Assembly: GCA_049510395.1 (NCBI GenBank)
Contig: JBEKYY010000016.1
Location: forward strand, 3,095 to 67,094
Reading direction: 5' to 3'
DNA length: 64,000 bases
Source of the DNA: Verrucomicrobiota bacterium
Lineage (GTDB): Bacteria > Verrucomicrobiota > Verrucomicrobiia > Limisphaerales > UBA11358
Shown here: positions 1-64,000 of the stretch, in pieces
Layout: every line of letters begins with the position of its first letter
How positions within the stretch are numbered: position 1 is the stretch's first letter
The notes under the pieces: model-generated
The model's database searches: none
Told to the model about the DNA's origin: nothing
What the model saw: only the letters and a program-made list of their open reading frames with translations
Made by a program: the position numbers and the translations under genes

Positions 1-1
1 A

Positions 2-547
2 TTGTTTGACATGCTCGCGATAATCCGGCGTGCCGAACTGCGCGACAAATTCCCCGGCTTGCCCGGGTTTCCCGTCGGGCCGGCGCAACAATCCGTCCAC
101 CGACACCAGCGCGGCGACTTTCTCCGGCGCCTGCTTGTAAACGCAGCAGATGACCGGCCCGCCCATGCTGTGGCCGACGAGCGTGGCTTTGTCCACGTGC
201 GCATCGCTCATCACCGCCAGGACGGCGCTCGCGAAGAAATCCATCGTGTAGGCGGTGTGCGGCTTGTCGCTCTGGCCGTGGCCGGGAAGGTCAATGAGCA
301 CCAGCCGCGCCTTGTCCGCGAAGGCCGGGACCTGCTCGCGCCAGAAACCGAGATTGCCCGCCCAGCAGTGGACGAAAACAATGGTCTGCCGGCCCCCGCC
401 CACCGTGACGTAATGGACCCTGTTCGTGCCAAAGGAAACAAAATGCGATTTCCCGTCAGCCAGCGTTTTGGGTTTCGGCGCGGTGGCGCAACCGCCGAAC
501 ACAAACAGTGCGGCGGCCGCGCAGGCGAAACTAACAATTTTAATCAT
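2..547 (-). CDS. alpha/beta-fold hydrolase with lipoprotein-type signal; C-terminus runs off the window start
   Basis: My own minus-strand translation from the ATG at 547 reads MIKIVSFACAAAALFVFGGC...TIVFVHCWAGN...LPGHGQSD...LVGHSMGG (nucleophile elbow G-H-S-M-G). There is no stop before position 2. The listed + ORF 2..577 is its antisense shadow. Confidence 0.8.
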   Translation of the reverse strand, partial: MIKIVSFACAAAALFVFGGCATAPKPKTLADGKSHFVSFGTNRVHYVTVGGGRQTIVFVHCWAGNLGFWREQVPAFADKARLVLIDLPGHGQSDKPHTAYTMDFFASAVLAVMSDAHVDKATLVGHSMGGPVICCVYKQAPEKVAALVSVDGLLRRPDGKPGQAGEFVAQFGTPDYREHVKQ

Positions 548-664
548 GCCAAAGATGCCCTTTCTAATTGTGATTAATCACGGGATGCTACGTGGACGGT
601 GTCGCATCGGCAATAATTCAGTTGTGAAATTTAAGCAGCATCAATGCCAAGGCCCCATACAGGA

Positions 665-1930
665 TTAAAAACGCCAGCCCACCGACACCATCACGGCATG
701 GCTGATGAAATCATATTTGCCGTCGGCGTTCTGTCCGGCTGGACCTCCGGGCGCAGATGGTGGCTGGCTGCCGGTGACCGTGTGCGTGGGGCCGTAGCCG
801 AACTGATAGGCGATGTCGAAATTGAAATGCTTGCCCAGGTAACCGGCCCCGGCGCTGAAAAAGAAACGGTCCATGTCCGCCACCAAGGGAGTGTAAAACG
901 CATTCGGCACGGAGTTCTCGTTATAGACAACCCCGGCGCTCGCATGCCAGCCGCCGTTAAAATATCGCGTCACACCGAACTCATATATCCAGCTTGGCTG
1001 CCAGTCGAACGTCACCGGATTGTCGGGATGTGGTGCAGCACGCGGCGGATTTGCCTGGTAAATGGTGGTCGAACCGAAGCTGCTCCAATCCGTGTAGTCC
1101 GCATCAAACTCGATGTTCCATTTGGGTGTGGGCCGGTAGGAAATGCCCAAGGCGGCGTTCAGTGGAAAAGTTAAATCCATTTGTGCCGGACTCTGCGCGC
1201 TGGGGGGGCGTAACTGTACTTCCGTCTGACCGTCCAGTGTCACCTTCGCCGGGCTTCGGAACGTCGCGCCCAACGAAATTTTCTCTATCGGTTGCCACAG
1301 TGCGCCGAGGTTGTATCCTACGCTCCAACCGTTGCCAGTAAAGCGGAAGTAGTTGGGGGGGCTAACATTTCCTTGCATTCCCTGCTCCAGATACATGTCC
1401 ACATAGTTCACCATCGGGCCGGCGGCAATGGAAAGCGAAGGCAGTATTCTCCAAGCCATCACGGGGTTGATCGTCACATAGGTCAACTTGCCATTCAGCG
1501 CCACTGCGCGGAAACCCGTGTCCTGCGGCCAGGACGTTTTCCCTCCGTAAGGCGCGTAAACCCCCAAGCCAAAACTCAGCGGAAAATCCTCTGGAACGTA
1601 GGTGTAGAAGACCTGGGGAACCGCAGCGAGATTATCTGAATTATGGTAAGTTTGACCGCTGTTGTCGACGCCATCGGGGGGGCTGTACTTTTGGTCAAGA
1701 TAAATTCCATAAAGGCCACCCCGAAGATTGTTGCCCCCAAGCTGGGTGATGCCGGCCGGGTTGTAGTAAATGGCTGACGGATTGTCCGCCGTGGCCACAA
1801 ACGCCTCGCCGCGCGCGGTCGCAAAAGCATCCTGGTCCGGCAGCCGTAAGCCATTTGCCGAAGCTTTCAAGGCCCAAACGCCCGAAATCATCAGTACCAG
1901 AAATTTTAATATATTGCGTCGGTTTATCAT
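665..1930 (-). CDS. outer-membrane channel of the FadL/TodX (OmpP1) family
   Basis: The ATG at 1930 gives the signal peptide MINRRNILKFLVLMISGVWALKASA. The N-terminal motif DAFATARGEAFVATADNPSAIYYNPAG and the C-terminal ...VSVGWRF are typical of FadL-type barrels. Confidence 0.8.
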   Translation of the reverse strand: MINRRNILKFLVLMISGVWALKASANGLRLPDQDAFATARGEAFVATADNPSAIYYNPAGITQLGGNNLRGGLYGIYLDQKYSPPDGVDNSGQTYHNSDNLAAVPQVFYTYVPEDFPLSFGLGVYAPYGGKTSWPQDTGFRAVALNGKLTYVTINPVMAWRILPSLSIAAGPMVNYVDMYLEQGMQGNVSPPNYFRFTGNGWSVGYNLGALWQPIEKISLGATFRSPAKVTLDGQTEVQLRPPSAQSPAQMDLTFPLNAALGISYRPTPKWNIEFDADYTDWSSFGSTTIYQANPPRAAPHPDNPVTFDWQPSWIYEFGVTRYFNGGWHASAGVVYNENSVPNAFYTPLVADMDRFFFSAGAGYLGKHFNFDIAYQFGYGPTHTVTGSQPPSAPGGPAGQNADGKYDFISHAVMVSVGWRF

Positions 1931-2202
1931 CACTGATTCATGGGTTCCAACAACAGAACGAATGCCGTAGATACGCATGAATGACACGCCGGAGCAAGCA
2001 AATCCCCTGCCAGGAGGCGTGAGGGTAATGGGCCGATTGGAACCATTGTTGTTAACGCGCCGTGCAAACGCATGGTTTATGAAAGATCAGCCCGGTGCCT
2101 TGCGTAATGGAAACAGGCGAATATGTTGGATTTATTTCAAACCAACTCCTGCCGGGTTTCAGGGTGGCTTTACTTTCATCCGGCATGGGGTAGAATGGCA
2201 AC

Positions 2203-3285
2203 GTGAAAAAAGCCGTTGGATTCATGGTGGGAATTTTGTTGTTTGGCTCCGCCTTTTTTCCGGCCCAAGCCGCTTTCACGTCGCTCTATGTCTTTGGTGA
2301 TAGCCTTTCCGCTGCGTCAAACAATGTGCCAATCGGACCGTATGGCTACGGCGATCGCTGGTCCAACGGCCGGGTTTGGGTGGAAGTGCTGGCGCAACGC
2401 CAAGGGCTGCCTTTCAACCCTTCCAATAACATTTCCTTTTTCGGCAACATCAGTGGCAATATGGTGGACGAGGTCAATAGCTTCACCCCGCCAGCGCCGG
2501 CGAGCAACGTGCTGGTGGTCATTTGGGTCAACAATGCTGATTTGTATTATCCGGCGACGGCCTCCCCACCGACCTTGGAGGGTTTTAATACCGTCATCAA
2601 CCAGGCACAAACCAACCATTACAAAGCCATTACCAACCTTTATGCCAAGGGCATTCGCACCTTGATCATGCCCAATGTCGTGGATATTTCCACCATTCCC
2701 GCATTTAATAAGTTCACTGCCTATACGAACTTGTTTCATCAGGCTTCCACGAATTACAACGCTGCCTTTTATGCCACGTTGAACCGTGTCCGAACCAATT
2801 CCAGCTACTCCGGCCTTACCATTTATATTCCCGATTTCTTCGCCCTGCTCACAAATCTGCTGACGTATCCCACCAACTACGTAGTGACCAACGCCCTTAA
2901 GAATAAATTAAGTATTGACGCCCTAGGCTACCTGGGGAACCCATCTTTGACGAATGGCCCTGGCACGAACTACATTTTTTGGGATGCACAGGATCCGACC
3001 GCAATGGTCCATATGTGGATGGCCAATACCGCCCAGCAACTCATCTCGCCGGTGCGAATCAGCAAAATCACCGCACTCAACGGCAGCAACCGGCTGGATA
3101 TGGCCAATGTTCCGGTTGGCCAGAATGGTTTGGTCATTGGCCGCACGAACCTGTTGCTGGGGAACTGGACAACCAATGTGAACAATTTCAACAGTACCAA
3201 CACAACACAATCGGTCTTTGTCCCGGCCTCCGGTCCGACGTGGTTTTACCGGCTGAGCTTTCCCTACTCCTGGACCTGGCCGTAA
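2203..3285 (+). CDS. secreted SGNH/GDSL lipase-acylhydrolase with a C-terminal W...FYR module
   Basis: It has a signal peptide followed by block I, FTSLYVFGDSLS (GDS nucleophile). A GTG at 2203 precedes the hydrophobic signal. The tail is ...GNWTTNV...TWFYRLSF. Confidence 0.8.
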   Translation: MKKAVGFMVGILLFGSAFFPAQAAFTSLYVFGDSLSAASNNVPIGPYGYGDRWSNGRVWVEVLAQRQGLPFNPSNNISFFGNISGNMVDEVNSFTPPAPASNVLVVIWVNNADLYYPATASPPTLEGFNTVINQAQTNHYKAITNLYAKGIRTLIMPNVVDISTIPAFNKFTAYTNLFHQASTNYNAAFYATLNRVRTNSSYSGLTIYIPDFFALLTNLLTYPTNYVVTNALKNKLSIDALGYLGNPSLTNGPGTNYIFWDAQDPTAMVHMWMANTAQQLISPVRISKITALNGSNRLDMANVPVGQNGLVIGRTNLLLGNWTTNVNNFNSTNTTQSVFVPASGPTWFYRLSFPYSWTWP

Positions 3286-3354
3286 TCCGTCGTCGTCTCC
3301 TCCGGTCCGCTGCAGTTTTGTCCGCTGACACCTTTTCTCAATGACAACCGGTGC

Positions 3355-3449
3355 CATGGGCGGCGTTGTCCACCCTTCGTAGCAGAGCTGCTGCGGAGGA
3401 CGGGCTACGCCGCCGGGTATGAGGCCGCGCAGCAGCACGGCCCTACCTT
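3355..3449 (-). repeat. GC-rich palindromic element, family B (GGTAGGGC...GCCCTACC type), inverted orientation
   Basis: It contains tccacccttcgtagcagagctgctgcggaggacgggc and the terminal ggccctacc. It matches the reverse complement of the 13300..13389 copy. Confidence 0.5.
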
Positions 3450-3603
3450 GGTGGAGCCAGAATGCGCCCCGGACCCGCCGCATGGTTTTTTGCAAATACT
3501 CTCCGTGCCTATCGTCAAAATCGTCGGACGCAGCCGGATATCCGGCCGGCACAAAAGCAAACTGCTGGCGTCCGGACGATTTTCGGTTTATTAATTGGAT
3601 GTT

Positions 3604-4380
3604 ATGAAAAAACTAATCTTGACTGTTCTCGCCCTGGCCTGCGCCGGGGCGGTTCGCGCCGGCATCCACACCCAAATCGTCGAATATAAACAGGGCGACA
3701 CGACGCTCGAAGGATTCGTCGCCTATGACGACGCCATCCAGGGCAAACGGCCCGGCGTCCTGATCGTGCACCAGTGGCTGGGGCTGACCGACTACGAAAA
3801 ACATCGCGCGGAAATGCTCGCGCAACTCGGCTACGTCGCGTTTTGCGCCGACATTTACGGCAAGGGCGTCCGCCCGCAAAACACGCAGGAAGCCGGCACA
3901 CTGGCGGGCAAATACAAAAGCGACCGGCAACTGTTGCGCGCCCGCGTCAACGCCGGTCTGGACGCGCTGCGCCGGCAGCCGCTCGTTGATTCGAAACGCG
4001 TCGCGGCCATTGGCTATTGTTTTGGCGGCACGACGGTGCTCGAACTGGCGCGCAGTGGCGCGGACGTTGCGGGCGTGGTGAGTTTCCACGGCGGATTGGA
4101 TTCGCCGACGCCAGCGGACGGCAAAAACATCAAAGGCAAGGTGCTGGTGTGCCACGGCGCGGATGATCCTTTCGAGAAACCGGCGGACCTCGCCGCATTT
4201 GAGAGTGAGATGCGCGATGCAAAAGTGGATTGGCAGCTTATCAAATACGGCGGCGCGGTCCATTCCTTTACCCAGCCCATGGCGGGCAACGACAATTCCA
4301 AGGGCGCGGCTTACAACGAAAAGGCGGACAAACGTTCGTGGGAAGCCATGAAGCAGTTCCTGGCCGAAATTTTCAAATAA
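3604..4380 (+). CDS. dienelactone hydrolase family protein (secreted)
   Basis: The ATG at 3604 gives the signal MKKLILTVLALACAGAVRA. DLH-like blocks are GVLIVHQWLGL, GYCFGG (nucleophile Cys) and CHGADDPF. Confidence 0.85.
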   Translation: MKKLILTVLALACAGAVRAGIHTQIVEYKQGDTTLEGFVAYDDAIQGKRPGVLIVHQWLGLTDYEKHRAEMLAQLGYVAFCADIYGKGVRPQNTQEAGTLAGKYKSDRQLLRARVNAGLDALRRQPLVDSKRVAAIGYCFGGTTVLELARSGADVAGVVSFHGGLDSPTPADGKNIKGKVLVCHGADDPFEKPADLAAFESEMRDAKVDWQLIKYGGAVHSFTQPMAGNDNSKGAAYNEKADKRSWEAMKQFLAEIFK

Positions 4381-4454
4381 TTTTTCGGGAGGGACGGCGT
4401 ATCGCCGTCCCAAAATTTGGGTCGCCGACACGGCGACCCTCCCAAATAAAATAC

Positions 4455-5027
4455 ATGCGCATCACCGGCGGCAACGCGGCGCGGCGGATTTTGAAAACGC
4501 CGAAAGGTCTGGCCGTGCGTCCCACGCCCGACCTCGTCAAGCAGGCGGTTTTCAACAGTCTTGGCGCGCGGGTTGCCGGCGCGCGCGTGCTGGAACTTTT
4601 TGCCGGCACGGGCGCGTTGAGCCTGGATTGCCTGAGCCGCGGCGCAGCGTCGGCGATGTGCATCGAGAAGTCGCACAAACACGCGGAATTCATCCGCGCC
4701 AATGCTTGCACCGCCAGCCTTGATCCGGCGCTGGAAGTGCGTGTGCAGGACGTGTTCGCCGTGCTGGCGCAATTTGCCGCCGAGGAGCGGCAATTTGATT
4801 TGATTTTGGCCGACCCGCCTTATGGCGAAAAAAACATCGGCCGCCGTTCAACTTCATTTGCGCAGCAACTGCTCGACGACCCTCATTTGCCGAAGCTGCT
4901 CGCGCCCGGCGGACGATTTGTTCTCGGTCACACGAAACGCGACACGCTGGAAATCGTTGCCCCCTGGAAAGAAGTGAAATCGCTCAAGCATGGCGACAGC
5001 CTGATGCGGTTTTTTGAGCGGGCTTAA
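4455..5027 (+). CDS. rsmD: 16S rRNA (guanine966-N2)-methyltransferase
   Basis: MRITGGNAARRILKTPKGLAVRPTPDLVKQAVFNSLG..., the SAM motif LELFAGTGALSLDCLSRGA, and the DLILADPPY (DPPY) motif. The ATG at 4455 lies inside the longer ORF 4230..5027. Confidence 0.85.
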   Translation: MRITGGNAARRILKTPKGLAVRPTPDLVKQAVFNSLGARVAGARVLELFAGTGALSLDCLSRGAASAMCIEKSHKHAEFIRANACTASLDPALEVRVQDVFAVLAQFAAEERQFDLILADPPYGEKNIGRRSTSFAQQLLDDPHLPKLLAPGGRFVLGHTKRDTLEIVAPWKEVKSLKHGDSLMRFFERA

Positions 5028-5104
5028 TTTTAAAGATCAAATTAATTTGAGATTGCATCCTCAACTCAGCTGGTTTAAAAATTTGGCTTGTTGGGAAGAA
5101 AATT

Positions 5105-7471
5105 ATGGGTTTTGATGCCAATCAACCTTCGCACCGTCAATTTCGAGAAACATTGAAGCAACGCACTGTGCCTGTGGTGGTTTGGGCTGGCGGTGGATTG
5201 AGTGCGCCTTCTGGATTGCCAAATTGGATTCAACTTCAAACGTTTTTGACGAACCGAGCGGTTGACAAGCAAGGAAGAGTAGACACAGCAGCTAGCGAAA
5301 TAATTCAGGCACATCTCAAATTAGCTCATAGCGAAAAATCGGCTTGGAAGAAATTTCAGCACCTTAAAAACGCACTTGGGAACACAGATTACACAAGTGC
5401 AATTCACGAAGCCTTTCAAGACGCCGGCAAAGCGACAATTCCGAACTTATATCTTCAATTGTGGGAACTTGGAATCAATGGTTTTTTTACTTTGAACATC
5501 GACCGTCTTGCCTCACGTGCGTTTAGCACGAGGACCCCGGGCGGTGTTTTAAGGGAATTTGAGGGGGGTAACTCACAAAGGCATGCAGACGTTTTTCTTT
5601 CTGGTCAAAAGTTTGTAGTTAATCTTCATGGAAGTATTGACGACGCGCAAAGTTGGATATTCACTGAGTCGGACTTCGAAACGTTAAGCAAAAATCCAGG
5701 TTATGATAAACTTGTGAGTGCTTGTTTTACGTCCCGTATAGTTCTGTTTGTCGGCATTTCGGCGGATGATCAAGCGGCGGGTGGCCATTTGGAAAAATTT
5801 AGGAAGCTTGGAATAAATTTAACCAATCACTTCTGGCTTACACATAAAAATGACGCGGGGACAGTTCGTTGGGCGGGAGACGTGGGGTTGAATTTAATTT
5901 TTTACGAGGCCCGAGGCGAAGATCATTCAGATATCAACGGTTTTGTTAAAGATCTCTCGCTATACATTCCGCAGGACCAAGTGCCACCACCAGTAGAACC
6001 TCCCTCGAAGAGGGAAGGCAGCTCAATTCTTCCTGCTGACGAACTTGAGCGACAACCAGCGAATAAAATTCGAATGGCTCTAAACAACGAGGCTAAAAGA
6101 ATTCTTTCATCAAACAGTGTGGCAAAAATCACGGAATATGATAAGTTTTTGTCAGAGTATGGCGAAGCCGTTTACCGTGCTTGGTCAATGAGCGTCACAC
6201 CGCAAAAAAACCTTTTTTTCAATTATTCCCTTAAACGCGTAATAGCGAAAGGTGCATTCGGTCAGGTTTTTGAAGCGATTGCGCAGGACGGAAAACACGT
6301 TGCCATTAAAATATTGCATGGCGATGTTCGCGAAGAGCCGGGTATGTTGATTAGCTTTCGTCGTGGTGTTCAGTCGATGCGAATACTTTCCGACCGTCAT
6401 GTTCCGGGAATGGTGCCATACCTTGAAGCTTGGGAGATTCCAACAAGTTCTGTTATGGAATTGGTCGATGGCCCCAACCTTGAAGATGCGGTAAGCGCGA
6501 ATTACGCTAATGATTGGGAAACACGCATGCGAATTGCTGCTGAATTGACAAAAATCATTCGCACGGCTCATAGCGTTCCAGAGCGTGTTCTTCATCGAGA
6601 CATTCGTCCTGCGAACATCATGTTAAAGGGTTATTACGACCAGACAGTCCCTTGGAAAGTAGTTGTATTGGATTTTGACCTTTCATGGCATCGCGATGCA
6701 GCAGAGGGAAGTTTAAATTTAGCGACCTCCTCCAATGGCTATTTATCGCCTGAATAAATTGATCCTTCGCGAAAGAAGTTAACTCGTAATGCGCTTGTCG
6801 ATTCGTATGGAATTGGGATGACGGTTTTTTTCCTGATTACAGGGAAACACCCTAAAGTGGGACAACATCTCTACGCCAACTGGGGTAAATTGCTCGCTGA
6901 AAAAGTTTGTTCAATTAGGTGTGTATTTTGGAATTCCTTACCATGTAGAATGGCTAGATTAATAGATTGGTCGACAAAAGATAACCAATCTGAACGTTGG
7001 GATGTGACAAGAATACATGGTGAATTGATTAGGCTTTCAGAGACTCAAAAGGGAGCGAGTTACGTTACATCGGCCGAAATGTTTGCTGAAGAAATTGTGG
7101 CTCGCTGTTCCGAGTTAGTTTCAATTTATACGTGGGACGACCAAAAGCTCTCTGCGTTGTCCGAATTGAGATCAGGTTTTACAATCCGTGTGGTTGGTGA
7201 TGAGTCTGAAAAGAGAGTTGAGGTTTATATCGACTGGATGCAGACAGGTGAGCGCAAATATGAAAACGTAAGAAAGTATATCGATACTGCCGCAGAAAAA
7301 AGTTGTTCGCGTCTCAAGAAAGGAGCGTGGAAAATATCACGTCGAGGGATTGCTCTTGGTGAGTGCCACATTGAGGCAGAAATAACTATTCCCGAATTGC
7401 GAAAGCCGGGACTTTTGGATGCTGCAGCGACTAGTCTAAACGAATCCATCTCCGCACTGCATTTTGGTTAA
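5105..7471 (+). pseudogene. SIR2-like (SIR2_2-type) domain fused to a Ser/Thr protein kinase domain and an unknown C-terminal domain; interrupted by one in-frame TAA at 6755..6757
   Basis: ORFs 5105..6757 and 6818..7471 are in the same frame. Reading through gives ...GYLSPE*IDPSRKKLTRNALVDSYGIGMTVFFLITGKHP, so the stop falls between kinase subdomain VIII (SPE=APE) and IX (DxxxxG). SIR2 blocks are VVWAGGGLSAPSGLPNW, FTLNIDRL, NLHGS and LFVGISADD. Kinase blocks are AKGAFGQV, VAIKIL, HRDIRPANIM and LDFDLS. G+C is markedly lower than in the flanking genes. Confidence 0.7.
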
Positions 7472-7479
7472 GTTAATAT

Positions 7480-8691
7480 TCAAGTTTTCGAAACTTGCTC
7501 GACCTCGTATCGGATTTCGTTTTTGAATCTGTCTACACCCTGGCCAAACGCGGCGGAGATGGGCAGCAACGAAACTTTGCGAATCTTCTTTTTGAACTGC
7601 TTCAAATTCTTTTCGGCCACCACCTCATCCATTTTGTTCGCAACCACCAGGCGCGGTCTTTCAAGCAACGCCGGGTCATAAAGTTCCAATTCGTTGAGCA
7701 ATTGTTTGTAATCGTCCCACGGCGCGCGGTTGTCCGTGCCCGCCATGTCGAGCAGCAGCACGAGGATTTTGCAACGCTCGATGTGCCGCAAAAAAGCGTG
7801 GCCGAGGCCGACATTACGGTGCGCGCCCTCGATCAAGCCCGGCACGTCACAGACCGTGAGCCGGTGCCAGTCGGCATATTCCACGATGCCGATTTGCGGG
7901 TGCAGCGTCGTGAACGGATACGGCGCAACTTTCGGGCGCGCCTTGGAAATGGCTGTGAGCAGCGTGGACTTGCCCGCGTTCGGATAGCCGACCAGCCCGA
8001 CTTCGGCCATGATGCGCAGCTCCAACAGATAATCGCCTTCCTCGCCCGGCTCGCCTGGCTGGGCGAAACGCGGCGTCTGGCGCGCGGCCGTCGCAAAGTT
8101 CCGGTTGCCCAATCCGCCGCGACCGCCTTTGCACAAAACAAATCGCTGGCCATGTTGGGTGAGGTCGGTGACCAGTTCGCCTTTTTCCTGATTGCCGGCG
8201 GAAGATTCTCCGGTGTTTTCCTGGCTCAAATCAATTTCTTGAGCCATGATTCCGCTCGCGCTGCGGATTAAAGGCCGCCGGCTCGCGCTGGTGGCAAACA
8301 AAGAAGATGACGACCCCTCGCCCTGTCCCTCTCCCCGTTTGGCGGGGAGAGGGTGGCCTTCAGGCCGGGAGAGGGGATTTTCTCCAACGCCGCCGGCCAA
8401 CCGCCAAACCAGCGTGCCGCATGGCACTTTGATGACGAGGTCCTTGCCCGCGTGGCCGTCCATGCCCTTGCCCATGCCCGCCTCGCCGGCCGGGGCGATG
8501 AGGCGCGGCTGATAATACTGGGCGATGAGGTTGTTGAGATCGTGGTCGGCCTGCAAAATCACGCTGCCGCCGCGCCCGCCGTTGCCGCCGCTGGGGCCGC
8601 CCTTGGCGACGTAAGCCTCGCGATGGAACGCGACACAGCCTTTGCCGCCGTGCCCCGCGCTCGCGTAAATTTTGATCTCGTCAACAAACAT
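7480..8691 (-). CDS. obg: GTPase Obg/CgtA with a roughly 75-aa insertion in the Obg fold
   Basis: MFVDEIKIYASAGHGGKGCVAFHREAYVAKGGPSGGNGGRGGSV, G1 motif GYPNAGKSTLL, and DVPGLIEGA. It follows rplU-rpmA in the conserved order. Confidence 0.95.
   Translation of the reverse strand: MFVDEIKIYASAGHGGKGCVAFHREAYVAKGGPSGGNGGRGGSVILQADHDLNNLIAQYYQPRLIAPAGEAGMGKGMDGHAGKDLVIKVPCGTLVWRLAGGVGENPLSRPEGHPLPAKRGEGQGEGSSSSLFATSASRRPLIRSASGIMAQEIDLSQENTGESSAGNQEKGELVTDLTQHGQRFVLCKGGRGGLGNRNFATAARQTPRFAQPGEPGEEGDYLLELRIMAEVGLVGYPNAGKSTLLTAISKARPKVAPYPFTTLHPQIGIVEYADWHRLTVCDVPGLIEGAHRNVGLGHAFLRHIERCKILVLLLDMAGTDNRAPWDDYKQLLNELELYDPALLERPRLVVANKMDEVVAEKNLKQFKKKIRKVSLLPISAAFGQGVDRFKNEIRYEVEQVSKT
8327..8353. repeat. 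family D hairpin CCCTCTCCCCG-TTTGG-CGGGGAGAGGG inside the obg coding sequence
   Basis: A perfect 11-bp inverted repeat with a 5-nt loop. The same hairpin (same loop) occurs at 45337..45363, and variants occur at 24023..24050, 24099..24125 and 45393..45420. Confidence 0.85.
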
Positions 8692-8697
8692 GCGCTG

Positions 8698-8730
8698 AAT
8701 TTACGATTGATGATTTACGATTTACGATTT
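8698..8730 (-). repeat. short tandem-repeat leader (AATCGTAAATC units) immediately upstream of the obg start
   Basis: The minus strand reads AAAATCGTAAATCGTAAATCATCAATCGTAAATTCAGCGC-ATG. A related motif sits upstream of the gene starting at 13245. Confidence 0.6.
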
Positions 8731-8786
8731 TCTAAAACCCGCCGTTTGACTGCAACCAATCATCAATCACCAATCATAAATCATAA

Positions 8787-8815
8787 ATAAAAAAGGCGAG
8801 GCGCGTGGCCTCGCC
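8787..8815 (-). terminator. rho-independent terminator after rpmA
   Basis: Stem GGCGAGGC/GCCTCGCC (8795..8802 / 8808..8815). On the minus strand it is followed by TTTTTT (the A-run on the + strand ending at 8794). Confidence 0.6.
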
Positions 8816-8835
8816 GTAAAATTCATCTGCGCCGG

Positions 8836-9096
8836 TCAATTCTTCGCGGCGGGTTCGGCCTTCACGTTCACGCGATGGCCGCCCTTGTCGAAGGCGATTT
8901 TGCCGTCCACCAGCGCAAAAAGCGTCCAATCGCGGCCCGTGCCGACATTTTCACCCGCCACGAACTTCGTGCCGCGCTGCCGGACGATGATGCTGCCGGC
9001 GGTGACCGCTTCGCCGCCGTACGTTTTCACGCCGAGCCGTTTGCTGACGCTGTCGCGGCCGTTGCGGACGCTGCCTTGCCCTTTCTTGTGTGCCAT
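8836..9096 (-). CDS. rpmA: 50S ribosomal protein L27
   Basis: [45 protein letters not shown]. Confidence 0.97.
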
Positions 9097-9100
9097 AAAA

Positions 9101-9130
9101 AGTTGATGGTTGAAAGTTGAGAGTTGAGAG
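9101..9130 (-). repeat. short tandem-repeat leader (CTCTCAAC units) immediately upstream of the rpmA start
   Basis: The minus strand reads CTCTCAACTCTCAACTTTCAACCATCAACTTTTT-ATG. A near-identical motif is upstream of pdxA (63323..63352). Confidence 0.6.
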
Positions 9131-9141
9131 CGTCCTTTGAA

Positions 9142-9453
9142 TTACGCCTTGATTTTCTTGATCTTGACCACCGTCAATTCCTGGCGATGTCCGATGGTTT
9201 TATGATAGCCCTCGCGGCGTATCATTTTGAAAGTAAGCTTTTTTTCGCCGCGCTTGTGCGCCACCACGTCGGCCAGCACGCTCGCGCCGCTGACCGTGGG
9301 GGTGCCGACCACGACCTTGCCGTCGCGATTGACCAGCAACACGCGGTCAAAGGTGACCGGCTTGCCGGTTTCGACGGCCAGACGTTCGATTTCCAGCGTG
9401 TCGCCCGCGGCGACTCGATATTGTTTGCTGCCTGTTTCTAGAACGGCGTACAT
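9142..9453 (-). CDS. rplU: 50S ribosomal protein L21
   Basis: MYAVLETGSKQYRVAAGDTLEIERL... from the ATG at 9453, inside the longer ORF 9142..9531. Confidence 0.95.
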   Translation of the reverse strand: MYAVLETGSKQYRVAAGDTLEIERLAVETGKPVTFDRVLLVNRDGKVVVGTPTVSGASVLADVVAHKRGEKKLTFKMIRREGYHKTIGHRQELTVVKIKKIKA

Positions 9454-9477
9454 AAATTGACCCGCAAAGGGCTGGAT

Positions 9478-9506
9478 ATTAAGCCAGAACTGTGCCGGGC
9501 TGTCAA
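9478..9506 (-). promoter_or_regulatory. candidate sigma70-type promoter for rplU-rpmA
   Basis: On the minus strand: TTGACA (9506..9501), a 17-nt spacer, then CTTAAT (9483..9478). It lies about 25 nt upstream of the rplU ATG. Confidence 0.35.
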
Positions 9507-9671
9507 CGCAGGATTTATTTGGAAATCGCATGATTCGTGTAGCGTCGAGCCTGTGGCTCGATTGAATTGGCGCACAACACCGGCGCTAAAAATCATGCTA
9601 AAAAGCAAGTATTTATTGTTTATCAATAAAAAAAACTTGACTAACGGAATTGATGGGCGTATTCGTTGCGC

Positions 9672-10193
9672 ATGAATGCGAATAAAATTTCTCCGAAGGC
9701 CAATGCGCGGATGAGTCGAATCAAAAAGATAATCAGGGTTATCAGGTTTTTGATCAGTGCAACCATAATTTTTGCGATCGTGTTTGGTTCGGTATTCTTG
9801 GCCGATCTCGCTGGCGTCCACATTATTCCGTCGGGAGTAAAAATCTCATTTTCCCCGTTGTTGACTTATAGTTCACCATTCAAGATACCGGTGGTCGTGC
9901 TTGTCCTGGCCTTTCTCCGTGCGGGCCTGTTTTTTGTGGGGGCTCTTGTCCTGTTCTGGCTGCTTGATCTCTTTGAGGCAGGGAAATTTTTCACCGGTCA
10001 AAATGTTCATTACATCAAACTGCTTGGCTGGTTTGTATTGAGTGACTGGGTGGTTCTTCGACTTCTGGATGTGCTGGCACATGGATTGAGCCCGGACCCG
10101 GTGGAACTTGCTGTTGGACTTCTCATTGTATTGATTGCCTGGATCATGGATGAAGGCCGGAAGATTCAGGAGGAACAGGAATTGACGGTTTAA
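9672..10193 (+). CDS. DUF2975-type multi-pass membrane protein
   Basis: Four hydrophobic spans and the C-terminal ...VLIAWIMDEGRKIQEEQELTV. It is immediately followed by a YozG-like HTH gene, which is the usual DUF2975 partner. Confidence 0.65.
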   Translation: MNANKISPKANARMSRIKKIIRVIRFLISATIIFAIVFGSVFLADLAGVHIIPSGVKISFSPLLTYSSPFKIPVVVLVLAFLRAGLFFVGALVLFWLLDLFEAGKFFTGQNVHYIKLLGWFVLSDWVVLRLLDVLAHGLSPDPVELAVGLLIVLIAWIMDEGRKIQEEQELTV

Positions 10194-10197
10194 GTTT

Positions 10198-10434
10198 ATG
10201 CCCATCATCGTCAATCTCGACGTGGTTCTCGCCCAGCGCAAAATGCGGCTGAACGATCTGGCGGAAGCCGTGGACATCACGCCGCAAAATCTTTCCATCC
10301 TCAAAACCGGCAAAGCCAGGGCCATCCGCTTCTCCACGCTCGAAGCGATTTGCGCCCATCTCGAATGCCAGCCGGCCGACATTTTGGAATATCGTCCGGA
10401 AGCCGAGAAAAAGAAGCTGCCCGTGCGAACCTAA
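10198..10434 (+). CDS. XRE/Cro-type HTH transcriptional regulator (YozG-like)
   Basis: MPIIVNLDVVLAQRKMRLNDLAEAVDITPQNLSILKTGKARAIRFSTLEAICAHLECQPADILEY. Confidence 0.85.
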   Translation: MPIIVNLDVVLAQRKMRLNDLAEAVDITPQNLSILKTGKARAIRFSTLEAICAHLECQPADILEYRPEAEKKKLPVRT

Positions 10435-11093
10435 GCCTGCGAACTCCGCCGTTCCTGTTTGCGAAACTGCTGTTCGCGACGTTTGGTTTCACCGCTCAAC
10501 AATTCCTCCGCCGACCAGCCGCGCAATTGGGCAAATTCCGCCAACTCAAATAGCTCGCGCGCCAAAGCAGTTTTGGTGAGTCGGCGTTTGAAATTTGGGC
10601 CGGCCGAAGGAATTTTTGCTTTGCGCGCCTTTTTCACGAGTTTTTCCGCGCGCAGCAGCGCGGGCAGATGCTTCGGGATACCGTCAAGGGCGGAATGGCG
10701 GGCGTGTTTGGTGCCGTGCTTTTCCGCCTTTTTGATTTTTTCCCAGTTCGCCCAGACTTCATCCACGTCCTTGACCCTCGTCGTGCCAAAGACGTGCGGG
10801 TGCCGGCGGACGAGTTTATTCACGAGCACCCGGCAGACTTTTTCGAAGTCAAACGCGCCGCGTTCCTTCGCCAACTGGCAGTGGAAGACAATTTGCAGCA
10901 GCAAATCGCCGAGTTCCTCCACCATTTCATGGTCGTCGCCGGCTTCGATGGCGTCAATCAGTTCGTAAACTTCCTCAATGGCATGACGCCGCAGCGTCCG
11001 ATGGCTCTGCTGGCGGTCCCATGGACAGCCCGTGGGTGAGCGCAGTCGGGCCATGACTTTTAACAAATCGTTTATCGCAGATGGTTTTTTCAT
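10431..11093 (-). CDS. mazG: nucleoside triphosphate pyrophosphohydrolase MazG
   Basis: LRSPTGCPWDRQQSHRTLRRHAIEEVYELIDAIEAGD...ELGDLLLQIVFH. Confidence 0.9.
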   Translation of the reverse strand: MKKPSAINDLLKVMARLRSPTGCPWDRQQSHRTLRRHAIEEVYELIDAIEAGDDHEMVEELGDLLLQIVFHCQLAKERGAFDFEKVCRVLVNKLVRRHPHVFGTTRVKDVDEVWANWEKIKKAEKHGTKHARHSALDGIPKHLPALLRAEKLVKKARKAKIPSAGPNFKRRLTKTALARELFELAEFAQLRGWSAEELLSGETKRREQQFRKQERRSSQA

Positions 11094-11099
11094 TTTGGA

Positions 11100-11214
11100 T
11101 TAACCGCCAAGACGCCAAGGTCGCCAGGTAAAACTCAGGTCCGGAAACGAATTTCCTGCCTTCCGGTTTTCTTCATCAAAAAATCTTCCTTGGCGCTCTT
11201 GGCGTCTTGGCGGT
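11100..11214. repeat. family E element bounded by inverted CCAAGACGCCAAG-type arms
   Basis: Left arm aaccgccaagacgccaaggtcgccagg, right arm ccttggcgctcttggcgtcttggcggtt. It exactly fills the mazG-start/proB-stop gap. A related copy is at 61266..61337. Confidence 0.5.
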
Positions 11215-12291
11215 TCACAAAATCACCAGATCGTCGCGATGTACCACCTCCACGCGCGCCAGTTTGCGGCCGCGCACTTCGGCGGCACCGAACTTTGCAA
11301 TGCCGCGCGCGAATTCCGTTCCGTCCAAATCGCAAATCCGCACGACATCGCCGGCGGCGAATTCACCCTCACAGCGTGCCACCCCCGGCGGCAGGAGGCT
11401 CTTGCCCTTCTCGCGCAAGGCCACCTTCGCGCCGTCATCCACGAACAACGCGCCCTGGGGATGATGGAAAAACGCAATCCAGCGTTTGCGGCCCTGCAGC
11501 TTCGCGGGATGCGCGACAAACAGCGTGCCCTCGTTTTCCCCGGCGAGAATTTTCGCGAGCACCTGCTTCTTCTTGCCGGACGCAATGACGAGCGGAATGC
11601 CGGAACGCACGGCGATCTTGGCCGCTTGAATCTTCGACGCCATGCCGCCGACGGCGGTGTCGCTGTCCGTGCCCCGCGCGATTTTTTCGAGGCCGGAATC
11701 GATTTTTTCTATGACCCCCATCGTTTTCGGATTGGCCTTGCCGAAATTTTCGATGACGCCATCCACCGTTGTTAAAATGACGAGCAAATCGGCGGGAAGC
11801 AACGACGCCACCAGCGCGGACAAGATGTCATTGTCGCCGAATTTGATTTCGGTGAACGACACGGCGTCGTTTTCATTGATGATGGGCACGACCCCACGCC
11901 CGAGCAGCGTGACGAGCGTGTTGCGCGCGTTGAGATGACGTTCGTGATGTTCGAGATCGTCATGCGTGAGCAAAACCTGCGCGACGTGCAAATTGTGCCG
12001 CGCAAAAAGTTCGGCATACATCGCCATGAGGCGCGACTGGCCGACGGCGGCGCACGCCTGCAATTCGGCGAGGTCGCCCGGACGTTTTTCATAGCCCAGC
12101 GCGCCCATGCCCGCGCCGACCGCGCCGGAAGTAACCAGCACGATTTCCTTGCCGGATTTTCTCAACGCGGCGACCTGCGCGACGAGCTGTTCCAATTGCG
12201 CCGGGTCGGGCTGCTTGCGGCTGTCGGTGAGCACGCCGGTGCCGAGTTTCACGACGATACAGGCGGCGGTTTTGACGGATTCACGATGCAC
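11215..12291 (-). CDS. proB: glutamate 5-kinase with C-terminal PUA domain
   Basis: VVKLGTGVLTD..., IVLVTSGAVGAG, ENDAVSFTEIKFGDND, and a C-terminal PUA-like segment. The start is GTG. Confidence 0.95.
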   Translation of the reverse strand: MHRESVKTAACIVVKLGTGVLTDSRKQPDPAQLEQLVAQVAALRKSGKEIVLVTSGAVGAGMGALGYEKRPGDLAELQACAAVGQSRLMAMYAELFARHNLHVAQVLLTHDDLEHHERHLNARNTLVTLLGRGVVPIINENDAVSFTEIKFGDNDILSALVASLLPADLLVILTTVDGVIENFGKANPKTMGVIEKIDSGLEKIARGTDSDTAVGGMASKIQAAKIAVRSGIPLVIASGKKKQVLAKILAGENEGTLFVAHPAKLQGRKRWIAFFHHPQGALFVDDGAKVALREKGKSLLPPGVARCEGEFAAGDVVRICDLDGTEFARGIAKFGAAEVRGRKLARVEVVHRDDLVIL

Positions 12292-12390
12292 GCGATGAAA
12301 TTAGAAGAAAATTCCCGCGTGGAAAACGTTAAAATGACAGGGCGGGCTCTTACCAGGACGCGTCTCATTTTTTGAACAGCTCCGAAAATT

Positions 12391-12540
12391 CTCATTAGCA
12401 CCGGGCTTCAGCCCGGTGATGACGGTCGAAAAACGTCGGGAAGCCGCTTCAACGGCTTCGGTATGCAGGGGAACCCGTTGAAACGGGTTTCATTCCCCAT
12501 GATCGCCGGGTTCACCCGGCTGAAGCCGGGTGCTAATGAG
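12391..12540 (+). repeat. family A MITE-like palindromic element (~150 bp), copy 1
   Basis: Terminal inverted repeats are ctcattagcaccgggcttcagcccggtga and tcacccggctgaagccgggtgctaatgag. Internal hairpins are gaagccgcttcaacggcttc and aacccgttgaaacgggtt. It has no coding capacity. Confidence 0.75.
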
Positions 12541-12564
12541 AGGCGTCCTTTTTTGCCGCCAATT

Positions 12565-13245
12565 TCAATTTCGCGACGCACCGGGCTTGGGCAGATCCAC
12601 CAACGATCCAAAAAAATCTCCCCCGCGCAACGCGATGAGCACCGCCAAACCCGCCAGATCGGCCTGCGACTTCACATTTTTCATCACGCAGTTTTCGAGG
12701 CCAATTTTTTGCGCGCGGTTGAGTCGCTGATCTTTCAGGTCAATGAACTTCGCCGTTCCGACGGAGACATTCAGCACGTCAATGGACCTGAACTCGAAGC
12801 CGGTCTGTTGCTTGAAATTCGCCGCGCCATTGCCGCCACTGGAATTTTTCGATGGCCAGGGAACGCCGAGTGAAAAAATGTTCGTGCGTCCGGCCTCGTT
12901 TTTCACGATGTCGAGTTCCCCAAGGTTGAAGCGCAGGAGCGTGAGGTGGATCTCATGTCGCGCGAGGGCGGCGCGGTCGTATTCGACGTGAATTTCCGGG
13001 ATGTCGAGAAACAGCGTGCCGCCAAAGTTCGTCGGGTTGTAGAGTTTGAAGTTTTGAATCGTCACCGTCGGCTCGGTGAGGCCGAGTGAAAATCTTCCAA
13101 TCTCCGCTTCCATGCCGGTCTGGGCGCGGATTCGATGCTCGGCCCAGACCCGGAGAATCGAATTGAGCGACAGCAGCAGAATGACGATCGACACGACCGC
13201 CAGAAGAAACAGCCGGAACAGCCATTTGAACAACCATTTAATCAT
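12565..13245 (-). CDS. hypothetical membrane-anchored protein (AsmA-N-terminal-like)
   Basis: An N-terminal TM anchor (WLFRLFLLAVVSIVILLLSL) is followed by a beta-rich region. No motif was recognised with certainty. Confidence 0.5.
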   Translation of the reverse strand: MIKWLFKWLFRLFLLAVVSIVILLLSLNSILRVWAEHRIRAQTGMEAEIGRFSLGLTEPTVTIQNFKLYNPTNFGGTLFLDIPEIHVEYDRAALARHEIHLTLLRFNLGELDIVKNEAGRTNIFSLGVPWPSKNSSGGNGAANFKQQTGFEFRSIDVLNVSVGTAKFIDLKDQRLNRAQKIGLENCVMKNVKSQADLAGLAVLIALRGGDFFGSLVDLPKPGASRN

Positions 13246-13248
13246 TTT

Positions 13249-13270
13249 CGATTTACGATATACGATTTAT
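13249..13270 (-). repeat. short tandem-repeat leader (AATCGTA units) upstream of the CDS starting at 13245
   Basis: The minus strand reads ATAAATCGTATATCGTAAATCGAAA-ATG. Confidence 0.5.
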
Positions 13271-13299
13271 GAAAAGTGTCCACGTCACGATCTTTGAAA

Positions 13300-13389
13300 G
13301 GTAGGGCGCGGTCTCCGCACCGCGCCGTGCGGCTCGCTCGGCCCGTCCTCCGTAGCAGTACTGCGGAGGGTGGAAGAGCGAGCCCTACC
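13300..13389 (+). repeat. family B palindromic element (GGTAGGGC...GCCCTACC)
   Basis: ggtagggcgcggtctccgcaccgcgcc...gtcctccgtagcagtactgcggagggtgga...gagccctacc. Termini are inverted and there are two internal GC hairpins. Confidence 0.7.
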
Positions 13390-13394
13390 CAAAT

Positions 13395-14003
13395 TCACAC
13401 CGCCACGTCCTCCGGCCGCACTTCGAGACATTCGTCCTGGTCCTCCCAAATGACGGCGGGATAAATATTCAGCAGCTTCGGCGCGAGTTCGCGGCCCGCG
13501 CGAGCGAGCAACCGTTCGGCTTCTTCCGCGGCGTTTTCATAGGCGCGGTCGTAATCACTCGCGCGACGGCGCTGATGGTCGTCCCAATGCGCGACGGCGT
13601 GGACGGGGTCATATTGTTGCGCCCACAGATCAAGTTCGGCGCGAACGTCAGCGGAAATTTCATCGAATGGCACCAGCGTTTCGTTGCAATGCTGGCAGAT
13701 CAAACCCGACTCACGCACGTCGCGCGTAAGCAGCGGCAAAAACGGGGCGCGGCAGCACGGCGATTCCGCATAAGCCGCCGGCGGCGTGGCCAGCCGCTTG
13801 AACCAGACCTGCCGGTCGTGGGCGAGCTGCGCCGCCAGCCGGTACGCGCCGACGAGCGGGTGCGAGAGCCGCCACGCCTGGCCTTCGAGCTGACCGAGCG
13901 TTTGCGCCAGCCAGCGCCCGAGCGTGAGGTCGTCCCAGTCCCGAAACGCCCGGCCGTATCCCTTCCACAACGAGTCGAGCGGTGAATCCGATTCAAATGC
14001 CAT
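13395..14003 (-). CDS. hypothetical protein with a CC-x22-CxxC cysteine cluster
   Basis: The ATG at 14003 (MAFESDSPLDSLWKGY...) is chosen because the longer ORF would overlap the divergent MFS gene. The SPCCRAP...LICQHCNE pattern suggests a zinc ribbon. Confidence 0.45.
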   Translation of the reverse strand: MAFESDSPLDSLWKGYGRAFRDWDDLTLGRWLAQTLGQLEGQAWRLSHPLVGAYRLAAQLAHDRQVWFKRLATPPAAYAESPCCRAPFLPLLTRDVRESGLICQHCNETLVPFDEISADVRAELDLWAQQYDPVHAVAHWDDHQRRRASDYDRAYENAAEEAERLLARAGRELAPKLLNIYPAVIWEDQDECLEVRPEDVAV

Positions 14004-14123
14004 CGTCTGCAGGATGCCGCGCGCGGGGAATTTTGTCGAGCGGCGTTGCAAAAGCCGACCTTGACTGAAATCAATTCCGCCCAATAGACTCCGAGAGTTT
14101 AATGGCCGGCTTTTAAAAAGTTC

Positions 14124-15398
14124 ATGCACCACCCGGATTCCCCCAAATCTCCCGTCGGAAGATTCCGCTGGGTAATCTGTGCGCTGCTCTTTTCCGCCTG
14201 CACGGTCAATTACATGGACCGGCAAGTTCTTGGCCTGCTCAAGCCGCAGTTGTCGGAGCTTTTCAAGTGGACGGAAACGGATTATGGCCGGATGGCCATT
14301 GCGTTTCAGGCCGCCTATGCCATCGGCCAGACACTATTCGGTCCGCTCATCAACTGGATCGGCACAAAAAGCACATATGCTTTCTCGGTCGTCTTTTGGA
14401 GCCTCGCGGCCATGTCGCACTCGCTCTGCCGCACGGTGACCGGTTTTTCCCTGGCGCGTTTCGCCCTGGGCCTGGGTGAATCGGGCAATTTCCCGACCGC
14501 CATTCGCACGGTGACCGAGTGGTTTCCGCCCAAGGAACGTTCGGTGGCCACGGGCATTTTCAACACCGGCACAAACATCGGGGCAATTTTCGCGCCGCTG
14601 CTGGTTCCGTTGATCGTATTAAATCTTAACTGGCAGGCGGCGTTCATCCTGCTCGGCATGACCGATCTGGTCTGGCTGGGCTTCTGGCTGGGCTTTTACA
14701 ACGCGCCGGAAAAATCCCGGCGGGTCAGCCCGGCGGAACTGGCCCACATCAAGAGCGGCGCGGCGGCAACGGCGGAGCAAAAAATCCCATGGATGAAGCT
14801 GCTCGGTTATCGCGAAGCGTGGGCCTATTACGGCACATGTGTGCTCGTCGGGCCGGTCTGGTGGTTTTACGGTTTCTGGCTGCCCGACTTCTTCAGCAAG
14901 CAATTCCATCTGAGCCTGAAACAATTCGGCCTGCCCTTGGTGGTGGTTTATACCGTCACCGCCCTGGGCAGCATCGGCGGTGGCGGTTTGTCGGCGTGGT
15001 TTTTGAAATGCGGCTGGTCGGTGAACCGGGCGCGCAAGATGGCTTCCCTGCTGTGTGCATGCTGCACGCTGCCGGTGATTTTCGCGCCGCGCGTGGACAG
15101 CGTATGGCTGGCGACGGCTTTCTTTGCCCTGGCTGCCGCAGCGCATCAAGGCTGGTCGGCCACGATGTACACGGTCGTCTCGGACATCTTTCCCAAGCCC
15201 GCGGTGGCATCCGTGGTCGGTTTCGGCGGCACACTGGCGTCGTTGATGTCCATGGGGTTCTTCTGGCTGGTCAGCACCATATTGCAGGGTGAAGGCACTT
15301 ATCGTAACATCATGCTGATTTGCGGCAGCGCGTATATCGTGGCCTGGCTGATATTCCACGTGGGTGTGCCGCGCATCAAACCCGTTCGAGTCGAATGA
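14124..15398 (+). CDS. MFS transporter (hexuronate/ACS-type)
   Basis: 12-TM pattern, NYMDRQVLGLLKPQL...DYGRMAIAFQAAYAIGQ, adjacent to the GH43 gene. Confidence 0.85.
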   Translation: MHHPDSPKSPVGRFRWVICALLFSACTVNYMDRQVLGLLKPQLSELFKWTETDYGRMAIAFQAAYAIGQTLFGPLINWIGTKSTYAFSVVFWSLAAMSHSLCRTVTGFSLARFALGLGESGNFPTAIRTVTEWFPPKERSVATGIFNTGTNIGAIFAPLLVPLIVLNLNWQAAFILLGMTDLVWLGFWLGFYNAPEKSRRVSPAELAHIKSGAAATAEQKIPWMKLLGYREAWAYYGTCVLVGPVWWFYGFWLPDFFSKQFHLSLKQFGLPLVVVYTVTALGSIGGGGLSAWFLKCGWSVNRARKMASLLCACCTLPVIFAPRVDSVWLATAFFALAAAAHQGWSATMYTVVSDIFPKPAVASVVGFGGTLASLMSMGFFWLVSTILQGEGTYRNIMLICGSAYIVAWLIFHVGVPRIKPVRVE

Positions 15399-15417
15399 CC
15401 TGCGCGTGAAAGCTTCC

Positions 15418-16992
15418 ATGCCCAACGAATCATTGAAACAATCGCCTGCGTTCCGTTATCCCTGGATTCCCGACCAGAAGGATGGAACATTTTGCAACCC
15501 GATTATTTATGCGGATTATTCCGACCCCGATGCGATTCGTTTTGACGACGATTTTTACCTGGTTACTTCCAGTATCAATTGCACGCCGGGACTGCCGATC
15601 CTGCACTCGAAGGATTTGGTGAACTGGACGATCATCAATCACGCCGTCAAAAACCTGCCGCATCCGCGTTATGCCGAAGTGCAGCACGGCTGCGGCGCAT
15701 GGGCGCCCGCCATCCGATTTTACAACGGCAAATTCTGGATTTTCTTCTCCACGCCGGATGAAGGCATTTACATGACCACGGCCGACCATCCTGCGGACAC
15801 GTGGTCTGAACCTCATCTGGTGCAGGCCGGCAAAGGTTTGATTGACCCCTGTCCTTTCTGGGATGACGACGGCAATGCCTATCTGGTTCACGCCTATGCC
15901 AGCTCGCGGATGGGCATCAAACACATTCTTCGGGTGCGCCCGATGGCACCCACCGGCTCGCGGTTGCTGGGTGAAGGGCAAATGGTTTTTCACAATCCAG
16001 AACAGCACCCGACCCTCGAAGGTCCAAAGTTTCTGAAGAAGGACGGCTGGTATTATATCCTTGCTCCCGCCGGCAGCGTGCAAACCGGATGGCAAGTCGT
16101 CCTGCGTTCACGAAATATTTTTGGCCCTTACGAAGATAAAATCGTGCTGGAGCAGGGAAGCACATCCATCAACGGGCCGCACCAGGGCGCGCTGGTTGAC
16201 CTGCCGAACGGCGAGTGGTGGTTCCTTCATTTCCAGGACGTCGGGGCTTATGGGCGGGTCGTCCACCTGCAACCAGTCAACTGGAAGGACGGCTGGCCGC
16301 TCATGGGACGGGACCTGGACGGCAACGGCATCGGCGAACCGGTTTTGCACTGCCAGAAACCGGCCATCGGGCACGGCTCGTCAGTTGCCATCCCGCAAAC
16401 CAGCGACGAATTCGATTCCCCCGCCCTTGGCCTGCAATGGCAATGGCACGCGAATTTTTCCGAAAAATGGTTCTCGCTCTCGGCGCGAGAAAGCCGGCTG
16501 CGGTTGTTTTCCGTGCCGATGCCTGCAAAAGCCACCAATTTCTGGCCCGTTCCGAATTTGCTGCTGCAAAAACTGCCCACGCCGAAATTCACCGCCACGA
16601 CGGAACTTGATTTCAGCCGGCTGGCCGTTGGCGGGAAGGCCGGACTTATTGTCATGGGCATGGATTATTCGTATCTCGCGGTGGAGAGAACGGCGGCAAA
16701 TTTTCGGTTGATCAAGGCCACAGGCAAAGACGCACGGAAAGGTGCTGCAGAAGTCATCGAAGCCGAAACGGAATGTGCCGGCGATTCCATCCTTCTGCGC
16801 GTCGAAGTTGATGAAGGCGCACTGTGCAATTTCAGTTTCAGCCGCGACGGGGAAAAATTTTCTGCGATGGGCAAAAATTTCACCGCTCGCGCAGGCCTCT
16901 GGATTGGCGCAAAAGTCGGACTCTTCTGCCTGTCAACTGACGCGGAAAAGAAATCCGGTCATGCGGATTTTGCCTGGTTCAGATTCAGCTGA
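15418..16992 (+). CDS. glycoside hydrolase family 43 (beta-xylosidase/alpha-L-arabinofuranosidase-like) with C-terminal beta-sandwich
   Basis: NPIIYADYSDPDAIRFDDDFYLVTSS, WAPAIRFYNGKFWIFF, and LEGPKFLKKDGWYYIL (catalytic Asp/Glu contexts typical of GH43). Confidence 0.9.
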   Translation: MPNESLKQSPAFRYPWIPDQKDGTFCNPIIYADYSDPDAIRFDDDFYLVTSSINCTPGLPILHSKDLVNWTIINHAVKNLPHPRYAEVQHGCGAWAPAIRFYNGKFWIFFSTPDEGIYMTTADHPADTWSEPHLVQAGKGLIDPCPFWDDDGNAYLVHAYASSRMGIKHILRVRPMAPTGSRLLGEGQMVFHNPEQHPTLEGPKFLKKDGWYYILAPAGSVQTGWQVVLRSRNIFGPYEDKIVLEQGSTSINGPHQGALVDLPNGEWWFLHFQDVGAYGRVVHLQPVNWKDGWPLMGRDLDGNGIGEPVLHCQKPAIGHGSSVAIPQTSDEFDSPALGLQWQWHANFSEKWFSLSARESRLRLFSVPMPAKATNFWPVPNLLLQKLPTPKFTATTELDFSRLAVGGKAGLIVMGMDYSYLAVERTAANFRLIKATGKDARKGAAEVIEAETECAGDSILLRVEVDEGALCNFSFSRDGEKFSAMGKNFTARAGLWIGAKVGLFCLSTDAEKKSGHADFAWFRFS

Positions 16993-17374
16993 CTGCTCGC
17001 CAAGGATTTAACCACGCCCCGTGAGGATGGCCCATCAATCATCAAACAGCCGTCTGTCGGTTTCTGCCACCGAATGAATAATATCGACAACCTTTCGCCG
17101 GGGGCAACGGTTGGCTTGTGTGACTTGCAATTATCATTGTTCTTTTCCCAGACACCTCCTGTCTTGAAGACTTTTTCGTCCGAACCGGATGGGATGCCGC
17201 TAATTGAGGCATGGTGGCAAAAAAATAATCGCAAGCATTTGACCTCCGCGTTGAAAGTATCGGTTTCTGTATCAATTTAGGAGTTCCCCTTGTCCCAAAG
17301 TTTGCAACCCGTTTCCAAAAGTTTCATGCGCGCCCCGCTGTCACGTTGGCAAGTCTTATGCGTAAAGAACCCCC

Positions 17375-18001
17375 GTGCTGTATCCAGTGGAAGTATTTCT
17401 TCGGTCAAGACGTGCCGTTCTTGGTTCTTTTCTCTTCAGCGTCTCTTTTGCAGTTATGCAACTTTCAGCCTTCGCAACCGGAAGTGTAACGTTGGCGTGG
17501 AACGCAAGCACTTATCCAAACGTCGCGGGTTACAACGTTTATTACGGAAGAGCCAGCGGCGCCTATACCAACAAGATTTGTGCCGGCAACGCAACAAATG
17601 CAACCATTTCCGGCCTGGTCCAAGGAACCACCTACTATTTTGCGGCGACAACGTATGCTTCTTCGGGCACGGAAAGTCCGTTCTCAAGTGAGGTGTCTTA
17701 TCTGGTCCCGGTTCTGGTGACCATGAATTGTTCGAACGTTTATGTCACTGCTGTCCATACAAACTTTTTTCGGTTCTGGACAAACATATCGTCATCTGGA
17801 AAAATAATTATCAGGCCGCTCCCGCCGACTTGGACGAACTCAGTTTTCGTTGGCTTCTGGATTTACCCTCCTCCGTCAGGAGGGTGGACGCTCCAATCAA
17901 GTTCGAACCTGCTGACATGGTTCAATTACGCCACCATCACGAACGCGGTGTTCGTTCCCAACATCGGCGGTGATTGGTATTTCCGGTTCAAAGCGCCCTG
18001 A
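17375..18001 (+). CDS. secreted fibronectin type III domain protein with a C-terminal W...YFRF module
   Basis: SVTLAWNASTYPNVAGYNVYYGRASGAYT...ATISGLVQGTTYYFAATTY (FN3). The tail is ...SSNLLTWFNYATITNAVFVPNIGGDWYFRFKAP. The GTG start is uncertain and G+C is lower. Confidence 0.6.
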   Translation: MLYPVEVFLRSRRAVLGSFLFSVSFAVMQLSAFATGSVTLAWNASTYPNVAGYNVYYGRASGAYTNKICAGNATNATISGLVQGTTYYFAATTYASSGTESPFSSEVSYLVPVLVTMNCSNVYVTAVHTNFFRFWTNISSSGKIIIRPLPPTWTNSVFVGFWIYPPPSGGWTLQSSSNLLTWFNYATITNAVFVPNIGGDWYFRFKAP

Positions 18002-18100
18002 CTTGTCGAAACGGGGGTAAATATACCGAAAATTGGTGTCCGTTTTGGTGTCCGTTGCGGATGCCCTGGCTCCTAAGCCATTACTACACACACAGTTGGA

Positions 18101-18126
18101 AATGGAGCCAATGGCCGGGATTGAAC
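18101..18126 (-). repeat. duplicated 3' end of tRNA-Thr (att-like direct repeat)
   Basis: aatggagccaatggccgggattgaac is identical to 22205..22230, which is the T-loop to CCA end of the intact tRNA-Thr. Confidence 0.85.
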
Positions 18127-18237
18127 TGAGTTCAACGATTCAGTGCCAAGATAATGGCGGGTTTCATTGGGAATCCAAGAAGAATGCGTCCTAACTTGTC
18201 ACTATTTTTCTTAACTCTGTCAGTGCTTTCACTGACA
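18124..18237 (+). repeat. 114-bp direct repeat, copy A (pairs with 22047..22160)
   Basis: actgagttcaacgattcagtgccaagataatggcgggtttcattgggaatccaagaagaat...cactatttttcttaactctgtcagtgctttcactgaca, with only a handful of mismatches between the copies. Confidence 0.85.
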
Positions 18238-18385
18238 GTTTCACTGACAGTTGTTAAAACTGAATGCGAAAGGACGGCGAAATCGTCCCAGCCTCATCCG
18301 GCCGTATTAAGTCAATGGTGTCATGTGTCGGTCTACTGATTGATGACCAGATTGACATCATCGCTGCAAAGCAGCGAGGGTGCTC

Positions 18386-19573
18386 TTAGAAGTCAGGCTG
18401 TAAAAACACGGCTGGCTTCAACACGGTTGTGTTCTTCCGGCGTGCGGATGCATAGGCAAGAATAGCCTCGGTCGCTTCCACATCGCCATTGATTTCAAAA
18501 GCCAGCGGCATCGTTTTGCGTCCGATCCAACAATCCTGCCGGTACATTTCCAGAAGGCGATCCAACACATTCTGCCCCGTGACACTGAAGCCCAGACCGA
18601 GATCGGACGCGAGGCTGGCATTGACGAATTGCTCGGCGTGGCCGGGCACGGGCAGAACAAAGGTGGGTTTGCGAAAGGCAAAACCTTCCGAGAGCGCGGA
18701 ATAACCGCCGTTGATGACCAAGGCGTCAGCGCGGGCGAGCAACGCGATGTTGTTCATCTGACGACCGTAAAACGTTACGTTGCCGTGCGATTCACCTGAC
18801 CGCCCAACAACTTCAACGGCGAAGGGAAATTGGCGGTCGTTGAAATTGATCTGGGTGGCATGCACCGAGCCGCTCAACATGAAAACAACCTTGCGGAGTT
18901 GGCGTGGCGACAAGGCTTCTTTGGGTAAAGCGGCCGCTGCCAGTTCCTTGACGGCGGGGCGGACGATCAGGCCGATACGACGGAATTTTGGATGACGGGT
19001 CGGCGTGCGAACAGGAAAGGGACTCAACACCAGATCACAATAATGCCGGTGGAACAAATAGTCGGAAAACTCAACCAGCCAAAAATGGCTTCTGACTCCT
19101 TTCGCCTGGCGGCGGCGCTTGAGAAACTCGGTCACAACCACTTCCGAATTGTTGATGGCGATGATGGGAATGCGACGGTGACGGAGCGGGGAAATGGCGT
19201 ATTCGGAGTCAACCACCGCGATATCTGGATTCACTTTATCAAGCAACTGTGCCAAAGATTTGCGCTTGGCTTTGGCCAGTTTGGCCAGGGAACCGACGGA
19301 CTTGAGCGTGGCCCAGCCGCTAATGCCGTCAGCGGATTTGGAATAATAGAATGATTCCATCGAGCAAAGGGACTCGATGCATTTTTTGCCCTCAAAATAA
19401 GCCAGGCCGTTTCCCGAAGTCAGCACGTGAACACGGCAACCGGCCGTGGCAAGTCGTTCGATGACTGCGTGACAGCGAGTGCTGTTGCCAAGGCCAAGGC
19501 CATTGATGACGAACAGACAGGAAGTGGTCACCCCGGGATGAAACATTGTCCGCTTGACAAAAGCAACAAACAT
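18386..19573 (-). CDS. GT-B fold glycosyltransferase (MJ1255/TIGR00661-like, GT28/GT1 type)
   Basis: LFVINGLGLGNSTRCHAVIERLATAGCRVHVLTSG (N-terminal G-rich loop) and the C-terminal ...INGGYSALSEGFAFRKPTFVLP nucleotide-sugar motif. The start could be the internal M at 19546. Confidence 0.7.
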   Translation of the reverse strand: MFVAFVKRTMFHPGVTTSCLFVINGLGLGNSTRCHAVIERLATAGCRVHVLTSGNGLAYFEGKKCIESLCSMESFYYSKSADGISGWATLKSVGSLAKLAKAKRKSLAQLLDKVNPDIAVVDSEYAISPLRHRRIPIIAINNSEVVVTEFLKRRRQAKGVRSHFWLVEFSDYLFHRHYCDLVLSPFPVRTPTRHPKFRRIGLIVRPAVKELAAAALPKEALSPRQLRKVVFMLSGSVHATQINFNDRQFPFAVEVVGRSGESHGNVTFYGRQMNNIALLARADALVINGGYSALSEGFAFRKPTFVLPVPGHAEQFVNASLASDLGLGFSVTGQNVLDRLLEMYRQDCWIGRKTMPLAFEINGDVEATEAILAYASARRKNTTVLKPAVFLQPDF

Positions 19574-19626
19574 TCCGAATAAGCAGTGAAGTACATCTGC
19601 ACTCCAAACCGACGCAAGGACGTAAA

Positions 19627-20415
19627 ATGATTGTATGCGCCGATGATTATGGCCTGCGCGAAGACATCGACCGGGCGATTCTCGAACTTTGCAGCCTCAA
19701 CAAATTGAGCGCGGTTTCCTGCATGGTGTTGTTCAAACGATGCGACGCCAAAGTGTTGGGGGGGTTGCTCGCGCACCAGGCAAAGGTGGACATCGGCCTG
19801 CATCTTTGTCTGACCGATGAGGAGTTGCCTTTGGCGCTTCCGCCGCCAGAACGCAAACTTCCTGAATTTAAATCGTTGTTCCGGCACTCCATGCTCGGAA
19901 GAATCAACCCGCAGGACATTTTTCGGCAGATCTCAGTTCAATATGAACTTTTCGTCACGAAATGCGGACGACGTCCGGATCATATTGACGGGCATCTGCA
20001 CGCGCATCAATTGCCCGGCGTGCGCGTGGCTTTGGCGGATTTTGTACGGAGCCTGCCGCCTGAACACCGCCCGTATGTCCGCAATACGCGGATGTCAATT
20101 GGCGCAATCCGCCGTCAAAAACTGCCTTGGATGAAAGCTGTTTTTATCGGCGTGTTCGGCAGGCGGATGCAAAGCGTCCTGCGTGCGGTGAATGCGCCGA
20201 CCAATGACGGTTTCGCCGGCATTTATGATTTCAAACAATGGCGCAGATACCCCGGCTATCTGCCAAAATTCGCAGATTGCCTGCGTGAGCCAAATGGAAT
20301 CCTGGTCGTTCATCCCGGCTTTGAAGAAGACTGGCGCCGTCAGGAGTTTGAAAGCTTGCGGAACCTCGCGGTGCTGGACGGACGATTAAACCGTTTTCAA
20401 CATTCATCGTCGTGA
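19627..20415 (+). CDS. ChbG/HpnK/YdjC-family carbohydrate deacetylase
   Basis: MIVCADDYGLREDIDRAILEL..., DIGLHLCLTDE, and PDHIDGHLHAHQLPGV. Confidence 0.85.
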   Translation: MIVCADDYGLREDIDRAILELCSLNKLSAVSCMVLFKRCDAKVLGGLLAHQAKVDIGLHLCLTDEELPLALPPPERKLPEFKSLFRHSMLGRINPQDIFRQISVQYELFVTKCGRRPDHIDGHLHAHQLPGVRVALADFVRSLPPEHRPYVRNTRMSIGAIRRQKLPWMKAVFIGVFGRRMQSVLRAVNAPTNDGFAGIYDFKQWRRYPGYLPKFADCLREPNGILVVHPGFEEDWRRQEFESLRNLAVLDGRLNRFQHSSS

Positions 20416-20427
20416 GATGACCGTCTT

Positions 20428-22056
20428 TTACGGCTTGGCCGGGACAGCGACCAGTGCAATACCGTGTTTACGGTAGGCGACGGCTGGATTATCAAGCTTA
20501 ACCTGGTCGGCCAGGACGATTTTGTAGATCGACACGGGCGGCTGACTCACCGAAAACAAGCCGCTCTCACGTTCACGGATGGCAACATATTGACAAATCT
20601 GGCGGGGATAATAATAATCGGGTCCGGGCTTTGGAGCGATCGCCTGCATATACCCGTCGTCTTCCACTTGTATCCGCTGGTTTTTACCGGCATGAGTTTT
20701 CAGAGTTTGGTAAACAGTTTCGAGCTTGTGAAAACTTGGGAGAAACAGCGTTCCTTGCTCGATGCATTTTCCCTGATACCGGTATAGGGTCAAAACAAGC
20801 CAGACATTGGCGCAAAGTGTTGCCAAAAGCATGGTTAGAAAAATCTGCCGGATCCTCTGCCTGGACAGCCATCGAACGGCCGCCACCGCCGTCAGGGAAA
20901 ACAAAGGAGCAAGTAACACTATGCAATAACGGACGTGAAAACGGTTCCCTCCCACCAAGTATGTCATCAGCGGCCCGGCAAAAATGATCGTTAAAAAAAA
21001 CAGCCCCGGTGATCGGGCAAAAGCCGCGCGTGGCGACCGCCAAAAACCGCGCAGGGCTGCTCTGGCTTCCACCAAGGCCCCAAGCACCAATGATGCCGCC
21101 AGGATTATTGACGCCGCATTGAAAGCCAGCAGCAGGCTGAAACTGCCGAAGCAGATCCGACCGATCTCTCGATATTCATCGCGCCCAAAGGGCCATCGCG
21201 GGTCCCAGTAGTTGATCAGAAAACCCAGTGGCGCACTGAAAATCTTGAACGCCTCCCTGGAATATCCGTGGTGTCCGCCGGAAATCATATCACGGGTATT
21301 CTCCCAGCCGTGGGCCATTTCCCCGAAAATATACGGCAGATAAAGCGCCAATCCGGCGACAATGCCGCCAACCAACCACGGAACGTTCAGTCGCGTCGGC
21401 TTCAACCAAAGTACCAGGATTATCGTCGGGATCAGCATTAGTCCGGACATGTGAAATTGCAGCATCATCAGCGGCAGGAACAACAACCAAAATGCAGCTC
21501 GCGAACGATCCTGCTGCACCACCTGCCATAACGCGAGAAACAAGCAGGCCCCCAAAAAGGACATGACCCCCGGATTGAAGACAATGATGGAGAATTCAAT
21601 CGCCGCAGGTGAAGTGGCCATGAGCAAAGCCGCCCACAGCGCTGCGGAAAATCCAACTGTTCGAGCCGCCAGCAAATACGTCAGATAAATGGCGGCTGTG
21701 TTCAACAAAAGGATCGCCCAAACTACTCCATCAATTGACCCCCAAAGACGCAGTCCGGCGGCACAAAACATTGCCCATAGCGGGCCGGGAAGTTTGGCGT
21801 GTTCATTGAACTTGGGCAGGCCGAAATTGGGCTGGCCAATATATTGTGCACGCGGCTCACCTTGGGCATAGTCCACCGCCACACTGTAAGCATCCAAGCA
21901 GTCCACCTGCGAGGCGTAGCAAAAAGCCTGTCCCCACGTCATCCCGGCGATCCGCAAACCAAGCCCCAACAGTAAAATCAATAATAACCAAAGCCCGGTG
22001 TATTTTGACCTTTTGCCGTCAGTCAAAGTTGATGGTTCGGTTTGGACTGAGTTCAA
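20428..22056 (-). CDS. GT-C fold membrane glycosyltransferase (ArnT/PMT, GT39/GT83-like)
   Basis: At least 10 TM segments, an early periplasmic loop with acidic residues (VDCLDAYSVAVDY), and a C-terminal soluble domain. The listed start is TTG and there is no upstream ATG before TM1. Confidence 0.7.
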   Translation of the reverse strand: MNSVQTEPSTLTDGKRSKYTGLWLLLILLLGLGLRIAGMTWGQAFCYASQVDCLDAYSVAVDYAQGEPRAQYIGQPNFGLPKFNEHAKLPGPLWAMFCAAGLRLWGSIDGVVWAILLLNTAAIYLTYLLAARTVGFSAALWAALLMATSPAAIEFSIIVFNPGVMSFLGACLFLALWQVVQQDRSRAAFWLLFLPLMMLQFHMSGLMLIPTIILVLWLKPTRLNVPWLVGGIVAGLALYLPYIFGEMAHGWENTRDMISGGHHGYSREAFKIFSAPLGFLINYWDPRWPFGRDEYREIGRICFGSFSLLLAFNAASIILAASLVLGALVEARAALRGFWRSPRAAFARSPGLFFLTIIFAGPLMTYLVGGNRFHVRYCIVLLAPLFSLTAVAAVRWLSRQRIRQIFLTMLLATLCANVWLVLTLYRYQGKCIEQGTLFLPSFHKLETVYQTLKTHAGKNQRIQVEDDGYMQAIAPKPGPDYYYPRQICQYVAIRERESGLFSVSQPPVSIYKIVLADQVKLDNPAVAYRKHGIALVAVPAKP

Positions 22057-22160
22057 CGATTCAGTGCCAAGATAATGGCGGGTTTCATTGGGAATCCAAG
22101 AAGAATTCGGTCTAACTCGCCACTATTTTTCTTAACTCTGTCAGTGCTTTCACTGACACT
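22047..22160 (+). repeat. 114-bp direct repeat, copy B
   Basis: See 18124..18237. It overlaps the first codons and upstream region of the GT-C gene and ends 46 bp before tRNA-Thr. Confidence 0.85.
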
Positions 22161-22206
22161 TGACCTCCTTCGCATCTCAACCTGTTGGAAAATCTCCACT
22201 TAAGAA

Positions 22207-22281
22207 TGGAGCCAATGGCCGGGATTGAACCGGCGACCGACGGTTTACGAAACCGTTGCTCTACCGCTGAGCTACATTGGC
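22207..22281 (-). tRNA. tRNA-Thr (anticodon CGU)
   Basis: The reverse complement folds by hand as GCCAATG-TA-GCTC..GAGC-A-ACGGT-TTCGTAA-ACCGT-CGGTC-GCCGG-TTCAATC-CCGGC-CATTGGC-T-CCA. Confidence 0.9.
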
Positions 22282-22493
22282 TTGAGTCTGTCAACAAACC
22301 CGCACGATTTGAGTTTTACCTATTTTGGCGGAGTTAAAATGAACGGCAAGTCAATTCGACAGGCGCCCGCCCCCGGCTGTCGCGGGCGCCGCCGCCAAAC
22401 ACCATCGGCGAATGAGCTTGCCCCTGACGCAAACGCACGCACAATGTGTTCGCTCGGAACGCAGCACAATGCGTCTTCAGGAGCGGCTTGCGT

Positions 22494-22583
<90 letters not shown>

Positions 22584-22879
22584 CCTGTCCAAAGCAGGCG
22601 CTATCCAGCGTGATGACCCCGTCCACCTTCTTGAAACCTTCCGGCAACGCGTGTTCTCTCTGAAAGTAAGAAACATGATTTTCGCGCCGGGGGAATTTCC
22701 CCGGACCACGTGAACGGCGGGTGCGGGAAGTCGTCAGACTGTTTGCCGCAAACCGGCAGGCCACATCGAATTGTCCGCGCTTTGCGCGACCGTCGTCCGA
22801 AAGCGGATGCCGGCGTCCAGCCGGATGGCATCCGATTTGTAACAGGTAACAACTTTCAAATGAACATTTTGCAAACCGT

Positions 22880-23920
22880 TCAAGCCGGCTTTTTCCGCAG
22901 CACTTCGGCAATTTGAATGAACGCCCGCCCCGCCGGTTTTCCCGGCGCGGACACCACCACCGGCACGCCGCGGTCGCCGCTTTCGCGGATTTCAGTGAAA
23001 ATCGGCACTTCGCCGAGGAACGGAATGTCCTGCCGTGCGGCCTCGGCCTGGCCGCCGCCGTGACCAAAAATCTCCACGCGCTCGCCGTTGGGCGTGGTGA
23101 AATAACTCATGTTCTCGATAATGCCGAGAATCGGCACGTTGACCTTCTTGAACATCGCGATGCCCTTGCGCACGACGCCGAGCGACGCTTCCTGCGGCGT
23201 GGTCACGATAATCCCGCCGTCCAGCGGCACGGCCTGGCACAGCGAGAGTTGCGCGTCGCCCGTGCCCGGCGGCAGATCCACGAGCAGGAAATCCATCTCG
23301 CCCCATTCCACCGCGAACAGAAATTGCTGGATCGTCTTTGAAATCATCGGCCCGCGCCAGATCACCGGCTGGTCGTTCTCAAGCAACAGCCCGATGCTCA
23401 TCACCTTCACCCCGTGATTGGACGGCGGCACGAGCCGCTCGTCGTCGCTGACCGTCGGACGCTCGTGAACGCCCATCATCAGCGGAATGCTCGGCCCGTA
23501 AATGTCGCAATCCAGCAGGCCGACCCGAGCGCCCAGTTGTTTCAACGCGCAGGCCAGGTTCACCGAGCAGGTGGATTTGCCGACACCACCCTTGCCGCTG
23601 GCGATGGCGATGACGCGCTTTACCCCCGGCACCCGGTTTTGGTTCGCCAACGCACCCGTGGGCGTCGCCTGCCCGGCGGCGGGTTGTTTGACTTCGACGT
23701 TGACGAGTTTCACCCCGGGCAGCGCCTTCAAAACCCGTTCACTGTCTTCCTTGATTTGGCGTGCGGCTTCGGGATTCGATGTGGTCAGTTGCATCACGAC
23801 GCTGATTCCGCCTTGCGGCACGGAAATTTCCTTGATGAGCCCAAAGGAAACAATGTCGCGCGAATAGCCGGGATACTTGACGGCCTTCAGCGTGTTTTTG
23901 ATGTCGTCTTGTGTTGGCAC
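22880..23920 (-). CDS. apbC: Mrp/NBP35-family Fe-S cluster carrier ATPase with N-terminal DUF59
   Basis: IAIASGKGGVGKSTCSVNLA (deviant Walker A), a CxxC-like LCQAV region, and an N-terminal DUF59 segment. The start is GTG. Confidence 0.9.
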   Translation of the reverse strand: MPTQDDIKNTLKAVKYPGYSRDIVSFGLIKEISVPQGGISVVMQLTTSNPEAARQIKEDSERVLKALPGVKLVNVEVKQPAAGQATPTGALANQNRVPGVKRVIAIASGKGGVGKSTCSVNLACALKQLGARVGLLDCDIYGPSIPLMMGVHERPTVSDDERLVPPSNHGVKVMSIGLLLENDQPVIWRGPMISKTIQQFLFAVEWGEMDFLLVDLPPGTGDAQLSLCQAVPLDGGIIVTTPQEASLGVVRKGIAMFKKVNVPILGIIENMSYFTTPNGERVEIFGHGGGQAEAARQDIPFLGEVPIFTEIRESGDRGVPVVVSAPGKPAGRAFIQIAEVLRKKPA

Positions 23921-24022
23921 GACAACATGTTAGCACACGGACGATTGTGCGCCAGCGTTTGCAGTTCCGGCTTCAGGCCGGTCTTGTCCTGGGAGCGCCC
24001 ACATCTTGACATTGCCCCGACT

Positions 24023-24125
24023 CCCTCTCCCCGCCTGAGCGGGGAGAGGGCTGGGGTGAGGGGATTTGATCTTGGAAACAACGGCCTCCTCACCCCGGCC
24101 CTCTCCTCCTTTGGGGAGGAGAGGG
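24023..24125. repeat. family D composite: two CCCTCTCC...GGAGAGGG hairpins flanking a GGGGTGAGGGG/CCTCACCCC inverted pair
   Basis: ccctctccccgc-ctga-gcggggagaggg (24023..24050) and ccctctcctcc-tttgg-ggaggagaggg (24099..24125), in the apbC/sufD divergent spacer. Confidence 0.8.
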
Positions 24126-24245
24126 AGAAAAGCGGAGCAGCGTGCGGATACGTCCGGATTAAGATTAGGACGAACCACAGACTTGCGCCATTGTGCCGGG
24201 CATGGGAAATTGAAGGTCTAATTTATAAAATTGGGCAATTAAATC

Positions 24246-25589
24246 ATGACACCGAAGCCACGAACCCCCGACATCGGGTCGTTTCTCGAAAACTTCAGCC
24301 GCTTTGAATCGGCGCTGCAGCCGTCATGGCTGCTGCCGCTGCGCCGGGCGGGCATTGCGCGCTTTGCCGAACTTGGTTTCCCAACGTTGCAGGATGAAGA
24401 CTGGCGTTTCACCAGTGTGGCGCCGCTGGCCCGGCTGCCGCTCCAACCCGTCGTCGAACCGGCAAACGATGCCGCCGCCAAAGCCGCCTTGGAAAAATAC
24501 ATATTCACCCATCTGCCCGGTGCCCGGCTCGTTTTTGTCAATGGCCAATACTCGGTGGCGCTCTCGTCCGTGCATGGATTGCCGGATGGGGTGAGGGTGT
24601 CGAACCTGACGGCAGCGCTGGTGGCGGATTCGGAATTCATCAAAAGGCAGTTCAGTCTTTACGCCCTGGCGAACAACAATGCCTTTGCGGCGTTGAACCA
24701 GGCGTTCTTCACGGATGGCGGATTCGTTCAAGTGCCCGCCGGAGTTTCGGTCGCCGAACCCATCCAGTTCATTTTCATTTCCACCGCCAAACAAGGCGGC
24801 GAAACCATCCAGCCGCGCAACCTGATTGTCGCCGGGGCGGACAGCCGGGCAACGGTCATCGAAAGCTACATTTCGACGGACAATGTGGCGTACTTCACCA
24901 ACACCGTCACCGAAATCGTCGCCGGCGACAACGCCGCGCTGGAGCATGTGAAATTTCAGGACGAAGCCGACGCTGCGTTTCACCTGGCGACGATTGCCGC
25001 CCAGCTTGGCCGCGCGAGCAACGCAAGCATCCATTCCTTCGCGCTCGGCGCGAAGCTGTCGCGCACCAACATCCGCGCCAAACTCGCGGGCGAAGGACTG
25101 GAATGCATTCTCAACGGACTTTACCTGACGCGCGGTGAGCAGCTCGCCGACCATCACATGATTGTCGAGCACGCCCAGCCGCATTGCGCCAGCCATGAAT
25201 ATTTCAACGGCATCCTGGACGACAAATCGAAGGGCGTTTTTCACGGGCGGATTCTGGTCCGGGAAATTGCGCAGAAAACCGACGCCAAGCAGACGAACAA
25301 AAACCTGCTGCTCTCCGATGACGCGACCGCGGACACCAAGCCGCAACTGGAAATTTACGCCGACGACGTCAAGTGCACGCACGGCGCGACCATCGGGCAG
25401 TTGAACGATGAATCCATTTTTTACCTGCGTTCGCGCGGCATCGGCTCGGACAATGCACGGCGGATGTTGATCCACGCCTTCGCCGGCGAAATCATTGCGC
25501 GGGTGAAGCACAATGCCGTGCGCGAGAAACTGGACAAGCTGGTATGGGACCGGCTGGAAGCGAACCACCACCTTGCAAAAAAGAATTGA
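24246..25589 (+). CDS. sufD: Fe-S cluster assembly protein SufD
   Basis: 447 aa with a beta-helix repeat pattern. The C-terminal ...QLEIYADDVKCTHGATIGQLDE..FYLRSRGI... block is characteristic of SufB/SufD. Confidence 0.9.
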   Translation: MTPKPRTPDIGSFLENFSRFESALQPSWLLPLRRAGIARFAELGFPTLQDEDWRFTSVAPLARLPLQPVVEPANDAAAKAALEKYIFTHLPGARLVFVNGQYSVALSSVHGLPDGVRVSNLTAALVADSEFIKRQFSLYALANNNAFAALNQAFFTDGGFVQVPAGVSVAEPIQFIFISTAKQGGETIQPRNLIVAGADSRATVIESYISTDNVAYFTNTVTEIVAGDNAALEHVKFQDEADAAFHLATIAAQLGRASNASIHSFALGAKLSRTNIRAKLAGEGLECILNGLYLTRGEQLADHHMIVEHAQPHCASHEYFNGILDDKSKGVFHGRILVREIAQKTDAKQTNKNLLLSDDATADTKPQLEIYADDVKCTHGATIGQLNDESIFYLRSRGIGSDNARRMLIHAFAGEIIARVKHNAVREKLDKLVWDRLEANHHLAKKN

Positions 25590-25646
25590 TGAAAGCGACG
25601 CGCGAACCGCAATACCGGATGCCAAACAACTGCCGCCTACGCATTC

Positions 25647-25675
25647 GTGTCACGTGTCACGCGTCACGTGTCACG
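25647..25675 (+). repeat. tandem heptamer GTCACGY x4 leader immediately upstream of sufU
   Basis: gtgtcacgtgtcacgcgtcacgtgtcacg ends 10 nt before the sufU ATG. It contains CACGTG palindromes. Confidence 0.6.
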
Positions 25676-25685
25676 TTTTCCAGCC

Positions 25686-26141
25686 ATGTTTGAAGACTTA
25701 AATGATCTTTACCAGCAGGTCATTCTTGACCACTGCAAGAAACCGCGGAATTTCCATGAGATGCCGCAGGCAACTTGCTCGGCGCAGGGACACAACCCGC
25801 TCTGTGGCGATCGGTTGCAGCTTTTTCTCGCGCTGGACGGCGACACCATCAAGGACATCAGCTTCGTCGGCGCCGGCTGCTGCATTTCCAAGGCGTCGGC
25901 CTCGTTGCTCACGGAGTTTGCCAAGGGCAAAACGAAGGCGGACGTGGGAAAAATGTTCGGCCAAGTCCATGAAATGGTCATGACCGGCAACGTTCAGGGC
26001 GACGTCGGCAAGCTGGCGGTGTTCGCCGGCGTTTATAAATTCCCCGCGCGGGTGAAATGTGCGATTTTGTCGTGGCACGCCGTCATGGCGGCGCTCAAGG
26101 GCGATCCGAAGCCGGTGACGACAGAGTCAGAAGAAACTTAG
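25686..26141 (+). CDS. sufU: SUF-system NifU/IscU-type scaffold (SufU)
   Basis: LYQQVILDHCKKPRNFHEM...GHNPLCGDRLQLFL...FVGAGCCISKASASLL...CAILSWHA. Confidence 0.9.
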   Translation: MFEDLNDLYQQVILDHCKKPRNFHEMPQATCSAQGHNPLCGDRLQLFLALDGDTIKDISFVGAGCCISKASASLLTEFAKGKTKADVGKMFGQVHEMVMTGNVQGDVGKLAVFAGVYKFPARVKCAILSWHAVMAALKGDPKPVTTESEET

Positions 26142-26152
26142 AGCTCCGCGGC

Positions 26153-27646
26153 ATGAACGAGCGACATTCAGCCAAGTCCATTTCGCCGCCGGACAAAACG
26201 GCATCATCGGATGAGGGGAGCAAAAAACCTTCTGGGCTTTCACGGAAGTTCTACAAGCCATTATTCATCGTTTTGTTTGGTCTTGCGGTGGTTGTGAGGG
26301 CGTTGCTTTGTTGGGTAAATCCTCCTACAAATTCCTTTGATGATCATTTCCAGCCCATTTTCATGATTATCAAATCAGGCATTATTCCCGCAAAGAACGC
26401 CTGTTTTCAATGCTATCATCCGCCGGTTTTTTATTGGATATCGGCGATGATTGGGAAATTGGCACTCCATGCGGGGGTATCTTGGCCGCAGATGATAAAA
26501 CTTTTGCAATTTGTCTGCTGTTTCTATGGAATACTGACTGTCGGCATCTGTTACATGATTCTTAAAAAATTCCCCCTCTCCAACTTTTCCCGGCTGCTGG
26601 CTTTTGGAACTGTGTGTTTCCTGCCCAGGCACATCTACATGTCCGCCATGAATTCAAATGACACCATATCGTATCTATTTGTGGCACTCTCGATATACCT
26701 GGTCATCATTGCATGGGAACGAGAGCTTTCCCCATGGAGTCTGGGCGCGCTAAGTGTAGTCCTCTCGATCACCCTATTCACCAAGTACACAGCCTTCGTG
26801 GTCATACCGACGGTATTGACCCCGTTCACCATGGCTTTTCTCAAGCGGCTGGTCATTCCACGAAAGAAGGTTTTGATATCGGCAATCAGCATCTTGGTGT
26901 TGCCGATGTCCCTCCTGACGGCCTACATGTTATCCAACGTAAAACACTACCAGAGCCCATTACCATGGAACGTCACGATATTCGATCCAAGTCATAGACC
27001 CCGTGATGCCGGAGGCATCAGTTTTTTCACGTTCAAACCATGGGAAGATATAAAGACTCCTATGTTGGCTCCCGGTAAACTGCATTCCTTTTGGACGCTT
27101 ATTTACAGCGGGATGTGGTTCGATACCGAACCTTATTTCCTGCGTTTCCTGGATTCAAATGACAACTGGTGGAAGCGTTACTACGGATGGTACGGGCGGG
27201 AAGAAAACTATCCCGACGAAAATCCTCCCTTTTCCGATCTCACGATTTTGGAGGCGTCCGGCCTGATTACCCTGGGGCTTTTCCCTTTGTTTCTCATGCT
27301 GATCGGCTTTTGTTATTGTGTCAAATATCCCATCCTTGGGGGCGGTTTGGTTCAGACCACCCCGACAGAAAGAATTGGCTTTGGAATGTTTCCCATACTG
27401 GTGTTGTTCAATGCGGCAGGAATCATTGCGCTGACTTTGAGATTGCCGGTCTATAGTTCAATGAAACCATCCTATTTCCTCGGTGCAATGCCTGCATTCA
27501 TGATATTCCTCAGTTTGGGGATCATGCCCTGCGAAAGGAATGAAACAATTAAACGGGTAATTCTTGTAACGTTTGGCGCTCTGTTTACGCTCGCAATCAT
27601 ACATATTCTTCACATCGTTTTCGCCATTCGTTGCACTCAGTTGTGA
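26153..27646 (+). CDS. GT-C fold membrane glycosyltransferase (GT39/PMT_2-like), lower G+C, inserted within the suf cluster
   Basis: About 12 TM segments and an early loop NPPTNSFDDHFQP (DxD/E-type loop). The ATG at 26153 is inside ORF 26057..27646. Confidence 0.65.
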   Translation: MNERHSAKSISPPDKTASSDEGSKKPSGLSRKFYKPLFIVLFGLAVVVRALLCWVNPPTNSFDDHFQPIFMIIKSGIIPAKNACFQCYHPPVFYWISAMIGKLALHAGVSWPQMIKLLQFVCCFYGILTVGICYMILKKFPLSNFSRLLAFGTVCFLPRHIYMSAMNSNDTISYLFVALSIYLVIIAWERELSPWSLGALSVVLSITLFTKYTAFVVIPTVLTPFTMAFLKRLVIPRKKVLISAISILVLPMSLLTAYMLSNVKHYQSPLPWNVTIFDPSHRPRDAGGISFFTFKPWEDIKTPMLAPGKLHSFWTLIYSGMWFDTEPYFLRFLDSNDNWWKRYYGWYGREENYPDENPPFSDLTILEASGLITLGLFPLFLMLIGFCYCVKYPILGGGLVQTTPTERIGFGMFPILVLFNAAGIIALTLRLPVYSSMKPSYFLGAMPAFMIFLSLGIMPCERNETIKRVILVTFGALFTLAIIHILHIVFAIRCTQL

Positions 27647-27781
27647 AACAACCTCCCCTTGGGAAACCGGGCCGAACTGGGAAGGAACCCGTTGGAGACG
27701 AACTCGTTGAGCAACCAGACGAATGGGTGCGGGGTCAACTTCTCCAGAGACAACCGGCGTGAAATCAGTTATTCTTTTCTC

Positions 27782-28333
27782 ATGAATAACACTGAGCCAA
27801 AAACTTTGACCCGCGACGTCGAAGCCTCCGTGGTGCCCGTCGGGACGAAGGTCACGCTGCAAAAGGGCGGGCTGGCCTATGTCATGCAATCGCTCGGCGG
27901 CAATTATACCGTCGTCGTCAACGGCAACATGTTCCGCATTGACGGCAAGGACGCCGATGCGCTCGGCCTCGACGTGCATCCCAAACCGGTGGCGGCCACC
28001 GGCGGGCCGGTAACGCAGGACGAACTGGAAAAACAGGTCTGGGAAACACTCAAGACTTGTTACGACCCTGAGATTCCCATCAACATCGTGGACCTCGGCC
28101 TGATTTATGACTGTCACCTCACGTCCGTGGGCGAAAACAGCTACAAGGCCGATGTGAAAATGACTTTGACCGCGCCCGGCTGCGGCATGGGGCCGGCGCT
28201 CGCGCAGGACGTGCAAAACAAGTTGATGAGCATGGAGCCTATTGACGAGGCAAACGTCGAGCTGGTCTGGGATCCGCCGTGGAACCAGAGCATGATGACC
28301 GAGGCGGCCAAACTGCAACTCGGGCTGATGTAG
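27782..28333 (+). CDS. sufT: SufT-like DUF59 Fe-S assembly protein
   Basis: The C-terminal DUF59 reads VWETLKTCYDPEIPINIVDLGLIY...MTLTAPGCGMG...VELVWDPPW. The N-terminal extension is as in TIGR03406-type SufT. Confidence 0.8.
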   Translation: MNNTEPKTLTRDVEASVVPVGTKVTLQKGGLAYVMQSLGGNYTVVVNGNMFRIDGKDADALGLDVHPKPVAATGGPVTQDELEKQVWETLKTCYDPEIPINIVDLGLIYDCHLTSVGENSYKADVKMTLTAPGCGMGPALAQDVQNKLMSMEPIDEANVELVWDPPWNQSMMTEAAKLQLGLM

Positions 28334-28403
28334 CCACAGATTGACACAGATGAAACACAGATTTTTCATTTTATCTGCGTTCAATCTGTGTTTCATCTGT
28401 GGC
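28333..28403. repeat. imperfect palindrome of CACAGAT/GAAACACAGAT units between sufT and sufS
   Basis: gccacagattgacacagatgaaacacagat...atctgcgttcaatctgtgtttcatctgtggc. A related ATCCGTGTTCATCCGTGG motif is at 36638..36666. Confidence 0.55.
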
Positions 28404-28414
28404 AAAAAATTCCA

Positions 28415-29647
28415 ATGAATAAAACTGTTGACTGGGCGGCGCTGCGAAAGGATTTCCCGATCCTCGACCAGCAGGTCCACGGGAAGCCGTTGATTTATTT
28501 CGACAACGCTGCGACATCGCAAAAACCGCGCGCGGTGATTGACGCGTTGGTGCATTACTACGAACGCGACAACGCCAATGTCCATCGCGGCATCCATGAA
28601 TTGAGCAATCGCGCCACGGCGGGTTATGAGGCCGCCCGGACGCGTGCCGCCAAGTTCATCAACGCCCGCAGCGCCGAGGAAATCGTATTCACACGCGGCA
28701 CGACCGAGGGCATCAACCTGGTTGCCGGTTCCTGGGGCGCGAAAAATCTCAAAGCCAACGACATTATCCTGCTCACGGAAATGGAGCATCACAGCAACTT
28801 GGTGCCGTGGCAACTGCTCGCCCAACGCACCGGAGCCAGGCTCGCCTATTTACCCATCTCAGGTGACGATGCCCTGCTCGATCTGACCAAGCTCGATTCA
28901 TTGCTGACGAAACAGGTCAAGCTGTTTGCGATGGTCCACATCTCGAACTCGATGGGCACGGTGAATCCGGTTGCCGACCTTTGCGCCCGCGCGCGCAGGC
29001 TTGGTATCACCACGCTCGTGGACGCCGCGCAAAGCGCCGGCCACATGCCGGTGGACGTGCAGGCCATCGGCTGCGATTTCCTCGCGTTCTCCGGCCATAA
29101 AATCTGCGGGCCGACCGGTATCGGAATTTTGTGGGGCCGACAGGAATTGCTCGACGCCATGCCGCCGTATCAGGGCGGCGGCGAAATGATTTTGTCCGTT
29201 GAATATCAAAAGACCGAGTTCAAGAAGGCGCCGCACCGGTTCGAAGCCGGCACGCCGGACATTTCCGGCCCGATTGGTCTGCACGCCGCGATGGACTATC
29301 TCGACGCCATCGGGCGGGATAACATCTGGAAACACGACCAGGAACTGGCGACCTACGCCTACGAAAAACTGGCCGCGCTGAAGGGCATCCGGTTGTTCGG
29401 CCCGAAGCAAGGTCGTGGCGGGCTGGTTAGTTTTCTGCTCAAGGACATTCATGCGCACGACGTGGTGACGTTGGCCGACCAGGCCGGCGTGGCCTTGCGT
29501 GGTGGACATCACTGCACGCAACCGCTCATGCACCGGCTCGGCGTGGAATCCACCGCCCGCGCCAGCTTCTATTTTTACAACACCAAAGCCGAAGTGGACC
29601 GGTTCGTGGAAGTGGTGAAGGAAATTCAGAAATTTTTCGCGCAGTAA
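28415..29647 (+). CDS. sufS: cysteine desulfurase SufS
   Basis: YFDNAATSQKP, NVHRGIH, FSGHKICGPTGIG (PLP lysine), and RGGHHCTQPLM (catalytic Cys). Confidence 0.95.
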   Translation: MNKTVDWAALRKDFPILDQQVHGKPLIYFDNAATSQKPRAVIDALVHYYERDNANVHRGIHELSNRATAGYEAARTRAAKFINARSAEEIVFTRGTTEGINLVAGSWGAKNLKANDIILLTEMEHHSNLVPWQLLAQRTGARLAYLPISGDDALLDLTKLDSLLTKQVKLFAMVHISNSMGTVNPVADLCARARRLGITTLVDAAQSAGHMPVDVQAIGCDFLAFSGHKICGPTGIGILWGRQELLDAMPPYQGGGEMILSVEYQKTEFKKAPHRFEAGTPDISGPIGLHAAMDYLDAIGRDNIWKHDQELATYAYEKLAALKGIRLFGPKQGRGGLVSFLLKDIHAHDVVTLADQAGVALRGGHHCTQPLMHRLGVESTARASFYFYNTKAEVDRFVEVVKEIQKFFAQ

Positions 29648-29932
29648 ACCAGTCATGAAAATCGTAAAGCAATCCATGACTTGCTTCAGTTAACAACGTC
29701 CAATTGAGTAGATCAGCCAACATCTGATTTTCACTCATTCCCCTCGCATGACCCAGCCTTTGGTGGGTTCTCACCAAGCAAAGAGACAAGCGGAAGCAAC
29801 CCAATCATCAATTTCCCAAGATTTGAAACCGATGATAACAACCAAACCAAGCGCCGCTGTCATTAGGTGCATATTTTTCGTGACATTTCCGGCTAAATTT
29901 GTTCTTATTATCAATTGCAGCTGGAATTAATC

Positions 29933-32900
29933 ATGCGCTTCGTAAGCAGAACATTGCCGATGCTCGTTGGTGCGGGTAAAACAAGTGACGCCAGCAAACG
30001 ATTCAGTGTCGGAGCTTTAGTAGTTCTGTTTCTCTTTTCCGCGACTCCGGTCCGGTCAGCAGAAAGACAATTGCTTCGCAATCACATTCCTGCAGTCACT
30101 TCGAAATTGCGGCCGGTGGACCGACTCGCAAGCTCGAAGCGTTTAAATCTTGTATTTGCGCTGCCGCTGCGCAACCAAAAGGCACTCACCAATCTGCTCC
30201 AGCAACTCTACGATCCGACGAGTTCCAATTACCGACAGTACCTGACGCCGCAGCAGTTTGCCGAGAGGTTTGGACCGACCGAACAAGACTATCGCGCTGT
30301 CATGGATTTTGTGAGAGCGCAGGGTTTGACTGTGACCGGAACACATCCCAACCGCACATTGTTGGACGTGAGCGGAACGGTTGCGGAAATCGAAAGTGCA
30401 TTTCATGTCAACCTGGTGGTTTACAATCACCCGATCGAAGCCCGGACGTTTTATGCACCGGATGTTGAACCTTCGATCGACCTGACGGTTCAAGCATTGG
30501 AGGTGGTGGGCCTCGATGATTATGTTATGCCGCGTCCGATGTACCACCAAATGGCAACTCCCCTTGTGCAAGCCAATGAGACGAAGCCCAACGTCGGCTC
30601 AGGACCTGGCGGGACATTTATGGGCAACGATTTCCGGGCAGCCTACATTCCGGGCATTGCGCTCACTGGCTCAGGGCAGAAGGTTGGCCTGTTAGAATTT
30701 GATGGATACTTTACCAATGATCCAGTCCAATATGCGATCCAAGCCGGTCTGACGAACATTCTGACGATCACCAATGTGCTGGTGGACGGATTCGACGGCA
30801 CCCCTGGTTCCTACAATGTTGAGGTTGCCTTGGATATCGAAATGGTCATGTCCATGGCTCCGGGAGCTCAGATTATCGTCTATGAAGGTTCCATCACCAC
30901 ACCAACAATTATCATAGATCTCTTGAACCGTATGGCGACCGATAATCTGGCCCAGCAATTGAGCGCTTCCTGGACGTATCATACGGGGCCGGCGATGGAG
31001 CAGGTTTTTCAGCAAATGGCAGGGCAAGGACAATCGTTTTTTAATTGTTCCGGAGATCATGATGCTTACAGCGGAACAGTAACCACGCCGGCGGATGACC
31101 CGTATATCACAATCGTAGGGGGGACGACTTTGACGACCAGCGGGCCTGGAAGCAACTGGGTGTCAGAAACCTGCTGGAACTGGGGCAACGACATTGGAAG
31201 TGGCGGTGGAATCAGTACAAGCTGGGCAATTCCGTCATGGCAACAAGGCATTAATATGTCGAGCAATAATGGTTCAACGACCATGCGGAACCTCCCTGAC
31301 GTTGCGATGGTGGCGGACAGGGTTTATGCCATCGCCGACAACGGCGCGCCGCAGTATCTGGGCGGCACAAGCATTTCGACTCCGCTCTGGGCAGCGTTTA
31401 CGGCGTTGGTCAATGAGAAGGCGGGGCTTCAAGGCAAGCAACCGGTCGGTTTTGTCAATTATGCCCTCTACGCCATTGGCCAAGGAACGAATTACAACAC
31501 GGCATTCCACGACATTACGACCGGCAACAACACAAACAGCAACAGTCCAAACAACTTTTTCGCCGTGCCAGGCTACGACCTTTGCACAGGTTGGGGAACC
31601 CCGACACCAAACTTGATTGATGCCATGCTCAACGTCCAGTTCGTCATTCCAAATGGCTGGACACTAACGAGCCTGCCAAATGAAGATTGGTCTGGCGTCG
31701 CCTCTTCAGCAGACGGCACTAAGTTGGTTGCAGTAGACTTGTCTGGAGGACATCAGATCTATGTCTCGTCTTCATCAGGAGTGATTTGGCGGCCCTATGG
31801 GCCGGCAGCAAGCTGGCGCGGAATTGCCTCCTCCGCCGACGGAACTAAATTGGCCGCGGCACCGTGGTATGGCTCCATTTACATCTCGACAGATTCCGGT
31901 GTCACATGGACAGCGACGACTTCACCTTCCTATTCGTGGCGTTCGATGGCCTCTTCGGCCGATGGAACCAAATTGGCTGCGGGGGCATTCTGGGAAGGGG
32001 TTTTTGAAGTTTCGACCAATTCAGGTGCAACTTGGATGGCATCCAGCATGTCTGGCAGTATAAATTGGATGCCAGTCGCTTGGTCAGCAGACGGCGGCGT
32101 GTTGGTGGCTGCTTGTGGTAGTACGGTTTATGTATCAACCAATTCAGGCGCCACAAGCAGGTCAACTACCTTGCCGGGAATGAATTGTACATCTGTGGCT
32201 TCGGCGGCGGATGGCTCCAAACTGTTTGCTGCTGGAGGTTCCATTTACATATCCACAAACCTGGGGGCGAGTTGGACAATTTCCGGGCCCGCTTCCGGGG
32301 CGGGATTAGTGGCGTGTTCCGGAGATGGCTACAGACTTGCAGCCGTATCGGACCAAGTTTACATTTCAGACGATGGAGGGACAACTTGGACGTGTGTCGG
32401 ACCACGAACGCCCCCCACATATATGAGTTGGTCGACGATCGCCTGTTCTGCTGATGGAAGCAGATTAATCGCGGCAATAGAGGATTATTATGATGGGCCG
32501 GTTTACACAGGCGTGTTTCCCCGAAGTGGACCAATCATCACGACGCCCCCCGCCAATCAGGCGGCCGTCGTCGGCAGCGACGCGGTGTTCAGTGTGGTTG
32601 CCATTGGCCCTCCGCCTTTGACTTATCAGTGGAGTTATAACGGAACAAATATTTTGGGTGCCACCAACAGTTGGTTAATCTTGACCAATGTGCAATTCAG
32701 CCAAGCCGGCTATTACGGTGTGCAAGTGAATGACGTTTATGGTTCACGTTTCAGTCCCAACGTGGCGCTGACGGTTGTTCCACCGCCGGTAACAATTCTG
32801 GTCCAGCCGACAAATCAAACAGCGGTTCTGGGCACCGCAGTGCGTTTCACCGTTACCGCGCTCGGCACGCCGCCGTTGAGTTACCAATGGTTGTTCAACG

Positions 32901-35458
32901 GCACGAACATGGCTGGGGCGACAAATAGTGAGCTGATGCTTTTCAATGTCCAACCGACCAACGCCGGCACGTACGCCGTGACGGTAGCCAATGCGTATGG
33001 CCCAATCACCAGTTCCAATGCGGTATTGACGTTGATTTCACCAACGCCGTGTGCCGAGCCGCCCTCCGGGTTGATCAGTTGGTGGCAGGCGGAAGGCAAT
33101 GCCATCGATAGAATGGGAACCATCAACGGCTCGTTGGTCGGCAACACAACTTACGGTCCGGGTTTTATAGGTCAGTGCTTTGTTCTCGACGGCGACGGCG
33201 ATGCCATCACGCTGGGCAATCTCTCGAGCTTTGGGTTGCAGGTATTCACGGTTGAGATGTGGATCAAACGAACCAGCACAACGCTCAGTACTCAAAACGG
33301 AAGCAAGGCCTATCTGTTCGCCTTCGGTGGCGGCGAAGACGGATTTGGTCTATTTAACGATGGCACTCTATTCTTTCAAAGTGGCTGCTGTTACGGAACC
33401 GGGGCACCTGTCAACGATACGAATTGGCATCATGTGGCGGTGACCGCGACTGGCACTGGTGACACCATCTATATCGATGGAACAGTCAGGGGAGGTTCGA
33501 TGTGGCCGAAATCGTTCTCCTTAACCACCGTGGCCATCGGTGCGCGAGGGGACGCTACGGCCAACAGTTTTTACGGAGCGATTGACGAACCTTCGCTGTA
33601 CAATCGCGTGCTTTCCGACACTGAAATTCAATCCATTTACAATGCCGGTGTCTATGGCAAGTGTTTGTTGCCGGCTCCACCCTTTATTCTGTCCCAGCCG
33701 ACGAACCAGGCGGTGGAGGTGGGAAGCACGGCGACCTTTACGGTTGCTGTCGGAGGCATGCGGAAGTCGTTGAGTTACCAGTGGCAATTCAATGGAACAA
33801 ACATCGTTGGACAGACAAACGCCTCGCTGGTTTTGACCAACGTCCAATTTCCGGAAGCAGGCACTTACGCGGTGCTGCTAACCAACGCGTTTGGATCAAC
33901 AACCAGTTCCAGCGCAATACTAACCGTCTACGGTCTGCCGCCCGCCATAATCTCCCAGCCGACGAACCAGACGGTGGAGGGGGGCAGCACGGCGACGTTC
34001 GCAGTGGTCGCTGGCGGCACACATCCGTTAAGTTATCAGTGGAGTTGTAATGGCACGCACCTGACTGGGGCGACGAACGCCTCGCTGGTTCTAACCAACG
34101 TCCAACGGAGTCAAGCAGGCACTTACGCGGTGCTGGTGACCAACGCTTTTGGATCAACAACCAGTTCCAGCGCAATACTAACCGTCTACGGTCTGCTGCC
34201 CGCCATCATCTCCCAGCCGACGAACCAGACGGTGGAGGTGGGGAGCACGGTGACGTTCGCGGTCTTGGCTGGCGGCACACGTCCGTTAAGTTATCAGTGG
34301 AGTTGTAATGGTACGAACCTGACTGAGGCGACGGACGCCTCGCTGGTTCTGACTAACGTTCAACTGAGTCAAGAAGGCACTTACGTGGTGCTGGTGACCA
34401 ACGCTTTTGGTTCGATCCTCAGCTCTAATGCAGTGCTGACTGTCTCTCCCGGATATGTTAACACCGTGAACATTGGCACCTCAGCAACCGTGCGAACCAA
34501 TGGGTCGTCTGTTGGTCGAGGCACTGGACTGCTGGCTTCAAAAGATGTTGCGCCCAGAGGGTACCGGTTTGCACTCCTCACAAGTGCCACCGTAACACAA
34601 AGTGAACCAGCCAATATTCTTGATGCCCAGTGGCGATTCACCGGGGTTACGATGACCAACTTTATCTATTTCGGTTCCGTCAATGGTGGTGCTCATGTTC
34701 CGGCCAATTATTGGCATTACGGCCAGAGCAATGCGTTTGTCGTGGTAGGTTGGTCGGCCAACCTTGGAAGCAACTGGCTTACGATATCGAATGATGTGGC
34801 GACTGGTGCTTGGAATACCAGTGATGGCTGCAATGGTTATTTTGGCGTGTCGCCTATTGGTTATGGGATAGCTGGCCCACCCCCTCCGGAAATCGCATTC
34901 AGGATTTGGGGTAACACCAGTACTTCGGGAGTGCCGATAAATGTCCAATGGGATTTGTATGCCGTGGGAACACGACCTGTTATCTCTTCCCACCCAACGA
35001 ATCAAACGGTGGTGGTGGGAGGTGCGGCGACATTCACGGTGGTGGCTGGCGGCATGCTGCCATTGAGTTATCAGTGGCAATTTAACGGTGCCGACTTGTG
35101 CAACGACACAAACTTCTTTCTGACTTTCACTCATGCTCAGTCCACTAACGCCGGCTTTTATCAAGTTGTCGTGACCAACGTTTACGGGTCGGTGACGAGT
35201 TCAGTCGCCACGCTCAGCATTCTGGGGGTGCCGGTGTCTTTTAGCACGAGTGGAGAAGACATCCGATACATCAACGGCCAATTCCTCATCAAACTGATCG
35301 ACTTAACCGGCCAAGGACCGTTGGTAATGGAAACATCGACCAATCTGACAGATTGGTCCCCGATCTTCACCAACCCGGCCGCGTTTGGCGAAATCAAGTT
35401 CGCTGATCCTGTGGCGACTAACAACCCGCAACGATTTTATCGGGCGCTCGTTCGGTGA
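29933..35458 (+). CDS. giant secreted multidomain protein: pro-kumamolisin activation domain + S53 sedolisin peptidase + BNR/Asp-box beta-propeller + Ig-like repeats + LamG/ConA-like domain + C-terminal W...RFYR module
   Basis: Signal peptide from the ATG at 29933. YLTPQQFAERFGPTEQDY is the propeptide. LGGTSISTPLWAAF is the S53 Ser motif. The SSADGTKLxA unit recurs seven times, and five Asp boxes are present (STDSGVTW, STNSGATW, SDDGGTTW...). Six Ig-like units share the LSYQW..NGT...AGTYAV pattern. The LamG block is WHHVAVTATG...IDEPSLYNRVLSDTEI. Confidence 0.85.
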   Translation: MRFVSRTLPMLVGAGKTSDASKRFSVGALVVLFLFSATPVRSAERQLLRNHIPAVTSKLRPVDRLASSKRLNLVFALPLRNQKALTNLLQQLYDPTSSNYRQYLTPQQFAERFGPTEQDYRAVMDFVRAQGLTVTGTHPNRTLLDVSGTVAEIESAFHVNLVVYNHPIEARTFYAPDVEPSIDLTVQALEVVGLDDYVMPRPMYHQMATPLVQANETKPNVGSGPGGTFMGNDFRAAYIPGIALTGSGQKVGLLEFDGYFTNDPVQYAIQAGLTNILTITNVLVDGFDGTPGSYNVEVALDIEMVMSMAPGAQIIVYEGSITTPTIIIDLLNRMATDNLAQQLSASWTYHTGPAMEQVFQQMAGQGQSFFNCSGDHDAYSGTVTTPADDPYITIVGGTTLTTSGPGSNWVSETCWNWGNDIGSGGGISTSWAIPSWQQGINMSSNNGSTTMRNLPDVAMVADRVYAIADNGAPQYLGGTSISTPLWAAFTALVNEKAGLQGKQPVGFVNYALYAIGQGTNYNTAFHDITTGNNTNSNSPNNFFAVPGYDLCTGWGTPTPNLIDAMLNVQFVIPNGWTLTSLPNEDWSGVASSADGTKLVAVDLSGGHQIYVSSSSGVIWRPYGPAASWRGIASSADGTKLAAAPWYGSIYISTDSGVTWTATTSPSYSWRSMASSADGTKLAAGAFWEGVFEVSTNSGATWMASSMSGSINWMPVAWSADGGVLVAACGSTVYVSTNSGATSRSTTLPGMNCTSVASAADGSKLFAAGGSIYISTNLGASWTISGPASGAGLVACSGDGYRLAAVSDQVYISDDGGTTWTCVGPRTPPTYMSWSTIACSADGSRLIAAIEDYYDGPVYTGVFPRSGPIITTPPANQAAVVGSDAVFSVVAIGPPPLTYQWSYNGTNILGATNSWLILTNVQFSQAGYYGVQVNDVYGSRFSPNVALTVVPPPVTILVQPTNQTAVLGTAVRFTVTALGTPPLSYQWLFNGTNMAGATNSELMLFNVQPTNAGTYAVTVANAYGPITSSNAVLTLISPTPCAEPPSGLISWWQAEGNAIDRMGTINGSLVGNTTYGPGFIGQCFVLDGDGDAITLGNLSSFGLQVFTVEMWIKRTSTTLSTQNGSKAYLFAFGGGEDGFGLFNDGTLFFQSGCCYGTGAPVNDTNWHHVAVTATGTGDTIYIDGTVRGGSMWPKSFSLTTVAIGARGDATANSFYGAIDEPSLYNRVLSDTEIQSIYNAGVYGKCLLPAPPFILSQPTNQAVEVGSTATFTVAVGGMRKSLSYQWQFNGTNIVGQTNASLVLTNVQFPEAGTYAVLLTNAFGSTTSSSAILTVYGLPPAIISQPTNQTVEGGSTATFAVVAGGTHPLSYQWSCNGTHLTGATNASLVLTNVQRSQAGTYAVLVTNAFGSTTSSSAILTVYGLLPAIISQPTNQTVEVGSTVTFAVLAGGTRPLSYQWSCNGTNLTEATDASLVLTNVQLSQEGTYVVLVTNAFGSILSSNAVLTVSPGYVNTVNIGTSATVRTNGSSVGRGTGLLASKDVAPRGYRFALLTSATVTQSEPANILDAQWRFTGVTMTNFIYFGSVNGGAHVPANYWHYGQSNAFVVVGWSANLGSNWLTISNDVATGAWNTSDGCNGYFGVSPIGYGIAGPPPPEIAFRIWGNTSTSGVPINVQWDLYAVGTRPVISSHPTNQTVVVGGAATFTVVAGGMLPLSYQWQFNGADLCNDTNFFLTFTHAQSTNAGFYQVVVTNVYGSVTSSVATLSILGVPVSFSTSGEDIRYINGQFLIKLIDLTGQGPLVMETSTNLTDWSPIFTNPAAFGEIKFADPVATNNPQRFYRALVR
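33675..34450 (+). repeat. three tandem ~258-261-bp coding repeats (Ig-like units) inside the giant gene
   Basis: The units begin near 33675, 33938 and 34195 (..ISQPTNQTVE.GSTATFAV.AGGT.PLSYQWSCNGT...). Units 2 and 3 are nearly identical at the nucleotide level. Confidence 0.85.
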
Positions 35459-35662
35459 AATGGCAGCAGGTTGTAGCTGTAATCCGAGGAGCTTTTCTTG
35501 CAACGATTCAGCAACGAACCATACCAAAGCGCGAAGTGTAGGAAATTTCCCCACGCACAGTGGGCATTGTTAGCTTTCGGAAGGCGGAGTTCCACGCGCC
35601 CTAAATTTTCGGGTCTCGCGGAGTTCGACCCTCCGACAGATTTTTGAGTCGTGGCAGCCAGT

Positions 35663-35915
35663 TTATTCGCGGCCGGCTGCGGCGATGAACGGCTTCAATT
35701 CCTTCATCAGCTTCGCGAACATGTCAAACGACATCTGTTGCGCGCCGTCGCTCCAGGCTTCCGCCGGGTTGGGATGCACCTCGATCAACAACGCGTCCGC
35801 GCCCATGGCCACCGCGCCCTTGCACATCGCCGCCACCAGGTCCGCGCGCCCGGCGCCCTGGCTCGGGTCAACCACGATCGGGCAGTGCGATTCGCGCTTG
35901 ATGATGGGAATGGCG
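35663..35915 (-). pseudogene. 3' fragment of a DAHP synthase gene (duplicate of the aroF C-terminus)
   Basis: It encodes ...DPSQGAGRADLVAAMCKGAVAMGADALLIEVHPNPAEAWSDGAQQMSFDMFAKLMKELKPFIAAAGRE*. This is near-identical to the last ~80 aa of the 36682..37701 product, and the whole 5' part is missing. Confidence 0.85.
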
Positions 35916-36086
35916 GACCAGGCGGGCGTAGCCTTGCGCGGCGGGCATCATTGCACCCAACCGCTCATGCGCCGGCTGGGCGTGGAATCCACCGCCCGCG
36001 CCAGTTTTTATTTCTATAACACCAAAGCCGAAGTGGACCGGTTCGTGGAAGTCATCCGCGAGATTCAAAAATTCTTCGGCGGATGA
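35912..36086 (+). pseudogene. 3' fragment of a sufS gene (duplicate of the SufS C-terminus)
   Basis: It encodes DQAGVALRGGHHCTQPLMRRLGVESTARASFYFYNTKAEVDRFVEVIREIQKFFGG*. Compare the SufS end ...HHCTQPLMHRLGVESTARASFYFYNTKAEVDRFVEVVKEIQKFFAQ*. It abuts the aroF fragment head to head. Confidence 0.85.
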
Positions 36087-36681
36087 TTAACTGCGAACGG
36101 TGGGGCGCCCGTCCTCCGCAGTAGTTTTGCTACGGAGGGTGGAAGGCTACCGACGAGCCGAAACAGTTCTTGCCGCAAAAAAGCGCAAAAGACGCAAAAC
36201 AGAGTGGTACAGGCACCCTGCCTGTCTGTGCGGAAGGGAAAAAATTGATAGTGAAGCGACCCGCCGAACCGACAGATGACTTTCAAACCCAATTTGACAA
36301 TAACGCACTGAGATATCCGTGTTCATCAGCGGTCTCTTCCGATTACACTACCACCTCAGCCAGCCGGTTTTGATTTCGGTGACCAACGATTTTCCCGGTC
36401 GCGCTCGGCGGCGCGGTCTTCCAACAATTCCTGCACGGCGGATTTCTCGCCAGGCTTGGATTTGAAGATACCGCAATATGAGCGAATCCGCTTGTGGATT
36501 TCTGTGCCTGTTATTTTTTTACGGCTGGCCATGCCAAGATTTTGCCACAGCAAGCCTGTTTTGGGAGAAAAAAGTCACGGCGCGCAAGGGACTGCGCGCC
36601 CTACCTTTCGTGTGGTTGGTGTATTTCGTAGTTAAAAATCCGTGTTCATCCGTGTTCATCCGTGGCTAAAAATCTTTGCGT

Positions 36682-37701
36682 TCATTCCCGCCCGGCCGCG
36701 GCGATGAAGGGCTTCAATTCCTTCATCAGCTTCGCGAACATGTCGAACGATACTTGTTGCGCGCCGTCGCTCCAGGCTTCCGCCGGGTTGGGATGCACCT
36801 CGATCAACAACGCGTCCGCGCCCATGGCCACCGCGCCCTTGCACATCGCTGTCACCAAGTCCGCGCGCCCGGCGCCCTGGCTCGGGTCAATCACGATCGG
36901 ACAGTGCGATTCGCGCTTGATGATGGGGATGGCCGAAAGGTCCAGCGTGTTGCGCGTGTAGGTTTCGAACGTGCGGATGCCGCGTTCGCAGAACAGGAGA
37001 TTCGGATTTTCATTGGCGAGCACATATTCGCCCGCGAGCAGCCATTCCTCGATTCTCATGGAGAGTCCGCGCTTGAGCAGAACCGGCTTACCGGTCCGGG
37101 CGGCGGCGATGAGGAGCTGGAAGTTCTGTGAATTGCGCGCGCCGATCTGGATGATGTCCGTGTATTCGGCCACCAGTTCGGCGTGGTTTTCAGAAAGCAA
37201 TTCGGTGATGACGGCCAGCCCGGTGAGGCGCCGCGCCTTGTCGAGCAGCTTCAGGCCTTTCTCGCCCAGTCCCTGGAATTCGTACGGGGACGTGCGCGGC
37301 TTGAACGCCCCACCGCGCAGGAAGGTCGCCCCGGCGGCCTTCACCGCCTCGGCGGTCCGGAGCAGCTGTTTCTCGCTTTCGACCGAGCATGGCCCGGCCA
37401 TGACGTGGAATGATTTGCCGCCGATGACGTGTTCGCGGACGCGGATGACAGAATTGGCCGGGTGCGCCTCGCGGCTGACGAGTTTGTAACGTTTCTGGAT
37501 GGGCGTGACGCTTTCGACCGCGCCCGGGAATTGCGAGACCAGCGTTTCGAGATTGGCATGGGTGAGTTCGTCGCCGATGGCGCCGATGACGGTGCGCGCC
37601 ACGCCGCGCATGACGTGGGGGATGTAGCCGAGTCGGCGGATTTCCTTGAGGACGGAGCGCTCCTCCTTCCTCGAAATCCGGGGTTTAAGCACGATGATCA
37701 T
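36682..37701 (-). CDS. aroF: 3-deoxy-7-phosphoheptulonate (DAHP) synthase, type I-beta with N-terminal ferredoxin-like regulatory domain
   Basis: MIIVLKP... N-domain, then AGPCSVES, LRGGAFKPRTSPY.FQGLG, IQIGARN and IVIDPSQG. Confidence 0.92.
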   Translation of the reverse strand: MIIVLKPRISRKEERSVLKEIRRLGYIPHVMRGVARTVIGAIGDELTHANLETLVSQFPGAVESVTPIQKRYKLVSREAHPANSVIRVREHVIGGKSFHVMAGPCSVESEKQLLRTAEAVKAAGATFLRGGAFKPRTSPYEFQGLGEKGLKLLDKARRLTGLAVITELLSENHAELVAEYTDIIQIGARNSQNFQLLIAAARTGKPVLLKRGLSMRIEEWLLAGEYVLANENPNLLFCERGIRTFETYTRNTLDLSAIPIIKRESHCPIVIDPSQGAGRADLVTAMCKGAVAMGADALLIEVHPNPAEAWSDGAQQVSFDMFAKLMKELKPFIAAAGRE

Positions 37702-37730
37702 AGGTTTTTTACGGTTTGACCGAAGGTTGC

Positions 37731-37770
37731 CAAAACAAAAACGCCGCAGGCGTCCTGGCGACCTGCGGCG
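37731..37770 (-). terminator. intrinsic terminator/attenuator hairpin in the aroF leader
   Basis: The minus-strand RNA is CGCCGCAGG-UCGCCAGGACG-CCUGCGGCG followed by UUUUUGUUUU. It ends about 30 nt before the aroF ATG (37701). Confidence 0.65.
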
Positions 37771-37788
37771 ATTTGTTTGGTTAAAGTT

Positions 37789-37884
37789 CTATCGCAGCCG
37801 CAAGTGCGCGCTTACCGCCCAAAACCAATAAAAGAAATACTGGCTGCTGGCTGCGTTGTTCACTTGCTTGCTGCTGCTGTTCAC
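37789..37884 (-). CDS. candidate aroF leader peptide rich in aromatic codons
   Basis: My own minus-strand translation: GTG-NSSSKQVNNAASSQYFFYWFWAVSAHLRLR-TAG. Seven consecutive Tyr/Phe/Trp codons are present (tat ttc ttt tat tgg ttt tgg). The stop lies 18 nt before the terminator stem. The start codon is uncertain (GTG at 37884 or the in-frame GTG at 37863). Confidence 0.6.
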   Translation of the reverse strand: MNSSSKQVNNAASSQYFFYWFWAVSAHLRLR

Positions 37885-37890
37885 GAGACT

Positions 37891-37918
37891 AGGATAACAG
37901 GACTGGCCCCGCTGTCAA
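37891..37918 (-). promoter_or_regulatory. candidate sigma70-type promoter for the aroF leader
   Basis: On the minus strand: TTGACA (37918..37913), a 16-nt spacer, then TATCCT (37896..37891). Confidence 0.35.
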
Positions 37919-37972
37919 GCATGGAGGCGGGGCCTGCAGGTGCATCAAGCGCATCCCAATTTTTGCGTGTCT

Positions 37973-38124
37973 CTGATTAGCACCCGGCTTCAGCCGGGTG
38001 AAATCCAGTTATCATTTGGATTAAACCCGTTTCAACGGGTTTTCCCTCGCGCACAAAAGCCGTTGAAACGGCTTCCTGATGCTCTGCGACCGTCATCACC
38101 GGGCTGAAGCCCGGTGCTAATGAG
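37973..38124 (-). repeat. family A MITE-like element, copy 2 (opposite orientation to copy 1)
   Basis: ctgattagcacccggcttcagccgggtga ... aaacccgtttcaacgggttt ... aagccgttgaaacggctt ... tcaccgggctgaagcccggtgctaatgag. Confidence 0.75.
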
Positions 38125-38147
38125 AATGCTCCACTTTCCGAACAAAA

Positions 38148-39257
38148 TCAGACATTGAACTTGAACAGCAGCACGTCGCCGTCCTTGACGACGTAATCGC
38201 GGCCTTCGATGCGGTAGTGGCCGGTTTCGCGGGCGTGGCCCACCGAGCCGCTCTTCACCAGATCATCCCAGTTCACCGTCTCCGCCTTGATGAACCCGCG
38301 CTCGAAGTCGGTGTGAATGGTGCCGGCGGCTTTCACCGCCGTGTCGCCGGCGTGAATCGTCCATGCCCGGACCTCTTTTTCGTTGAAGGTGAAAAACGTC
38401 CGCAGGCCGAGCACATGATATGCGGCGCGAATGAGCTGGCCGGCGCCGGATTCGGCCACGCCGAGTTCCTGCAAAAATTCCTTCGCTTCGTCCGGCGATA
38501 AATCCACCAGGTCGCTTTCAATCTGCGCGCTGACGACGACGGCTTCGCAGGCGAGATGCGTCTTCACGTGGTCGCGCACCTTTTGGACGAACGGATTTTT
38601 ATCGGCGGTGGCAAGGTCATTTTCCTTGACGTTGCAGACGAAGACGGTTGGCTTGTCGGTCAGCAGGAAAAAACTGCGCTGGATGATTTTCTCATCCGGC
38701 GACATCGGCAGCGCAAACGTATTGGCCGGTTTGCCCGTGTCCAGATGGGCGTCAATCTTTTCCAGCAGGTGGTCCTCCAGCAACGCGTGTTTGTCGCCGC
38801 GTTTCACGTCCTTGGCGATTTTTTCCCGCCGCTTTTTGACCGCTTCGATGTCCGCCAGCACCAGTTCGGTGGTGACGATTTCAATGTCGCGCACCGGGTC
38901 CACGCTGCCCGTGACGTGGACGATGTCAGGATCCTCGAAGCAGCGGACGACATGCAGGATGGCGTCCACTTCGCGGATGTGGCTTAAAAATTTATTACCC
39001 AGGCCTTCGCCGTGCGACGAGCCTTTCACGAGACCGGCGATGTCCACGAATTCAATCGTCGTGGGAATGAGGGTCTGGGTTTTCGCAATCTTTGCGAGCG
39101 GTTCGAGCCGCGGCTCCGGCACGGAGACGACCCCGAGGTTCGGCTCGATGGTGCAAAAGGGGTAATTCTCCGCCGGCGCCTTGTGCGAGCGGGTGACGGC
39201 ATTGAACAACGTGGATTTCCCGACGTTGGGCAGACCGACGATTCCAGCTTTTAACAT
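38148..39257 (-). CDS. ychF: redox-regulated ATPase YchF
   Basis: MLKAGIVGLPNVGKSTLFNA..., DIAGLVKGSSHGEGLGN, and a C-terminal TGS-like domain ...DGDVLLFKFNV. Confidence 0.95.
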   Translation of the reverse strand: MLKAGIVGLPNVGKSTLFNAVTRSHKAPAENYPFCTIEPNLGVVSVPEPRLEPLAKIAKTQTLIPTTIEFVDIAGLVKGSSHGEGLGNKFLSHIREVDAILHVVRCFEDPDIVHVTGSVDPVRDIEIVTTELVLADIEAVKKRREKIAKDVKRGDKHALLEDHLLEKIDAHLDTGKPANTFALPMSPDEKIIQRSFFLLTDKPTVFVCNVKENDLATADKNPFVQKVRDHVKTHLACEAVVVSAQIESDLVDLSPDEAKEFLQELGVAESGAGQLIRAAYHVLGLRTFFTFNEKEVRAWTIHAGDTAVKAAGTIHTDFERGFIKAETVNWDDLVKSGSVGHARETGHYRIEGRDYVVKDGDVLLFKFNV

Positions 39258-39293
39258 GGTTTGATGGTGGAAAAATTTTCGCGCGCCGGCATC

Positions 39294-39989
39294 TCAAATT
39301 CCATGTCTATATCGCGCCAACTGCAACGCGATGAGCGCGCCGTGATAAAATCCCAGCACGAGCAGGCAAATGCCGGAGAAATGCTCCATGCGCAGGAGCG
39401 TTCGTTCGCTCAACCGGCCCTGACCGCGCGACGACATCCAGCTCACCACAAAAAACCACAGGTTCGCGCCCAGCGCAACGCCGGCGATGCAGGCGAACCT
39501 CCCGGCCAATGTTTCATCAACCCAATCGCGCGACATGAAGTTGGCCGCGAGCACGATCCAAAACAACAACACGCCGAGGTTGCCCAGCACGCGCGTGAAA
39601 CCGGTCATGAACGCCGAGTGCGGATGCAATTTTTCGCCGATGCGCTGTTCAATCCGGCTGGCCGTCGCGCCGAATTGCGTGGGCGCGATCACCGTTTTCG
39701 CGGAGAGAAATTTCACGCCCAGAAACAGCATGAAGACGAAGGTGAACACTTCCATTGACGCTTTTACCATGCGATTGCCGAAAAATGACGAAAAACCCGT
39801 GAACGCAATCGTGCAATAAATCACATCCATCGTCGCCGCGCCGAGGCCGATGAGCATCGCCCATTTGAACCCGCGCTGCGCGCCGCCATTGATGATGGTG
39901 AGATTCACGGGGCCGACGGGCATCGAGAGCAGCAGGCCGCTGATGAAGCCCGTCAGGGCGGAAAACAAAATGGCCTGAATTTCCGGCAT
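39294..39989 (-). CDS. LysE/RhtB-family amino-acid exporter-like membrane protein
   Basis: Six TM segments and the N-terminal block GFISGLLLSMPVGPVNLTIINGG. Confidence 0.75.
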   Translation of the reverse strand: MPEIQAILFSALTGFISGLLLSMPVGPVNLTIINGGAQRGFKWAMLIGLGAATMDVIYCTIAFTGFSSFFGNRMVKASMEVFTFVFMLFLGVKFLSAKTVIAPTQFGATASRIEQRIGEKLHPHSAFMTGFTRVLGNLGVLLFWIVLAANFMSRDWVDETLAGRFACIAGVALGANLWFFVVSWMSSRGQGRLSERTLLRMEHFSGICLLVLGFYHGALIALQLARYRHGI

Positions 39990-39994
39990 GGTTT

Positions 39995-40879
39995 TCAGGG
40001 GGCGGATTCCGGCTCGTCGTCGTCCTCCTCTTCAATTTCCCGGCGCCAGGCGCGTGAGAGGCGGGGCCGCACGAAGCCGTAGATGAGATACAGTGTGAAG
40101 AATGCGGGCAGGACGAACACCAAGATTTTTTCCCGCAAAACGATCACGCAGCCGACAAACAAAATTCCCACCAGCGTTTTGGTGAAGGTCCGGGTCGCGC
40201 GCAGGTCCAGCGATTTGAAGCTGGGATAACGCACCTGGCTTACCATCATCCACGACAGGAACAGCAGCAGCACCGGCAGCAGAAACCGCCATTTGCCCCG
40301 GGGAAACTCCTTTTCCTCCACCCACATCATGAACAGTGTCAACGACGCCACCAGAGCCGCCGCCGAGGGAATGGGGAAACCGACAAATTCCCGGCCGCTG
40401 CCGCCCGGCTGCAGGGACAGCACGTTGAATCGCGCCAGGCGGAAAGCGCCGCAAATCAGGTAAATCGAGGCGATGAACCAGCCGATTTCAGGATGTTCCG
40501 GCCACACGTCGCGCAACACGATGCGGTGCACCAGGAACGCCGGCGCGGCGCCGAAGGAAATCAAGTCGGCCAGTGAATCGAATTCGCGGCCAAACGGGCT
40601 GTCGGCGCCGCCCCAGCGCGCCACGCGCCCGTCCAACAAATCACACACGCACGCGAACAAAATGAAGATGAGCGCGAGGTAAATCTGGCTGACATAATTG
40701 TCGGCGACCGGATCGGCCTCGACGATTTTGGTCAGCGCCACAAAGCCGCAGAACAGATTGCCCGCCGTCAGCAGGTTCGGCAGAAAATAAATTTTCAACC
40801 GGCTCTCGTCCGAATCGTCGGGCGGCGGTGTTGGAGAAATCGGTTCGCTCATTTGATTCTCAATTGGATGATTCTGCAT
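39995..40879 (-). CDS. pssA: CDP-diacylglycerol--serine O-phosphatidyltransferase
   Basis: The CDP-alcohol phosphatidyltransferase motif DLLDGRVARWGGADSPFGREFDSLADLISFG. The alternative ATG at 40852 is possible. Confidence 0.9.
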   Translation of the reverse strand: MQNHPIENQMSEPISPTPPPDDSDESRLKIYFLPNLLTAGNLFCGFVALTKIVEADPVADNYVSQIYLALIFILFACVCDLLDGRVARWGGADSPFGREFDSLADLISFGAAPAFLVHRIVLRDVWPEHPEIGWFIASIYLICGAFRLARFNVLSLQPGGSGREFVGFPIPSAAALVASLTLFMMWVEEKEFPRGKWRFLLPVLLLFLSWMMVSQVRYPSFKSLDLRATRTFTKTLVGILFVGCVIVLREKILVFVLPAFFTLYLIYGFVRPRLSRAWRREIEEEDDDEPESAP

Positions 40880-40892
40880 TATGCCGTGACTT

Positions 40893-41040
40893 TCTCACCG
40901 ACACCGCGGCTTCAGCCCGGTGCTTTGATGCGTCGTAAATCCACAGCCGTTTCAACGGCTTTTCATGATTCGAAGCCGTTGAAACGGCCATCTTCCCATC
41001 GGCCGCAGTTAACACCACGCTAAAGCAGGGTGTTAATGAG
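40893..41040. repeat. family A MITE-like element, copy 3 (degenerate), between psd and pssA
   Basis: caccgcggcttcagcccggtgc ... cagccgtttcaacggctt ... gaagccgttgaaacggcc ... cagggtgttaatgag. Confidence 0.55.
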
Positions 41041-41074
41041 ATTCCGTTCAATTGAAAATGTTGAAAATTCATTG

Positions 41075-41764
41075 TCAACCAAACGCGGCAATCACGGTTT
41101 CGCCGCCGATGACCTTGTCGCCCAGATTCACTTTGATTTTGGCGCGGCTTGGCAGATAAACCTCCACGCGCGACCCGAATTGAATCAGGCTGATGCGTTC
41201 GCCGCGCTGGACGGTGTCGTTTTGGACGATCCACGGCACGATGCGGCGGGCGATGAGACCGGCGATGAGGCGCACACCGACCTTTTCGCCGCGCGGCTCG
41301 GCGGCGTCAAGGCCAATGAGCACGTTCTCGTTGAATTTCGCGCAGTCGGTCTTCATCGCGTTGAGATATTGACCGGGTGTATGTCTGAAAAAAGCGACCC
41401 GGCCCGTCAGCGGCGCGTATTGGACATGAATATCAATCACCGAGAGAAAAATCGAGATGCGCTGGCATTCGCCACCCATGAATTCCGTCTCGGTCGTCGT
41501 ATCAATCACATCCACCTTGCCGTGGCCGGGCGCAATGACGAGGTCGGAGCCCGTCGGCACCATCGGATCGGGATCGCGGAAGAAATAAAAGGTGAAGACG
41601 ATGAACAACATCCAAAGTCCGACAAGCGCCCACGTCAGGTAATGCAGTACAAACGCCCCGATGTATTTGGCCAGCCAGGCGCCCACCAACAGCGCGATCA
41701 CTGCCGCACCGGACAAACCGATGAGGCGCAGTGCGGCAAGCACGGCTTTTCCCGAGTGTTTCAC
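41075..41764 (-). CDS. psd: phosphatidylserine decarboxylase proenzyme (short, membrane-anchored form)
   Basis: DLVIAPGHGKV, ISIFLSVIDIHVQYAPL, and the self-cleavage site ...LIQFGSRVEV (G-S). The start is uncertain: a GTG at 41764 gives ~230 aa, while the listed ORF extends to 41869. Confidence 0.8.
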   Translation of the reverse strand: MKHSGKAVLAALRLIGLSGAAVIALLVGAWLAKYIGAFVLHYLTWALVGLWMLFIVFTFYFFRDPDPMVPTGSDLVIAPGHGKVDVIDTTTETEFMGGECQRISIFLSVIDIHVQYAPLTGRVAFFRHTPGQYLNAMKTDCAKFNENVLIGLDAAEPRGEKVGVRLIAGLIARRIVPWIVQNDTVQRGERISLIQFGSRVEVYLPSRAKIKVNLGDKVIGGETVIAAFG

Positions 41765-41881
41765 GCGACCAAGGTAAAAATTTCGCGCCCCACTTGCAAT
41801 TCGGCATTTTCGGGGCAATTTTAGCGGGTTGTAAAATGAAATGCGATAAATTGAAATTAAAACCAACAAACCAAAACGATT

Positions 41882-42325
41882 ATGTCATTGCACACCCCTG
41901 ATCTGACCAAGCAACCGCCGCGCAGCCCGCGCGTGCGGCTGGGCGGTTACGTGATTCTGCCGCGCTGCCTCGACAAGGGCCGCGCAACCCTCGCCGGCAA
42001 AAACGGCGATTACCATTACGCCTGCCCGCTCGACCAGCAGTTTTTGACGTTCGCAGGCATTGACCCCGAAGCATTGAAGAAGGAATTAAAGAAAAGCGAC
42101 ACCGAGGTCCTGGAATGGATCAACGCTCATGCGAAGCATAAACGCACCGCACCGGAAATCGCCGCATGGTCGGCGTGGCAGGAACAGCGCGCGCCGGACA
42201 ATCCGGATTCACGCGAATTTTTCAACGGATTGCACAAGAGCGGCGCACCCAAGCGCACCGACATTGTGACATGGTTCGATTTGCTCGACTTGGACGACTA
42301 CGTGAGTTTCGGCGGCAAGGGCTGA
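41882..42325 (+). CDS. DUF5069-like protein
   Basis: PRSPRVRLGGYVILPRCLDKGRATLAGKNGDYHYACPLDQQFLTFAGID. Confidence 0.6.
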   Translation: MSLHTPDLTKQPPRSPRVRLGGYVILPRCLDKGRATLAGKNGDYHYACPLDQQFLTFAGIDPEALKKELKKSDTEVLEWINAHAKHKRTAPEIAAWSAWQEQRAPDNPDSREFFNGLHKSGAPKRTDIVTWFDLLDLDDYVSFGGKG

Positions 42326-42345
42326 AAAGTTTCAATCGCCAAGGC

Positions 42346-42391
42346 ACAAAGGCGCAAAGGGGTAAAACACTTTGCGCCTTTTGTGTTTTTA
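42346..42391. terminator. bidirectional rho-independent terminator between convergent genes
   Basis: cacaaaggcgcaaag-gggtaaaaca-ctttgcgccttttgtg followed by ttttt. The stem is built from family E-like GCCAAGGCACAAAGGCGCAAAG sequence. Confidence 0.6.
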
Positions 42392-44248
42392 AGAAGTTGA
42401 AACGGCCGCCGCCGTTCCATTCGGCGCAGTGGCTGCAGCCCGGAAAGCTTCGATACGTTCGATGCGATGCCGGCGTTTCGCACCGTGCAGCTCAAATTCC
42501 ACTTCGTCACCAACCTTGTTGTTGAGCAATGACTGTGCGACGGGTGTGAGATAGCTGATGATGCCCTTGTCCGGGTCGGAGTCCCAGGCGCCAAGAATGG
42601 TGAACGTTTCCGGCTGGTTCGCGCCCAGATCGGTGGCCCGCACAATCGTGCCGATGCTGACGATGTCGGTACGCACGTTGGAAAAATCCGTGCCACGGGC
42701 GCGGGTGAGCTGCGTTTCGAGTTCGTCCTTGCGGCGCATGAGCATTTTCTGCATTTCCTTTGCGGCCTTGTATTCGTGATTTTCGCTGAGGTCGCCGTAA
42801 CTGCGGGCGAGGGCAATTTCCCGGGAGTTGGCGGGGATTTTCTTCTGCACCAGTTCCTGATACTCGGCCTTGCGGCGTTCGAGACTCTCCCACGAAACCA
42901 GCATCGAGCTGTCCTGTTTGGCCTGTTCGCCGGTGATGAGCGATTGGACGGCGGGATGGCTTTTGACGAGCCGCGCCAGGAGCGAACGTTTGTCCATGTC
43001 ATCGAACACCGGCGACAGTTGCAATGCGCGGGTGAGGTCCTTGACAACATCGATGTCGGCGGACGCGGTCAACTCGGCCAGCAATTCGTGGTCGTCCAAA
43101 ATGAATTCGCGCAGCCGGTTCGAGCGCTTTTCGTTGAATTGATCCCGTTCCATTGCGGTGAGCATCGCGCGAAAAACTTCCGGCCCGAGAATGTCGGCAA
43201 AGGCATCGCTGCGTTCTCGTCCGAGCCAGAGCAACAGTTCGCTGCCCGCCGTGTGCTGGTTGATCAGCCGCGAGAGCGTTTCCTTGAGCAAATCCATCTT
43301 GCCCTCCTGAATCAGCAAATTGGCAAACTCGCGGCACAATTTCGCGGAAACGAAATTCAGCGAACCGCGCAGCACTTCATGCCAGCGCTCGGGATTCGCA
43401 GCCTTGAACGACCCCAGCGCGTGATGATGTTTCGCGGCGGGAATCTGTTCCAGCACCGGACCGAATTTGATGTCCTGCGACCAGAGTTGCGCGGCGGTAA
43501 TTTCGTCGGCCGCCGGTTGCAACCCGGCGATTTCGCGCAATTCGTCGCGCGCAAAAATGGCCTCCAGCGCGACCGACGGCTGCGTGCGTTGATACGACAC
43601 AATGTCCGCGTTCAGCGTGGCCATGATTTCGCCGGCAGCGGCCTGCTTGTCGGCCAGGTCCGAAGCGCTTTTCGACAATTCGCCGACGACTGCCACGCGC
43701 GCCTTCAAACCTTTCGCCGCGCGAAAATTCGCCATCAACCGGTCTTGCAAGGAAGTTTCCTTGGCTTGATAGACGACCGGCTCGGTTTTTTTCAGCGGCA
43801 CGATGAAGTGTCCGTCCTTTTTCATTTCACGCCGCGCGGTTTCCCACCATTTTTTCCAATCGTCGCGAATAACATCCGGCACGAGCGCCTGCTGAATCTG
43901 GTCCGCCATCGCCTTGCCGCCGTAGCTGTTCAGCACAAGCTTGATCAAATCGAGATGATGCGCGGCCATCTGGCGCAGGCTTTCCAGATCGTTGGCCTTG
44001 CGCGCGAGAATGTGATCCTTGGGAATCGGTTTGAGGCTTTCGACGGCGAAGCCCAAATCCATTGTGTGTCCCGGTTTGCCGGCGAAATCAATGGTGAACC
44101 GCGCAAAAACCGTGTCCACCGTTTTGATGCGCCCGAAGCCCCAACTGCGATGCATGCAGCAGCCGCTTTCCGCCAGCAACGTCAGCGGCTCCACGTGCCG
44201 CCCTTCGATTTTTCCCGCCGCCGCCAATTTCTCGAATTCTTCTCTCAT
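42389..44248 (-). CDS. GreA/GreB-family factor with a ~450-aa N-terminal extension
   Basis: The C-terminal 160 aa read ...ARSYGDLSENHEYKAAKEMQKMLMRRKDELETQL...SIGTIVRATDL...ILGAWDSDPDKGIISYLTPVAQSLLNNKVGDEV. The N-terminus (HRSWGFGRIKTVD...FTIDFAGKPGHTMDL..AVESLKPI) looks like a CarD/TRCF-RID-type Tudor domain. Confidence 0.8.
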   Translation of the reverse strand: MREEFEKLAAAGKIEGRHVEPLTLLAESGCCMHRSWGFGRIKTVDTVFARFTIDFAGKPGHTMDLGFAVESLKPIPKDHILARKANDLESLRQMAAHHLDLIKLVLNSYGGKAMADQIQQALVPDVIRDDWKKWWETARREMKKDGHFIVPLKKTEPVVYQAKETSLQDRLMANFRAAKGLKARVAVVGELSKSASDLADKQAAAGEIMATLNADIVSYQRTQPSVALEAIFARDELREIAGLQPAADEITAAQLWSQDIKFGPVLEQIPAAKHHHALGSFKAANPERWHEVLRGSLNFVSAKLCREFANLLIQEGKMDLLKETLSRLINQHTAGSELLLWLGRERSDAFADILGPEVFRAMLTAMERDQFNEKRSNRLREFILDDHELLAELTASADIDVVKDLTRALQLSPVFDDMDKRSLLARLVKSHPAVQSLITGEQAKQDSSMLVSWESLERRKAEYQELVQKKIPANSREIALARSYGDLSENHEYKAAKEMQKMLMRRKDELETQLTRARGTDFSNVRTDIVSIGTIVRATDLGANQPETFTILGAWDSDPDKGIISYLTPVAQSLLNNKVGDEVEFELHGAKRRHRIERIEAFRAAATAPNGTAAAVSTS

Positions 44249-44281
44249 AAAAGCCTTTTAATCTCGCGTCCCAAAAGTCGT

Positions 44282-45784
44282 ATGGCATCATTAAAATTGG
44301 TGGGCGGACAAAAACCAAGAGAAATCGCGGTGCGCGTTTTGCAACAACGACGCGCCGGGGGCAAATTCATTGAAGATTTGCTTGAAACCGCGCTGCATGG
44401 CGCGCAACTTTTGCCCGCCGACCGCGCGCTCTGTCAGGAAATCGTGTACGGCATCGTGCGCTGGCAGGCGACACTCGACTGGCTCATCGCTCGAAAAACA
44501 GATGGGCGCGAACAAAAGCCCGCCTTGCAAAACTTGTTGCGGCTCGGCCTCTACCAAATTTTTTGGCTCGACCGGATTCCCGACCATGCTGCCGTCAACG
44601 AAACCATCGAATTGGCCAAGCAGAATGGTTTTGGCGCCCAGGCCGGTTTTGTGAACGCTGTTCTGCGCGGCTACTTGCGCGAGCATGACGAAACCAAAAA
44701 ACTTCTGGCCGGATTAAAAATTTCGCAGCCCGCACTGGGCTGGTCGCATCCCAAAGGGCTGGTTGCCCGCTGGCAAAAGCGCTGGGGCATCGAAAAAACC
44801 GCGTCGCTTCTGGAATGGAACAACACACCGCCGAAAACCTTCGCGCGCGTCAACACGCTGAAATTTGGTAGGGCGGGCAGTCCCCTGCCCGCCGAACGCC
44901 AGCAAGCCGAGAGCGGCGCGCACGGAGTGACGCGCCCTACCTTGAAAGATGCCGGCGACCTGCTCACCCGCTGGCGCGATGAAGGCGTGGAATACGATTT
45001 CGTTCGGCGCGACTGGCTGGAGGAAAACCTGGTCTTTGAGATGAAGTCGCATCCGCCACTATCGTCGCTGGCGAGTTTTCGCGACGGCTGGTTTTACATT
45101 CAAGACCCCGGCACGCTGCTCGCCGTTTGCATGCTCGGACCGCAGCCCGGCGAAACGATTTTGGATTTCTGCGCCGCGCCCGGTGGCAAGACGACGTTCA
45201 TCGCGCAGTTGATGAACAACCAGGGCCGCATTGTCGCGCAGGACGTTTCGGATGAACGACTGAAATGGATCCAAGAAAATTGCCTACGACTGGGTGTCAC
45301 CTGCGTAGACACTTTCCTCAACACCCCTCACCCCGGCCCTCTCCCCGTTTGGCGGGGAGAGGGAGAAAAATCTGAAACCACGCAAAAACATTCCCTCTCC
45401 CCGCCCAGGCGGGGAGAGGGTGGTCCCCGTAAAGCGGGACCGGGTGAGGGGATCGAAAAATTCGACCGCGTCCTGGTGGACGCTCCGTGTTCCAACACCG
45501 GTGTAATGCGCCGCCGCGTGGATTTGCGCTGGCGGATCCAGTCGGAGGAAATCGAACGCCTCCGGGTCGTGCAACTGGATTTGCTCCAACAAGCCGCGAC
45601 CCAGGTGAAACCCGGCGGTGTTTTGGTGTACAGCACGTGCAGCCTGGAACCGGAGGAAAACGGCGGGGTTGTGAAGCAATTTTTAAGCGATCACACCGGG
45701 TTCAAATTGGAATCCGAGCGCGAGTTGCTGCCGTTTGTGGACAATGTGGACGGCGCTTACGTCGCGCGAATGAAAAAAGGGTAG
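44282..45784 (+). CDS. rsmB: 16S rRNA (cytosine967-C5)-methyltransferase RsmB/Sun carrying two in-frame repeat-element insertions
   Basis: The ATG at 44282 is inside the 1002-aa ORF, whose upstream part is the antisense of the greA-like gene. There is a NusB-like N-domain, then DFCAAPGGKT, FDRVLVDAPCSNTGVMRR and GGVLVYSTCSLEPEEN. Confidence 0.9.
   Translation: MASLKLVGGQKPREIAVRVLQQRRAGGKFIEDLLETALHGAQLLPADRALCQEIVYGIVRWQATLDWLIARKTDGREQKPALQNLLRLGLYQIFWLDRIPDHAAVNETIELAKQNGFGAQAGFVNAVLRGYLREHDETKKLLAGLKISQPALGWSHPKGLVARWQKRWGIEKTASLLEWNNTPPKTFARVNTLKFGRAGSPLPAERQQAESGAHGVTRPTLKDAGDLLTRWRDEGVEYDFVRRDWLEENLVFEMKSHPPLSSLASFRDGWFYIQDPGTLLAVCMLGPQPGETILDFCAAPGGKTTFIAQLMNNQGRIVAQDVSDERLKWIQENCLRLGVTCVDTFLNTPHPGPLPVWRGEGEKSETTQKHSLSPPRRGEGGPRKAGPGEGIEKFDRVLVDAPCSNTGVMRRRVDLRWRIQSEEIERLRVVQLDLLQQAATQVKPGGVLVYSTCSLEPEENGGVVKQFLSDHTGFKLESERELLPFVDNVDGAYVARMKKG
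44867..44941 (+). repeat. family B palindromic element (75 bp = 25 codons) inserted in frame in rsmB
   Basis: ggtagggcgggcagtcccctgcccgcc...ggcgcgcacggagtgacgcgccctacc, translated GRAGSPLPAERQQAESGAHGVTRPT. Confidence 0.8.
45324..45451 (+). repeat. family D composite element inserted in frame in the rsmB methyltransferase domain
   Basis: cccctcaccccgg + hairpin 45337..45363 + spacer + hairpin 45393..45420 + ...ccgggtgagggg. It is translated TPHPGPLPVWRGEGEKSETTQKHSLSPPRRGEGGPRKAGPGEG. Confidence 0.8.
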
Positions 45785-45935
45785 CACCCGCGTCTTGCGG
45801 GTCAAATTCGGCGTCCCGCCGAATTTCGTCGAGGGATGCTGTGGTCGGAAGAACGTCCGAGCGGAATGCGTCCATCCGTCTCCTGACGGTTTCGGGCGCG
45901 ACGCCCGAAACAACAGGCCGGAGGCCTGTGCTACC
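45780..45935 (+). repeat. family C palindromic element (GGTAGCAC...GTGCTACC), fills the rsmB/fabI convergent spacer
   Basis: ggtagcacccgcgtcttgcgggtcaaattcggcgtcccgccgaatt...gtttcgggcgcgacgcccgaaac...cctgtgctacc. Its TAG (45782..45784) is the rsmB stop codon. Confidence 0.75.
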
Positions 45936-46706
45936 TCAAATCCCCATGATCTGGTAGCCACAATCCACGTAAAGCACCTGCCCGGTGATGGCCGCGGCGC
46001 CGTCGCTGGCGAGGAACACGCCGGTCGCGCCGAGTTCGTCGGGCAGCACGTTGCGCTTGAGCGGCGCGTGGACTTCGTGATGTTTGATCATTTCATTGAA
46101 ACCGCTTATGCCGCGCGCCGCCAGCGTGTTAACCGGCCCGGCGCTGATGCAATTCACACGGATTTTTTTCGGGCCGAGATCGTAGGCGAGATAGCGTGTG
46201 CTGGCTTCGAGCGCGGCCTTGGCCACGCCCATGACGTTGTAATGCGGCACGACTTTTTCCGCGCCGTAATAACTCATGCCAATGATGCTGCCACCGTCGG
46301 GCATGAGCGGCACAGCGGCACGCGACAGCGCGACGAGTGAATAGGCGCTCACGTCGTGGGCGATGCGGAACGCCTCGCGACTGGTATTCACGAATTCGCC
46401 TTCGAGCGCGGCCTTCGGCGCGAACGCCACCGAGTGCAGGAGCAAATGTAGCTTGCCGAATTTTTCGCCGACGGTTTTGAAGACGCCGGCGATTTCCTCG
46501 TCCTTCGTCACATCACACGGCAGGATGAGCGTGTCCGCGCCGAACTCGCCGGCGAGTTCCGTGACACTTTCCTTGACGCGATCGCCCTGATACGTGAATG
46601 CGAGCTTCGCGCCTTCGCGCACCCACGCCTGCGCAATGGCCCAGGCAATGGAGCGTTGGTTGGCAACACCGAAGACAATTCCTAATTTCCCGTCGAGCAA
46701 TGGCAT
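45936..46706 (-). CDS. fabI: enoyl-[acyl-carrier-protein] reductase (NADH)
   Basis: MPLLDGKLGIVFGVANQRSIAWAIAQ..., YYGAEKVVPHYNVMGVAKAALEAS, and ISAGPVNTLAA. Confidence 0.95.
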   Translation of the reverse strand: MPLLDGKLGIVFGVANQRSIAWAIAQAWVREGAKLAFTYQGDRVKESVTELAGEFGADTLILPCDVTKDEEIAGVFKTVGEKFGKLHLLLHSVAFAPKAALEGEFVNTSREAFRIAHDVSAYSLVALSRAAVPLMPDGGSIIGMSYYGAEKVVPHYNVMGVAKAALEASTRYLAYDLGPKKIRVNCISAGPVNTLAARGISGFNEMIKHHEVHAPLKRNVLPDELGATGVFLASDGAAAITGQVLYVDCGYQIMGI

Positions 46707-46821
46707 AAATTAACCGTTAAAATGTTTAATGGGCAAAAATCCGCTTAACCAAGGTATAAGATAAATTGACCGGCGCGTCCAGCCTCGACTCACGCCGGCG
46801 CGGAGGTTAAGCTAAGCGCAC

Positions 46822-47466
46822 ATGGATGCAAATTTGATTATTGAGGGTTTGATCAGTTATTTGGGGCTGATTGTGCTGCTGACGTTTCACGAGTTCGGCC
46901 ATGCGTGGACGGCGGAAAAATGCGGGGATGACACGGCGCGCTTACAAGGTCGCTGCTCGCTCAATCCCATCGTCCACATCGACCCGATTGGCACGGTCCT
47001 GTTGCCGTTGTTCATGATTTTTGGCCCGTCGAGTGTCACCCGGTTTGTTCTTGGCTGGGCGAAACCGGTGCCGGTGAATTCTTACAATCTGCGGAATCCA
47101 CGCCGGGATGACATCCTGGTTTCCATGGCCGGTCCGGCAATGAATTTAATTTTGGCGGTTGCGCTGGTGTCCTTGGCACGCGTGGGATTGCTGATTCATT
47201 TTAAACCAATGGCCGTTGTGTGTTGGCAATTCGCCTCACTCAGCCTGCTGCTCTGCTTCTTCAATCTCATTCCCATCCCGCCACTCGACGGTTCACACGT
47301 ACTGCGAAATCTGACCGGTATGAGCTGGGAAGCTTATGCGAACTTCGCGCGATTTGGTTTCATCGCCGTCATTATCGTGATCCAGTTCCGGTTTGTGCAG
47401 GACGCCTTGACACTCGCCGTTGGCGAAACGCTCCTGTTGCTCGCAAAGGTGTTCGGTCTGGCCTGA
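46822..47466 (+). CDS. site-2 protease (M50) family membrane metalloprotease
   Basis: The HEFGH motif (TFHEFGHAW) and the second motif FNLIPIPPLDGSH. Confidence 0.8.
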   Translation: MDANLIIEGLISYLGLIVLLTFHEFGHAWTAEKCGDDTARLQGRCSLNPIVHIDPIGTVLLPLFMIFGPSSVTRFVLGWAKPVPVNSYNLRNPRRDDILVSMAGPAMNLILAVALVSLARVGLLIHFKPMAVVCWQFASLSLLLCFFNLIPIPPLDGSHVLRNLTGMSWEAYANFARFGFIAVIIVIQFRFVQDALTLAVGETLLLLAKVFGLA

Positions 47467-47473
47467 GTCCGTG

Positions 47474-49270
47474 TTATTTCTTGAAGTAAAGCTCCTCAGC
47501 GTTCCAAGTCACGCGGTAAAAAGACAGCGCCGTCGGACGCAGATTTCCGATGTCTGAACGCGCCGCCGCATAATAATAGGGCGTGACGGTGAAAATCAGC
47601 GGCTGTTGTTCGGCGGTAATCCGCTGGACCTCGTCAAAATCTTTTTTCCGTTCTTTGAAATCCAGCGTCTTGTTCTGCGCGTTCATCAGGTAATCCAGGC
47701 GCCCTTCCCAATCGGTGGATGGATGTTTCTGCCGGGGGAACCAATGGTGGGTGAAGCCGTCGGACCGGACGACGTTGGAGGTAAAGGATGGATCCGTGCC
47801 GTCACCAAACAATCCCATCAGGACGCAATCGTAATCGTAGGTGCCGTCGATTTTGTGGATGAGCGTGTTAAATTCGATGGGCTGCAAAACGACCTTGAAG
47901 CCAAGCTTCTGCAAATCGGCCTGGAGGAGCACCGCCGCCTTCATGCGCGAGTTGTTCTCGATGTTGGTGTTGAACACGAATTCAATCGCATTGCCGTCGG
48001 CGTCCTCCAAAGTGCCGTCGCCGTTGCGGTCTTCGATGCCGATTTCTTTGAGCAGTTCGCGCGCCTTGGCCAGATCGTAGGGATATTGCGGGATGTCCGG
48101 ATTGAACCATTTTTTGTTGGCCGGTGTCACCAGGCCATAATTTGGAATCCCGCGCCCGGAAAAAACGGATTTGATGAGGCTGTCGCGGTCAATGGCATAC
48201 GCACAGGCCTGGCGAAATTTTACATTGCGGAACCATTTCAACTTTTTCGGATCCACGAAGGGCTTGCCGGTTTTCGCATCCACATTCGTGTTTTCGTTGA
48301 ACCAGAAAAAGTCGGTTTCCAGGCCGATGCCGGGTTCGAGCAGTTGAAATTTGCCGTTGGCGGACTCGGCCTTGAAATGGTCGTATTCGTTGGCGTAGAT
48401 GTAATCATGCACGTCGCACTCGCCGCTCAAAAAGCGCAGCGAGATGGCATTGCGATCAGGCACGACGGTGAAAACGATGTTGTCGCAATACGGCAGCCGC
48501 TGCCCTTTCTTGTCCACTTCCAGAAAATACGGATTGTGTTCCAGCAGGATGGACTGCGCCGTTTTGTATTCCTTGAGCCGGAACGGCCCGCTGCCGATGA
48601 TGTTCTCCGGCTTCCAGTTGATGCCGTAGGCCGAGGCAAACGTTTTGTCGGCAACGGTTTTCGCCAGGATGTGCTTCGGCAGAATGACCACACCCGCGCC
48701 AAACACGTCCAGAAACGGCGCGAAGATTTCCGGCGTCACCACCTGCACCGTCAGATCGTCAATCTTCGTCACGGTGAATTTTTTCCCGTCCACGGTGAGC
48801 GCGTCGCGCGTGACATTGTCAATGTCCGGGTTGTAAACCACGTCGTTGAGCGTGAACAACACGTCGTCGGCCGTCAGCGGCGCTCCGTCGCTCCAACGCA
48901 GATTTTTCCGCAGCTTGAACATCCAGGTCCTGCCATCCGGCGAATTAGTCCACGATTCCGCCAGGCCCGGCTCGATTTCCTGGGTGATCAAATCCGCCCC
49001 CAGCAACGGCGTGAACAAAAACCGGAAAATGTCGAAGGATGAAGATTCGTTCGCGGTGATGGGATTGAACGTCTTAGGATCGCCCGGTTCAGCGATGATG
49101 AGCCGTCCGCCGGGAATGCCCGGTTCGCAATCGGCCACCAGCGGCGGCTCGGGCAACGGATAACTGGCGGCGGGCTTTACCGGCGGGGCGGGTTCGGATT
49201 TTTTTCCGCAGCCGGACAGGCAGGCGACCGTCACGGCCAAAATCACATTGCTCCAGACCATTCTTCTCAT
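47474..49270 (-). CDS. ABC transporter substrate-binding lipoprotein, family 5 (peptide/nickel, Opp/Dpp-type)
   Basis: The ATG at 49270 gives MRRMVWSNVILAVTVACLSGC (lipobox). Family-5 blocks include LAESWTNSPDGRTWMFKLRKNLRWSDG. Confidence 0.9.
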   Translation of the reverse strand: MRRMVWSNVILAVTVACLSGCGKKSEPAPPVKPAASYPLPEPPLVADCEPGIPGGRLIIAEPGDPKTFNPITANESSSFDIFRFLFTPLLGADLITQEIEPGLAESWTNSPDGRTWMFKLRKNLRWSDGAPLTADDVLFTLNDVVYNPDIDNVTRDALTVDGKKFTVTKIDDLTVQVVTPEIFAPFLDVFGAGVVILPKHILAKTVADKTFASAYGINWKPENIIGSGPFRLKEYKTAQSILLEHNPYFLEVDKKGQRLPYCDNIVFTVVPDRNAISLRFLSGECDVHDYIYANEYDHFKAESANGKFQLLEPGIGLETDFFWFNENTNVDAKTGKPFVDPKKLKWFRNVKFRQACAYAIDRDSLIKSVFSGRGIPNYGLVTPANKKWFNPDIPQYPYDLAKARELLKEIGIEDRNGDGTLEDADGNAIEFVFNTNIENNSRMKAAVLLQADLQKLGFKVVLQPIEFNTLIHKIDGTYDYDCVLMGLFGDGTDPSFTSNVVRSDGFTHHWFPRQKHPSTDWEGRLDYLMNAQNKTLDFKERKKDFDEVQRITAEQQPLIFTVTPYYYAAARSDIGNLRPTALSFYRVTWNAEELYFKK

Positions 49271-49399
49271 GCGCCTGACACTAGCATTTTCTTCTGTCTG
49301 CCGAAAGCTTCGTTTTGAAACTGGCGGGGCGGCGCCGCCCGGCCAAAACAAAATCTCGCGCGCCCGAATATTTTTTGCCACGTTCAGACCGGTATTGCC

Positions 49400-50365
49400 A
49401 TGTGGTCATATCTGTTCAAGCGGCTGCTGCACATGATTCCGCTCTTGGTGGGTGTGTCGCTGCTGACGTTTCTGCTCATGTCGCTGGCGCCGGGCGATTT
49501 CTTCACCGCGCTTTCGCAAAACCCGCAAATCTCGCCGGAAACCGTCGCCCGGCTCAAGGCGCAATTCCACCTCGACCGGCCGTGGTATGTCCAATACTTC
49601 TATTGGTTCAAAAGCGTCCTGAGCGGCGACTTCGGCTATTCGATGGCTTACAAAATCCCGGCGACCTCGCTCATCGTCCAACGATTGTGGAACACATTCT
49701 TGCTTTCGTTTTTTGCCATGATCATTGCGTGGGGCATCGCCCTGCCGCTGGGCATCTGGGCGGCGGTTAAAAAAGATTCCTGGATTGACCGTGGTTGTTC
49801 GCTGGCGGCGTTTCTCGGATTGTCCGTTCCCGACGTGCTGTTGTCACTGCTGGCGTTGTGGTTCGCGGCGGCCACCGGCTGGTTCCCTGTCGGCGGGGCG
49901 GAAAGCCCGCTCCATGATCTGATGCCGCCGGTACAACAATTCTGGGACCGCACGCATCACCTCATCTTGCCCGCGCTGGTGCTGGCGGCCGCGGATTGGG
50001 CGGGCATCATGCGCCAGATGCGCTCGAACCTGCTCGACACGCTGCGTGCCGAATACGTCACCGCCGCGCGCGCCCGTGGACTCGGCGAAGGCTGGGTGAT
50101 TTACAAACACGCACTCCGTAACGCCATCAATCCGCTGCTGACCATCTTTGGCTATTCGCTCGCCGCGCTTTTGAGCGGCGCTTTCATCGTCGAGAACATC
50201 ATGGCCTGGCCGGGGCTGGGTCGGCTGACCATGGAGGCCTTTTTCGCCAAGGATTCCTACCTGGTCGTGGACTGCGTGGTCATGGCCACGGGGCTGCTGG
50301 TGGTGGGAAATTTCATCGCCGACCTGCTGCTCGCGTGGAGTGACCCGCGCATCCGGCTGAAATAA
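49400..50365 (+). CDS. ABC transporter permease (OppB/DppB-like)
   Basis: MWSYLFKRLLHMIPLLVGVSLLTFLLM...; EAA-loop region YVTAARARGLGEGWVIYKHALRNA. Confidence 0.9.
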   Translation: MWSYLFKRLLHMIPLLVGVSLLTFLLMSLAPGDFFTALSQNPQISPETVARLKAQFHLDRPWYVQYFYWFKSVLSGDFGYSMAYKIPATSLIVQRLWNTFLLSFFAMIIAWGIALPLGIWAAVKKDSWIDRGCSLAAFLGLSVPDVLLSLLALWFAAATGWFPVGGAESPLHDLMPPVQQFWDRTHHLILPALVLAAADWAGIMRQMRSNLLDTLRAEYVTAARARGLGEGWVIYKHALRNAINPLLTIFGYSLAALLSGAFIVENIMAWPGLGRLTMEAFFAKDSYLVVDCVVMATGLLVVGNFIADLLLAWSDPRIRLK

Positions 50366-51451
50366 ATGAACGAAACCGCACCCATTCAAAATCCGAACGC
50401 AGAGCAGCCGCTCTCGCCGTGGCAATTGTTCCGGCGGCGGTTGACGCGGCGGCGCATTGCGATGGCGGGTGGCGTGATTTTGATCGGGCTTTATCTCGTG
50501 GCGTTGTTCGCCGGATTCATTGCGCCTTACAACTACGACCGGCAGGACCGCGATCGCTTTTTTCATCCGCCGATATGGCCGAGGCTGGAAGGTTTTCGCC
50601 TCGTCGTGCCGCGTTACGAACCGGGAACCGGAAGCTTTGTTTATCACGCCGTTGCCGGCGATTCGAAGCCGCCGCGCTTTTTTGTTCGCGGCGACAAATA
50701 CAAATTGCTCGGCCTGATTCCAGCCACCGTTCATTTGTTCGGCACCGGCGATGAAAATTATCCGGTTTATCTGCTCGGTACGGACCAATTTGGGCGCGAC
50801 GTCTTCTCCCGCCTGCTTTACGGCTCGCAAATTTCGCTTTCCATCGGCATCATTGGCATTCTGCTGTCGTTCACCTTCGGCATGATGATCGGCGGGATTT
50901 CCGGGTATTTCGGCGGCTGGACCGACACGGTTATCATGCGGTTGTGCGAGTTGATCATGTCCATCCCGGCACTTTATCTCATCATTTCACTGCGCGCGAC
51001 ATTCCCGCCGGGAATGAGTTCAGCGCAGGTTTATGCCATGATTATCATTATTCTCAGTTTTATCGGCTGGGCGAGCATGGCGCGGGTGATCCGCGGCATG
51101 GCGCTGTCGTTGCGGGAACAGCAATTCGTTCTGGCCGCGCGCGCTCTCGGCCAGTCACATTTGAAAATCATCGTGCGCCACATTTTACCGAACACGTTTT
51201 CGTATGTCATCGTCGCAGCAACGCTGAGTGTGCCGTACTATATTTTGGGCGAGGTGGTGCTGAGCTTTCTCGGCGTGGGCATTCAGGAACCGAACGCGAG
51301 TTGGGGCAACATGTTGACCGCCGCCCAAAATACCGAGTATCTGCGGAATTATCCCTGGTTGCTCGCGCCCGGCGCGGCGATTTTTGTCACCGTTCTGGCT
51401 TTCAACTTTCTTGGCGATGGATTAAGAGACGCCGCGGACACGAAGTCATGA
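50366..51451 (+). CDS. ABC transporter permease (OppC/DppC-like)
   Basis: LGTDQFGRDVFSRLLYG...; EAA loop FVLAARALGQSHLKIIVRHILPN. Confidence 0.9.
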   Translation: MNETAPIQNPNAEQPLSPWQLFRRRLTRRRIAMAGGVILIGLYLVALFAGFIAPYNYDRQDRDRFFHPPIWPRLEGFRLVVPRYEPGTGSFVYHAVAGDSKPPRFFVRGDKYKLLGLIPATVHLFGTGDENYPVYLLGTDQFGRDVFSRLLYGSQISLSIGIIGILLSFTFGMMIGGISGYFGGWTDTVIMRLCELIMSIPALYLIISLRATFPPGMSSAQVYAMIIIILSFIGWASMARVIRGMALSLREQQFVLAARALGQSHLKIIVRHILPNTFSYVIVAATLSVPYYILGEVVLSFLGVGIQEPNASWGNMLTAAQNTEYLRNYPWLLAPGAAIFVTVLAFNFLGDGLRDAADTKS

Positions 51452-52398
51452 ACCTGTTCGAGATCAAAAATCTCAAAATGGATTTCGGCACCGGCGCGGA
51501 CGCGTTGCGCGCCGTGGACGGCGTGTCGCTGACCATCGGCGCGGGTGAAACAGTCTGCCTCGTGGGCGAAAGCGGCTGCGGCAAAACCGTGACCGCCCTT
51601 TCCATCGCGCGGCTCGTGCCGGTGCCACCGGCAAATTATGTCGGCGGGGAAATTTTATTGAATGGCCGTGACGTGCTTAAAATGTCGAACGGCGAGCTGC
51701 GCGGCATCCGCGGTGGTGTGGTCAGCTACGTTTTTCAGGAACCGGGCGCGTCGCTGAATCCCGTCTTCCGCGTCGGCAACCAGATCAAGGAATCGCTCAA
51801 ACTGCACAAACCGGAAAAGGCAACCAACGACGAGGTCATTCGCTTGTTGAAACTCGTCGGCATTCCCGCGCCGGAATCGCGCATCAAAAATTATCCGTTC
51901 GAGATGTCCGGCGGCATGCAGCAACGCGTGATGATTGCCATGGCGCTGGCCAGCGAGCCGAAGCTGCTCGTGGCCGACGAGCCGACCACGGCGCTCGATG
52001 TGACCATTCAGGCGCAAATTCTGGAGCTGCTTCACGACCTCAAACAGCGGCTGGGCATGGCGATTCTGCTTATCACACACAACCTTGGCATCGTGGGCGA
52101 CATGGCCGACCGCGTGGCGGTGATGTACGCCGGGCAGATCGTCGAGCTTTCGCCCGCGAAGGAACTTTTACGCCGCCCGTTGCATCCGTACACCCGGGCA
52201 TTGATGGCGAGCGTGCCGAAGCTGCACGGTGATGTCAGCCGGCTTGCGGCCATACCCGGCAACGTGCCGCGGATTGGCAATTCCCCGCCCGGTTGCCGCT
52301 TCGCGCCGCGCTGTCCGATGGCCAAGCCGGAATGTTCGGAAAAAATCCCCGAACTGGTCGAGGTCGAGGCCGGGCGATGGGTCAGATGTCCGTTTTAG
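51448..52398 (+). CDS. ABC transporter ATP-binding protein (OppD/DppD-like)
   Basis: ATGA overlap with the upstream stop. Walker A GESGCGKT, signature MSGGMQQR, Walker [13 protein letters not shown], and the C-terminal oligopeptide-type CRFAPRCP. Confidence 0.9.
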
Positions 52399-52406
52399 CA
52401 AACGCC

Positions 52407-53378
52407 ATGAGCCTGCTCGAAGTCAAAAATCTGAAGGTGCATTTCCCGGTGAAACACGGGATGTTCAGCCGCGCCCACGAATTCGTGAAGGCGGTGGACG
52501 ACGTAAGCTTCGCCATCGAGCCGGGCGAGACGCTCGGTCTCGTCGGCGAAAGCGGTTGCGGCAAGACGTCGCTTGGCCGCGCCATTGTCCGGCTGGTCGA
52601 GCCGACGGCGGGCAGTGTTTTGCTCAACGGCGATGACATCACGGGGATGGGTGGTTCGGAATTGCGCGCGCGGCGGCGGAAGTTCCAGATGATTTTTCAG
52701 GACCCCTACGGCTCGCTCAATCCGCGCATGACGGTCGAGCAAATCGTAGGCGAGGCGCTGGACATCCACCAATTGGCCGACAGCAAATTCGCGCGACAAA
52801 AGCGCATCCTTGAACTGCTCCAGGACGTGGGGCTCGACCCGGTCTATGCGCAGCGTTATCCGCATGAATTCAGCGGCGGCCAGCGACAGCGCATCGGCAT
52901 CGCCCGTGCGCTGGCGGTCGAACCGGAACTGATAATTTGCGACGAGCCGGTGAGCGCGCTGGACGTTTCCGTGCAGGCGCAGATCATCAATTTACTCCAG
53001 GATTTACAGCAGCAGCGTGGCATCGCTTATCTCTTCATCGCGCACGACCTCGCGGTGATCGAACACATCAGCCGTCGCGTGATGGTGATGTATCTCGGCA
53101 AAATCGTCGAAACAGCCGAAGTTAAAGCACTCATTCGTACGCCGCAACATCCCTACACCCAGGCACTGATTTCCGCCGTGCCGGAAGTGGATCCGGAGAC
53201 GAAACGGCAGCGCATCATTTTGCCGGGTGACGTGCCGTCGCCGATTCATCCGCCGCCAGGTTGTCCATTTCATCCGCGCTGCCCGATTGCCGAAGAACGT
53301 TGCAAAACGGATGTTCCGCAGTTGCGCGAAATTGCATCCAGCCATTGGGCTGCATGTCTTCTGGCAAAGCAGAATTAA
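52407..53378 (+). CDS. ABC transporter ATP-binding protein (OppF/DppF-like)
   Basis: Walker [10 protein letters not shown], signature FSGGQRQR, Walker [13 protein letters not shown], and CPFHPRCP. The alternative ATG at 52386 is possible. Confidence 0.9.
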
Positions 53379-53977
53379 CGTTCTAGCCGCCCTTTTCGAA
53401 CCTTACGCACGACTCTGTAAAATATTTAGACACCAAAATCAAAAAATTCCCATGATTTTCGCATGTAAAACAGGTTTTATCTCATTATGCAACGATATGA
53501 GACACTTGTTGGGACATTTATGTAAATAATTAAGACACAAATTTAGATTTCTACATTATGTCCCGAGACATGGCGATGAGGTACGACTGACATCAGCCTC
53601 CTGTCGGAACTGTGCCGTTATCCGTTTTACCCTGCAAAAAGGTGTAATTCTCGCCTCTTTTACATGGCTGGCAATAAAGTTAGGTGCGTAATGCGTTTTC
53701 GTAAAGGTAGTTAGCTGTTGTTCTGCCGTGCCAACTCTTTTTAACTCGTAACTTGTTTACCGGATTTCCTTCAACTGCAACGAGTTCCGCTAGAATCATT
53801 TTCGGTAGATAACAATAATTGCGAGCCACCACCGTTGTGGCATGCAAGTTGCGTTGAGACACTGAGTGTATCAGTCTAAGACAGCTAACTGGAAGTATCT
53901 GAAATCAATAGTGTTAGCAAGGGGGTTGTGAGGCATAAAGACCAAAGGCAATAACGGCTAAACCGAGTACAAAGTCT

Positions 53978-55012
53978 ATGTTAAATGAAATCAACAAGGC
54001 AGTGTTGGGCGTGGTGGTGGCCGGCAGCCTGGCCGTGTCAGCGCGCGCTCAGAACGACGTTTATGCCGTTGAGTTCAATACAGGCAGCAACAACCGTTTC
54101 GGCATCGTCAATCTGATGAACGGCGACTTTACCGAAATTGCCGACTTGGGCGGAACGATGTACAACGACATCGCCTACGCGCCGGATGGGACCTTGTTCG
54201 GCATCGCCAATTGTTCATCCTTGGTGACGTTCAATCCAACCAATGGTGCGGTCACCACGGTGGCATCGTTGGATGTGCCCGGCCTTGAATCCATCGCTTA
54301 CGCGCCGGACGGGACTTTGTTTGGCGCGGCCCAGAGCGGGCTTTACACGATTGATCCCACCACCGGGGCGTCAACTTTTATCGGGAGTTTTGGCAACCCT
54401 TACAACCTCAATCTCGCGCAGAACATCCGTTTTGACTCCGATGGCAACCTCTATTTGAGCAATACCGCAGACAACACGGACATTTACCAAGTGAACACCA
54501 ACACCGGCAGCGCGACCTTCGTCGGAGAAGCGACCGGCTACGCGAACCTGATGCTAATGAACGGAAGCCAGTATATGTATGGGGTGAGCATTCCCTCAAT
54601 AAACGGAGCCGACGCGCAGCCTGTGTTGGTTTCTTTCGACCTGGGCAGCTTTGTTAATGGCGGAACCAACGCGGATGGCAGCATTCATCAGATATCGGTC
54701 ACCATGGTGGGTGCCGGTGGCGACTTCCTCCTTAACTTCATCTTCTCAGGTAATGTTCCCAATCCACTCCCGGTGAACATTCCCGACGCCTGCACGATTT
54801 CAATTGCCACCACGCCGGATGGTCCGGCCATCACCCTGTCCGGGAGTCCCAACCAGACTTACGTGATCGAGGCTTCATTCGACATGCATAACTGGACGCC
54901 CATTCGTACGAATATGACTGATTCAAACGGGCTTTTCACGTTTGTTAACTCAGATGCGACGAATTATCCAAGCCGTTTTTATCGCGGTTTTGCACCCGCA
55001 CAAGTACCGTAG
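53978..55012 (+). CDS. secreted repeat protein (AYAPDGTLFG repeats) with a C-terminal W...RFYR module
   Basis: Signal peptide AVLGVVVAGSLAVSARA. IAYAPDGTLFG occurs twice. The tail is ...FDMHNWTPIRTNMTDSNGLFTFVNSDATNYPSRFYRGF. G+C is lower. Confidence 0.6.
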   Translation: MLNEINKAVLGVVVAGSLAVSARAQNDVYAVEFNTGSNNRFGIVNLMNGDFTEIADLGGTMYNDIAYAPDGTLFGIANCSSLVTFNPTNGAVTTVASLDVPGLESIAYAPDGTLFGAAQSGLYTIDPTTGASTFIGSFGNPYNLNLAQNIRFDSDGNLYLSNTADNTDIYQVNTNTGSATFVGEATGYANLMLMNGSQYMYGVSIPSINGADAQPVLVSFDLGSFVNGGTNADGSIHQISVTMVGAGGDFLLNFIFSGNVPNPLPVNIPDACTISIATTPDGPAITLSGSPNQTYVIEASFDMHNWTPIRTNMTDSNGLFTFVNSDATNYPSRFYRGFAPAQVP

Positions 55013-55013
55013 C

Positions 55014-55109
55014 ACGAACGCGACCGACTCGAACGGGTTGTTATCGTTTACTGACACGGCGGGGAAGAATCATCTCCGGCGTTTATATCGCAGCGCCACC
55101 CTCCCATAA
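55014..55109 (+). pseudogene. orphan, frame-shifted remnant of a second C-terminal W...RFYR-type module
   Basis: It translates TNATDSNGLLSFTDTAGKNHLRRLYRSATLP*. This aligns with TNMTDSNGLFTFVNSDATNYPSRFYRGFAP of the preceding gene and starts 2 nt after that gene's stop. Confidence 0.5.
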
Positions 55110-55199
55110 AATATGAACGGGCCTTCCACAGTCGCCGATTCAGATGTGCCGGAGGTTTCCCGGCCTCATCTGCAAACCATCAATCAGGCGGGCGGGGAC

Positions 55200-55601
55200 A
55201 TGGCTCAAACCAAACCGAAACGCTCCCTGCACATCCTTTGCATTGATGACGACCCGCAGGTCCGGGAACTCCTGAATGATTGCCTCACGCACCTTGGTCA
55301 TCGGGTGATGGTTGCCTCCGGCGGGAAAGAAGGGATAGAAATGTTCCGCACCGCCACGCTGAAAAACCAGCCTTACGAAGTGGTCGTAACCGATTGGGGC
55401 ATGCCGGACATTGACGGCCGCGATGTGGCCCGGACGATCAAGGCTGAATCCCCCAGCACGCCGATCATTATGTTGACCGGCTGGGGTGCGACCGTGAGGG
55501 GTGACGTAGCAATTGCTTCGACAGTGGACGCCGTGGTCAACAAACCGCCGCTTATGCAGGAATTGAACGACTTGCTCCTTCGGATGGCCACGCCGGCGTA
55601 A
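55200..55601 (+). CDS. orphan CheY-like response regulator (receiver domain only)
   Basis: ILCIDDDPQVRELL, VVVTDWGMPDIDG (phospho-acceptor Asp), IIMLTGWG, and VVNKP. Confidence 0.85.
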   Translation: MAQTKPKRSLHILCIDDDPQVRELLNDCLTHLGHRVMVASGGKEGIEMFRTATLKNQPYEVVVTDWGMPDIDGRDVARTIKAESPSTPIIMLTGWGATVRGDVAIASTVDAVVNKPPLMQELNDLLLRMATPA

Positions 55602-55638
55602 AAAGGTTGAACGCTAAAACGCCCGCTTCCTTGGAGCC

Positions 55639-55712
55639 TGGAGCGGGCGATGGGAATCGAACCCACGTGTGAAGCTTGGAAGGCTTCCGTTCTACCATTG
55701 AACTACGCCCGC
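55639..55712 (-). tRNA. tRNA-Gly (anticodon UCC)
   Basis: The reverse complement is GCGGGCG-TA-GTTC..GAAC-G-GAAGC-CTTCCAA-GCTTC-...-GTGGG-TTCGATT-CCCAT-CGCCCGC-T-CCA. Confidence 0.9.
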
Positions 55713-55886
55713 CTACGCTGCGCTTCGGCGCGGCAAGCCCGAAGCCAGTTCAGCGAATTTTAACGGCCTGTCGAGCCGAAGCTCAAAGAGCGAAGGCTGA
55801 CGCGGCAAGCCCGCAAGACTTGCAGCGCTGCGAATCATATCGTCGGTACTTGCCTTGTCAACCTGCCGTGTGTATGCTCGCCGCGC

Positions 55887-57266
55887 ATGAACTCGCTGCT
55901 TTTGACCGGCGGGCGAGTCATAGACCCCGCCAATCGCCTCGACACCGTTGCTGATTTGCTCATCCTCAACGGAAAAATCGCCGCCGTCGGCAAAGACGCC
56001 GCCACCCAGGCGCCCGGAGAAATCGAACGATTTGATGCGAAAGGAAAAATTGTTTGTCCCGGCCTGATTGACCTGCACGTGCACTTGCGCGAGCCCGGTC
56101 AGACGGCGAAGGAAACCATCGCCACCGGCACCGCCGCCGCCGCGCGTGGCGGTTTCACCTCGGTCGTCTGCATGCCGAACACATCGCCCGCAATTGATAA
56201 CGCCGGGACCGTCGCGCTCATCCACGAACGCGCCGCCCAACACGGCGTCGTGAATGTCTTCGTCACCGGCGCCATCACGAAAAACATCGCGGGCGAGGAA
56301 CTCGCGTCCATCGGCTCGCTCAAACGCGCCGGCGTCGTGGCCATCACCGACGATGGCCATTGCGTTCAAAACAACGAACTCATGCGCCGCGCGCTTGAAT
56401 ACGCAAAGATGTTTGACCTGCCGGTGATGGATCATTGCCAGGATTATTCGCTCGTGACCGATGGTGTGATGCACGAAGGGTATTGGAGCATCGTGCTTGG
56501 CTTGCGCGGCTGGCCGTCGGCAGGCGAGGAAATGATCGTTGCGCGCAACATCCTGCTCGCCGAACTTACCGGCGCGCGCGTCCATTGCCAGCACCTCAGC
56601 GCGGCCGGCAGCGTCGCCCTGCTGCGCGAGGCAAAGAAACGCGGCGTGTTGATTTCCGGCGAAGCGTGTCCGCATCATTTCGCGCTCACTGACGCAGCAG
56701 TGGCCGGCGGTGCAAAGTTTTGGGCCAATGATGGGAAAACGCTGGCGGGGTTCCAGGACGAGCTCCCGGAATGGCCGGCTTACGACACGAATTTCAAAAT
56801 GAATCCGCCGTTGCGCTCAGCCCGTGACCGCGAGGCGATTTTGGAGGGGCTGGCCGACGGCACGATTGAAATTTTGTGCAGCGACCACGCGCCGCACTGC
56901 GATTACGAGAAGGAAGTGGAATTCGATTATGCGCCGTTCGGCATCGTCGGCTTGGAAACCGGGCTGGCGCTGGCACTCATGCAACTGGTTCACGCCAAAC
57001 GCATTTCGCTCCCCGATTTGATTGTGAAATACACGGTAAATCCGGCGCGACTGCTGAATCTGAAAAAAGGCACGCTCGGTGTCGGCGCGGATGCGGACGT
57101 AACTGTCTTTGACCCGGACCGCGAATGGATTTTCAAGCGCGACGAAACCGCGAGCAAATCGGCCAACAGCCCGTTCTTCGGCTGGAAACTGAAAGGCCGG
57201 GCGGTGGCCACCATCGTCGGCGGGAAAAAAGTCTGGACGGAACAAGCCGAAGCGGTTGCCGCGTGA
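55887..57266 (+). CDS. pyrC: dihydroorotase (long, allantoinase-like class)
   Basis: GLIDLHVHLREPG, a D/H metal-ligand pattern, and CSDHAPH. Confidence 0.92.
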   Translation: MNSLLLTGGRVIDPANRLDTVADLLILNGKIAAVGKDAATQAPGEIERFDAKGKIVCPGLIDLHVHLREPGQTAKETIATGTAAAARGGFTSVVCMPNTSPAIDNAGTVALIHERAAQHGVVNVFVTGAITKNIAGEELASIGSLKRAGVVAITDDGHCVQNNELMRRALEYAKMFDLPVMDHCQDYSLVTDGVMHEGYWSIVLGLRGWPSAGEEMIVARNILLAELTGARVHCQHLSAAGSVALLREAKKRGVLISGEACPHHFALTDAAVAGGAKFWANDGKTLAGFQDELPEWPAYDTNFKMNPPLRSARDREAILEGLADGTIEILCSDHAPHCDYEKEVEFDYAPFGIVGLETGLALALMQLVHAKRISLPDLIVKYTVNPARLLNLKKGTLGVGADADVTVFDPDREWIFKRDETASKSANSPFFGWKLKGRAVATIVGGKKVWTEQAEAVAA

Positions 57267-57328
57267 AAACCCGGCTTCACACTTGACCCGCAGCGTCGCT
57301 CGCCTAGCATCGCGCGCGGTCACCGAAA

Positions 57329-58486
57329 ATGAAAGCGATTTTGGCACTTGAAGATGGTTCCGTGTTTCACGGACAAGGTTTCGGCGCGCGCGCGTCCGCG
57401 TGCGGCGAAGTCTGCTTCAACACTTCCATGACCGGCTACCAGGAAATCCTCACCGACCCGTCCTACAAGGCCCAAATCGTCACGATGACGTATCCGCTCA
57501 TCGGCAATTACGGCGTCAACGAGGTGGACGTGGAGTCGTGGCGGCCGCACGTGGCCGGCTTTGTCATCCGCGAACTCTCGCCCGTCGTCAGCAACTGGCG
57601 CGCGGATTTTTCGCTCGCGGACTATCTGAAGAAAAATGGGATCCCCGGAATCCAGGGCATTGACACCCGGGCACTGACCAAAAAACTCCGCGTGCGCGGC
57701 GTGATGAACGGGTTTATTTCCACGGAAGACGTTCCGGACCCGGAAGCCGTCAAACTCGCGAAGGAATTCGTTTTTGTGGGCGTGGATTACGTCAGGGAAG
57801 TCACGCATAAGGCGGCGTTTCGCTGGGACGAAAAGGACGAGCAGAGTGCGAGCTTCAAACTGGCCGTCGGCAACGAACCGGCCAATGCACGCCAACTGCG
57901 CGAGCCGCTGCCGCCGGCGGACATCCCCATCGTCGCCTTCGATTACGGAATGAAATACAACATTCTGCGCCGCCTTCGGCAGCATGGTTTCAGAGTTCAG
58001 GTTTTACCGGCCACGGCCACCGCCGACGATGCGTTTAAACACAAGCCGGCGGGCATTTTTCTGTCCAACGGCCCCGGCGACCCGGCGGCGCTCAACTACA
58101 TTGTGCGCGAGGTAAAGACGCTGGTGGGCAGCGGCGTGCCGGTTTTCGGGATTTGCCTGGGTCATCAAATTATAGGACAAGCCTTCGGCGGAAAAACCTT
58201 TAAGCTCAAGTTCGGTCATCGCGGCGCGAACCAGCCGGTGAAGGACCTGGAATCCGGCAAGGTCGAAATCACGGCGCAAAACCATGGTTTTGCCGTGGAC
58301 GCGAAATCGTTGCCATCCGGCGTTGCCGTGAACCGCATCAATTTGAACGATCAAACCGTCGAGGGCATGCGCCACAAGACCAAGCCGGTTTTTTGCGTGC
58401 AATATCATCCCGAAGCGTCGCCCGGGCCGCACGATTCGACGCCGTTGTTCGCCGAATTCCGCGCATTAATCGAGCGGCGGGGTTAA
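57329..58486 (+). CDS. carA: carbamoyl-phosphate synthase small (glutaminase) subunit
   Basis: MKAILALEDGSVFHGQGFGA..GEVCFNTSMTGYQEILTDPSY, GICLGHQ (catalytic Cys), and QYHPEASPGPHD. Confidence 0.95.
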   Translation: MKAILALEDGSVFHGQGFGARASACGEVCFNTSMTGYQEILTDPSYKAQIVTMTYPLIGNYGVNEVDVESWRPHVAGFVIRELSPVVSNWRADFSLADYLKKNGIPGIQGIDTRALTKKLRVRGVMNGFISTEDVPDPEAVKLAKEFVFVGVDYVREVTHKAAFRWDEKDEQSASFKLAVGNEPANARQLREPLPPADIPIVAFDYGMKYNILRRLRQHGFRVQVLPATATADDAFKHKPAGIFLSNGPGDPAALNYIVREVKTLVGSGVPVFGICLGHQIIGQAFGGKTFKLKFGHRGANQPVKDLESGKVEITAQNHGFAVDAKSLPSGVAVNRINLNDQTVEGMRHKTKPVFCVQYHPEASPGPHDSTPLFAEFRALIERRG

Positions 58487-58556
58487 AAAAATCATTTTCA
58501 CAGATTTCGGTTTGACTTGAAACGCGGTGTGACCATAATCGACTTATCGTAAGTCC

Positions 58557-59126
58557 ATGGCCAAACTTGTTATTCTGACTCAAGGCCTGAACGGCCGCGC
58601 ACACGAGCTGAACGTGGATCGTACCACGATTGGCCGCGTTGAAGACAACATGTTCCAAATCGCCGAGCCATCCGTCTCCAGCCATCATTGCGAAGTGCTG
58701 TTGCGCGGCAGTGATGTCGTCATCAAAGACCTCAATTCGACGAATGGCACGTTCATCAACGACGAACAAATCACCGAACGCGTTTTGAAGCCCGGCCAGA
58801 CACTGCGGCTCGGCCAGGTTGAATTGAAACTGGAAACCGGAATGCCGGCCTCCGCGCCGGCCTCCGCGCCGGCCTCCGCGCCAGCCACGGCCCCCGCTCC
58901 CGGCCCGGCCAAAAAGCAGGCGGAAGCCACCATGGTAATGCCGCGCGGCGTCAGCATGAGCGAACTGGAAGGCGGCGGACGCCCGCCGGGTTTCGACACC
59001 AGCAAGGAATTCTCCAAAAAGCGCAACCGGGGTGGCATCTATTTCTGGATCGGTGTCGTCATTGTGGTGGCTATCATTGTGGCCCTGCTGTACAGGGCAC
59101 TGCAGGCGGTCAAGAGCGGCAAATAA
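58557..59126 (+). CDS. FHA-domain protein with Pro/Ala repeat linker and C-terminal TM anchor
   Basis: TIGRVEDNMFQI..PSVSSHHCEVL...DLNSTNGTFIN (FHA). PASAPASAPASAPATAPAPGP is encoded by three 12-bp repeats at 58844..58879. The TM is IYFWIGVVIVVAIIVALL. Confidence 0.85.
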   Translation: MAKLVILTQGLNGRAHELNVDRTTIGRVEDNMFQIAEPSVSSHHCEVLLRGSDVVIKDLNSTNGTFINDEQITERVLKPGQTLRLGQVELKLETGMPASAPASAPASAPATAPAPGPAKKQAEATMVMPRGVSMSELEGGGRPPGFDTSKEFSKKRNRGGIYFWIGVVIVVAIIVALLYRALQAVKSGK

Positions 59127-59281
59127 GGCCGGTCGCGGCCATGAAACCAAATGCGTGAGCTTCACGCAAAAGTGCGTGAGATTTTTCCCTTTTCACTTCC
59201 GCATGGCCTGCTCGAAGCGGAAAATGTCACGGCATAGAGTATGCTTAACCCCCGTTGGCTCATGAATTCCATCAAACGATC

Positions 59282-59983
59282 ATGAAACTTCGCTCTGCAA
59301 ATAAACGAACCGCCGCGATGACGCGAACGGAAGCGATAGTGGTCATTGCAACGTTGGCTGTTCTTTTCGTGCTACTTTTGCCGGCGCTCGTTCCTGTCTT
59401 ACATAATGGCAGGCAGAGAATTAACTGCATCAGCAACCTCAAACAAATCGGCATTGCCTACCGGCTTTGGGAAGAAGACAACAATGGCAAATATCCGATG
59501 GCGGTTTCGGTAACGAACGGCGGGGCAATGGAGTTGGTTGCTACGGGAAATGTCGCCGCCTGTTTTCAAGTGATGTCCAATGAGTTGAGCACTCCAAAAA
59601 TTCTGATTTGCCCACAAGATGCCAAAGCGATCCTTGCAGCCAATTTTGGGGAAGGCTTCAACAACAGGAATGTCAGTTATTTTGTCGGTCTGGACGTCAC
59701 CAACGAAGCCAACCCTCAAATGTTCCTCTCCGGCGATGACAACTTCGCCATCAGCGGCATTCCGGTAAAATCAGGGCTGCTCGAACTTTCAACAAACGCG
59801 CCCATTACCTGGACTTCCGGGCGTCATGTTGCTTACAACTCCCATTTTTGGACCCCGGCACGAGATAGATTACTCGGCAACATCGGCATGGCCGACGGGT
59901 CAGCACAACAAGTCACAATTTCAGGACTGGCGAATGCACTGATTCAAACGGGTGTTGCCACGAACCGGCTGTTGATTCCGTGA
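59282..59983 (+). CDS. type II secretion pseudopilin-like protein, DUF1559 / H-X9-DG family
   Basis: A degenerate prepilin leader (KRTAAMTRTEAIVVIATLAVLFVLLLPAL, Glu at +5), NVSYFVG, and the C-terminal ...LLGNIGMADGSAQQV. Confidence 0.7.
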   Translation: MKLRSANKRTAAMTRTEAIVVIATLAVLFVLLLPALVPVLHNGRQRINCISNLKQIGIAYRLWEEDNNGKYPMAVSVTNGGAMELVATGNVAACFQVMSNELSTPKILICPQDAKAILAANFGEGFNNRNVSYFVGLDVTNEANPQMFLSGDDNFAISGIPVKSGLLELSTNAPITWTSGRHVAYNSHFWTPARDRLLGNIGMADGSAQQVTISGLANALIQTGVATNRLLIP

Positions 59984-59990
59984 CTTTCAA

Positions 59991-60054
59991 GGTAGGGCTC
60001 GCTGTCCCAGCGAGCCTCGGCGCGATAGGGACATCGCGCCCTACCAGCTTCAAA
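59991..60054 (+). repeat. family B palindromic element
   Basis: ggtagggctcgctgtcccagcgagcc-tc-ggcgcgatagggacatcgcgccctacc. Confidence 0.7.
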
Positions 60055-60116
60055 TTCGTGTCAAAGGTCTTTTCCCTTCTGGATTCTGAATTTTGAATTC
60101 TCTATTCTGTCGCACC

Positions 60117-61263
60117 ATGTTTGAAACGGTTAAAACAGAAATTGCCACCGTCGCCGGGAAACTCACGCATCTGCGGAGGTTTCTTTGACGTTCCCGCCGC
60201 GCAAAAGCGCATCGGCGAAATCAATGCGCTCATGGCCGCCAACAATTTCTGGAACAACCGCGAAAAGGCGCAGGGGCTGATTGACGAGGCCAATTCCCTC
60301 CGCAACAAAATCGAGCCGCTGCTCCAGGCGGAAAAGCAACTGGACGATTTCCGGGTCATGCTCGAACTCGGCGAGGCCGAACCGCCCGAAGCGCAGGCGC
60401 AGGTGGAACAGGAACTTACACGCGACCTCGCAAAATTTTCCAGGGAACTCGAGTCGCTGGAACTGAAGGTTTTTCTCAGCGGCCCGCACGACCGGAAGAA
60501 TTGCATCCTCAGCATCAACGCCGGCGCCGGCGGCACCGAGGCGCAGGATTGGGCGGAAATGCTGTCGCGCATGTATCAACGCTGGGCCGAATCGCGCGGC
60601 TGGGAGGTCGAAGTCACCGACGCGCTGCCCGGCGAAGGCGCGGGCCTCAAGAGCATCACGATGCTGCTCCAGGGCGAGAACGCCTACGGCTTTGCCAAGG
60701 CCGAACGCGGCGTGCACCGGCTCGTGCGCATCTCGCCATTCGACGCCAACAAACGCCGCCACACGAGTTTCGCCAGCGTGGACGTGATTGCGGAAATCGA
60801 GGAATCCTCGCCCGACATCGTCATCCCGCCGAATGAATTTCAGATTGACACGTTCCGTTCCGGCGGCAAGGGAGGCCAGAACGTGAACAAGGTCGAAACC
60901 GCCGTGCGCATCACGCACATCCCGACCGGCCTTGTCGTCGCGTCGCAAACCCAGCGTTCACAGCATCAAAACCGCGCCACCGCGATGCGGCTGTTGCTGT
61001 CGCGGATTTATGCCCAGCGGCTGGACGCGGCGAAGGCCGACATGGAACGGTTTTACGGTGAGAAGGGCAGCATCTCGTGGGGCAACCAGATCCGCAGCTA
61101 CGTCTTTCAGCCATACCGCATGGTGAAGGATTTGCGCACCGGCGTGGAAACGAGCAATGTTCAAGCGGTAATGGACGGCGATTTGGATGCGTTCGTGAAC
61201 GGCTGGCTCCGCGCCGGCTGCCCGTTGAAGCGGATGCAAGGCGTGAAAGACGATGAGGAATAA
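60117..61263 (+). CDS. prfB: peptide chain release factor 2, requires programmed +1 frameshift (join 60117..60185, 60187..61263)
   Basis: Frame 0 reads MFETVKTEIATVAGKLTHLRRFL then TGA at 60186. Frame +1 continues DVPAAQKRIGEINALM..., with SPF (RISPFDA) and GGQ (GGKGGQNVNK). Confidence 0.95.
60175..60189 (+). promoter_or_regulatory. RF2 autoregulatory +1 frameshift site
   Basis: GGAGG-TTT-CTT-TGA-C: an internal Shine-Dalgarno-like GGAGG lies 3 nt upstream of the canonical CUU UGA C slippery/stop context. Confidence 0.9.
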
Positions 61264-61265
61264 AA

Positions 61266-61337
61266 AAACCGCCAAGGCACAGAGAACGCCAATTTTTAGA
61301 AAAATTTCCCTGGCGGGCTTGGCGTCTTGGCGGTTCA
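61266..61337. repeat. family E element (CCGCCAAGGCAC ... CTTGGCGTCTTGGCGG) between prfB and trpC
   Basis: aaaccgccaaggcacagagaacgccaattttt...ggcgggcttggcgtcttggcggttcaaac. Confidence 0.5.
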
Positions 61338-61344
61338 AACAATT

Positions 61345-62172
61345 GTGAATTTTCTCGACAAAATTGTGGAAGAAAAAAAGCGCGAGGTCGCGAAGTTGCC
61401 CGCACGGCTCATCGTGGTGGGCGATTTTCGCGATGCGTTGCTCGAACGTGGCGAACGGCGTGACTTTGTCGCGGCGTTGCGCCAGCCGCGACACGGCGAC
61501 ATCGCGTTGATTGCCGAGGTCAAAAAAGCGTCGCCGTCGGCAGGGGTGATTTGCCAGAACTTCGATCCGGTTCGCATTGCGAAGGAATACGAGGCGGCGG
61601 GCGCAAGTTGTTTGTCGGTACTGACCGACGGGAAGTTTTTTCAGGGTTCGCTGGATCATCTCCGGCAAATCCGCGCCGCCGTGAAGCTGCCGCTGCTGTG
61701 CAAGGATTTCATGATTGATGAGCGGCAAATCCTCGAAGCCATCGAGTGGGGCGCAGACGCCATCCTGCTCATCGTGGCCATCTTGAACGACGAACAATTG
61801 AAAAAATTCCATTCCCTCGCGGTGGAGGCGGGCCTGGCCGCGCTGGTTGAAGTGCACGATGAGACGGAACTGGCCCGGGCGATGAAAATCGGCGCAACCC
61901 TCATCGGCGTAAACAATCGCAATTTGAAAAATTTCAAGGTGGACCTGGCGACAACTGAACGGCTGGCGACGCGATTAAAAAGTAGCGCAGGCGTCTCGCC
62001 TGCAACGAACAGGCGGGACGCCTGTGCTACTTTGCTCGTCGCCGAAAGTGGGATTCATTCACGCGCGGACGTGGAGCGATTGAAGCAGTGCGGTGCCAAT
62101 GCCATTCTGGTGGGCGAATCGTTGATGCGCGGCGGGAATATTCAGAAGAAAGTTCGGGAATTGATGGGGTAG
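61345..62172 (+). CDS. trpC: indole-3-glycerol phosphate synthase
   Basis: NFLDKIVEEKKREV, IAEVKKASPS.G, LSVLTD..FFQGS, VNNRNLKNF and VAESGI. The GTG at 61345 is preferred over the listed TTG at 61327 (uncertain). Confidence 0.9.
   Translation: MNFLDKIVEEKKREVAKLPARLIVVGDFRDALLERGERRDFVAALRQPRHGDIALIAEVKKASPSAGVICQNFDPVRIAKEYEAAGASCLSVLTDGKFFQGSLDHLRQIRAAVKLPLLCKDFMIDERQILEAIEWGADAILLIVAILNDEQLKKFHSLAVEAGLAALVEVHDETELARAMKIGATLIGVNNRNLKNFKVDLATTERLATRLKSSAGVSPATNRRDACATLLVAESGIHSRADVERLKQCGANAILVGESLMRGGNIQKKVRELMG
61982..62030 (+). repeat. mini family C palindrome embedded in the trpC coding sequence
   Basis: gtagcgcaggcgtctcgcctgc-aacgaac-aggcgggacgcctgtgctac, with termini GTAGCRCAGG inverted. 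It encodes part of the extra loop SSAGVSPATNRRDACAT. Confidence 0.65.
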
Positions 62173-62321
62173 CACCCGCGTTCCGCGGGTTCAATTCGGC
62201 GTCTCGCCGAATTGTCATGGCAAATGGAGCCCACCAATTATTTTTACCGCACCAACAAATCTTGTCCGCCGCTCGTTTCGGGCGTGACGCCCGAAACCAC
62301 CCGCGAGACGCGGGTGCTACC
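62168..62321 (+). repeat. family C palindromic element, fills the trpC/pdxA convergent spacer
   Basis: ggtagcacccgcgttccgcgggttcaattcggcgtctcgccgaatt...gtttcgggcgtgacgcccgaaac...cgggtgctacc. Its TAG (62170..62172) is the trpC stop codon. Confidence 0.75.
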
Positions 62322-62326
62322 ACAGA

Positions 62327-63319
62327 TTACGTACGGTTTTTCGCCAATTGCTTCGCCAGTCGAATGGCGGCAATCATGCTGGAGGGATTGGCGATTCCTT
62401 TTCCCGCGATGTCGTAAGCCGTGCCGTGGTCGGGTGACGTGCGGATGAATGGCAGGCCCAGCGTCCAGTTCACACCGGTGTCAAACGCAACGGCTTTCAG
62501 CGGCGCGAGACCCTGGTCGTGATACATCGCCACCACGGCGTCAAAATCTCCCCGCAGGGCATAATGAAAAACCGTGTCACCGCTCAACGGACCAACAACG
62601 TCGAGCCCGCGTTTTTTCGCGGCGAGAACGGTCGGCGTGATGGTTTTTATTTCTTCGTCGCCAAATTGCCCGCCTTCGCCCGCGTGCGGATTCAAACCAC
62701 AAACAGCCACCCGCGCGCGCGGCAATTGCAAATCGCGGCACGCTTGCGCCGCCAATTCGATGGCGAGCGTGAGTTTTTCCGGCGTAAGCTTTTCCGGAAC
62801 CGATTTAATCGAAATGTGAATCGTGGCCAGCGCAATGCGCAGCCAGCGTCCGCGTTCATCATGGCCGAGCAGCATCATGGCGGTGCGTCTGGCATTGGCG
62901 AGTCCGGAAAGAAATTCCGTCTGGCCGGTGAATTCGTGTCCGGCACGGATGATGGATTCCTTGTTGACCGGCGCGGTCACGAGCGCGTCCAGTTCGTGGC
63001 GGAGGCAGCGTTCGGCACCATCACGCAGTGACGCAACGGCAGCGTGCGCGGCAACGGGCGAACCGGCGGGCAAATTCTCCGGCAGTGGCTCGGCCAATGG
63101 ATTCGTGACGAAGAACCGGCCGGACTCGCCGTAACCGGAAAAATTTTTCAGCGGCAGTTTGAGTCCGGACTTTTGGTTGAGGTGAAGCACGCAATCCCGG
63201 GCACCAATCAGCAGGTAGCGCGTTTGATCGCCGGCGGTTTCGGCGGCGATGGCTTTGAGCGCGACTTCGGGGCCGATGCCGGTGACATCGCCAAGCGTAA
63301 TGCCAATCCAGCCAGTCAT
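62327..63319 (-). CDS. pdxA: 4-hydroxythreonine-4-phosphate dehydrogenase
   Basis: MTGWIGITLGDVTGIGPEV..., GLNPHAGEGG, AMYHDQGL and IRTSPDHGTA. The ATG at 63319 is inside the listed ORF. Confidence 0.93.
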   Translation of the reverse strand: MTGWIGITLGDVTGIGPEVALKAIAAETAGDQTRYLLIGARDCVLHLNQKSGLKLPLKNFSGYGESGRFFVTNPLAEPLPENLPAGSPVAAHAAVASLRDGAERCLRHELDALVTAPVNKESIIRAGHEFTGQTEFLSGLANARRTAMMLLGHDERGRWLRIALATIHISIKSVPEKLTPEKLTLAIELAAQACRDLQLPRARVAVCGLNPHAGEGGQFGDEEIKTITPTVLAAKKRGLDVVGPLSGDTVFHYALRGDFDAVVAMYHDQGLAPLKAVAFDTGVNWTLGLPFIRTSPDHGTAYDIAGKGIANPSSMIAAIRLAKQLAKNRT

Positions 63320-63322
63320 TAA

Positions 63323-63352
63323 AGTTGAGAGTTGTTGGTTGAGAGTTGAGAG
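63323..63352 (-). repeat. short tandem-repeat leader (CTCTCAAC units) immediately upstream of the pdxA start
   Basis: The minus strand reads CTCTCAACTCTCAACCAACAACTCTCAACTTTA-ATG. Confidence 0.6.
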
Positions 63353-63380
63353 CAAAAACGCTCCCAACTCACAGTGGAAT

Positions 63381-64000
63381 TTAGAACAGGCGGATGAACG
63401 TTTTCTTTTTCAACTGCTCAATCCACTGTTGTTCGAGTTGTTTCTGCGCCTGTGTGCGGAGGGTCAACTCCACGTCATCACGCACTTCGTTGAGCGGTTT
63501 GACGTGCGCGGGGCGCACCTGCTCGACCAGCATGAGGTAGCAAGCTTCGGGCATTTCAATCACATCGCTGACCTGGCCGGGTTTGAGCGCGAAGGCGATA
63601 CCGGAGAGTTCCTTGCGCAAAACTGAGCGTTCGACCCAGCCCCGATCGCCACCCTGGCTGCGCTGCGAATCTTGCGAATAAACGGAAGCCATCTCCTGAA
63701 ACGTCGCGCCTTCCTTGATTTGGGCAAGGATTTCGCCAGCCAGGCGCACCGTGTTGGTATCGTCGCTGGAAGTTTTGTTGAGCACGATCATGCGCAATTT
63801 GACTTCGTCCTCAACTTTGAAATCGTCCTGGTGGACGAGATAGTAGGTTTCAACCTTGTAGGGCGAGATGATGATTTTTTCCGGCGCAGTGCTTTTGGCG
63901 CGCAACGCGGAAATGATGTATTGATCGCGCACCTCCCGGCGGAATTTTTCGTACGTCCGGCCCTGCGCCTGAAGCGTCTTCATCAACGTGATGCGGTCGC
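63381..64000 (-). CDS. SurA/PpiD-like peptidyl-prolyl isomerase (parvulin domain); N-terminus lies beyond the window end
   Basis: The parvulin block is ...FQEMASVYSQDSQRSQGGDRGWVERSVLRKELSGIAFALKPGQVSDVIE. The frame stays open to position 64000. The surA-pdxA order matches that in proteobacteria. Confidence 0.8.
   Translation of the reverse strand, partial: DRITLMKTLQAQGRTYEKFRREVRDQYIISALRAKSTAPEKIIISPYKVETYYLVHQDDFKVEDEVKLRMIVLNKTSSDDTNTVRLAGEILAQIKEGATFQEMASVYSQDSQRSQGGDRGWVERSVLRKELSGIAFALKPGQVSDVIEMPEACYLMLVEQVRPAHVKPLNEVRDDVELTLRTQAQKQLEQQWIEQLKKKTFIRLF

What the first reader, a model, noticed from the sequence alone, without database searches (positions are those of the whole stretch)
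35663..36086. Head-to-head 3' fragments of aroF and sufS joined at a microhomology: scar of a tandem duplication or Campbell-type integration bracketing the 5.5-kb giant gene
**Seen in the sequence.** The gene order is: full sufS (28415..29647,+), 6 kb carrying the giant S53 gene, an aroF 3' fragment (35663..35915,-), a sufS 3' fragment (35912..36086,+), a 595-bp spacer, then full aroF (36682..37701,-). The two fragments meet at ..aatggcgga.., where full aroF has gatggccgaaagg and full sufS has gttggccgaccagg. They share TGGCCGA, so the junction sits on a 7-bp microhomology.

**Divergence.** By eye the fragments differ from the full copies by roughly 5-15% at the nucleotide level and are close to identical at the protein level. 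The two spacers downstream of the sufS copies share no similarity.

**Inference.** This is exactly the topology expected in two scenarios. In the first, the block [sufS 3' - spacer - aroF 3'] duplicated in tandem. In the second, it circularised (possibly from a related strain whose spacer carried the giant gene) and integrated by a single crossover within sufS. The second model explains both the divergence and the unrelated spacers, and it would be a mobile-element-free route for acquiring a very large adhesin/protease gene.
Basis: partly seen in the sequence, partly recalled or inferred. Interest (0 to 1): 0.65.

Follow-up and report, generated by a model that had tools for sequence, protein, structure and literature searches.

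The report
Recombination scar between aroF and sufS
Two leftover gene ends sitting head-to-head between the aroF and sufS genes of an uncultured peat Verrucomicrobium are a real scar of one recombination event that stacked two alternative versions of a variable inter-gene region, taken from two related lineages, side by side; the mechanism is a known kind, and it is not shown that the giant gene was the piece that came in.

Summary
A 255-nt 3' fragment of aroF (35663-35917, -) abuts a 175-nt 3' fragment of sufS (35912-36086, +). They are 94% and 83-86% identical to the full genes, and they overlap in a 7-nt microhomology (TGGCGGA, 35911-35917).

The arrangement is not a misassembly. It recurs at 99.6-100% identity in contigs from 10 independent peat metagenomes built by different assemblers.

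Differences between fragments and full copies are overwhelmingly synonymous (dN/dS about 0.08 for both pairs). There are no indels or stops, and the differences run right up to the junction. An in-situ tandem duplication followed by decay is therefore rejected (P = 1.7e-6). The copies are orthologous alleles from different lineages.

The best explanation is one insertion-duplication: DNA from a related Limisphaerales species, circularised or end-joined at the microhomology, integrated by one homologous crossover (Campbell-type, or HFIR-like). No integrase or transposase is nearby.

In about 45 relatives, aroF and sufS are a conserved convergent pair with a spacer of 15 nt to 9 kb. The cargo there includes toxin-antitoxin (TA) modules, restriction genes and surface proteins. 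Five other loci carry similar displaced 3' fragments.

Which piece came in is unresolved. The 1-kb segment carrying a truncated antitoxin gene (here called orf65) is at least as likely as the giant gene. This is a known kind of scar and of modest interest.

The parts
28415..29647 (+). Full-length sufS (cysteine desulfurase, 410 aa; a GTG at 28388 gives 419 aa). It is the last gene of a SUF cluster.
   Evidence: Pfam Aminotran_5, E = 4e-145. Gene calls and neighbouring SufBD/NifU/FeS_assembly_P genes. A source names it cysteine desulfurase.
29473..29647 (+). The 3' 58 codons of full sufS that are repeated in the fragment.
   Evidence: 146/175 nt identical to 35912-36086.
29933..35458 (+). Giant secreted-type protein (1841 aa; the TTG at 29915 gives 1847 aa) with a pro-kumamolisin/S53 N-terminus, Ig repeats and LamG. 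It occupies 'haplotype B' of the aroF-sufS spacer.
   Evidence: Pfam. It belongs to a family of more than 3000 relatives, but the nearest outside this population is only 64-69% identical and lies elsewhere in its genome.
35459..35662 (.). Spacer between the giant gene and the aroF fragment. It keeps native aroF-downstream sequence and a terminator-like hairpin at 35619-35635.
   Evidence: blastn hits to the sequence immediately downstream of aroF in L014, L010 and L013. Terminator scan.
35663..35917 (-). Displaced 3' fragment of aroF: the last 84 codons plus the stop, in frame, with no indels.
   Evidence: 239/255 nt identical to 36682-36936. Pfam DAHP_synth_1, E = 6e-15. 11.5 synonymous against 3.5 nonsynonymous differences.
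35911..35917 (.). Junction microhomology TGGCGGA, shared by the aroF and sufS fragments.
   Evidence: Sequence. Orthologue alleles carry the same heptamer. P about 4e-4 by chance.
35912..36086 (+). Displaced 3' fragment of sufS: the last 57 codons plus the stop, in frame, with no indels.
   Evidence: Pfam Aminotran_5 positions 309-371 of 371. 20 synonymous against 8 nonsynonymous differences. Its variant residues (..EVIREIQKFFGG) occur in intact orthologues.
35685..36086 (+). Chimeric 133-aa ORF. It reads antisense through the aroF fragment and then in frame into the sufS fragment. Gene callers call it, but it is probably not functional.
36087..36681 (.). 'Haplotype A' spacer (595 bp). It contains a terminator-like hairpin after the sufS fragment (36100-36138), a hairpin after aroF (36579-36600, -) and tandem CCGTGTTCAT repeats (36638-36664).
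   Evidence: Both of its ends match the native aroF-downstream and sufS-downstream sequence of relatives.
36356..36553 (-). orf65, a truncated antitoxin-like ORF. Residues 23-56 are 82% identical to the C-terminus of a MazE/AbrB-type antitoxin that is paired with a PIN toxin in L009. No toxin remnant is present.
36682..37701 (-). Full-length aroF (DAHP synthase with an N-terminal FXD domain, 339 aa). Its last 255 nt (36682-36936) are the repeat partner of the fragment.
   Evidence: Pfam. Named 3-deoxy-7-phosphoheptulonate synthase by a source.

Best explanation
The head-to-head fragments are the scar of a single insertion-duplication.

**Setting.** In this genus aroF and sufS converge on a short, hypervariable spacer.

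**The event (inferred).** A piece of DNA from a related species reached from inside sufS (58 codons before its stop), across that species' own spacer, to inside aroF (85 codons before its stop). Its two ends were joined at a 7-nt microhomology (TGGCGGA), giving a circle. The circle integrated into the resident chromosome by one RecA-type crossover in one of the two homologous gene ends (Campbell-type). An equivalent path is one homologous exchange plus one illegitimate end-join of linear DNA (HFIR-like).

**The product (shown).** Both genes stay intact. Two allelic spacer haplotypes lie in tandem: A is 595 bp with a truncated antitoxin gene, and B is the 5.5-kb S53/Ig gene. One displaced 3' end of each flanking gene sits at the join.

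**Shown.**
- The repeats, the junction and the microhomology.
- Reproducibility across independent samples.
- The allelic (purifying-selection) nature of the divergence.
- The hotspot and similar scars in relatives.
- The absence of recombinase genes nearby.

**Inferred.**
- The circular intermediate.
- The route by which the DNA entered the cell.
- Which haplotype was resident. I put the 1-kb A segment as the incoming piece at about 55-60% and the giant gene at about 40-45%.
For: - **Repeats and junction:**. A microhomology of 7 nt or more is expected by chance at only about 4e-4.
- **Not an artefact:** ten contigs from ten samples span the whole structure at 99.6-100% identity. They come from JGI and ENA and carry MEGAHIT-style (k141_) and SPAdes-style (NODE_) contig names. 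The longest are 158,896 and 128,628 bp. The longest exact run shared by the repeats is 95 nt. The junction overlap of 7 nt is far below any assembler k-mer.
- **Allelic divergence:** NG86 (Nei-Gojobori counting) gives aroF 11.5 synonymous / 3.5 nonsynonymous (dN/dS 0.078, dS 0.23) and sufS 20 / 8 (dN/dS 0.076, dS 0.84). The combined P is 1.7e-6 against 'one copy decays neutrally'. There are no indels or stops in 430 nt.
- **Differences reach both edges:** they extend to within 3-5 nt of the junction and into the last codons. Later two-sided imports therefore cannot explain them.
- **Natural alleles:** the fragment-specific residues occur in intact orthologues. Fragment-to-full identity (93.7%) equals inter-species identity in the genus.
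- **Native flanks:** each fragment keeps its own native downstream sequence, while the two spacers are unrelated.
- **Hotspot:** the spacer is 15 nt to 9 kb in about 45 relatives, with TA modules, Mrr, an MvaI/BcnI restriction gene with a C5 methylase, HNH, DUF11 surface proteins, GH53 and a sulfatase.
- **Recurrent scars:** L009/L109 have aroF + mazEF + a 113-codon aroF fragment (dN/dS 0.024, P = 1e-7). L042, L114 and L126 have sufS + TA + a 30-codon sufS fragment. L118 has ychF + mazEF + a 30-codon ychF fragment.
- **Ongoing exchange:** strain differences are clustered in 450-700-bp tracts of 4-8% divergence in these same flanking genes.
- **No integrase or transposase** within 10 kb on either side.
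- **Experimental precedent:** duplications of 109-950 bp of the homologous locus arise from single crossovers with circularised molecules (PMC3240628).
Against: - No strain or species with an empty site or an intact donor haplotype was found. All roughly 20 contigs of this population carry the scar, and reconstructed pre-event aroF and sufS proteins are absent from a collection of about 15 billion proteins.
- The circular intermediate, and any competence or DNA-entry route in this uncultured lineage, are not demonstrated.
- dS differs between the two pairs (0.23 against 0.84). I attribute this to gene-specific rates, because sufS 3' ends are also more diverged between species, but mosaic ancestry is possible.
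- All the assemblies appear to be short-read (judged from contig naming); no long read was seen.
- In L118 the two ychF copies are identical in their coding part, so at least one related scar could be an in-situ event.
Confidence: 0.72

Rival explanations
1. In-situ tandem duplication. The block [sufS 3' - spacer - aroF 3'] duplicated by unequal exchange at the microhomology. The copies then diverged in place and one spacer was later replaced.
For: The topology and the microhomology junction are what such a duplication gives. The identical ychF repeat in L118 shows that fresh duplications may occur in this clade.
Against: - dN/dS is 0.08 in both pairs, where about 64% of differences should be nonsynonymous if one copy were a decaying pseudogene (P = 1.7e-6).
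- There are no indels or stops.
- The spacers are unrelated.
- Rescuing the model with later imports needs at least four separate import tracts, because the differences reach both the junction and the stop codons of both pairs.
Confidence: 0.06
2. Whole-block duplication or acquisition of complete second copies of sufS and aroF. These stayed functional for a long time, and a later microhomology-mediated deletion removed the 5' parts of the inner copies.
For: It gives the same final topology and would also explain the synonymous-biased divergence.
Against: - It needs two illegitimate events plus long-term maintenance of unstable 1-kb direct repeats.
- None of the roughly 45 relatives that have both genes at this locus carries two full copies.
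- dS is at inter-species level, so such paralogues should be visible in sister species.
Confidence: 0.08
3. Integrase- or transposase-mediated insertion of a mobile element that targets the 3' end of aroF or sufS and carries a replacement gene end (attL/attR-like repeats or long target-site duplications).
For: Integrative islands typically restore the 3' end of their target gene and leave a displaced copy. The same 561-nt mazEF cassette appears at several positions in relatives.
Against: - No integrase, transposase or relaxase lies within 10 kb on either side.
- Junction positions differ between instances: aroF at -85 against -113 codons, sufS at -58 against -30 codons.
- The cassette's right boundary also differs.
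- The repeats are 90-343 nt and diverged like orthologues, not identical target-site duplications.
Confidence: 0.04
4. Assembly chimera or collapse that joins reads of two co-occurring strains.
For: The source is metagenomic and apparently short-read. Some contigs of the population break inside the repeats (L090, L093, L102).
Against: - The same junction occurs in 10 samples with contigs from different assemblers.
- The repeats are 6-17% diverged, with a 95-nt maximum exact run.
- The junction overlap is only 7 nt, which no de Bruijn graph would join.
Confidence: 0.02

Closest known systems
Campbell-type insertion-duplication: a single crossover between a circular DNA and the chromosome, as seen with circularised plasmid fragments in E. 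coli conjugation (Amarir-Bouhram et al. 2011, PMC3240628)
   Same: Part of the homologous locus is duplicated and flanks the inserted DNA. In that study the duplications were 109-950 bp; here they are 175 and 255 nt. Only host recombination functions are needed. The circle is closed by an illegitimate join.
   Different: Here this is inferred from a natural genome. The circle would derive from chromosomal DNA of a related species, not from a plasmid. It carries the ends of two different convergent genes, so both flanking genes leave a fragment.
Homology-facilitated illegitimate recombination (HFIR; de Vries & Wackernagel 2002, Prudhomme et al. 2002, Meier & Wackernagel 2003, all as cited in PMC5361080 and PMC3240628)
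   Same: One homologous anchor plus one join at a short, GC-rich microhomology. Foreign DNA is added without mobile-element functions.
   Different: In the E. coli assay of PMC3240628, HFIR was scored by deletion of recipient DNA downstream of the anchor. Here part of the anchor region is duplicated, which in the E. coli study marked circular substrates instead. Natural competence is unknown for this lineage.
Orphan 3' ends and orphan immunity genes in Rhs/CDI and Vibrio cholerae T6SS effector-immunity arrays ('sequential displacement', Kirchberger et al. 2017, PMC5361080)
   Same: An incoming module that carries its own copy of the conserved gene part displaces the resident 3' end downstream, and it persists there as a fragment. 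An HFIR-like mechanism is proposed. No integrase is involved.
   Different: Those loci are polymorphic-toxin genes whose variable 3' ends are the cargo. Here the displaced ends belong to housekeeping genes (DAHP synthase, cysteine desulfurase, YchF), and the cargo lies in the intergenic spacer.
Minimal mobile elements / recombination hotspots between conserved genes (Neisseria MMEs, Saunders & Snyder 2002; recalled from my own knowledge, not checked here)
   Same: A pair of conserved flanking genes with alternative cassettes between them in different genomes, exchanged by homologous recombination.
   Different: Exchange at MMEs is two-sided and leaves no scar. Here the exchange was one-sided or additive, so both haplotypes and the gene-end fragments remain.

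Membership tests
Campbell-type / HFIR-type insertion-duplication scar | Direct repeats of a chromosomal segment flank the added DNA, and one intact copy of the target gene is kept. | tested here: met
   aroF pair 255 nt at 94%; sufS pair 175 nt at 83-86%; both full genes intact.
Campbell-type / HFIR-type insertion-duplication scar | A novel junction formed at a short microhomology. | tested here: met
   TGGCGGA at 35911-35917. The same heptamer occurs in orthologue alleles. Chance is about 4e-4.
Campbell-type / HFIR-type insertion-duplication scar | The two repeat copies derive from different genomes (donor and recipient alleles). | tested here: met
   dN/dS 0.08, no indels, P = 1.7e-6 against in-situ decay. 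Identity equals inter-species identity. The fragment's residues are found in intact orthologues.
Campbell-type / HFIR-type insertion-duplication scar | An empty site or an intact donor haplotype exists in close relatives. | tested here: inconclusive
   Relatives have a single aroF/sufS pair with other cargo. No near-identical genome lacks the scar, no intact giant-gene haplotype was found, and the reconstructed pre-event proteins are not in the collection.
Campbell-type / HFIR-type insertion-duplication scar | A circular intermediate or excision product. | not testable with these tools
   Needs raw reads or PCR with outward-facing primers.
Integrase-mediated genomic island inserted in the 3' end of a gene | A tyrosine or serine recombinase gene at one end of the insert. 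| tested here: not met
   No such Pfam family among the called genes within 10 kb on either side.
Integrase-mediated genomic island inserted in the 3' end of a gene | The same att core position in independent insertions. | tested here: not met
   Junctions at aroF codon -85 (window) against -113 (L009), and at sufS codon -58 (window) against -30 (L042, L114, L126).
Transposon with target-site duplication | Short, identical target-site duplications, terminal inverted repeats and a transposase. | tested here: not met
   The repeats are 175-255 nt and 6-17% diverged. No inverted repeats flank the insert. No transposase.
In-situ tandem duplication | The copies are identical at birth and the non-functional copy then decays neutrally. 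| tested here: not met
   Observed 11.5 nonsynonymous of 43 differences, against 64% expected. The spacers are unrelated.
Recombination hotspot between conserved genes (MME-like) | The same conserved flanking genes with different cargo in different genomes. | tested here: met
   The aroF-sufS spacer is 15 nt to 9 kb, with unrelated cargo in about 45 loci.

The most novel reading that the evidence does not exclude
In Limisphaerales, gene cassettes (TA modules, and possibly very large surface-protein genes) may spread without any mobile-element machinery. They would do so as 'Campbell cassettes': small circles carrying a cassette plus the 3' end of a conserved housekeeping gene. A circle integrates by host homologous recombination and restores the gene while leaving a displaced 3' fragment. 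The resulting direct repeats can then loop the cassette out again as a transferable circle. Scars at aroF, sufS and ychF in several species would be footprints of this route, which is recurrent and self-propagating and needs only RecA.
Probability: 0.25. Interest if true: 0.55.

Novelty: new member of a known kind. Interest (0 to 1): 0.35.

Why it matters
The locus gives a clean natural footprint of additive, mobile-element-free gene gain between species of an uncultured soil and peat phylum. The junction is resolved to the base, and a substitution-pattern test separates 'imported allele' from 'local duplicate'.

It also marks the aroF/sufS spacer as a defence, TA and surface-protein hotspot in Limisphaerales. 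Similar displaced gene ends recur there, which is useful for anyone annotating these metagenome-assembled genomes (MAGs): the 61-133-aa 'Aminotran_5' and 70-aa 'DAHP_synth_1' gene calls are scars, not genes. It is also useful for studies of how recombination adds genes rather than replacing them.

It does not reveal a new mechanism, and it does not show how the giant gene was acquired.

Tried and rejected
- **Looked for an empty-site or sister strain.** Exact-protein look-ups of aroF, the FeS-assembly protein and YchF returned only the same arrangement, in about 20 contigs. The sufS look-up with the 419-aa start found nothing because gene callers use the 410-aa start.
- **Genome and metagenome scans with aroF** gave 160 loci at 80-96% aa identity. 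None was close enough to act as a sister, and none had the giant gene at this locus.
- **Searched for the giant gene's donor.** The nearest homologues are 64-69% identical and not next to aroF or sufS.
- **Tried to set polarity with sliding identity profiles** of aroF against 18 relatives and with best-hit ranks of fragments against full copies. All are about 88-96%, with no clear signal.
- **Exact look-up of eight reconstructed pre-event chimeric proteins:** none exists in the collection. Cluster members gave no N-terminal match with a fragment-type C-terminus.
- **Looked for a toxin partner of orf65** in the 595-bp spacer: none.
- **Pfam on small spacer ORFs:** nothing.
- **Considered long target-site duplication by a mobile mazEF cassette.** Rejected because the repeat copies differ like orthologues and the cassette boundaries vary.
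- **The two original HFIR papers** (PMC122324, PMC122325) are not held in the library.

Full report
**1. What is in the sequence**

The region reads, on the + strand:
- full sufS (28415-29647; Aminotran_5, E = 4e-145);
- a 285-nt spacer;
- a gene of about 1840 codons for a pro-kumamolisin (S53)/Ig/LamG protein (29933-35458);
- a 204-nt spacer;
- the last 84 codons plus stop of aroF on the minus strand (35663-35917);
- the last 57 codons plus stop of sufS on the plus strand (35912-36086);
- a 595-nt spacer;
- full aroF on the minus strand (36682-37701; DAHP_synth_1 plus the FXD domain);
- ychF.

The repeat finder gives 257 nt at 94% for the aroF pair and 168 nt at 86% for the sufS pair. Over the full lengths the counts are 239/255 and 146/175.

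The two fragments overlap in TGGCGGA (35911-35917). Orthologous sufS genes most often read CTGGCGGACCAGGCG there, and some aroF alleles read ATGGCGGA. The parental microhomology was therefore 7-8 nt, and the 'G' that differs from both resident full copies is a natural allele. A microhomology of 7 nt or more is expected at about 4e-4 of random junctions. The spacers that follow the two sufS copies are unrelated.

**2. Not an assembly artefact**

Exact-protein look-ups for aroF, the FeS-assembly protein and YchF retrieved about 20 contigs of this population. They come from JGI and ENA assemblies of at least 14 samples.

Ten contigs from ten samples span the whole structure at 99.6-100% nucleotide identity. 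They carry k141_ (MEGAHIT-style), NODE_ (SPAdes-style) and JGI contig names, and two are 158,896 and 128,628 bp long. The repeats share at most 95 identical bases in a row, and the junction overlap is 7 nt, which no k-mer graph would bridge. Some contigs end inside the repeats, as expected for real repeats.

**3. The copies are alleles from different lineages, not a local duplicate in decay**

Nei-Gojobori (NG86) counting gives:

| Pair | Synonymous | Nonsynonymous | dS | dN/dS |
|---|---|---|---|---|
| aroF | 11.5 | 3.5 | 0.23 | 0.078 |
| sufS | 20 | 8 | 0.84 | 0.076 |

If the fragments had been non-functional since a local duplication, about 64% of the differences should be nonsynonymous. 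Observing 11.5 of 43 gives P = 1.7e-6.

There is no indel or stop in 430 nt. The fragment-specific amino-acid states (for example ..EVIREIQKFFGG) occur in intact orthologues. The 93.7% identity between the aroF fragment and the full copy equals the identity between species of this genus.

The differences reach to within a few bases of the junction and into the last codons of both genes. Later two-sided homologous imports therefore cannot have created the pattern without at least four separate tracts.

Each fragment also carries its own native downstream sequence, recognisable in other species. The structure is thus two complete allelic versions of the aroF-sufS spacer placed in tandem.

**4. 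Context in relatives**

Scans of genome and metagenome collections with aroF gave 160 loci. Most are Limisphaerales or other Verrucomicrobiota MAGs, and the closest come from peat sites such as SPRUCE, Stordalen and Danish soils.

Where both genes are on the contig (about 45 loci), aroF and sufS are always a single convergent pair. The spacer between them ranges from 15 nt to about 9 kb. It holds unrelated cargo:
- MazEF and VapBC-like TA modules;
- Mrr-type and MvaI/BcnI restriction genes, the latter with a C5 methylase;
- an HNH protein;
- DUF11 and TSP3 surface proteins;
- a GH53 glycosidase;
- a sulfatase.

None of these loci has the giant gene. Its nearest homologues (64-69% identity) lie elsewhere in their genomes.

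The locus is therefore a recombination hotspot between two housekeeping genes. No integrase, transposase or relaxase is called within 10 kb on either side.

**5. The same kind of scar recurs**

- **L009/L109:** full aroF, a 561-nt mazEF cassette, then a 113-codon aroF 3' fragment (20 synonymous, 2 nonsynonymous; P = 1e-7).
- **L042, L114 and L126:** full sufS, a TA module, then a 30-codon sufS fragment (mostly synonymous differences).
- **L118:** full ychF, the same mazEF cassette, then a 30-codon ychF fragment that is identical in its coding part.

The junction positions differ from those in the window, and the right boundary of the mazEF insert differs between L009 and L118. This argues for illegitimate breakpoints rather than a site-specific recombinase. 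The mazEF cassette also sits downstream of aroF without any duplication in L010, L112, L114 and L020, which provides plausible donor haplotypes.

The window's own 595-bp spacer carries orf65. Its residues 23-56 are 82% identical to the C-terminus of the antitoxin of a VapBC-like pair in L009, and no toxin remains.

**6. Mechanism**

One illegitimate join at a microhomology plus one homologous exchange with DNA of a related species explains everything in a single event.

In E. coli, duplications of 109-950 bp of the homologous locus were the signature of single crossovers with circularised molecules. True HFIR was expected to give deletions (PMC3240628). I therefore favour a Campbell-type integration of a circle closed at TGGCGGA, with a linear HFIR-like path as a variant that cannot be told apart from it. 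Natural-genome precedents are the orphan 3' ends and immunity genes of Rhs/CDI and Vibrio T6SS loci, for which an HFIR-like 'sequential displacement' was proposed (PMC5361080).

Ongoing exchange with diverged relatives is visible in this very population. Strain L005 differs by 35 SNPs confined to 27827-28273, and L091 by 26 SNPs confined to 36850-37558. Elsewhere these two are identical to the window apart from a 10-bp indel in L005 and four other SNPs in L091.

**7. What remains open: polarity**

Two circles give the identical product:
- **X:** [sufS 3' - orf65 spacer - aroF 3'], about 1 kb, crossing over in aroF, into a genome that already had the giant gene.
- **Y:** [sufS 3' - giant - aroF 3'], about 6.4 kb, crossing over in sufS.

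No sister genome, donor or reconstructed pre-event protein was found. Identity profiles against relatives are flat.

The indirect arguments lean to X:
- The aroF homology is longer and better (255 nt at 94%, with a 95-nt perfect run, against 175 nt at 83-86%, with a 35-nt run).
- Import tracts in this population are short.
- In the unambiguous analogue L009, the piece between the repeats is a small TA segment.

I put X at 55-60%.

**8. Rivals**

- In-situ tandem duplication is rejected by the substitution pattern and by the unrelated spacers.
- A whole-block duplication trimmed later by deletion would fit the pattern. It needs two illegitimate events and long-lived full paralogues, which none of the roughly 45 relatives shows.
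- An integrase or transposon origin fails on the absence of the enzyme, the variable junctions, and the long, diverged repeats.
- Misassembly fails on reproducibility across samples and assemblers.

**9. Verdict**

This is a real, well-resolved recombination scar of a known kind (insertion-duplication, HFIR-type), sitting in a newly described hotspot of an uncultured lineage. It is useful for annotation: the small 'Aminotran_5' and 'DAHP_synth_1' gene calls are scars. It also serves as a natural example of additive recombination. It is not a new mechanism.

Noticed in passing
L009 11024-11584; L118 915-1475; L010 11100-11660; L112 1562-2122; L114 6447-7007; L020 12436-12995: The same 561-nt mazE-mazF cassette (promoter-like TTGACG..TATCTT, a 75-aa antitoxin and a 105-aa PemK/MazF toxin; 90-93% nt identity) occurs in six species. 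It lies at different distances downstream of aroF and, in L118, downstream of ychF. In L009 and L118 it is followed by a displaced 3' fragment of the upstream gene.
   Followed up: partly
L042 19212-20093; L114 9899-10854; L126 14445-15398: In three other species a TA module sits between full sufS and a displaced sufS 3' fragment of about 90 nt. In L042 it is a PIN toxin plus antitoxin; in L114 and L126 it is a 67-aa plus 168-aa pair. All three junctions fall at about codon -30. This may be one old event that spread, or a recurrent breakpoint.
   Followed up: partly
window 36638-36664 and 36315-36326; also many intergenic sites in L008, L013, L021, L024, L059, L160: A short motif, ATCCGTGTTCAT(CCGTG), is tandemly repeated just downstream of aroF and recurs in both orientations in the intergenic regions of relatives (REP-like). 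Strain L005 differs from the window by a 10-bp repeat-unit indel here.
   Followed up: partly
window 27827-28273 (against L005) and 36850-37558 (against L091): Strain-level differences are confined to two tracts of 450-700 bp with 4-8% divergence. One lies in the FeS-assembly gene and one in aroF, in otherwise near-identical contigs. They look like recent homologous imports from other species.
   Followed up: partly
window 18111-18240 and 22032-22161: A 130-nt non-coding direct repeat (92% identity) brackets a 3.9-kb segment holding a glycosyltransferase gene, a YdjC gene and a 542-aa ORF of unknown function. One copy lies 46 nt from tRNA-Thr (22207-22281). This could be another small islet with att-like repeats.
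   Followed up: no
window 12388-12473, 38042-38127, 40973-41041: An 86-nt element containing hairpins (..GCTGAAGCCCGGTGCTAATGAGA) is present in three copies, two of them inverted relative to each other at 86% complementarity. One copy lies between ychF and aroF. It looks like a REP/MITE-like intergenic repeat. Rfam has no match at gathering threshold.
   Followed up: no
window 32543-35088: The giant gene contains 258-nt tandem repeats (up to 92% identical) that encode its Ig domains. Gene callers disagree on its start, giving products of 1832, 1841 or 1847 aa.
   Followed up: no
L118 3732-6248; L126 12561-14372; L014 12065-14122: The aroF-sufS hotspot in relatives carries restriction and defence genes: a C5 methylase with an MvaI/BcnI endonuclease, Mrr-type nucleases and an HNH protein. 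It therefore behaves as a small defence islet.
   Followed up: partly

Follow-up and report, generated by a model that had tools for sequence, protein, structure and literature searches.

A putative leader-peptide attenuator with a run of Phe, Tyr and Trp codons precedes the DAHP synthase gene aroF in Verrucomicrobiota

Introduction

Does a small open reading frame (ORF) with seven consecutive Phe, Tyr and Trp codons, followed by an intrinsic terminator, control transcription of the DAHP synthase gene aroF that lies directly downstream? The question was raised by an earlier note on a 64-kb stretch of DNA from a Verrucomicrobiota bacterium. This whole stretch of 64,000 nucleotides is referred to as the window. 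Ribosome-mediated attenuation is a textbook mechanism, known from trpL and pheL. Soil and freshwater Verrucomicrobiota are abundant; most are uncultured, and next to nothing of their gene regulation has been characterised. For them the locus offers a testable mechanism by which the committed step of aromatic amino acid synthesis may be controlled.

The element is very probably a ribosome-mediated leader-peptide transcription attenuator of aroF, a reading that is well supported in silico. This reading builds on how the leader is organised and conserved, on selection for aromatic codons in one frame only, and on competing pairings that depend on the position of the ribosome. From these observations we infer a transcription start, translation of the ORF, ribosome stalling and read-through into aroF.

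Results

Organization of the aroF leader

The promoter, the GTG-initiated ORF, the YFFYWFW run, the hairpin with its U-tract and the aroF start codon, all named in the earlier note, were each located on the minus strand where that note had placed them. The features and the segments assigned to the leader RNA are listed in Table 1. The promoter TTGACA-16 nt-TATCCT (37918..37891) is the sole sigma-70-like match in the 3.5 kb scanned. The leader peptide consists of NSSSKQVNNAASSQ, the aromatic run YFFYWFW and the C-terminal stretch AVSAHLRLR, in that order, and its TAG codon ends at 37789. The terminator, an 11-bp GC hairpin followed by the U-tract (37770..37732), starts 18 nt after the leader stop and has a hairpin energy of -20.1 kcal/mol. 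The gene upstream of the leader is ychF, which ends at 38148.

Table 1. Elements of the aroF leader region, with positions counted from the first letter of the window.
Element	Position	Strand	Remarks
-35 hexamer TTGACA	37913..37918	(-)	TTGAC[G/T/A/C] kept in 64/64 parsed loci
Extended -10 TGtTATCCT	37891..37899	(-)	TG extension in 57/64 loci; -10 fits TAnnnT
Leader ORF (GTG)NSSSKQVNNAASSQYFFYWFWAVSAHLRLR, 31 codons + TAG	37789..37884	(-)	GTG at 37884, 6 nt past the -10
Segment 1 distal, GCAGCAGCAAG..GUG (leader nt 8-24)	37861..37877	(-)	From MFE folds; 5' strand of the long P1 hairpin sequestering segment 2
Segment 1 proximal, CGCAGCC (leader nt 30-36)	37849..37855	(-)	Exact complement of GGCUGCG, from sequence
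Putative regulatory codons UAU UUC UUU UAU UGG UUU UGG (YFFYWFW)	37819..37839	(-)	
Segment 2, CACUUGCGGCUGCG, final five leader codons	37793..37806	(-)	Partners: segment 1 or terminator 5' arm (antiterminator)
Segment 3, terminator 5' arm CGCCGCAGG	37762..37770	(-)	Core CCGCAGG identical in 63/64 aligned loci
Segment 4, terminator 3' arm CCUGCGGCG	37742..37750	(-)	Paired in 100% of alignment cells
U-tract UUUUUGUUUU	37732..37741	(-)	T-run after the hairpin in all parsed loci
aroF, type I-beta DAHP synthase, 339 aa, N-terminal regulatory domain included	36682..37701	(-)	Proposed regulated gene; ATG at 37701

From the end of the U-tract to the aroF ATG there are 30 nt, which leaves no room for a second promoter, and the promoter scan found none in this interval. 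The aroF product matches NF006421 over residues 1-338 (E = 9e-136). An alignment with the Thermotoga maritima DAH7PS (1RZM/3PG9, E = 6e-100) extends from end to end of the protein and takes in the N-terminal regulatory domain.

The run of seven F/Y/W codons occurs only once in the six-frame translation of the 64-kb window. Among 200 first-order Markov shuffles of the window, a run of at least six was found in three and a run of seven in none, which upholds the original argument that a run of this length is improbable by chance. Other F/Y/W runs in the window (at 5479, 5984, 49595 and elsewhere) were considered as leaders and rejected, as they lie inside long ORFs or are off-frame. A scan of the 64 kb for other short ORFs that combine a codon run with a terminator found none.

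The hairpin pattern CCGCAGG-N(3-16)-CCTGCGG has one match in the 64-kb window, with 0 expected, and among the aroF loci described below it is present in one copy per locus. The hairpin is therefore not a terminator repeated throughout the genome, and its interpretation as a generic repeated element was rejected.

Conservation of the leader upstream of aroF

Relatives were represented by one genome per species. The best 80 of 555 relatives, with AroF 80-96% identical, provide 81 upstream regions when the window is included. Nearly all of these loci are labelled as Verrucomicrobiota MAGs (Limisphaerales, Pedosphaera-like, Verrucomicrobiia); the few with other names may be mislabelled.

The leader architecture is found before aroF in about 74 of the 81 loci, of which 64 were parsed automatically and about ten recognised by eye. 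The latter were missed by the parser because the contig is truncated or the terminator or promoter is atypical, and the leader was seen on inspection. The expectation that the small ORF, the aromatic cluster and the terminator would recur upstream of aroF orthologues is thus borne out. The leader is absent in seven loci (L035, L044, L046, L052, L054, L058 and L071).

The 64 parsed loci share a promoter of consensus TTGACn-16-TGnTAnnnT, with a 16-nt spacer in 60 of them. The leader starts with GTG in 52 loci and with ATG in 12, at the same position. The start codon follows the -10 element at a distance of 6 nt in 43 loci and of 5-9 nt across all 64. A start codon about 6 nt past the -10 element leaves no space for a Shine-Dalgarno sequence, and this promoter geometry suggests that the leader mRNA is probably leaderless, or nearly so. 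Leaderless initiation at GUG is inefficient in E. coli. The leader ORF spans 23-32 codons, and its stop codon is separated by 18-35 nt from the terminator core, CCGCAGG-loop-CCUGCGG, which is followed by a T-run in every parsed locus.

A metagenome scan with the terminator pattern returned 120 stretches, only 14 of which have AroF downstream. Most of the matches are unrelated terminators of other organisms, so the hairpin sequence alone is not diagnostic outside the clade. The scan also added AroF loci with leaders, at AroF identities down to 73%, and the independent analogue L129, described below.

The leader is conserved as a reading frame

In all 64 parsed loci, frame 0 is open from the start codon up to a stop located 18-35 nt upstream of the terminator; the same is true of frame +1 in 0 of 62 loci and of frame +2 in 0 of 58. 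The leader peptide itself diverges: its identity to that of the window falls to 16-26% in distant loci, where AroF remains at least 80% identical. The aromatic cluster persists. Across the 64 loci, F/Y/W account for 53-89% of residues at positions -16 to -10, counted from the stop, while flanking positions are at most 25% aromatic. All three residues, F, Y and W, are present in the cluster of 55 loci. The aromatic residues are encoded by UUU (135), UUC (37), UAU (76), UAC (32) and UGG (72). The use of both Phe codons, both Tyr codons and UGG indicates that the signal is not plain U-richness. In frame, 23% of residues are F, Y or W, compared with 7.5% in the other two frames. This pattern indicates that selection on the leader acts at the level of translation, and not on the RNA alone. 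To judge from its codon content, the leader may sense Phe, Tyr and Trp together.

Competing pairings in the leader RNA

The full leader RNA of the window folds to -67.6 kcal/mol (z = -3.1 relative to shuffles) and contains P1 and the terminator. In P1, codons 3-8 (GCAGCAGCAAG..GUG) pair with the last ORF codons (CAC..CUUGCGGCUGC), which places the aromatic run in an apical position. The ribosome-free, full-length RNA forms the terminator in 61 of the 64 loci, and an upstream partner usually takes up segment 2.

Segment 2 is also complementary to the terminator. The sequence CUUGCGGC at the ORF end can form 8 bp, including one G-U pair, with GCCGCAGG of the terminator 5' arm. The antiterminator of the window, ACUUGCGGC/GCCGCAGGU, comprises 9 bp with an energy of -13.5 kcal/mol. 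The antiterminator was folded with the RNA 5' of the front edge of the stalled ribosome removed and the terminator 3' arm not yet made. Under these conditions, at least six of the seven core bases of the terminator arm pair with the 3' end of the ORF in 49 of the 64 loci. The partner is located at -13 to -7 from the stop in close relatives and at -18 to -12 (CCUGCG) in distant ones.

The strength of the antiterminator was expressed as the energy lost when the terminator-arm core is barred from pairing. The mean stabilisation is -10.9 kcal/mol for a stalled ribosome with the 5' region unavailable and -7.1 kcal/mol for a single stalled ribosome across which pairs are allowed. The values are -4.5 kcal/mol for a ribosome at the stop codon and -4.6 kcal/mol for RNA with no ribosome. 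In 61 of the 64 loci, the antiterminator is stronger in the stalled state with the 5' region unavailable than with the ribosome at the stop codon. In the window, the last aromatic codon lies 30 nt from the stop. Segment 2 starts 17 nt after that codon, just past the roughly 12 nt shielded by a ribosome on the downstream side of its A site, and it is covered once the ribosome has reached the stop codon. Folding thus yields the anticipated competitor of the terminator, and its availability varies with the position of the ribosome.

The individual pairings first picked out by eye fared unevenly. Both CUUGCGGC/GCCGCAGG and CGCAGCC/GGCUGCG are complementary as described, but the 1:2 pairing favoured by the window folds uses codons 3-8 rather than CGCAGCC. 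The latter pairs only in some ribosome-masked folds, for example with a ribosome masked at the last aromatic codon, and a ribosome that stalls on the first aromatic codons would have it within its footprint.

Across the alignment, the antiterminator core is paired in 90.6% of cells, versus 31-51% in slid controls. The base core of P1, GCAGC/GCUGC, is paired in 81.6%, versus 27-58%. Comparison of cognate with non-cognate duplexes gives a modest p = 1.4e-4 for 1:2, the sequences not being independent. For 2:3, the comparison is weak, with p = 0.05 overall; it is informative mainly in divergent loci with a differing helix extension, and here too the sequences are not independent.

Compensatory changes are essentially absent from the antiterminator core, the P1 base and the terminator in the 64-locus alignment, and shuffle controls are not exceeded. 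The antiterminator core displays zero double changes. The terminator is mostly invariant, and five of its eight pairs never vary across the alignment. With almost no covariation, support for the structures comes from conserved complementarity and energetics. RNAalifold recovers only the terminator from the 64-sequence alignment, in which MAFFT poorly aligns the extensions of P1 and the antiterminator, whose register varies.

A 1:2 hairpin is found in nearly all loci. Its 5' strand lies at most 18 nt from the aromatic run in about half of them, which is the classical geometry. In the subclade of the window, the main 5' strand of P1 is about 22-38 nt upstream of the run, outside a single ribosome footprint of about 30 nt. 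When pairing across a single stalled ribosome is allowed in the window, leader nt 8-24 still capture segment 2 and the terminator wins at equilibrium. For this subclade, the attenuator model therefore has to invoke steric exclusion, a second ribosome that is queued or initiating, or a kinetic preference, any of which may apply. At -13.5 kcal/mol, the antiterminator is less stable than the terminator at -20.1 kcal/mol, as in other attenuators, so the outcome would have to be kinetic.

Discussion

Proposed mechanism

In the proposed mechanism, transcription would begin at the GTG of the 31-codon ORF, or 1-3 nt from it, and a ribosome would load at the 5' end of the leaderless mRNA. When charged tRNA-Phe, tRNA-Tyr and tRNA-Trp are ample, the ribosome would reach the UAG codon and cover segment 2 (CACUUGCGGCUGCG). 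The 3:4 terminator hairpin with its U-tract would then form, and transcription would end about 30 nt before aroF. When any of the three charged tRNAs is scarce, the ribosome would stall on YFFYWFW, 30-48 nt upstream of the stop, and leave segment 2 free. Segment 2 would pair with the newly made 5' arm of the terminator, preventing the terminator from forming, and RNA polymerase would enter aroF. If the leader is not translated, segment 2 would be sequestered in P1 by the 5' part of the ORF. The terminator would then form, so that the default state would be off.

A variant for the subclade of the window is conceivable but rather unlikely. To relieve termination, codons 3-8 would have to be covered by another ribosome, one that is initiating or waiting behind the stalled one. 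If this is true, a two-ribosome switch would respond jointly to the charging of three aromatic tRNAs and to how fast leaderless initiation occurs, and classical attenuators are not known to follow such a logic.

Alternative explanations

The same region could act without being translated. A structured leader RNA might bind a protein or a small ligand, in the manner of a riboswitch, a TRAP-like or a T-box-like element, and the bound state would decide termination. The leader is indeed strongly structured (z = -3.1), the nucleotides of the terminator core and segment 2 are far better kept than the peptide, and the invariance of CCGCAGG/CCUGCGG exceeds what pairing alone demands. However, the open frame with its fixed stop, the interchange of GTG and ATG, the synonymous use of UUU/UUC and UAU/UAC, and the presence of UGG, which is not U-rich, are constraints tied to one frame and point to translation. 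The 5' half of the leader is moreover poorly conserved in sequence. A cmscan of 36500..39000 against Rfam at E <= 10 detected no leader, T-box or riboswitch family over 37732..37884, and the sole overlap with this interval is the sRNA RcsR1 at E = 5, which is at chance level. TRAP-like NAG repeats were considered in the Ser/Gln-rich 5' half and rejected, because this region is not kept in other loci. Taken together, a ligand- or protein-binding RNA appears very improbable.

About equally improbable is an independent unit, in which the small ORF and the terminator constitute a small-protein gene or an sRNA. The terminator would be constitutive and partial, and aroF would be expressed by leaky read-through or from its own promoter, with no amino-acid sensing. 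The strength of the terminator, at about -20 kcal/mol plus the U-tract, and the equilibrium folds, which always favour it, are compatible with this arrangement. Yet merely 30-40 nt or so separate the U-tract from the aroF ATG, with no promoter-like site among them, and the peptide is not kept as a protein would be: only the aromatic cluster and the RNA-constrained C-terminus persist. Linkage to aroF is also constant across loci, and an analogous aromatic leader stands before an unrelated class of DAHP synthase in the metagenome locus L129.

Less probable still is a nascent arrest peptide like TnaC, in which a free amino acid would cause the ..HLRLR-stop tail to hold the ribosome at the stop codon and so block termination. 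The L-R-L-R tail is the best-conserved part of the peptide, with L at -2 in 52 and at -4 in 48 of the 64 loci, and R at -1 in 44 and at -3 in 46. The codons of this tail, however, coincide with the nucleotides of segment 2 (CUUGCGGCUGCG), which pair with segment 1 and with the terminator arm, and these RNA constraints account for the conservation of LRLR. Distant loci change the tail to ..NLRxGL yet keep CCUGCG. A ribosome held at the stop would in addition mask the antiterminator, favouring termination rather than blocking it. Ribosome stalling on the aromatic codons is thus the preferred reading of the locus.

Significance

A precedent in Corynebacterium glutamicum, described below, shows that the mechanism as such is already known. 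What is new is its probable occurrence in this Verrucomicrobiota lineage. Its distinctive traits are the long run of Phe, Tyr and Trp codons, the mostly GUG-initiated ORF at the predicted transcript 5' end, and the 5'-proximal anti-antiterminator strand in the subclade of the window. Transcriptional control would act atop an enzyme that possesses a Thermotoga-type N-terminal regulatory domain. The conserved promoter, TTGACn-16 nt-TGnTAnnnT, with a start codon at the presumed transcription start, provides indirect evidence on promoter grammar and leaderless translation in the phylum. The element is also usable as a seed for an RNA or leader family.

Comparison with known attenuators

The leader resembles E. 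coli trpL-trpEDCBA and pheL-pheA in having a leader ORF, a run of cognate codons and an intrinsic terminator ahead of the first structural gene, together with predicted alternative 1:2, 2:3 and 3:4 hairpins. As in these systems, the distance from the regulatory codons to segment 2 fits a ribosome footprint. The E. coli leader ORFs have a Shine-Dalgarno sequence and their segment 1 contains the regulatory codons, whereas the ORF described here lies at the 5' end of the predicted transcript and, in the window, the main segment 1 is 22-38 nt upstream of the run. In addition, trpL and pheL control terminal branches and respond to one amino acid each, whereas the present leader precedes the common first step.

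Multivalent attenuators have been established experimentally in E. coli, namely thrL, with Thr and Ile codons, and ilvL of ilvGMEDA, with Leu, Val and Ile codons. In these systems, termination can be relieved when any of the encoded amino acids runs short. The aroF leader is similar in that a single leader mixes codons for several amino acids made via the regulated genes, its multivalence being read from codon content; the amino acids and pathways differ.

The closest functional parallel is aroR-aroF of C. glutamicum, in which a leader with Phe-Tyr-Phe attenuates the DAHP synthase gene aroF (Neshat et al. 2014; PMC11802643, PMC4046766). Both loci carry a short mixed-aromatic leader directly before a DAHP synthase gene, and stalling raises transcription, or is predicted to do so. 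The C. glutamicum leader contains three regulatory codons and no Trp, while the Verrucomicrobiota leader has a run of 4-7 that includes Trp. The enzyme here is of type I-beta with a Thermotoga-like N-terminal regulatory domain. According to PMC11802643, read-through increases under Phe limitation and Tyr is without effect despite the Tyr codon, so that Phe limitation alone was effective. The two organisms belong to different phyla, Actinomycetota and Verrucomicrobiota, and nothing points to common ancestry of the two leaders; convergence is likely.

Attenuators have also been predicted before aroA(I-alpha)-tyrA in Vibrio and aroA(I-beta)-tyrA in Thermus thermophilus (PMC1173090, Table 7), and one has been noted for Shewanella aroF (PMC2659441). 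These cases share a terminator/antiterminator leader before a DAHP synthase gene, and the Thermus enzyme is likewise of type I-beta. They are database predictions from other lineages, given without comparative detail. The earlier note had presented a mixed-aromatic leader controlling a DAHP synthase in this lineage as not known to be described. In a full-text literature search, no paper brought together Verrucomicrobia, leader peptide, attenuation and terminator. The claim of novelty was overstated, given the described Phe-Tyr-Phe leader of C. glutamicum and the predictions for Vibrio, Shewanella and Thermus (PMC4046766, PMC1173090, PMC2659441). Because C. glutamicum already uses Phe-Tyr-Phe, no new mechanism is involved here.

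A further case is the metagenome locus L129, in which a leader ORF, MLLPAVTNAFCFGYYFYFSRGAPVVR, is followed by a hairpin with a U-tract and a DAHP synthase gene. CCUGUGG near the end of this ORF can pair with the terminator arm CCGCAGG. L129 differs from the Verrucomicrobiota loci in that its gene encodes a type I-alpha (aroFGH) enzyme and has a Shine-Dalgarno sequence, its leader is without a Trp codon, and it comes from a low-GC, unrelated organism. The L129 leader is an independent invention. Attenuation of DAHP synthase genes by leader peptides thus appears to be recurrent and probably convergent, with repeated origins in Verrucomicrobiota, in Corynebacterium and in an unrelated metagenomic lineage with another class of the enzyme.

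Conserved elements of the aroF leader

Of the 80 related loci, 66 carry, at the position equivalent to that in the window, a near-invariant CCGCAGG/CCUGCGG stem core in the terminator of the aroF leader. The leader peptides of these loci share only about 16–26% identity with that of the window. Exceptions in the 64-row alignment are L078, in which an A-U pair has become G-C by compensated change, and L065, with one G-U pair. The conservation of the core exceeds the needs of one helix. The excess may arise from a three-way pairing network, composed of the 1:2, 2:3, and 3:4 helices of the leader RNA, or from sequence-specific recognition.

The leader promoter is of very uniform grammar in the window and 63 other loci. 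It is composed of TTGAC[G/T/A/C], a 16-nt spacer, and TGnTAnnnT, and the interior of the −10 element tolerates G or C. The leader start codon lies 5–9 nt downstream. This uniformity may aid the definition of promoters and leaderless genes in Limisphaerales.

Sequences flanking the leader and aroF

Nested inverted repeats form an element of ~155 nt between the ychF stop codon and the leader promoter. The outer arms are 30 nt long and 90% complementary, and the inner arms are 20 nt long. The hairpins of the element, with their T-runs, probably terminate ychF. The sole Rfam match of the element was rsmX, at chance level (E = 0.36).

The final ~255 nt of aroF share 94% identity with a second copy located 1019 bp downstream. 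Next to the copy are the final ~56 codons of a gene for a SufS-like cysteine desulfurase. A matching sufS 3′ end is located downstream of aroF, in convergent orientation, in several relatives (e.g., L003, L006, and L015). The window therefore contains either a local rearrangement or duplication, or an assembly artefact.

An ORF of 1847 aa ends ~200 nt away from the duplicated aroF fragment. Its predicted product is sequentially composed of an N-terminal peptidase-like region and many BNR/sialidase-like and Ig-like repeats.

Coordinates of features in the window
Feature	Position	Strand	Remark
1847-aa ORF	29915–35458	+	
aroF 3′-end copy	35661–35917		counterpart 36680–36936
SufS-like cysteine desulfurase, 3′ end	35918–36086	+	adjoins aroF 3′-end copy
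Terminator stem core	37744–37768		
Leader promoter	37891–37918		
Inverted-repeat element	37972–38125		

Comparison with a DAHP synthase leader in another lineage

The metagenome locus L129 (contig Ga0272443_10000299, 5156–6422) is sequentially composed of a leader ORF (MLLPAVTNAFCFGYYFYFSRGAPVVR), a hairpin with a U-tract, a Shine-Dalgarno site, and a DAHP synthase gene. The leader fold has a z of −4.9, and the leader peptide is resembled by that of another locus, L102. L129 is an independent analogue of the aroF leader in an unrelated low-GC organism, but differs from the window in its type I-alpha (aroFGH) enzyme and its Shine-Dalgarno site.

What the first reader, a model, noticed from the sequence alone, without database searches (positions are those of the whole stretch)
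44867..45451. rsmB tolerates two different palindromic elements in frame (75-bp family B and ~128-bp family D composite)
**Seen in the sequence.** Element 1 (44867..44941) is exactly 75 bp, or 25 codons, with inverted termini GGTAGGGCG/CGCCCTACC and two internal GC hairpins. It sits between the NusB-like N-domain and the methyltransferase domain (..RVNTLKF[GRAGSPLPAERQQAESGAHGVTRPT]LKDAGDLL..). Element 2 (45324..45451) has outer inverted repeats CCCCTCACCCCGG/CCGGGTGAGGGG enclosing two CCCTCTCCCCG...CGGGGAGAGGG hairpins. It lies between the GVTCV strand and the FDRVLVDAPCS motif, and encodes TPHPGPLPVWRGEGEKSETTQKHSLSPPRRGEGGPRKAGPGEG.

**Why it matters.** Both element families also occur in intergenic DNA in this window, so the direction of the event is element into gene. 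Two independent insertions in one housekeeping gene, both frame-preserving, imply either strong filtering for in-frame, loop-located events or an insertion mechanism with a codon-compatible length.
Basis: partly seen in the sequence, partly recalled or inferred. Interest (0 to 1): 0.6.

Follow-up and report, generated by a model that had tools for sequence, protein, structure and literature searches.

The report
Mobile palindromes translated inside rsmB
Two small selfish palindromic DNA repeats sit in frame in two floppy surface loops of an intact 16S rRNA methyltransferase gene of a peat Verrucomicrobiota bacterium; this has been known in the phylum since 2013, but here close relatives carry many different palindromes at exactly the same two spots.

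Summary
rsmB (44282-45784, 500 aa) carries a 75-nt GTAG-tagged REP doublet (44867-44941) and a 128-nt composite of CCCTCTCC..GGAGAGGG hairpins (45324-45451). Both are read through in frame.

- **Resident repeats.** Both belong to repeat families of this genome: 122 REP units at 84 loci and 116 hairpins at 88 loci. Reversed-genome controls gave 1 and 0.
- **Orthologues.** Most lack both inserts.
- **Structure.** A confident AlphaFold model (pLDDT 88) is uncertain only at the two inserts. Both lie in loops between secondary-structure elements.
- **Not unique to rsmB.** About 43 other copies sit in frame in housekeeping genes such as uvrA, uvrC, uvrD, mutS, metH, leuS and valS.
- **Length.** Element lengths are not codon-compatible, so selection is the filter.

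This is the published phenomenon of intragenic GTAG REPs (Di Nocera et al. 2013, Opitutus terrae) and works like the Rickettsia palindromic elements. It is a new member of a known kind.

The added finding is that, among 111 close RsmB homologues, site 1 holds at least 7 and site 2 at least 10 alternative cassettes in nearly all combinations, with conserved junctions. How these cassettes are exchanged is unresolved.

The parts
44282..45784 (+). rsmB, 16S rRNA (cytosine967-C5)-methyltransferase. Intact 500-aa ORF that reads through both inserts.
   Evidence: AlphaFold model with pLDDT 88.3; best PDB match is E. coli Fmu/RsmB 1sqf, TM 0.89.
44864..44947 (+). Whole extra stretch at site 1 compared with empty orthologues: TTT + REP doublet + TTGAAA. 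It encodes residues 195-222, a net gain of 27 aa.
   Evidence: Protein and DNA comparison with L008-L029 and with L138/L139.
44867..44893 (+). Left REP unit of family B: G-GTAG-GGCGGGCAG tccc CTGCCCGCC, a GTAG tag followed by a 9-bp stem.
   Evidence: The identical sequence type occurs in several families of the order.
44894..44914 (+). Spacer between the two REP units. It varies among homologues.
   Evidence: Own gene against P0004: the REP stems are identical, while the spacer differs at about a quarter to a third of its 21 nt.
44915..44941 (-). Right REP unit of family B in inverted orientation: GGCGCGCACGGAGTGACGCGCC-CTAC-C. Its GTAG tag points outward.
45324..45451 (.). Family-D composite, 128 nt. 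It has outer inverted repeats CCCCTCACCCCGG / CCGGGTGAGGGG. Inside are hairpins at 45337-45363 and 45393-45420, and a small hairpin at about 45421-45441.
   Evidence: A homologous composite occurs in L008, P0003, P0032 and P0114.
45780..45936 (.). A third REP family (GGTAGCACCCGCG.. doublet) fills the convergent gap between rsmB and the next gene. Its GTAG supplies the rsmB stop codon TAG at 45782-45784.
   Evidence: repeat families D13, D17, I4, I6. The same family flanks the RAYT inside priA.

Best explanation
Two resident selfish palindromic repeats have been inserted, in separate events, into two loop-coding positions of rsmB. Both are translated as part of the protein.

- **Site 1.** The insert is a doublet of GTAG-tagged REP hairpins with the tags pointing outward. 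This is a REPIN- or BIME-like unit, the kind of element mobilised by Y1/HUH 'RAYT' transposases.
- **Site 2.** The insert is a composite of CCCTCTCC..GGAGAGGG hairpins bounded by GGGGTGAGG-type ends.

**Shown**
- Both are members of multicopy families of this genome.
- Most orthologues lack them.
- Both sit in low-confidence loops protruding from an otherwise confidently modelled RsmB fold.
- The same families lie in frame in about 43 other genes.
- Element lengths are not intrinsically multiples of three.

**Inferred**
- Insertions land wherever a suitable A/T-rich target occurs.
- Only copies that keep the frame, carry no stop codon and fall in structurally permissive loops survive purifying selection on an important gene.
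- The extra 27 and 36 residues are then carried as disordered surface loops with no function of their own.
- Once a loop holds such a cassette, its content turns over among close relatives while the junctions stay fixed. At least 7 cassette types occur at site 1 and at least 10 at site 2.
For: **Family membership**
- nhmmer at E <= 1 finds 122 family-B units; the reversed-genome control finds 1.
- 36 of the 38 doublets have the GTAG tags pointing outward, and none has the opposite order.
- Stems vary with compensatory changes.
- Family D has 116 hairpins; the control finds 0.
- Family B occurs in 27 of 41 related genomes and family D in 31 of 41.

**Absence from orthologues**
-.
- On a tree of 111 homologues, empty versus occupied at site 1 changes only 3 times.

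**Loop location**
- The AlphaFold model has mean pLDDT 88.3 and pTM 0.86.
- The only sizeable low-confidence stretches are 191-220 (block means 80, 57, 64) and 351-390 (44, 38, 38, 51).
- They lie between strand 187-190 and helix 224-233, and between strands 342-346 and 394-400.
- The fold matches E. coli RsmB 1sqf.

**Genome-wide in-frame copies**
- 24 of 84 family-B loci and 19 of 88 family-D loci lie in ORFs with at least 100 codons on each side. In each, the spanning frame is also the best codon-usage frame on both flanks.
- Pfam domains lie on both sides in MqnC-like, UvrC, U32 peptidase, MiaB-like, XseA, LeuRS, HemE, ValRS, UvrA, MetH, HrpB, UbiD, MutS, AceE and UvrD.

**Selection as the filter**
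- The mod-3 distribution of core lengths and the count of stop-free frames.
- All 120 close homologues are intact proteins of 433-521 aa.

**Target preference**
- The first base after the right (CTACC) end of family-B doublets is A or T in 33 of 36 cases, and the base before the left end in 26 of 36.
- There is no target-site duplication.

**Prior description**
- Di Nocera et al. 2013 (PMC3733652) described the same behaviour.
Against:
- No RAYT flanked by family-B REPs was found. This holds for this 94%-complete genome and for 29 Y1-transposase loci of relatives. Mobilisation by a RAYT is therefore inferred from the GTAG-hairpin architecture only.
- Family D has no identified transposase.
- Loop tolerance rests on a predicted structure, not on activity data.
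- Pure tolerance does not by itself explain why many different cassettes share identical junctions (AAATTT | cassette | TT(G/C)AAAGAT).
Confidence: 0.88

Rival explanations
1. The two loops are true landing pads. A site-specific reaction, for example Y1/RAYT cleavage and rejoining at REP hairpins or at the A/T-rich junctions, repeatedly excises one palindromic cassette and installs another. Site reuse would then reflect the mechanism and not only tolerance.
For: - Own gene against P0003 (86% identical): the flanks are identical up to CTGAAATTT and from TT(G/C)AAAGAT, but the 75-nt palindrome between them is unrelated.
- On a tree of 111 homologues the cassette type changes at least 43 times at site 1 and at least 45 times at site 2. 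Occupancy of site 1 changes only 3 times.
- Several of the alternative cassettes are themselves multicopy palindromes in this genome.
- REP stems are 100% identical between the own gene and P0004, while the loop and spacer have diverged.
- One relative (L006) has a family-D element nested inside the family-B doublet.
Against: - The rsmB gene tree of very similar sequences is poorly resolved. Homologous recombination between alleles would inflate the change counts without any new insertion.
- Families B and D do not lie near each other more often than chance: 1 of 84 within 300 nt against 1.5 expected.
- No enzyme has been tied to the exchange.
- The shared TTT and GDLL flanks could simply be lineage markers of one ancient insertion.
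Confidence: 0.25
2. The inserts are adaptive. The host recruited the peptides, for example as RNA- or ribosome-contacting extensions of RsmB, and they are kept for their protein function.
For: - The arm-encoded peptides GRAGSPLPA and GAHGVTRPT are conserved among the 22 homologues that carry family B at site 1.
- Host genes are enriched for nucleic-acid enzymes.
Against: - The same DNA occurs in non-coding regions and is read in different frames in other genes, as VGRAVPSAP..APYQ or as GRAGSPLPA.
- Close relatives replace the peptides with unrelated ones or have none.
- The model gives no confident structure for them.
- Conservation tracks the DNA stems and not the spacer.
Confidence: 0.05
3. 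The inserts are an artefact or a sign of decay. Either the MAG contig is mis-assembled across repeats, or rsmB is a pseudogene whose open frame is accidental.
For: - The genome is a 72-contig MAG.
- Repeats are a common cause of mis-assembly.
Against: - The same arrangement is found on independent contigs of up to 466 kb from other samples. P0003 and P0004 have the same flanking genes.
- The identical protein is on record in the public collection (P0002).
- The catalytic motifs are intact, and homologues share 74-86% identity along their full length.
Confidence: 0.02

Closest known systems
Intragenic GTAG-tagged REPs and REP dimers (Di Nocera, De Gregorio and Rocco 2013, BMC Genomics 14:522, PMC3733652), with the highest number in the verrucomicrobium Opitutus terrae
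   Same: - A GTAG tag followed by a short stem-loop.
- Dimers in inverted orientation.
- Dimers encode 20-30 amino acids in frame inside known genes.
- Some genes are hit twice.
- Hosts are enriched for repair and RNA enzymes such as uvrA, uvrD and tRNA synthetases.
- The GTAG tag can supply a TAG stop codon.
   Different: - A different order (Limisphaerales/Pedosphaerales-type peat MAG) and a different sequence family (GGTAGGGCG(C/G)G).
- rsmB is a new host gene.
- Here a second, non-GTAG hairpin family shares the gene.
- Close relatives show many alternative cassettes at the same two codons. I did not find that described in the paper.
Rickettsia palindromic elements (RPE; Ogata et al. 2000 Science 290:347; Ogata et al. 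2002 Genome Res 12:808; summarised in PMC10969869)
   Same: - Palindromic selfish repeats inserted in frame in dozens of unrelated housekeeping genes.
- The positions are judged compatible with the protein fold.
   Different: - The RPEs first described are about 150 bp.
- Di Nocera et al. 2013 report that the short families RPE-4 and RPE-6 are CGTC-tagged repeats, which have no dedicated transposase.
- They come from an obligate intracellular alphaproteobacterium.
- There is no sequence relationship to the elements here.
REPINs and their RAYT transposases (Bertels and Rainey 2011, PMC3116915; Nunvar et al. 2010)
   Same: - Inverted REP doublets are the repeated unit.
- The doublets form a within-genome population.
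- There is no target-site duplication.
   Different: - Classical REPINs are almost entirely extragenic, and their two arms are near-identical.
- Here the two arms of the rsmB copy are different sequence types.
- About 29% of loci are genic.
- No cognate RAYT was found next to family-B REPs.
TIR repeats of TIRYT (TIR-associated tyrosine transposase) genes with the GGGGWSAS motif (Di Nocera et al. 2013)
   Same: The ends of family D read GGGGTGAG(G), which fits GGGGWSAS. Family D also occurs as dimers and clusters.
   Different: - No tyrosine-transposase gene flanked by family-D ends was found here.
- The one TIR-flanked Y1 gene seen (G000:C7:62905-63879) has unrelated TIRs.

Membership tests
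GTAG-tagged REP / REP dimer (family B, element 1) | A short (20-40 nt) imperfect palindrome tagged at one end by GTAG | tested here: met
   G-GTAG-GGCGGGCAG/CTGCCCGCC and its inverted partner. Stems vary with compensatory changes.
GTAG-tagged REP / REP dimer (family B, element 1) | High copy number, dispersed through the genome | tested here: met
   122 units at 84 loci against 1 in the reversed-genome control. The strict pattern gives 92 matches against 0 in the control.
GTAG-tagged REP / REP dimer (family B, element 1) | Units paired in inverted orientation at a characteristic spacing (REPIN/BIME-like) | tested here: met
   36 of 38 doublets have the tags pointing outward. There are two length classes, about 55-64 nt and about 74-80 nt. 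The rsmB copy is 75 nt.
GTAG-tagged REP / REP dimer (family B, element 1) | A cognate RAYT gene flanked by the same REPs | tested here: not met
   None of the seven Y1_Tnp hits in the genome lies within 3 kb of a family-B unit. Only 1 of 29 Y1 loci from relatives has a family-B-like motif. The genome is 94% complete, so absence is not proven.
GTAG-tagged REP / REP dimer (family B, element 1) | Predominantly extragenic location | tested here: inconclusive
   42 of 84 loci are clearly outside long ORFs, 24-26 are inside genes, and 16 are ambiguous. 51% of random genome positions fall inside such ORFs. The family is therefore depleted in genes but far from excluded.
Rickettsia palindromic elements (RPE) | Palindromic repeats inserted in frame in many protein-coding genes | tested here: met
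   About 43 in-frame copies in housekeeping genes. This shows it works like an RPE.
Rickettsia palindromic elements (RPE) | Sequence membership in an RPE family (CGTC-tagged or about 150 bp, Rickettsia lineage) | tested here: not met
   The elements are GTAG-tagged or GGGGTGAGG-ended, 75 and 128 nt long, and come from Verrucomicrobiota. They are not members.
MITE (DDE-transposase derived) | Terminal inverted repeats plus a target-site duplication | tested here: not met
   Inverted termini are present, but no duplication flanks any of the 36 family-B doublets.
TIRYT-associated TIR repeats (family D, element 2) | Ends fitting GGGGWSAS, and the same ends flanking a tyrosine-transposase gene | tested here: inconclusive
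   The motif fits: GGGGTGAG. No transposase gene with family-D ends was found.
RsmB (16S rRNA m5C967 methyltransferase) | A NusB-like N domain, a ferredoxin-like domain and an RsmB/F methyltransferase domain with both catalytic cysteines; an equivalog score above the cut-off | tested here: met
   DAPCS (Cys403) and TCS (Cys453) are present. The fold matches 1sqf.

The most novel reading that the evidence does not exclude
The two RsmB loops, like comparable loops in other essential genes of Verrucomicrobiota, could be dedicated exchange sites. A single-strand, hairpin-directed tyrosine-transposase reaction would swap one palindromic cassette for another between fixed junctions (AAATTT | cassette | TTGAAA). 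The REP stems would be kept intact by selection at the DNA level while loops and spacers drift. Essential genes would then serve as safe, vertically inherited harbours for living REP populations. This genome's in-frame RAYT inside priA fits that picture.
Probability: 0.2. Interest if true: 0.65.

Novelty: new member of a known kind. Interest (0 to 1): 0.38.

Why it matters
It adds a well-documented case, with a structural model and an orthologue series, to the short list of bacteria in which selfish palindromes are routinely translated inside essential proteins. It shows that frame preservation comes from selection and not from the element's length.

The orthologue series is the more useful part. 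Two fixed codon positions carry a changing set of palindromic cassettes. This gives a natural experiment on loop tolerance in a conserved enzyme. It also gives a concrete place to test whether REP elements are exchanged site-specifically.

Tried and rejected
- **Loose regex census.** A search for GTAGGGCG with at most 1 mismatch plus any hairpin gave more hits in the reversed genome (548) than in the real one (384). I dropped it for an nhmmer profile.
- **Wrong spacing.** The first cross-genome pattern had the wrong spacing and matched nothing, not even the own genome. It was redone.
- **Shallow alignment.** The first AlphaFold run used 40 near-identical homologues and was unusable, with pLDDT 52.8. 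It was redone with diverse RsmB sequences.
- **REPs attracting other REPs.** Families B and D are not neighbours more often than chance.
- **Target-site duplication.** None was found around family-B doublets. The TGAAA..TGAAA flanking element 1 is not a general feature.
- **Cognate RAYT for family B.** Not found in the own genome or in 29 loci of relatives.
- **A transposase with family-D ends.** Not found.
- **Rfam.** Only one chance-level hairpin match, at E = 0.06.
- **A codon-compatible insertion mechanism.** Rejected on the mod-3 counts.
Full report
**What is there.** The window is contig C8:3095-67094 of a 3.46-Mb, 72-contig genome with 56.8% G+C. Source names for close protein homologues place it in Verrucomicrobiota, order Limisphaerales. 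Earlier notes of this scan describe it as coming from peat.

The ORF 44282-45784 encodes a 500-residue RsmB.
- It has a NusB-like domain, a ferredoxin-like domain and an RsmB/F methyltransferase domain.
- NCBIfam RsmB equivalogs score above their cut-offs.
- Its best solved relative is E. coli Fmu/RsmB.

Both elements are at the stated coordinates with the stated termini and peptides. As single strands they fold better than shuffled sequence. Element 1 gives -23.3 kcal/mol, z = -2.9. Element 2 gives -48.2 kcal/mol, z = -7.2.

**What the elements are.**

*Element 1* is two hairpins, each tagged on its outer side by GTAG.
- The left unit is G-GTAG-GGCGGGCAG tccc CTGCCCGCC.
- The right unit is the inverted GGCGCG..CGCGCC-CTAC-C.
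- This is the architecture of GTAG-type REPs arranged as an inverted dimer.

A profile built from strict seeds finds 122 units in the genome at E <= 1, against 1 in the reversed genome.
- The units form 84 loci.
- 36 of the 38 doublets have the tags outward, and none has the opposite order.
- Stem positions vary with compensatory changes.
- The strict pattern occurs in 27 of 41 related genomes. The own genome is richest, with 92 matches.
- The two sequence types seen in rsmB recur unchanged in several families of the order.

*Element 2* belongs to a second family built on CCCTCTCC..GGAGAGGG hairpins preceded by CCTCACCCC.
- There are 116 hairpins at 88 loci, against 0 in the control.
- The family occurs in 31 of 41 relatives.
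- Its ends, GGGGTGAG, fit the GGGGWSAS motif reported for repeats associated with tyrosine transposases.
- Rfam has nothing for either element.

**Direction and independence.** A search of 40 related genomes found rsmB in all of them.
- In most, the match breaks exactly at query residues about 194-196/222-223 and about 344-348/392-393.
- Aligned proteins and DNA show NTLK|TDAGKL with no insert at site 1. At site 2 there is a 14-15-residue linker.

The two sites have different distributions.
- L008 and P0114 have the family-D composite at site 2 and an empty site 1.
- P0004 has the same REP doublet at site 1 and a different cassette at site 2.

So these are two separate insertions of element into gene. 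The family-D composite of P0003 is about 9% diverged from the own copy and its hairpins are decaying. That fits an older, vertically inherited insert.

**Where they sit in the protein.** A first model from a shallow alignment was unusable. With 57 sequences, including diverse RsmB proteins from public genomes, the model has mean pLDDT 88.3 and pTM 0.86. It matches E. coli RsmB 1sqf with a target-normalised TM-score of 0.89.

Apart from the first five residues, the only low-confidence regions are the two inserts.
- Blocks 191-220 have pLDDT 80, 57 and 64.
- Blocks 351-390 have pLDDT 44, 38, 38 and 51.
- Site 1 lies between strand 187-190 and helix 224-233 of the ferredoxin-like domain. The Pfam match to that domain is cut at profile position 41 of 74.
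- Site 2 lies between Rossmann-fold strands 342-346 and 394-400 (FDRVLVD).
- Both catalytic cysteine motifs are intact.

**rsmB is not special.** I scored each element locus on two tests.
- Does an open frame span the element with at least 100 codons on each side?
- Is that frame also the best codon-usage frame on both flanks?

24 of 84 family-B loci and 19 of 88 family-D loci pass both. By comparison, 51% of random genome positions lie in such ORFs.

Pfam confirms domains on both sides in 19 hosts:
- an MqnC/CofH-like radical SAM enzyme, UvrC, a U32 peptidase and a MiaB-like enzyme;
- XseA, LeuRS, an amine oxidase, HemE, ValRS and UvrA;
- MetH (two copies), a class-III aminotransferase and a spermidine-synthase-like protein (one B and one D);
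- HrpB (one B and one D), UbiD and a pseudouridine synthase-methyltransferase fusion;
- MutS (two D), AceE and UvrD.

Five genes, rsmB included, carry two inserts. A rough uniform expectation is well under one.

**Why the inserts are in frame.** The outer-to-outer lengths of family-B doublets are not multiples of three in genes. The mod-3 counts are 1, 6 and 7 for residues 0, 1 and 2. Outside genes they are 10, 7 and 5.
- Element 2 is 128 nt.
- The net gains in rsmB, +27 and +36 residues, include or replace flanking bases.
- One forward frame of every GTAG unit contains TAG.
- Element 1 has 3 of 6 frames open and element 2 has 4 of 6.

Frame preservation is therefore a survivor effect and not a property of the mechanism. 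The bases immediately flanking family-B doublets are A/T-rich: A or T at 33 of 36 positions after the right (CTACC) end and at 26 of 36 before the left end. No duplication is present. This fits hairpin-directed, single-strand transposition and the AAATTT / TTGAAA flanks in rsmB.

Among 111 close homologues (74-86% identical, 433-521 aa), the two sites hold these states.
- Site 1 is empty, or holds the family-B doublet or one of at least six other cassettes.
- Site 2 holds a short linker, the family-D composite or at least eight other cassettes.
- Nearly all combinations of the two occur.

On a tree built without the insert columns:
- site-1 occupancy changes only 3 times;
- cassette type changes at least 43 times at site 1 (shuffled labels: mean 68, minimum 62);
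- cassette type changes at least 45 times at site 2 (shuffled labels: mean 64, minimum 58).

At the DNA level, the closest relative with a different site-1 cassette (P0003) is identical to the own gene up to CTGAAATTT and from TT(G/C)AAAGAT. Between those points it carries an unrelated 75-nt palindrome. Several of the foreign cassettes are multicopy palindromes in the own genome too. One relative has a family-D element nested in the family-B doublet.

Between the own gene and P0004 the REP stems are identical, while the loop and spacer have diverged.

Allelic recombination and a poorly resolved gene tree may account for much of the apparent turnover. Families B and D do not attract each other elsewhere in the genome. 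I therefore keep site-specific exchange as a minority hypothesis.

**Comparison with what is known.** Di Nocera, De Gregorio and Rocco (2013, PMC3733652) reported the following.
- GTAG- and CGTC-tagged REPs occur inside genes.
- Dimers encode 20-30 residues.
- Some genes are hit twice.
- There is a bias to repair and RNA enzymes.
- GTAG ends can supply TAG stop codons.

The Rickettsia palindromic elements are the classical functional analogue. The present case works the same way, in a new order, a new sequence family and a new host gene. One defining feature of REP-RAYT systems, a RAYT flanked by the same REPs, was looked for and not found for family B.

Earlier notes of this scan report the same behaviour in other Verrucomicrobiota, including reuse of single codons in uvrB, dnaE and a GH92 gene. 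I treated these as leads and tested the rsmB case independently.

**Limits.**
- Gene calls are my own ORF and codon-usage inference, checked by Pfam for 19 hosts.
- Change counts depend on a single-gene tree.
- The structure is predicted.

Noticed in passing
window 45780-45936: A third REP family (GGTAGCACCCGCG.. doublet, with a second copy at 62165-62327) fills the whole convergent gap between rsmB and the next gene. Its GTAG provides the rsmB stop codon TAG at 45782-45784. RsmB C-termini differ among orthologues at this point.
   Followed up: partly
G000:C23:33989-36997 (locus L169), outside the window: The priA ORF (1002 aa open frame) contains a complete REP-associated tyrosine transposase in frame at residues 269-407. 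NCBIfam NF047646 scores 82.1 bits against a cut-off of 80. The transposase lies between the 3'-DNA-binding domain and the helicase core. It is flanked by REPs of the GGTAGCACCCGCG family, translated as GSTRVPRVEAGIAPAS and VRRDAEHNPRDAGATQ. Y1_Tnp hits inside open frames of 950-1120 aa also occur in relatives G017, G026, G014 and G009.
   Followed up: partly
rsmB site 2 in orthologues (loci L005-L007, L009-L016, L019, L030) and genome-wide in G000: The 'empty' site-2 linker is itself made of heptanucleotide tandem repeats: CTTCAAC x4 gives FNLQPST, and CTCAAAA x4 and ATTTACG x3 also occur. In the own genome, period-7 arrays with at least 3 copies number 196, against 38 for period 6 and 39 for period 8. 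85 of the 196 lie inside long ORFs. This is an STRR-like heptamer repeat class that also enters coding sequence.
   Followed up: partly
G000: C34:44751-48917, C7:25096-27807, C5:84183-86639, C12:194308-197160 (loci L041, L044, L043, L047): Four further genes carry two in-frame palindromic inserts each: metH, hrpB, a spermidine-synthase-like gene and mutS. With about 43 genic copies in about 3000 genes, well under one such gene is expected by chance.
   Followed up: partly
locus L006 (G026:C100), rsmB site 1: A genome placed in another family of the order has the same family-B doublet at site 1, with a family-D-type hairpin element nested between its two arms (..GRAGSPLPA..PPRGEGWGEG..GAHGVTRPA..).
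   Followed up: no
search of relatives: The two family-B sequence types, GGTAGGGCGCGTCACTCCGTGCGCGCC and GGTAGGGCGGGCAGTCC(C/T)CTGCCCGCC, are letter-for-letter identical in genomes of several different families of the order. Housekeeping proteins in those genomes are only 60-70% identical.
   Followed up: no
G000:C7:62905-63879: A 324-aa open frame holds a Y1-transposase-like gene flanked by about 26-nt terminal inverted repeats (GGGGTCGGTTCTTATAATTGACAAT.. / ..ATTGTCAATTGTAAGAACCGACCCC). This is a TIRtron-like unit unrelated to families B and D.
   Followed up: no
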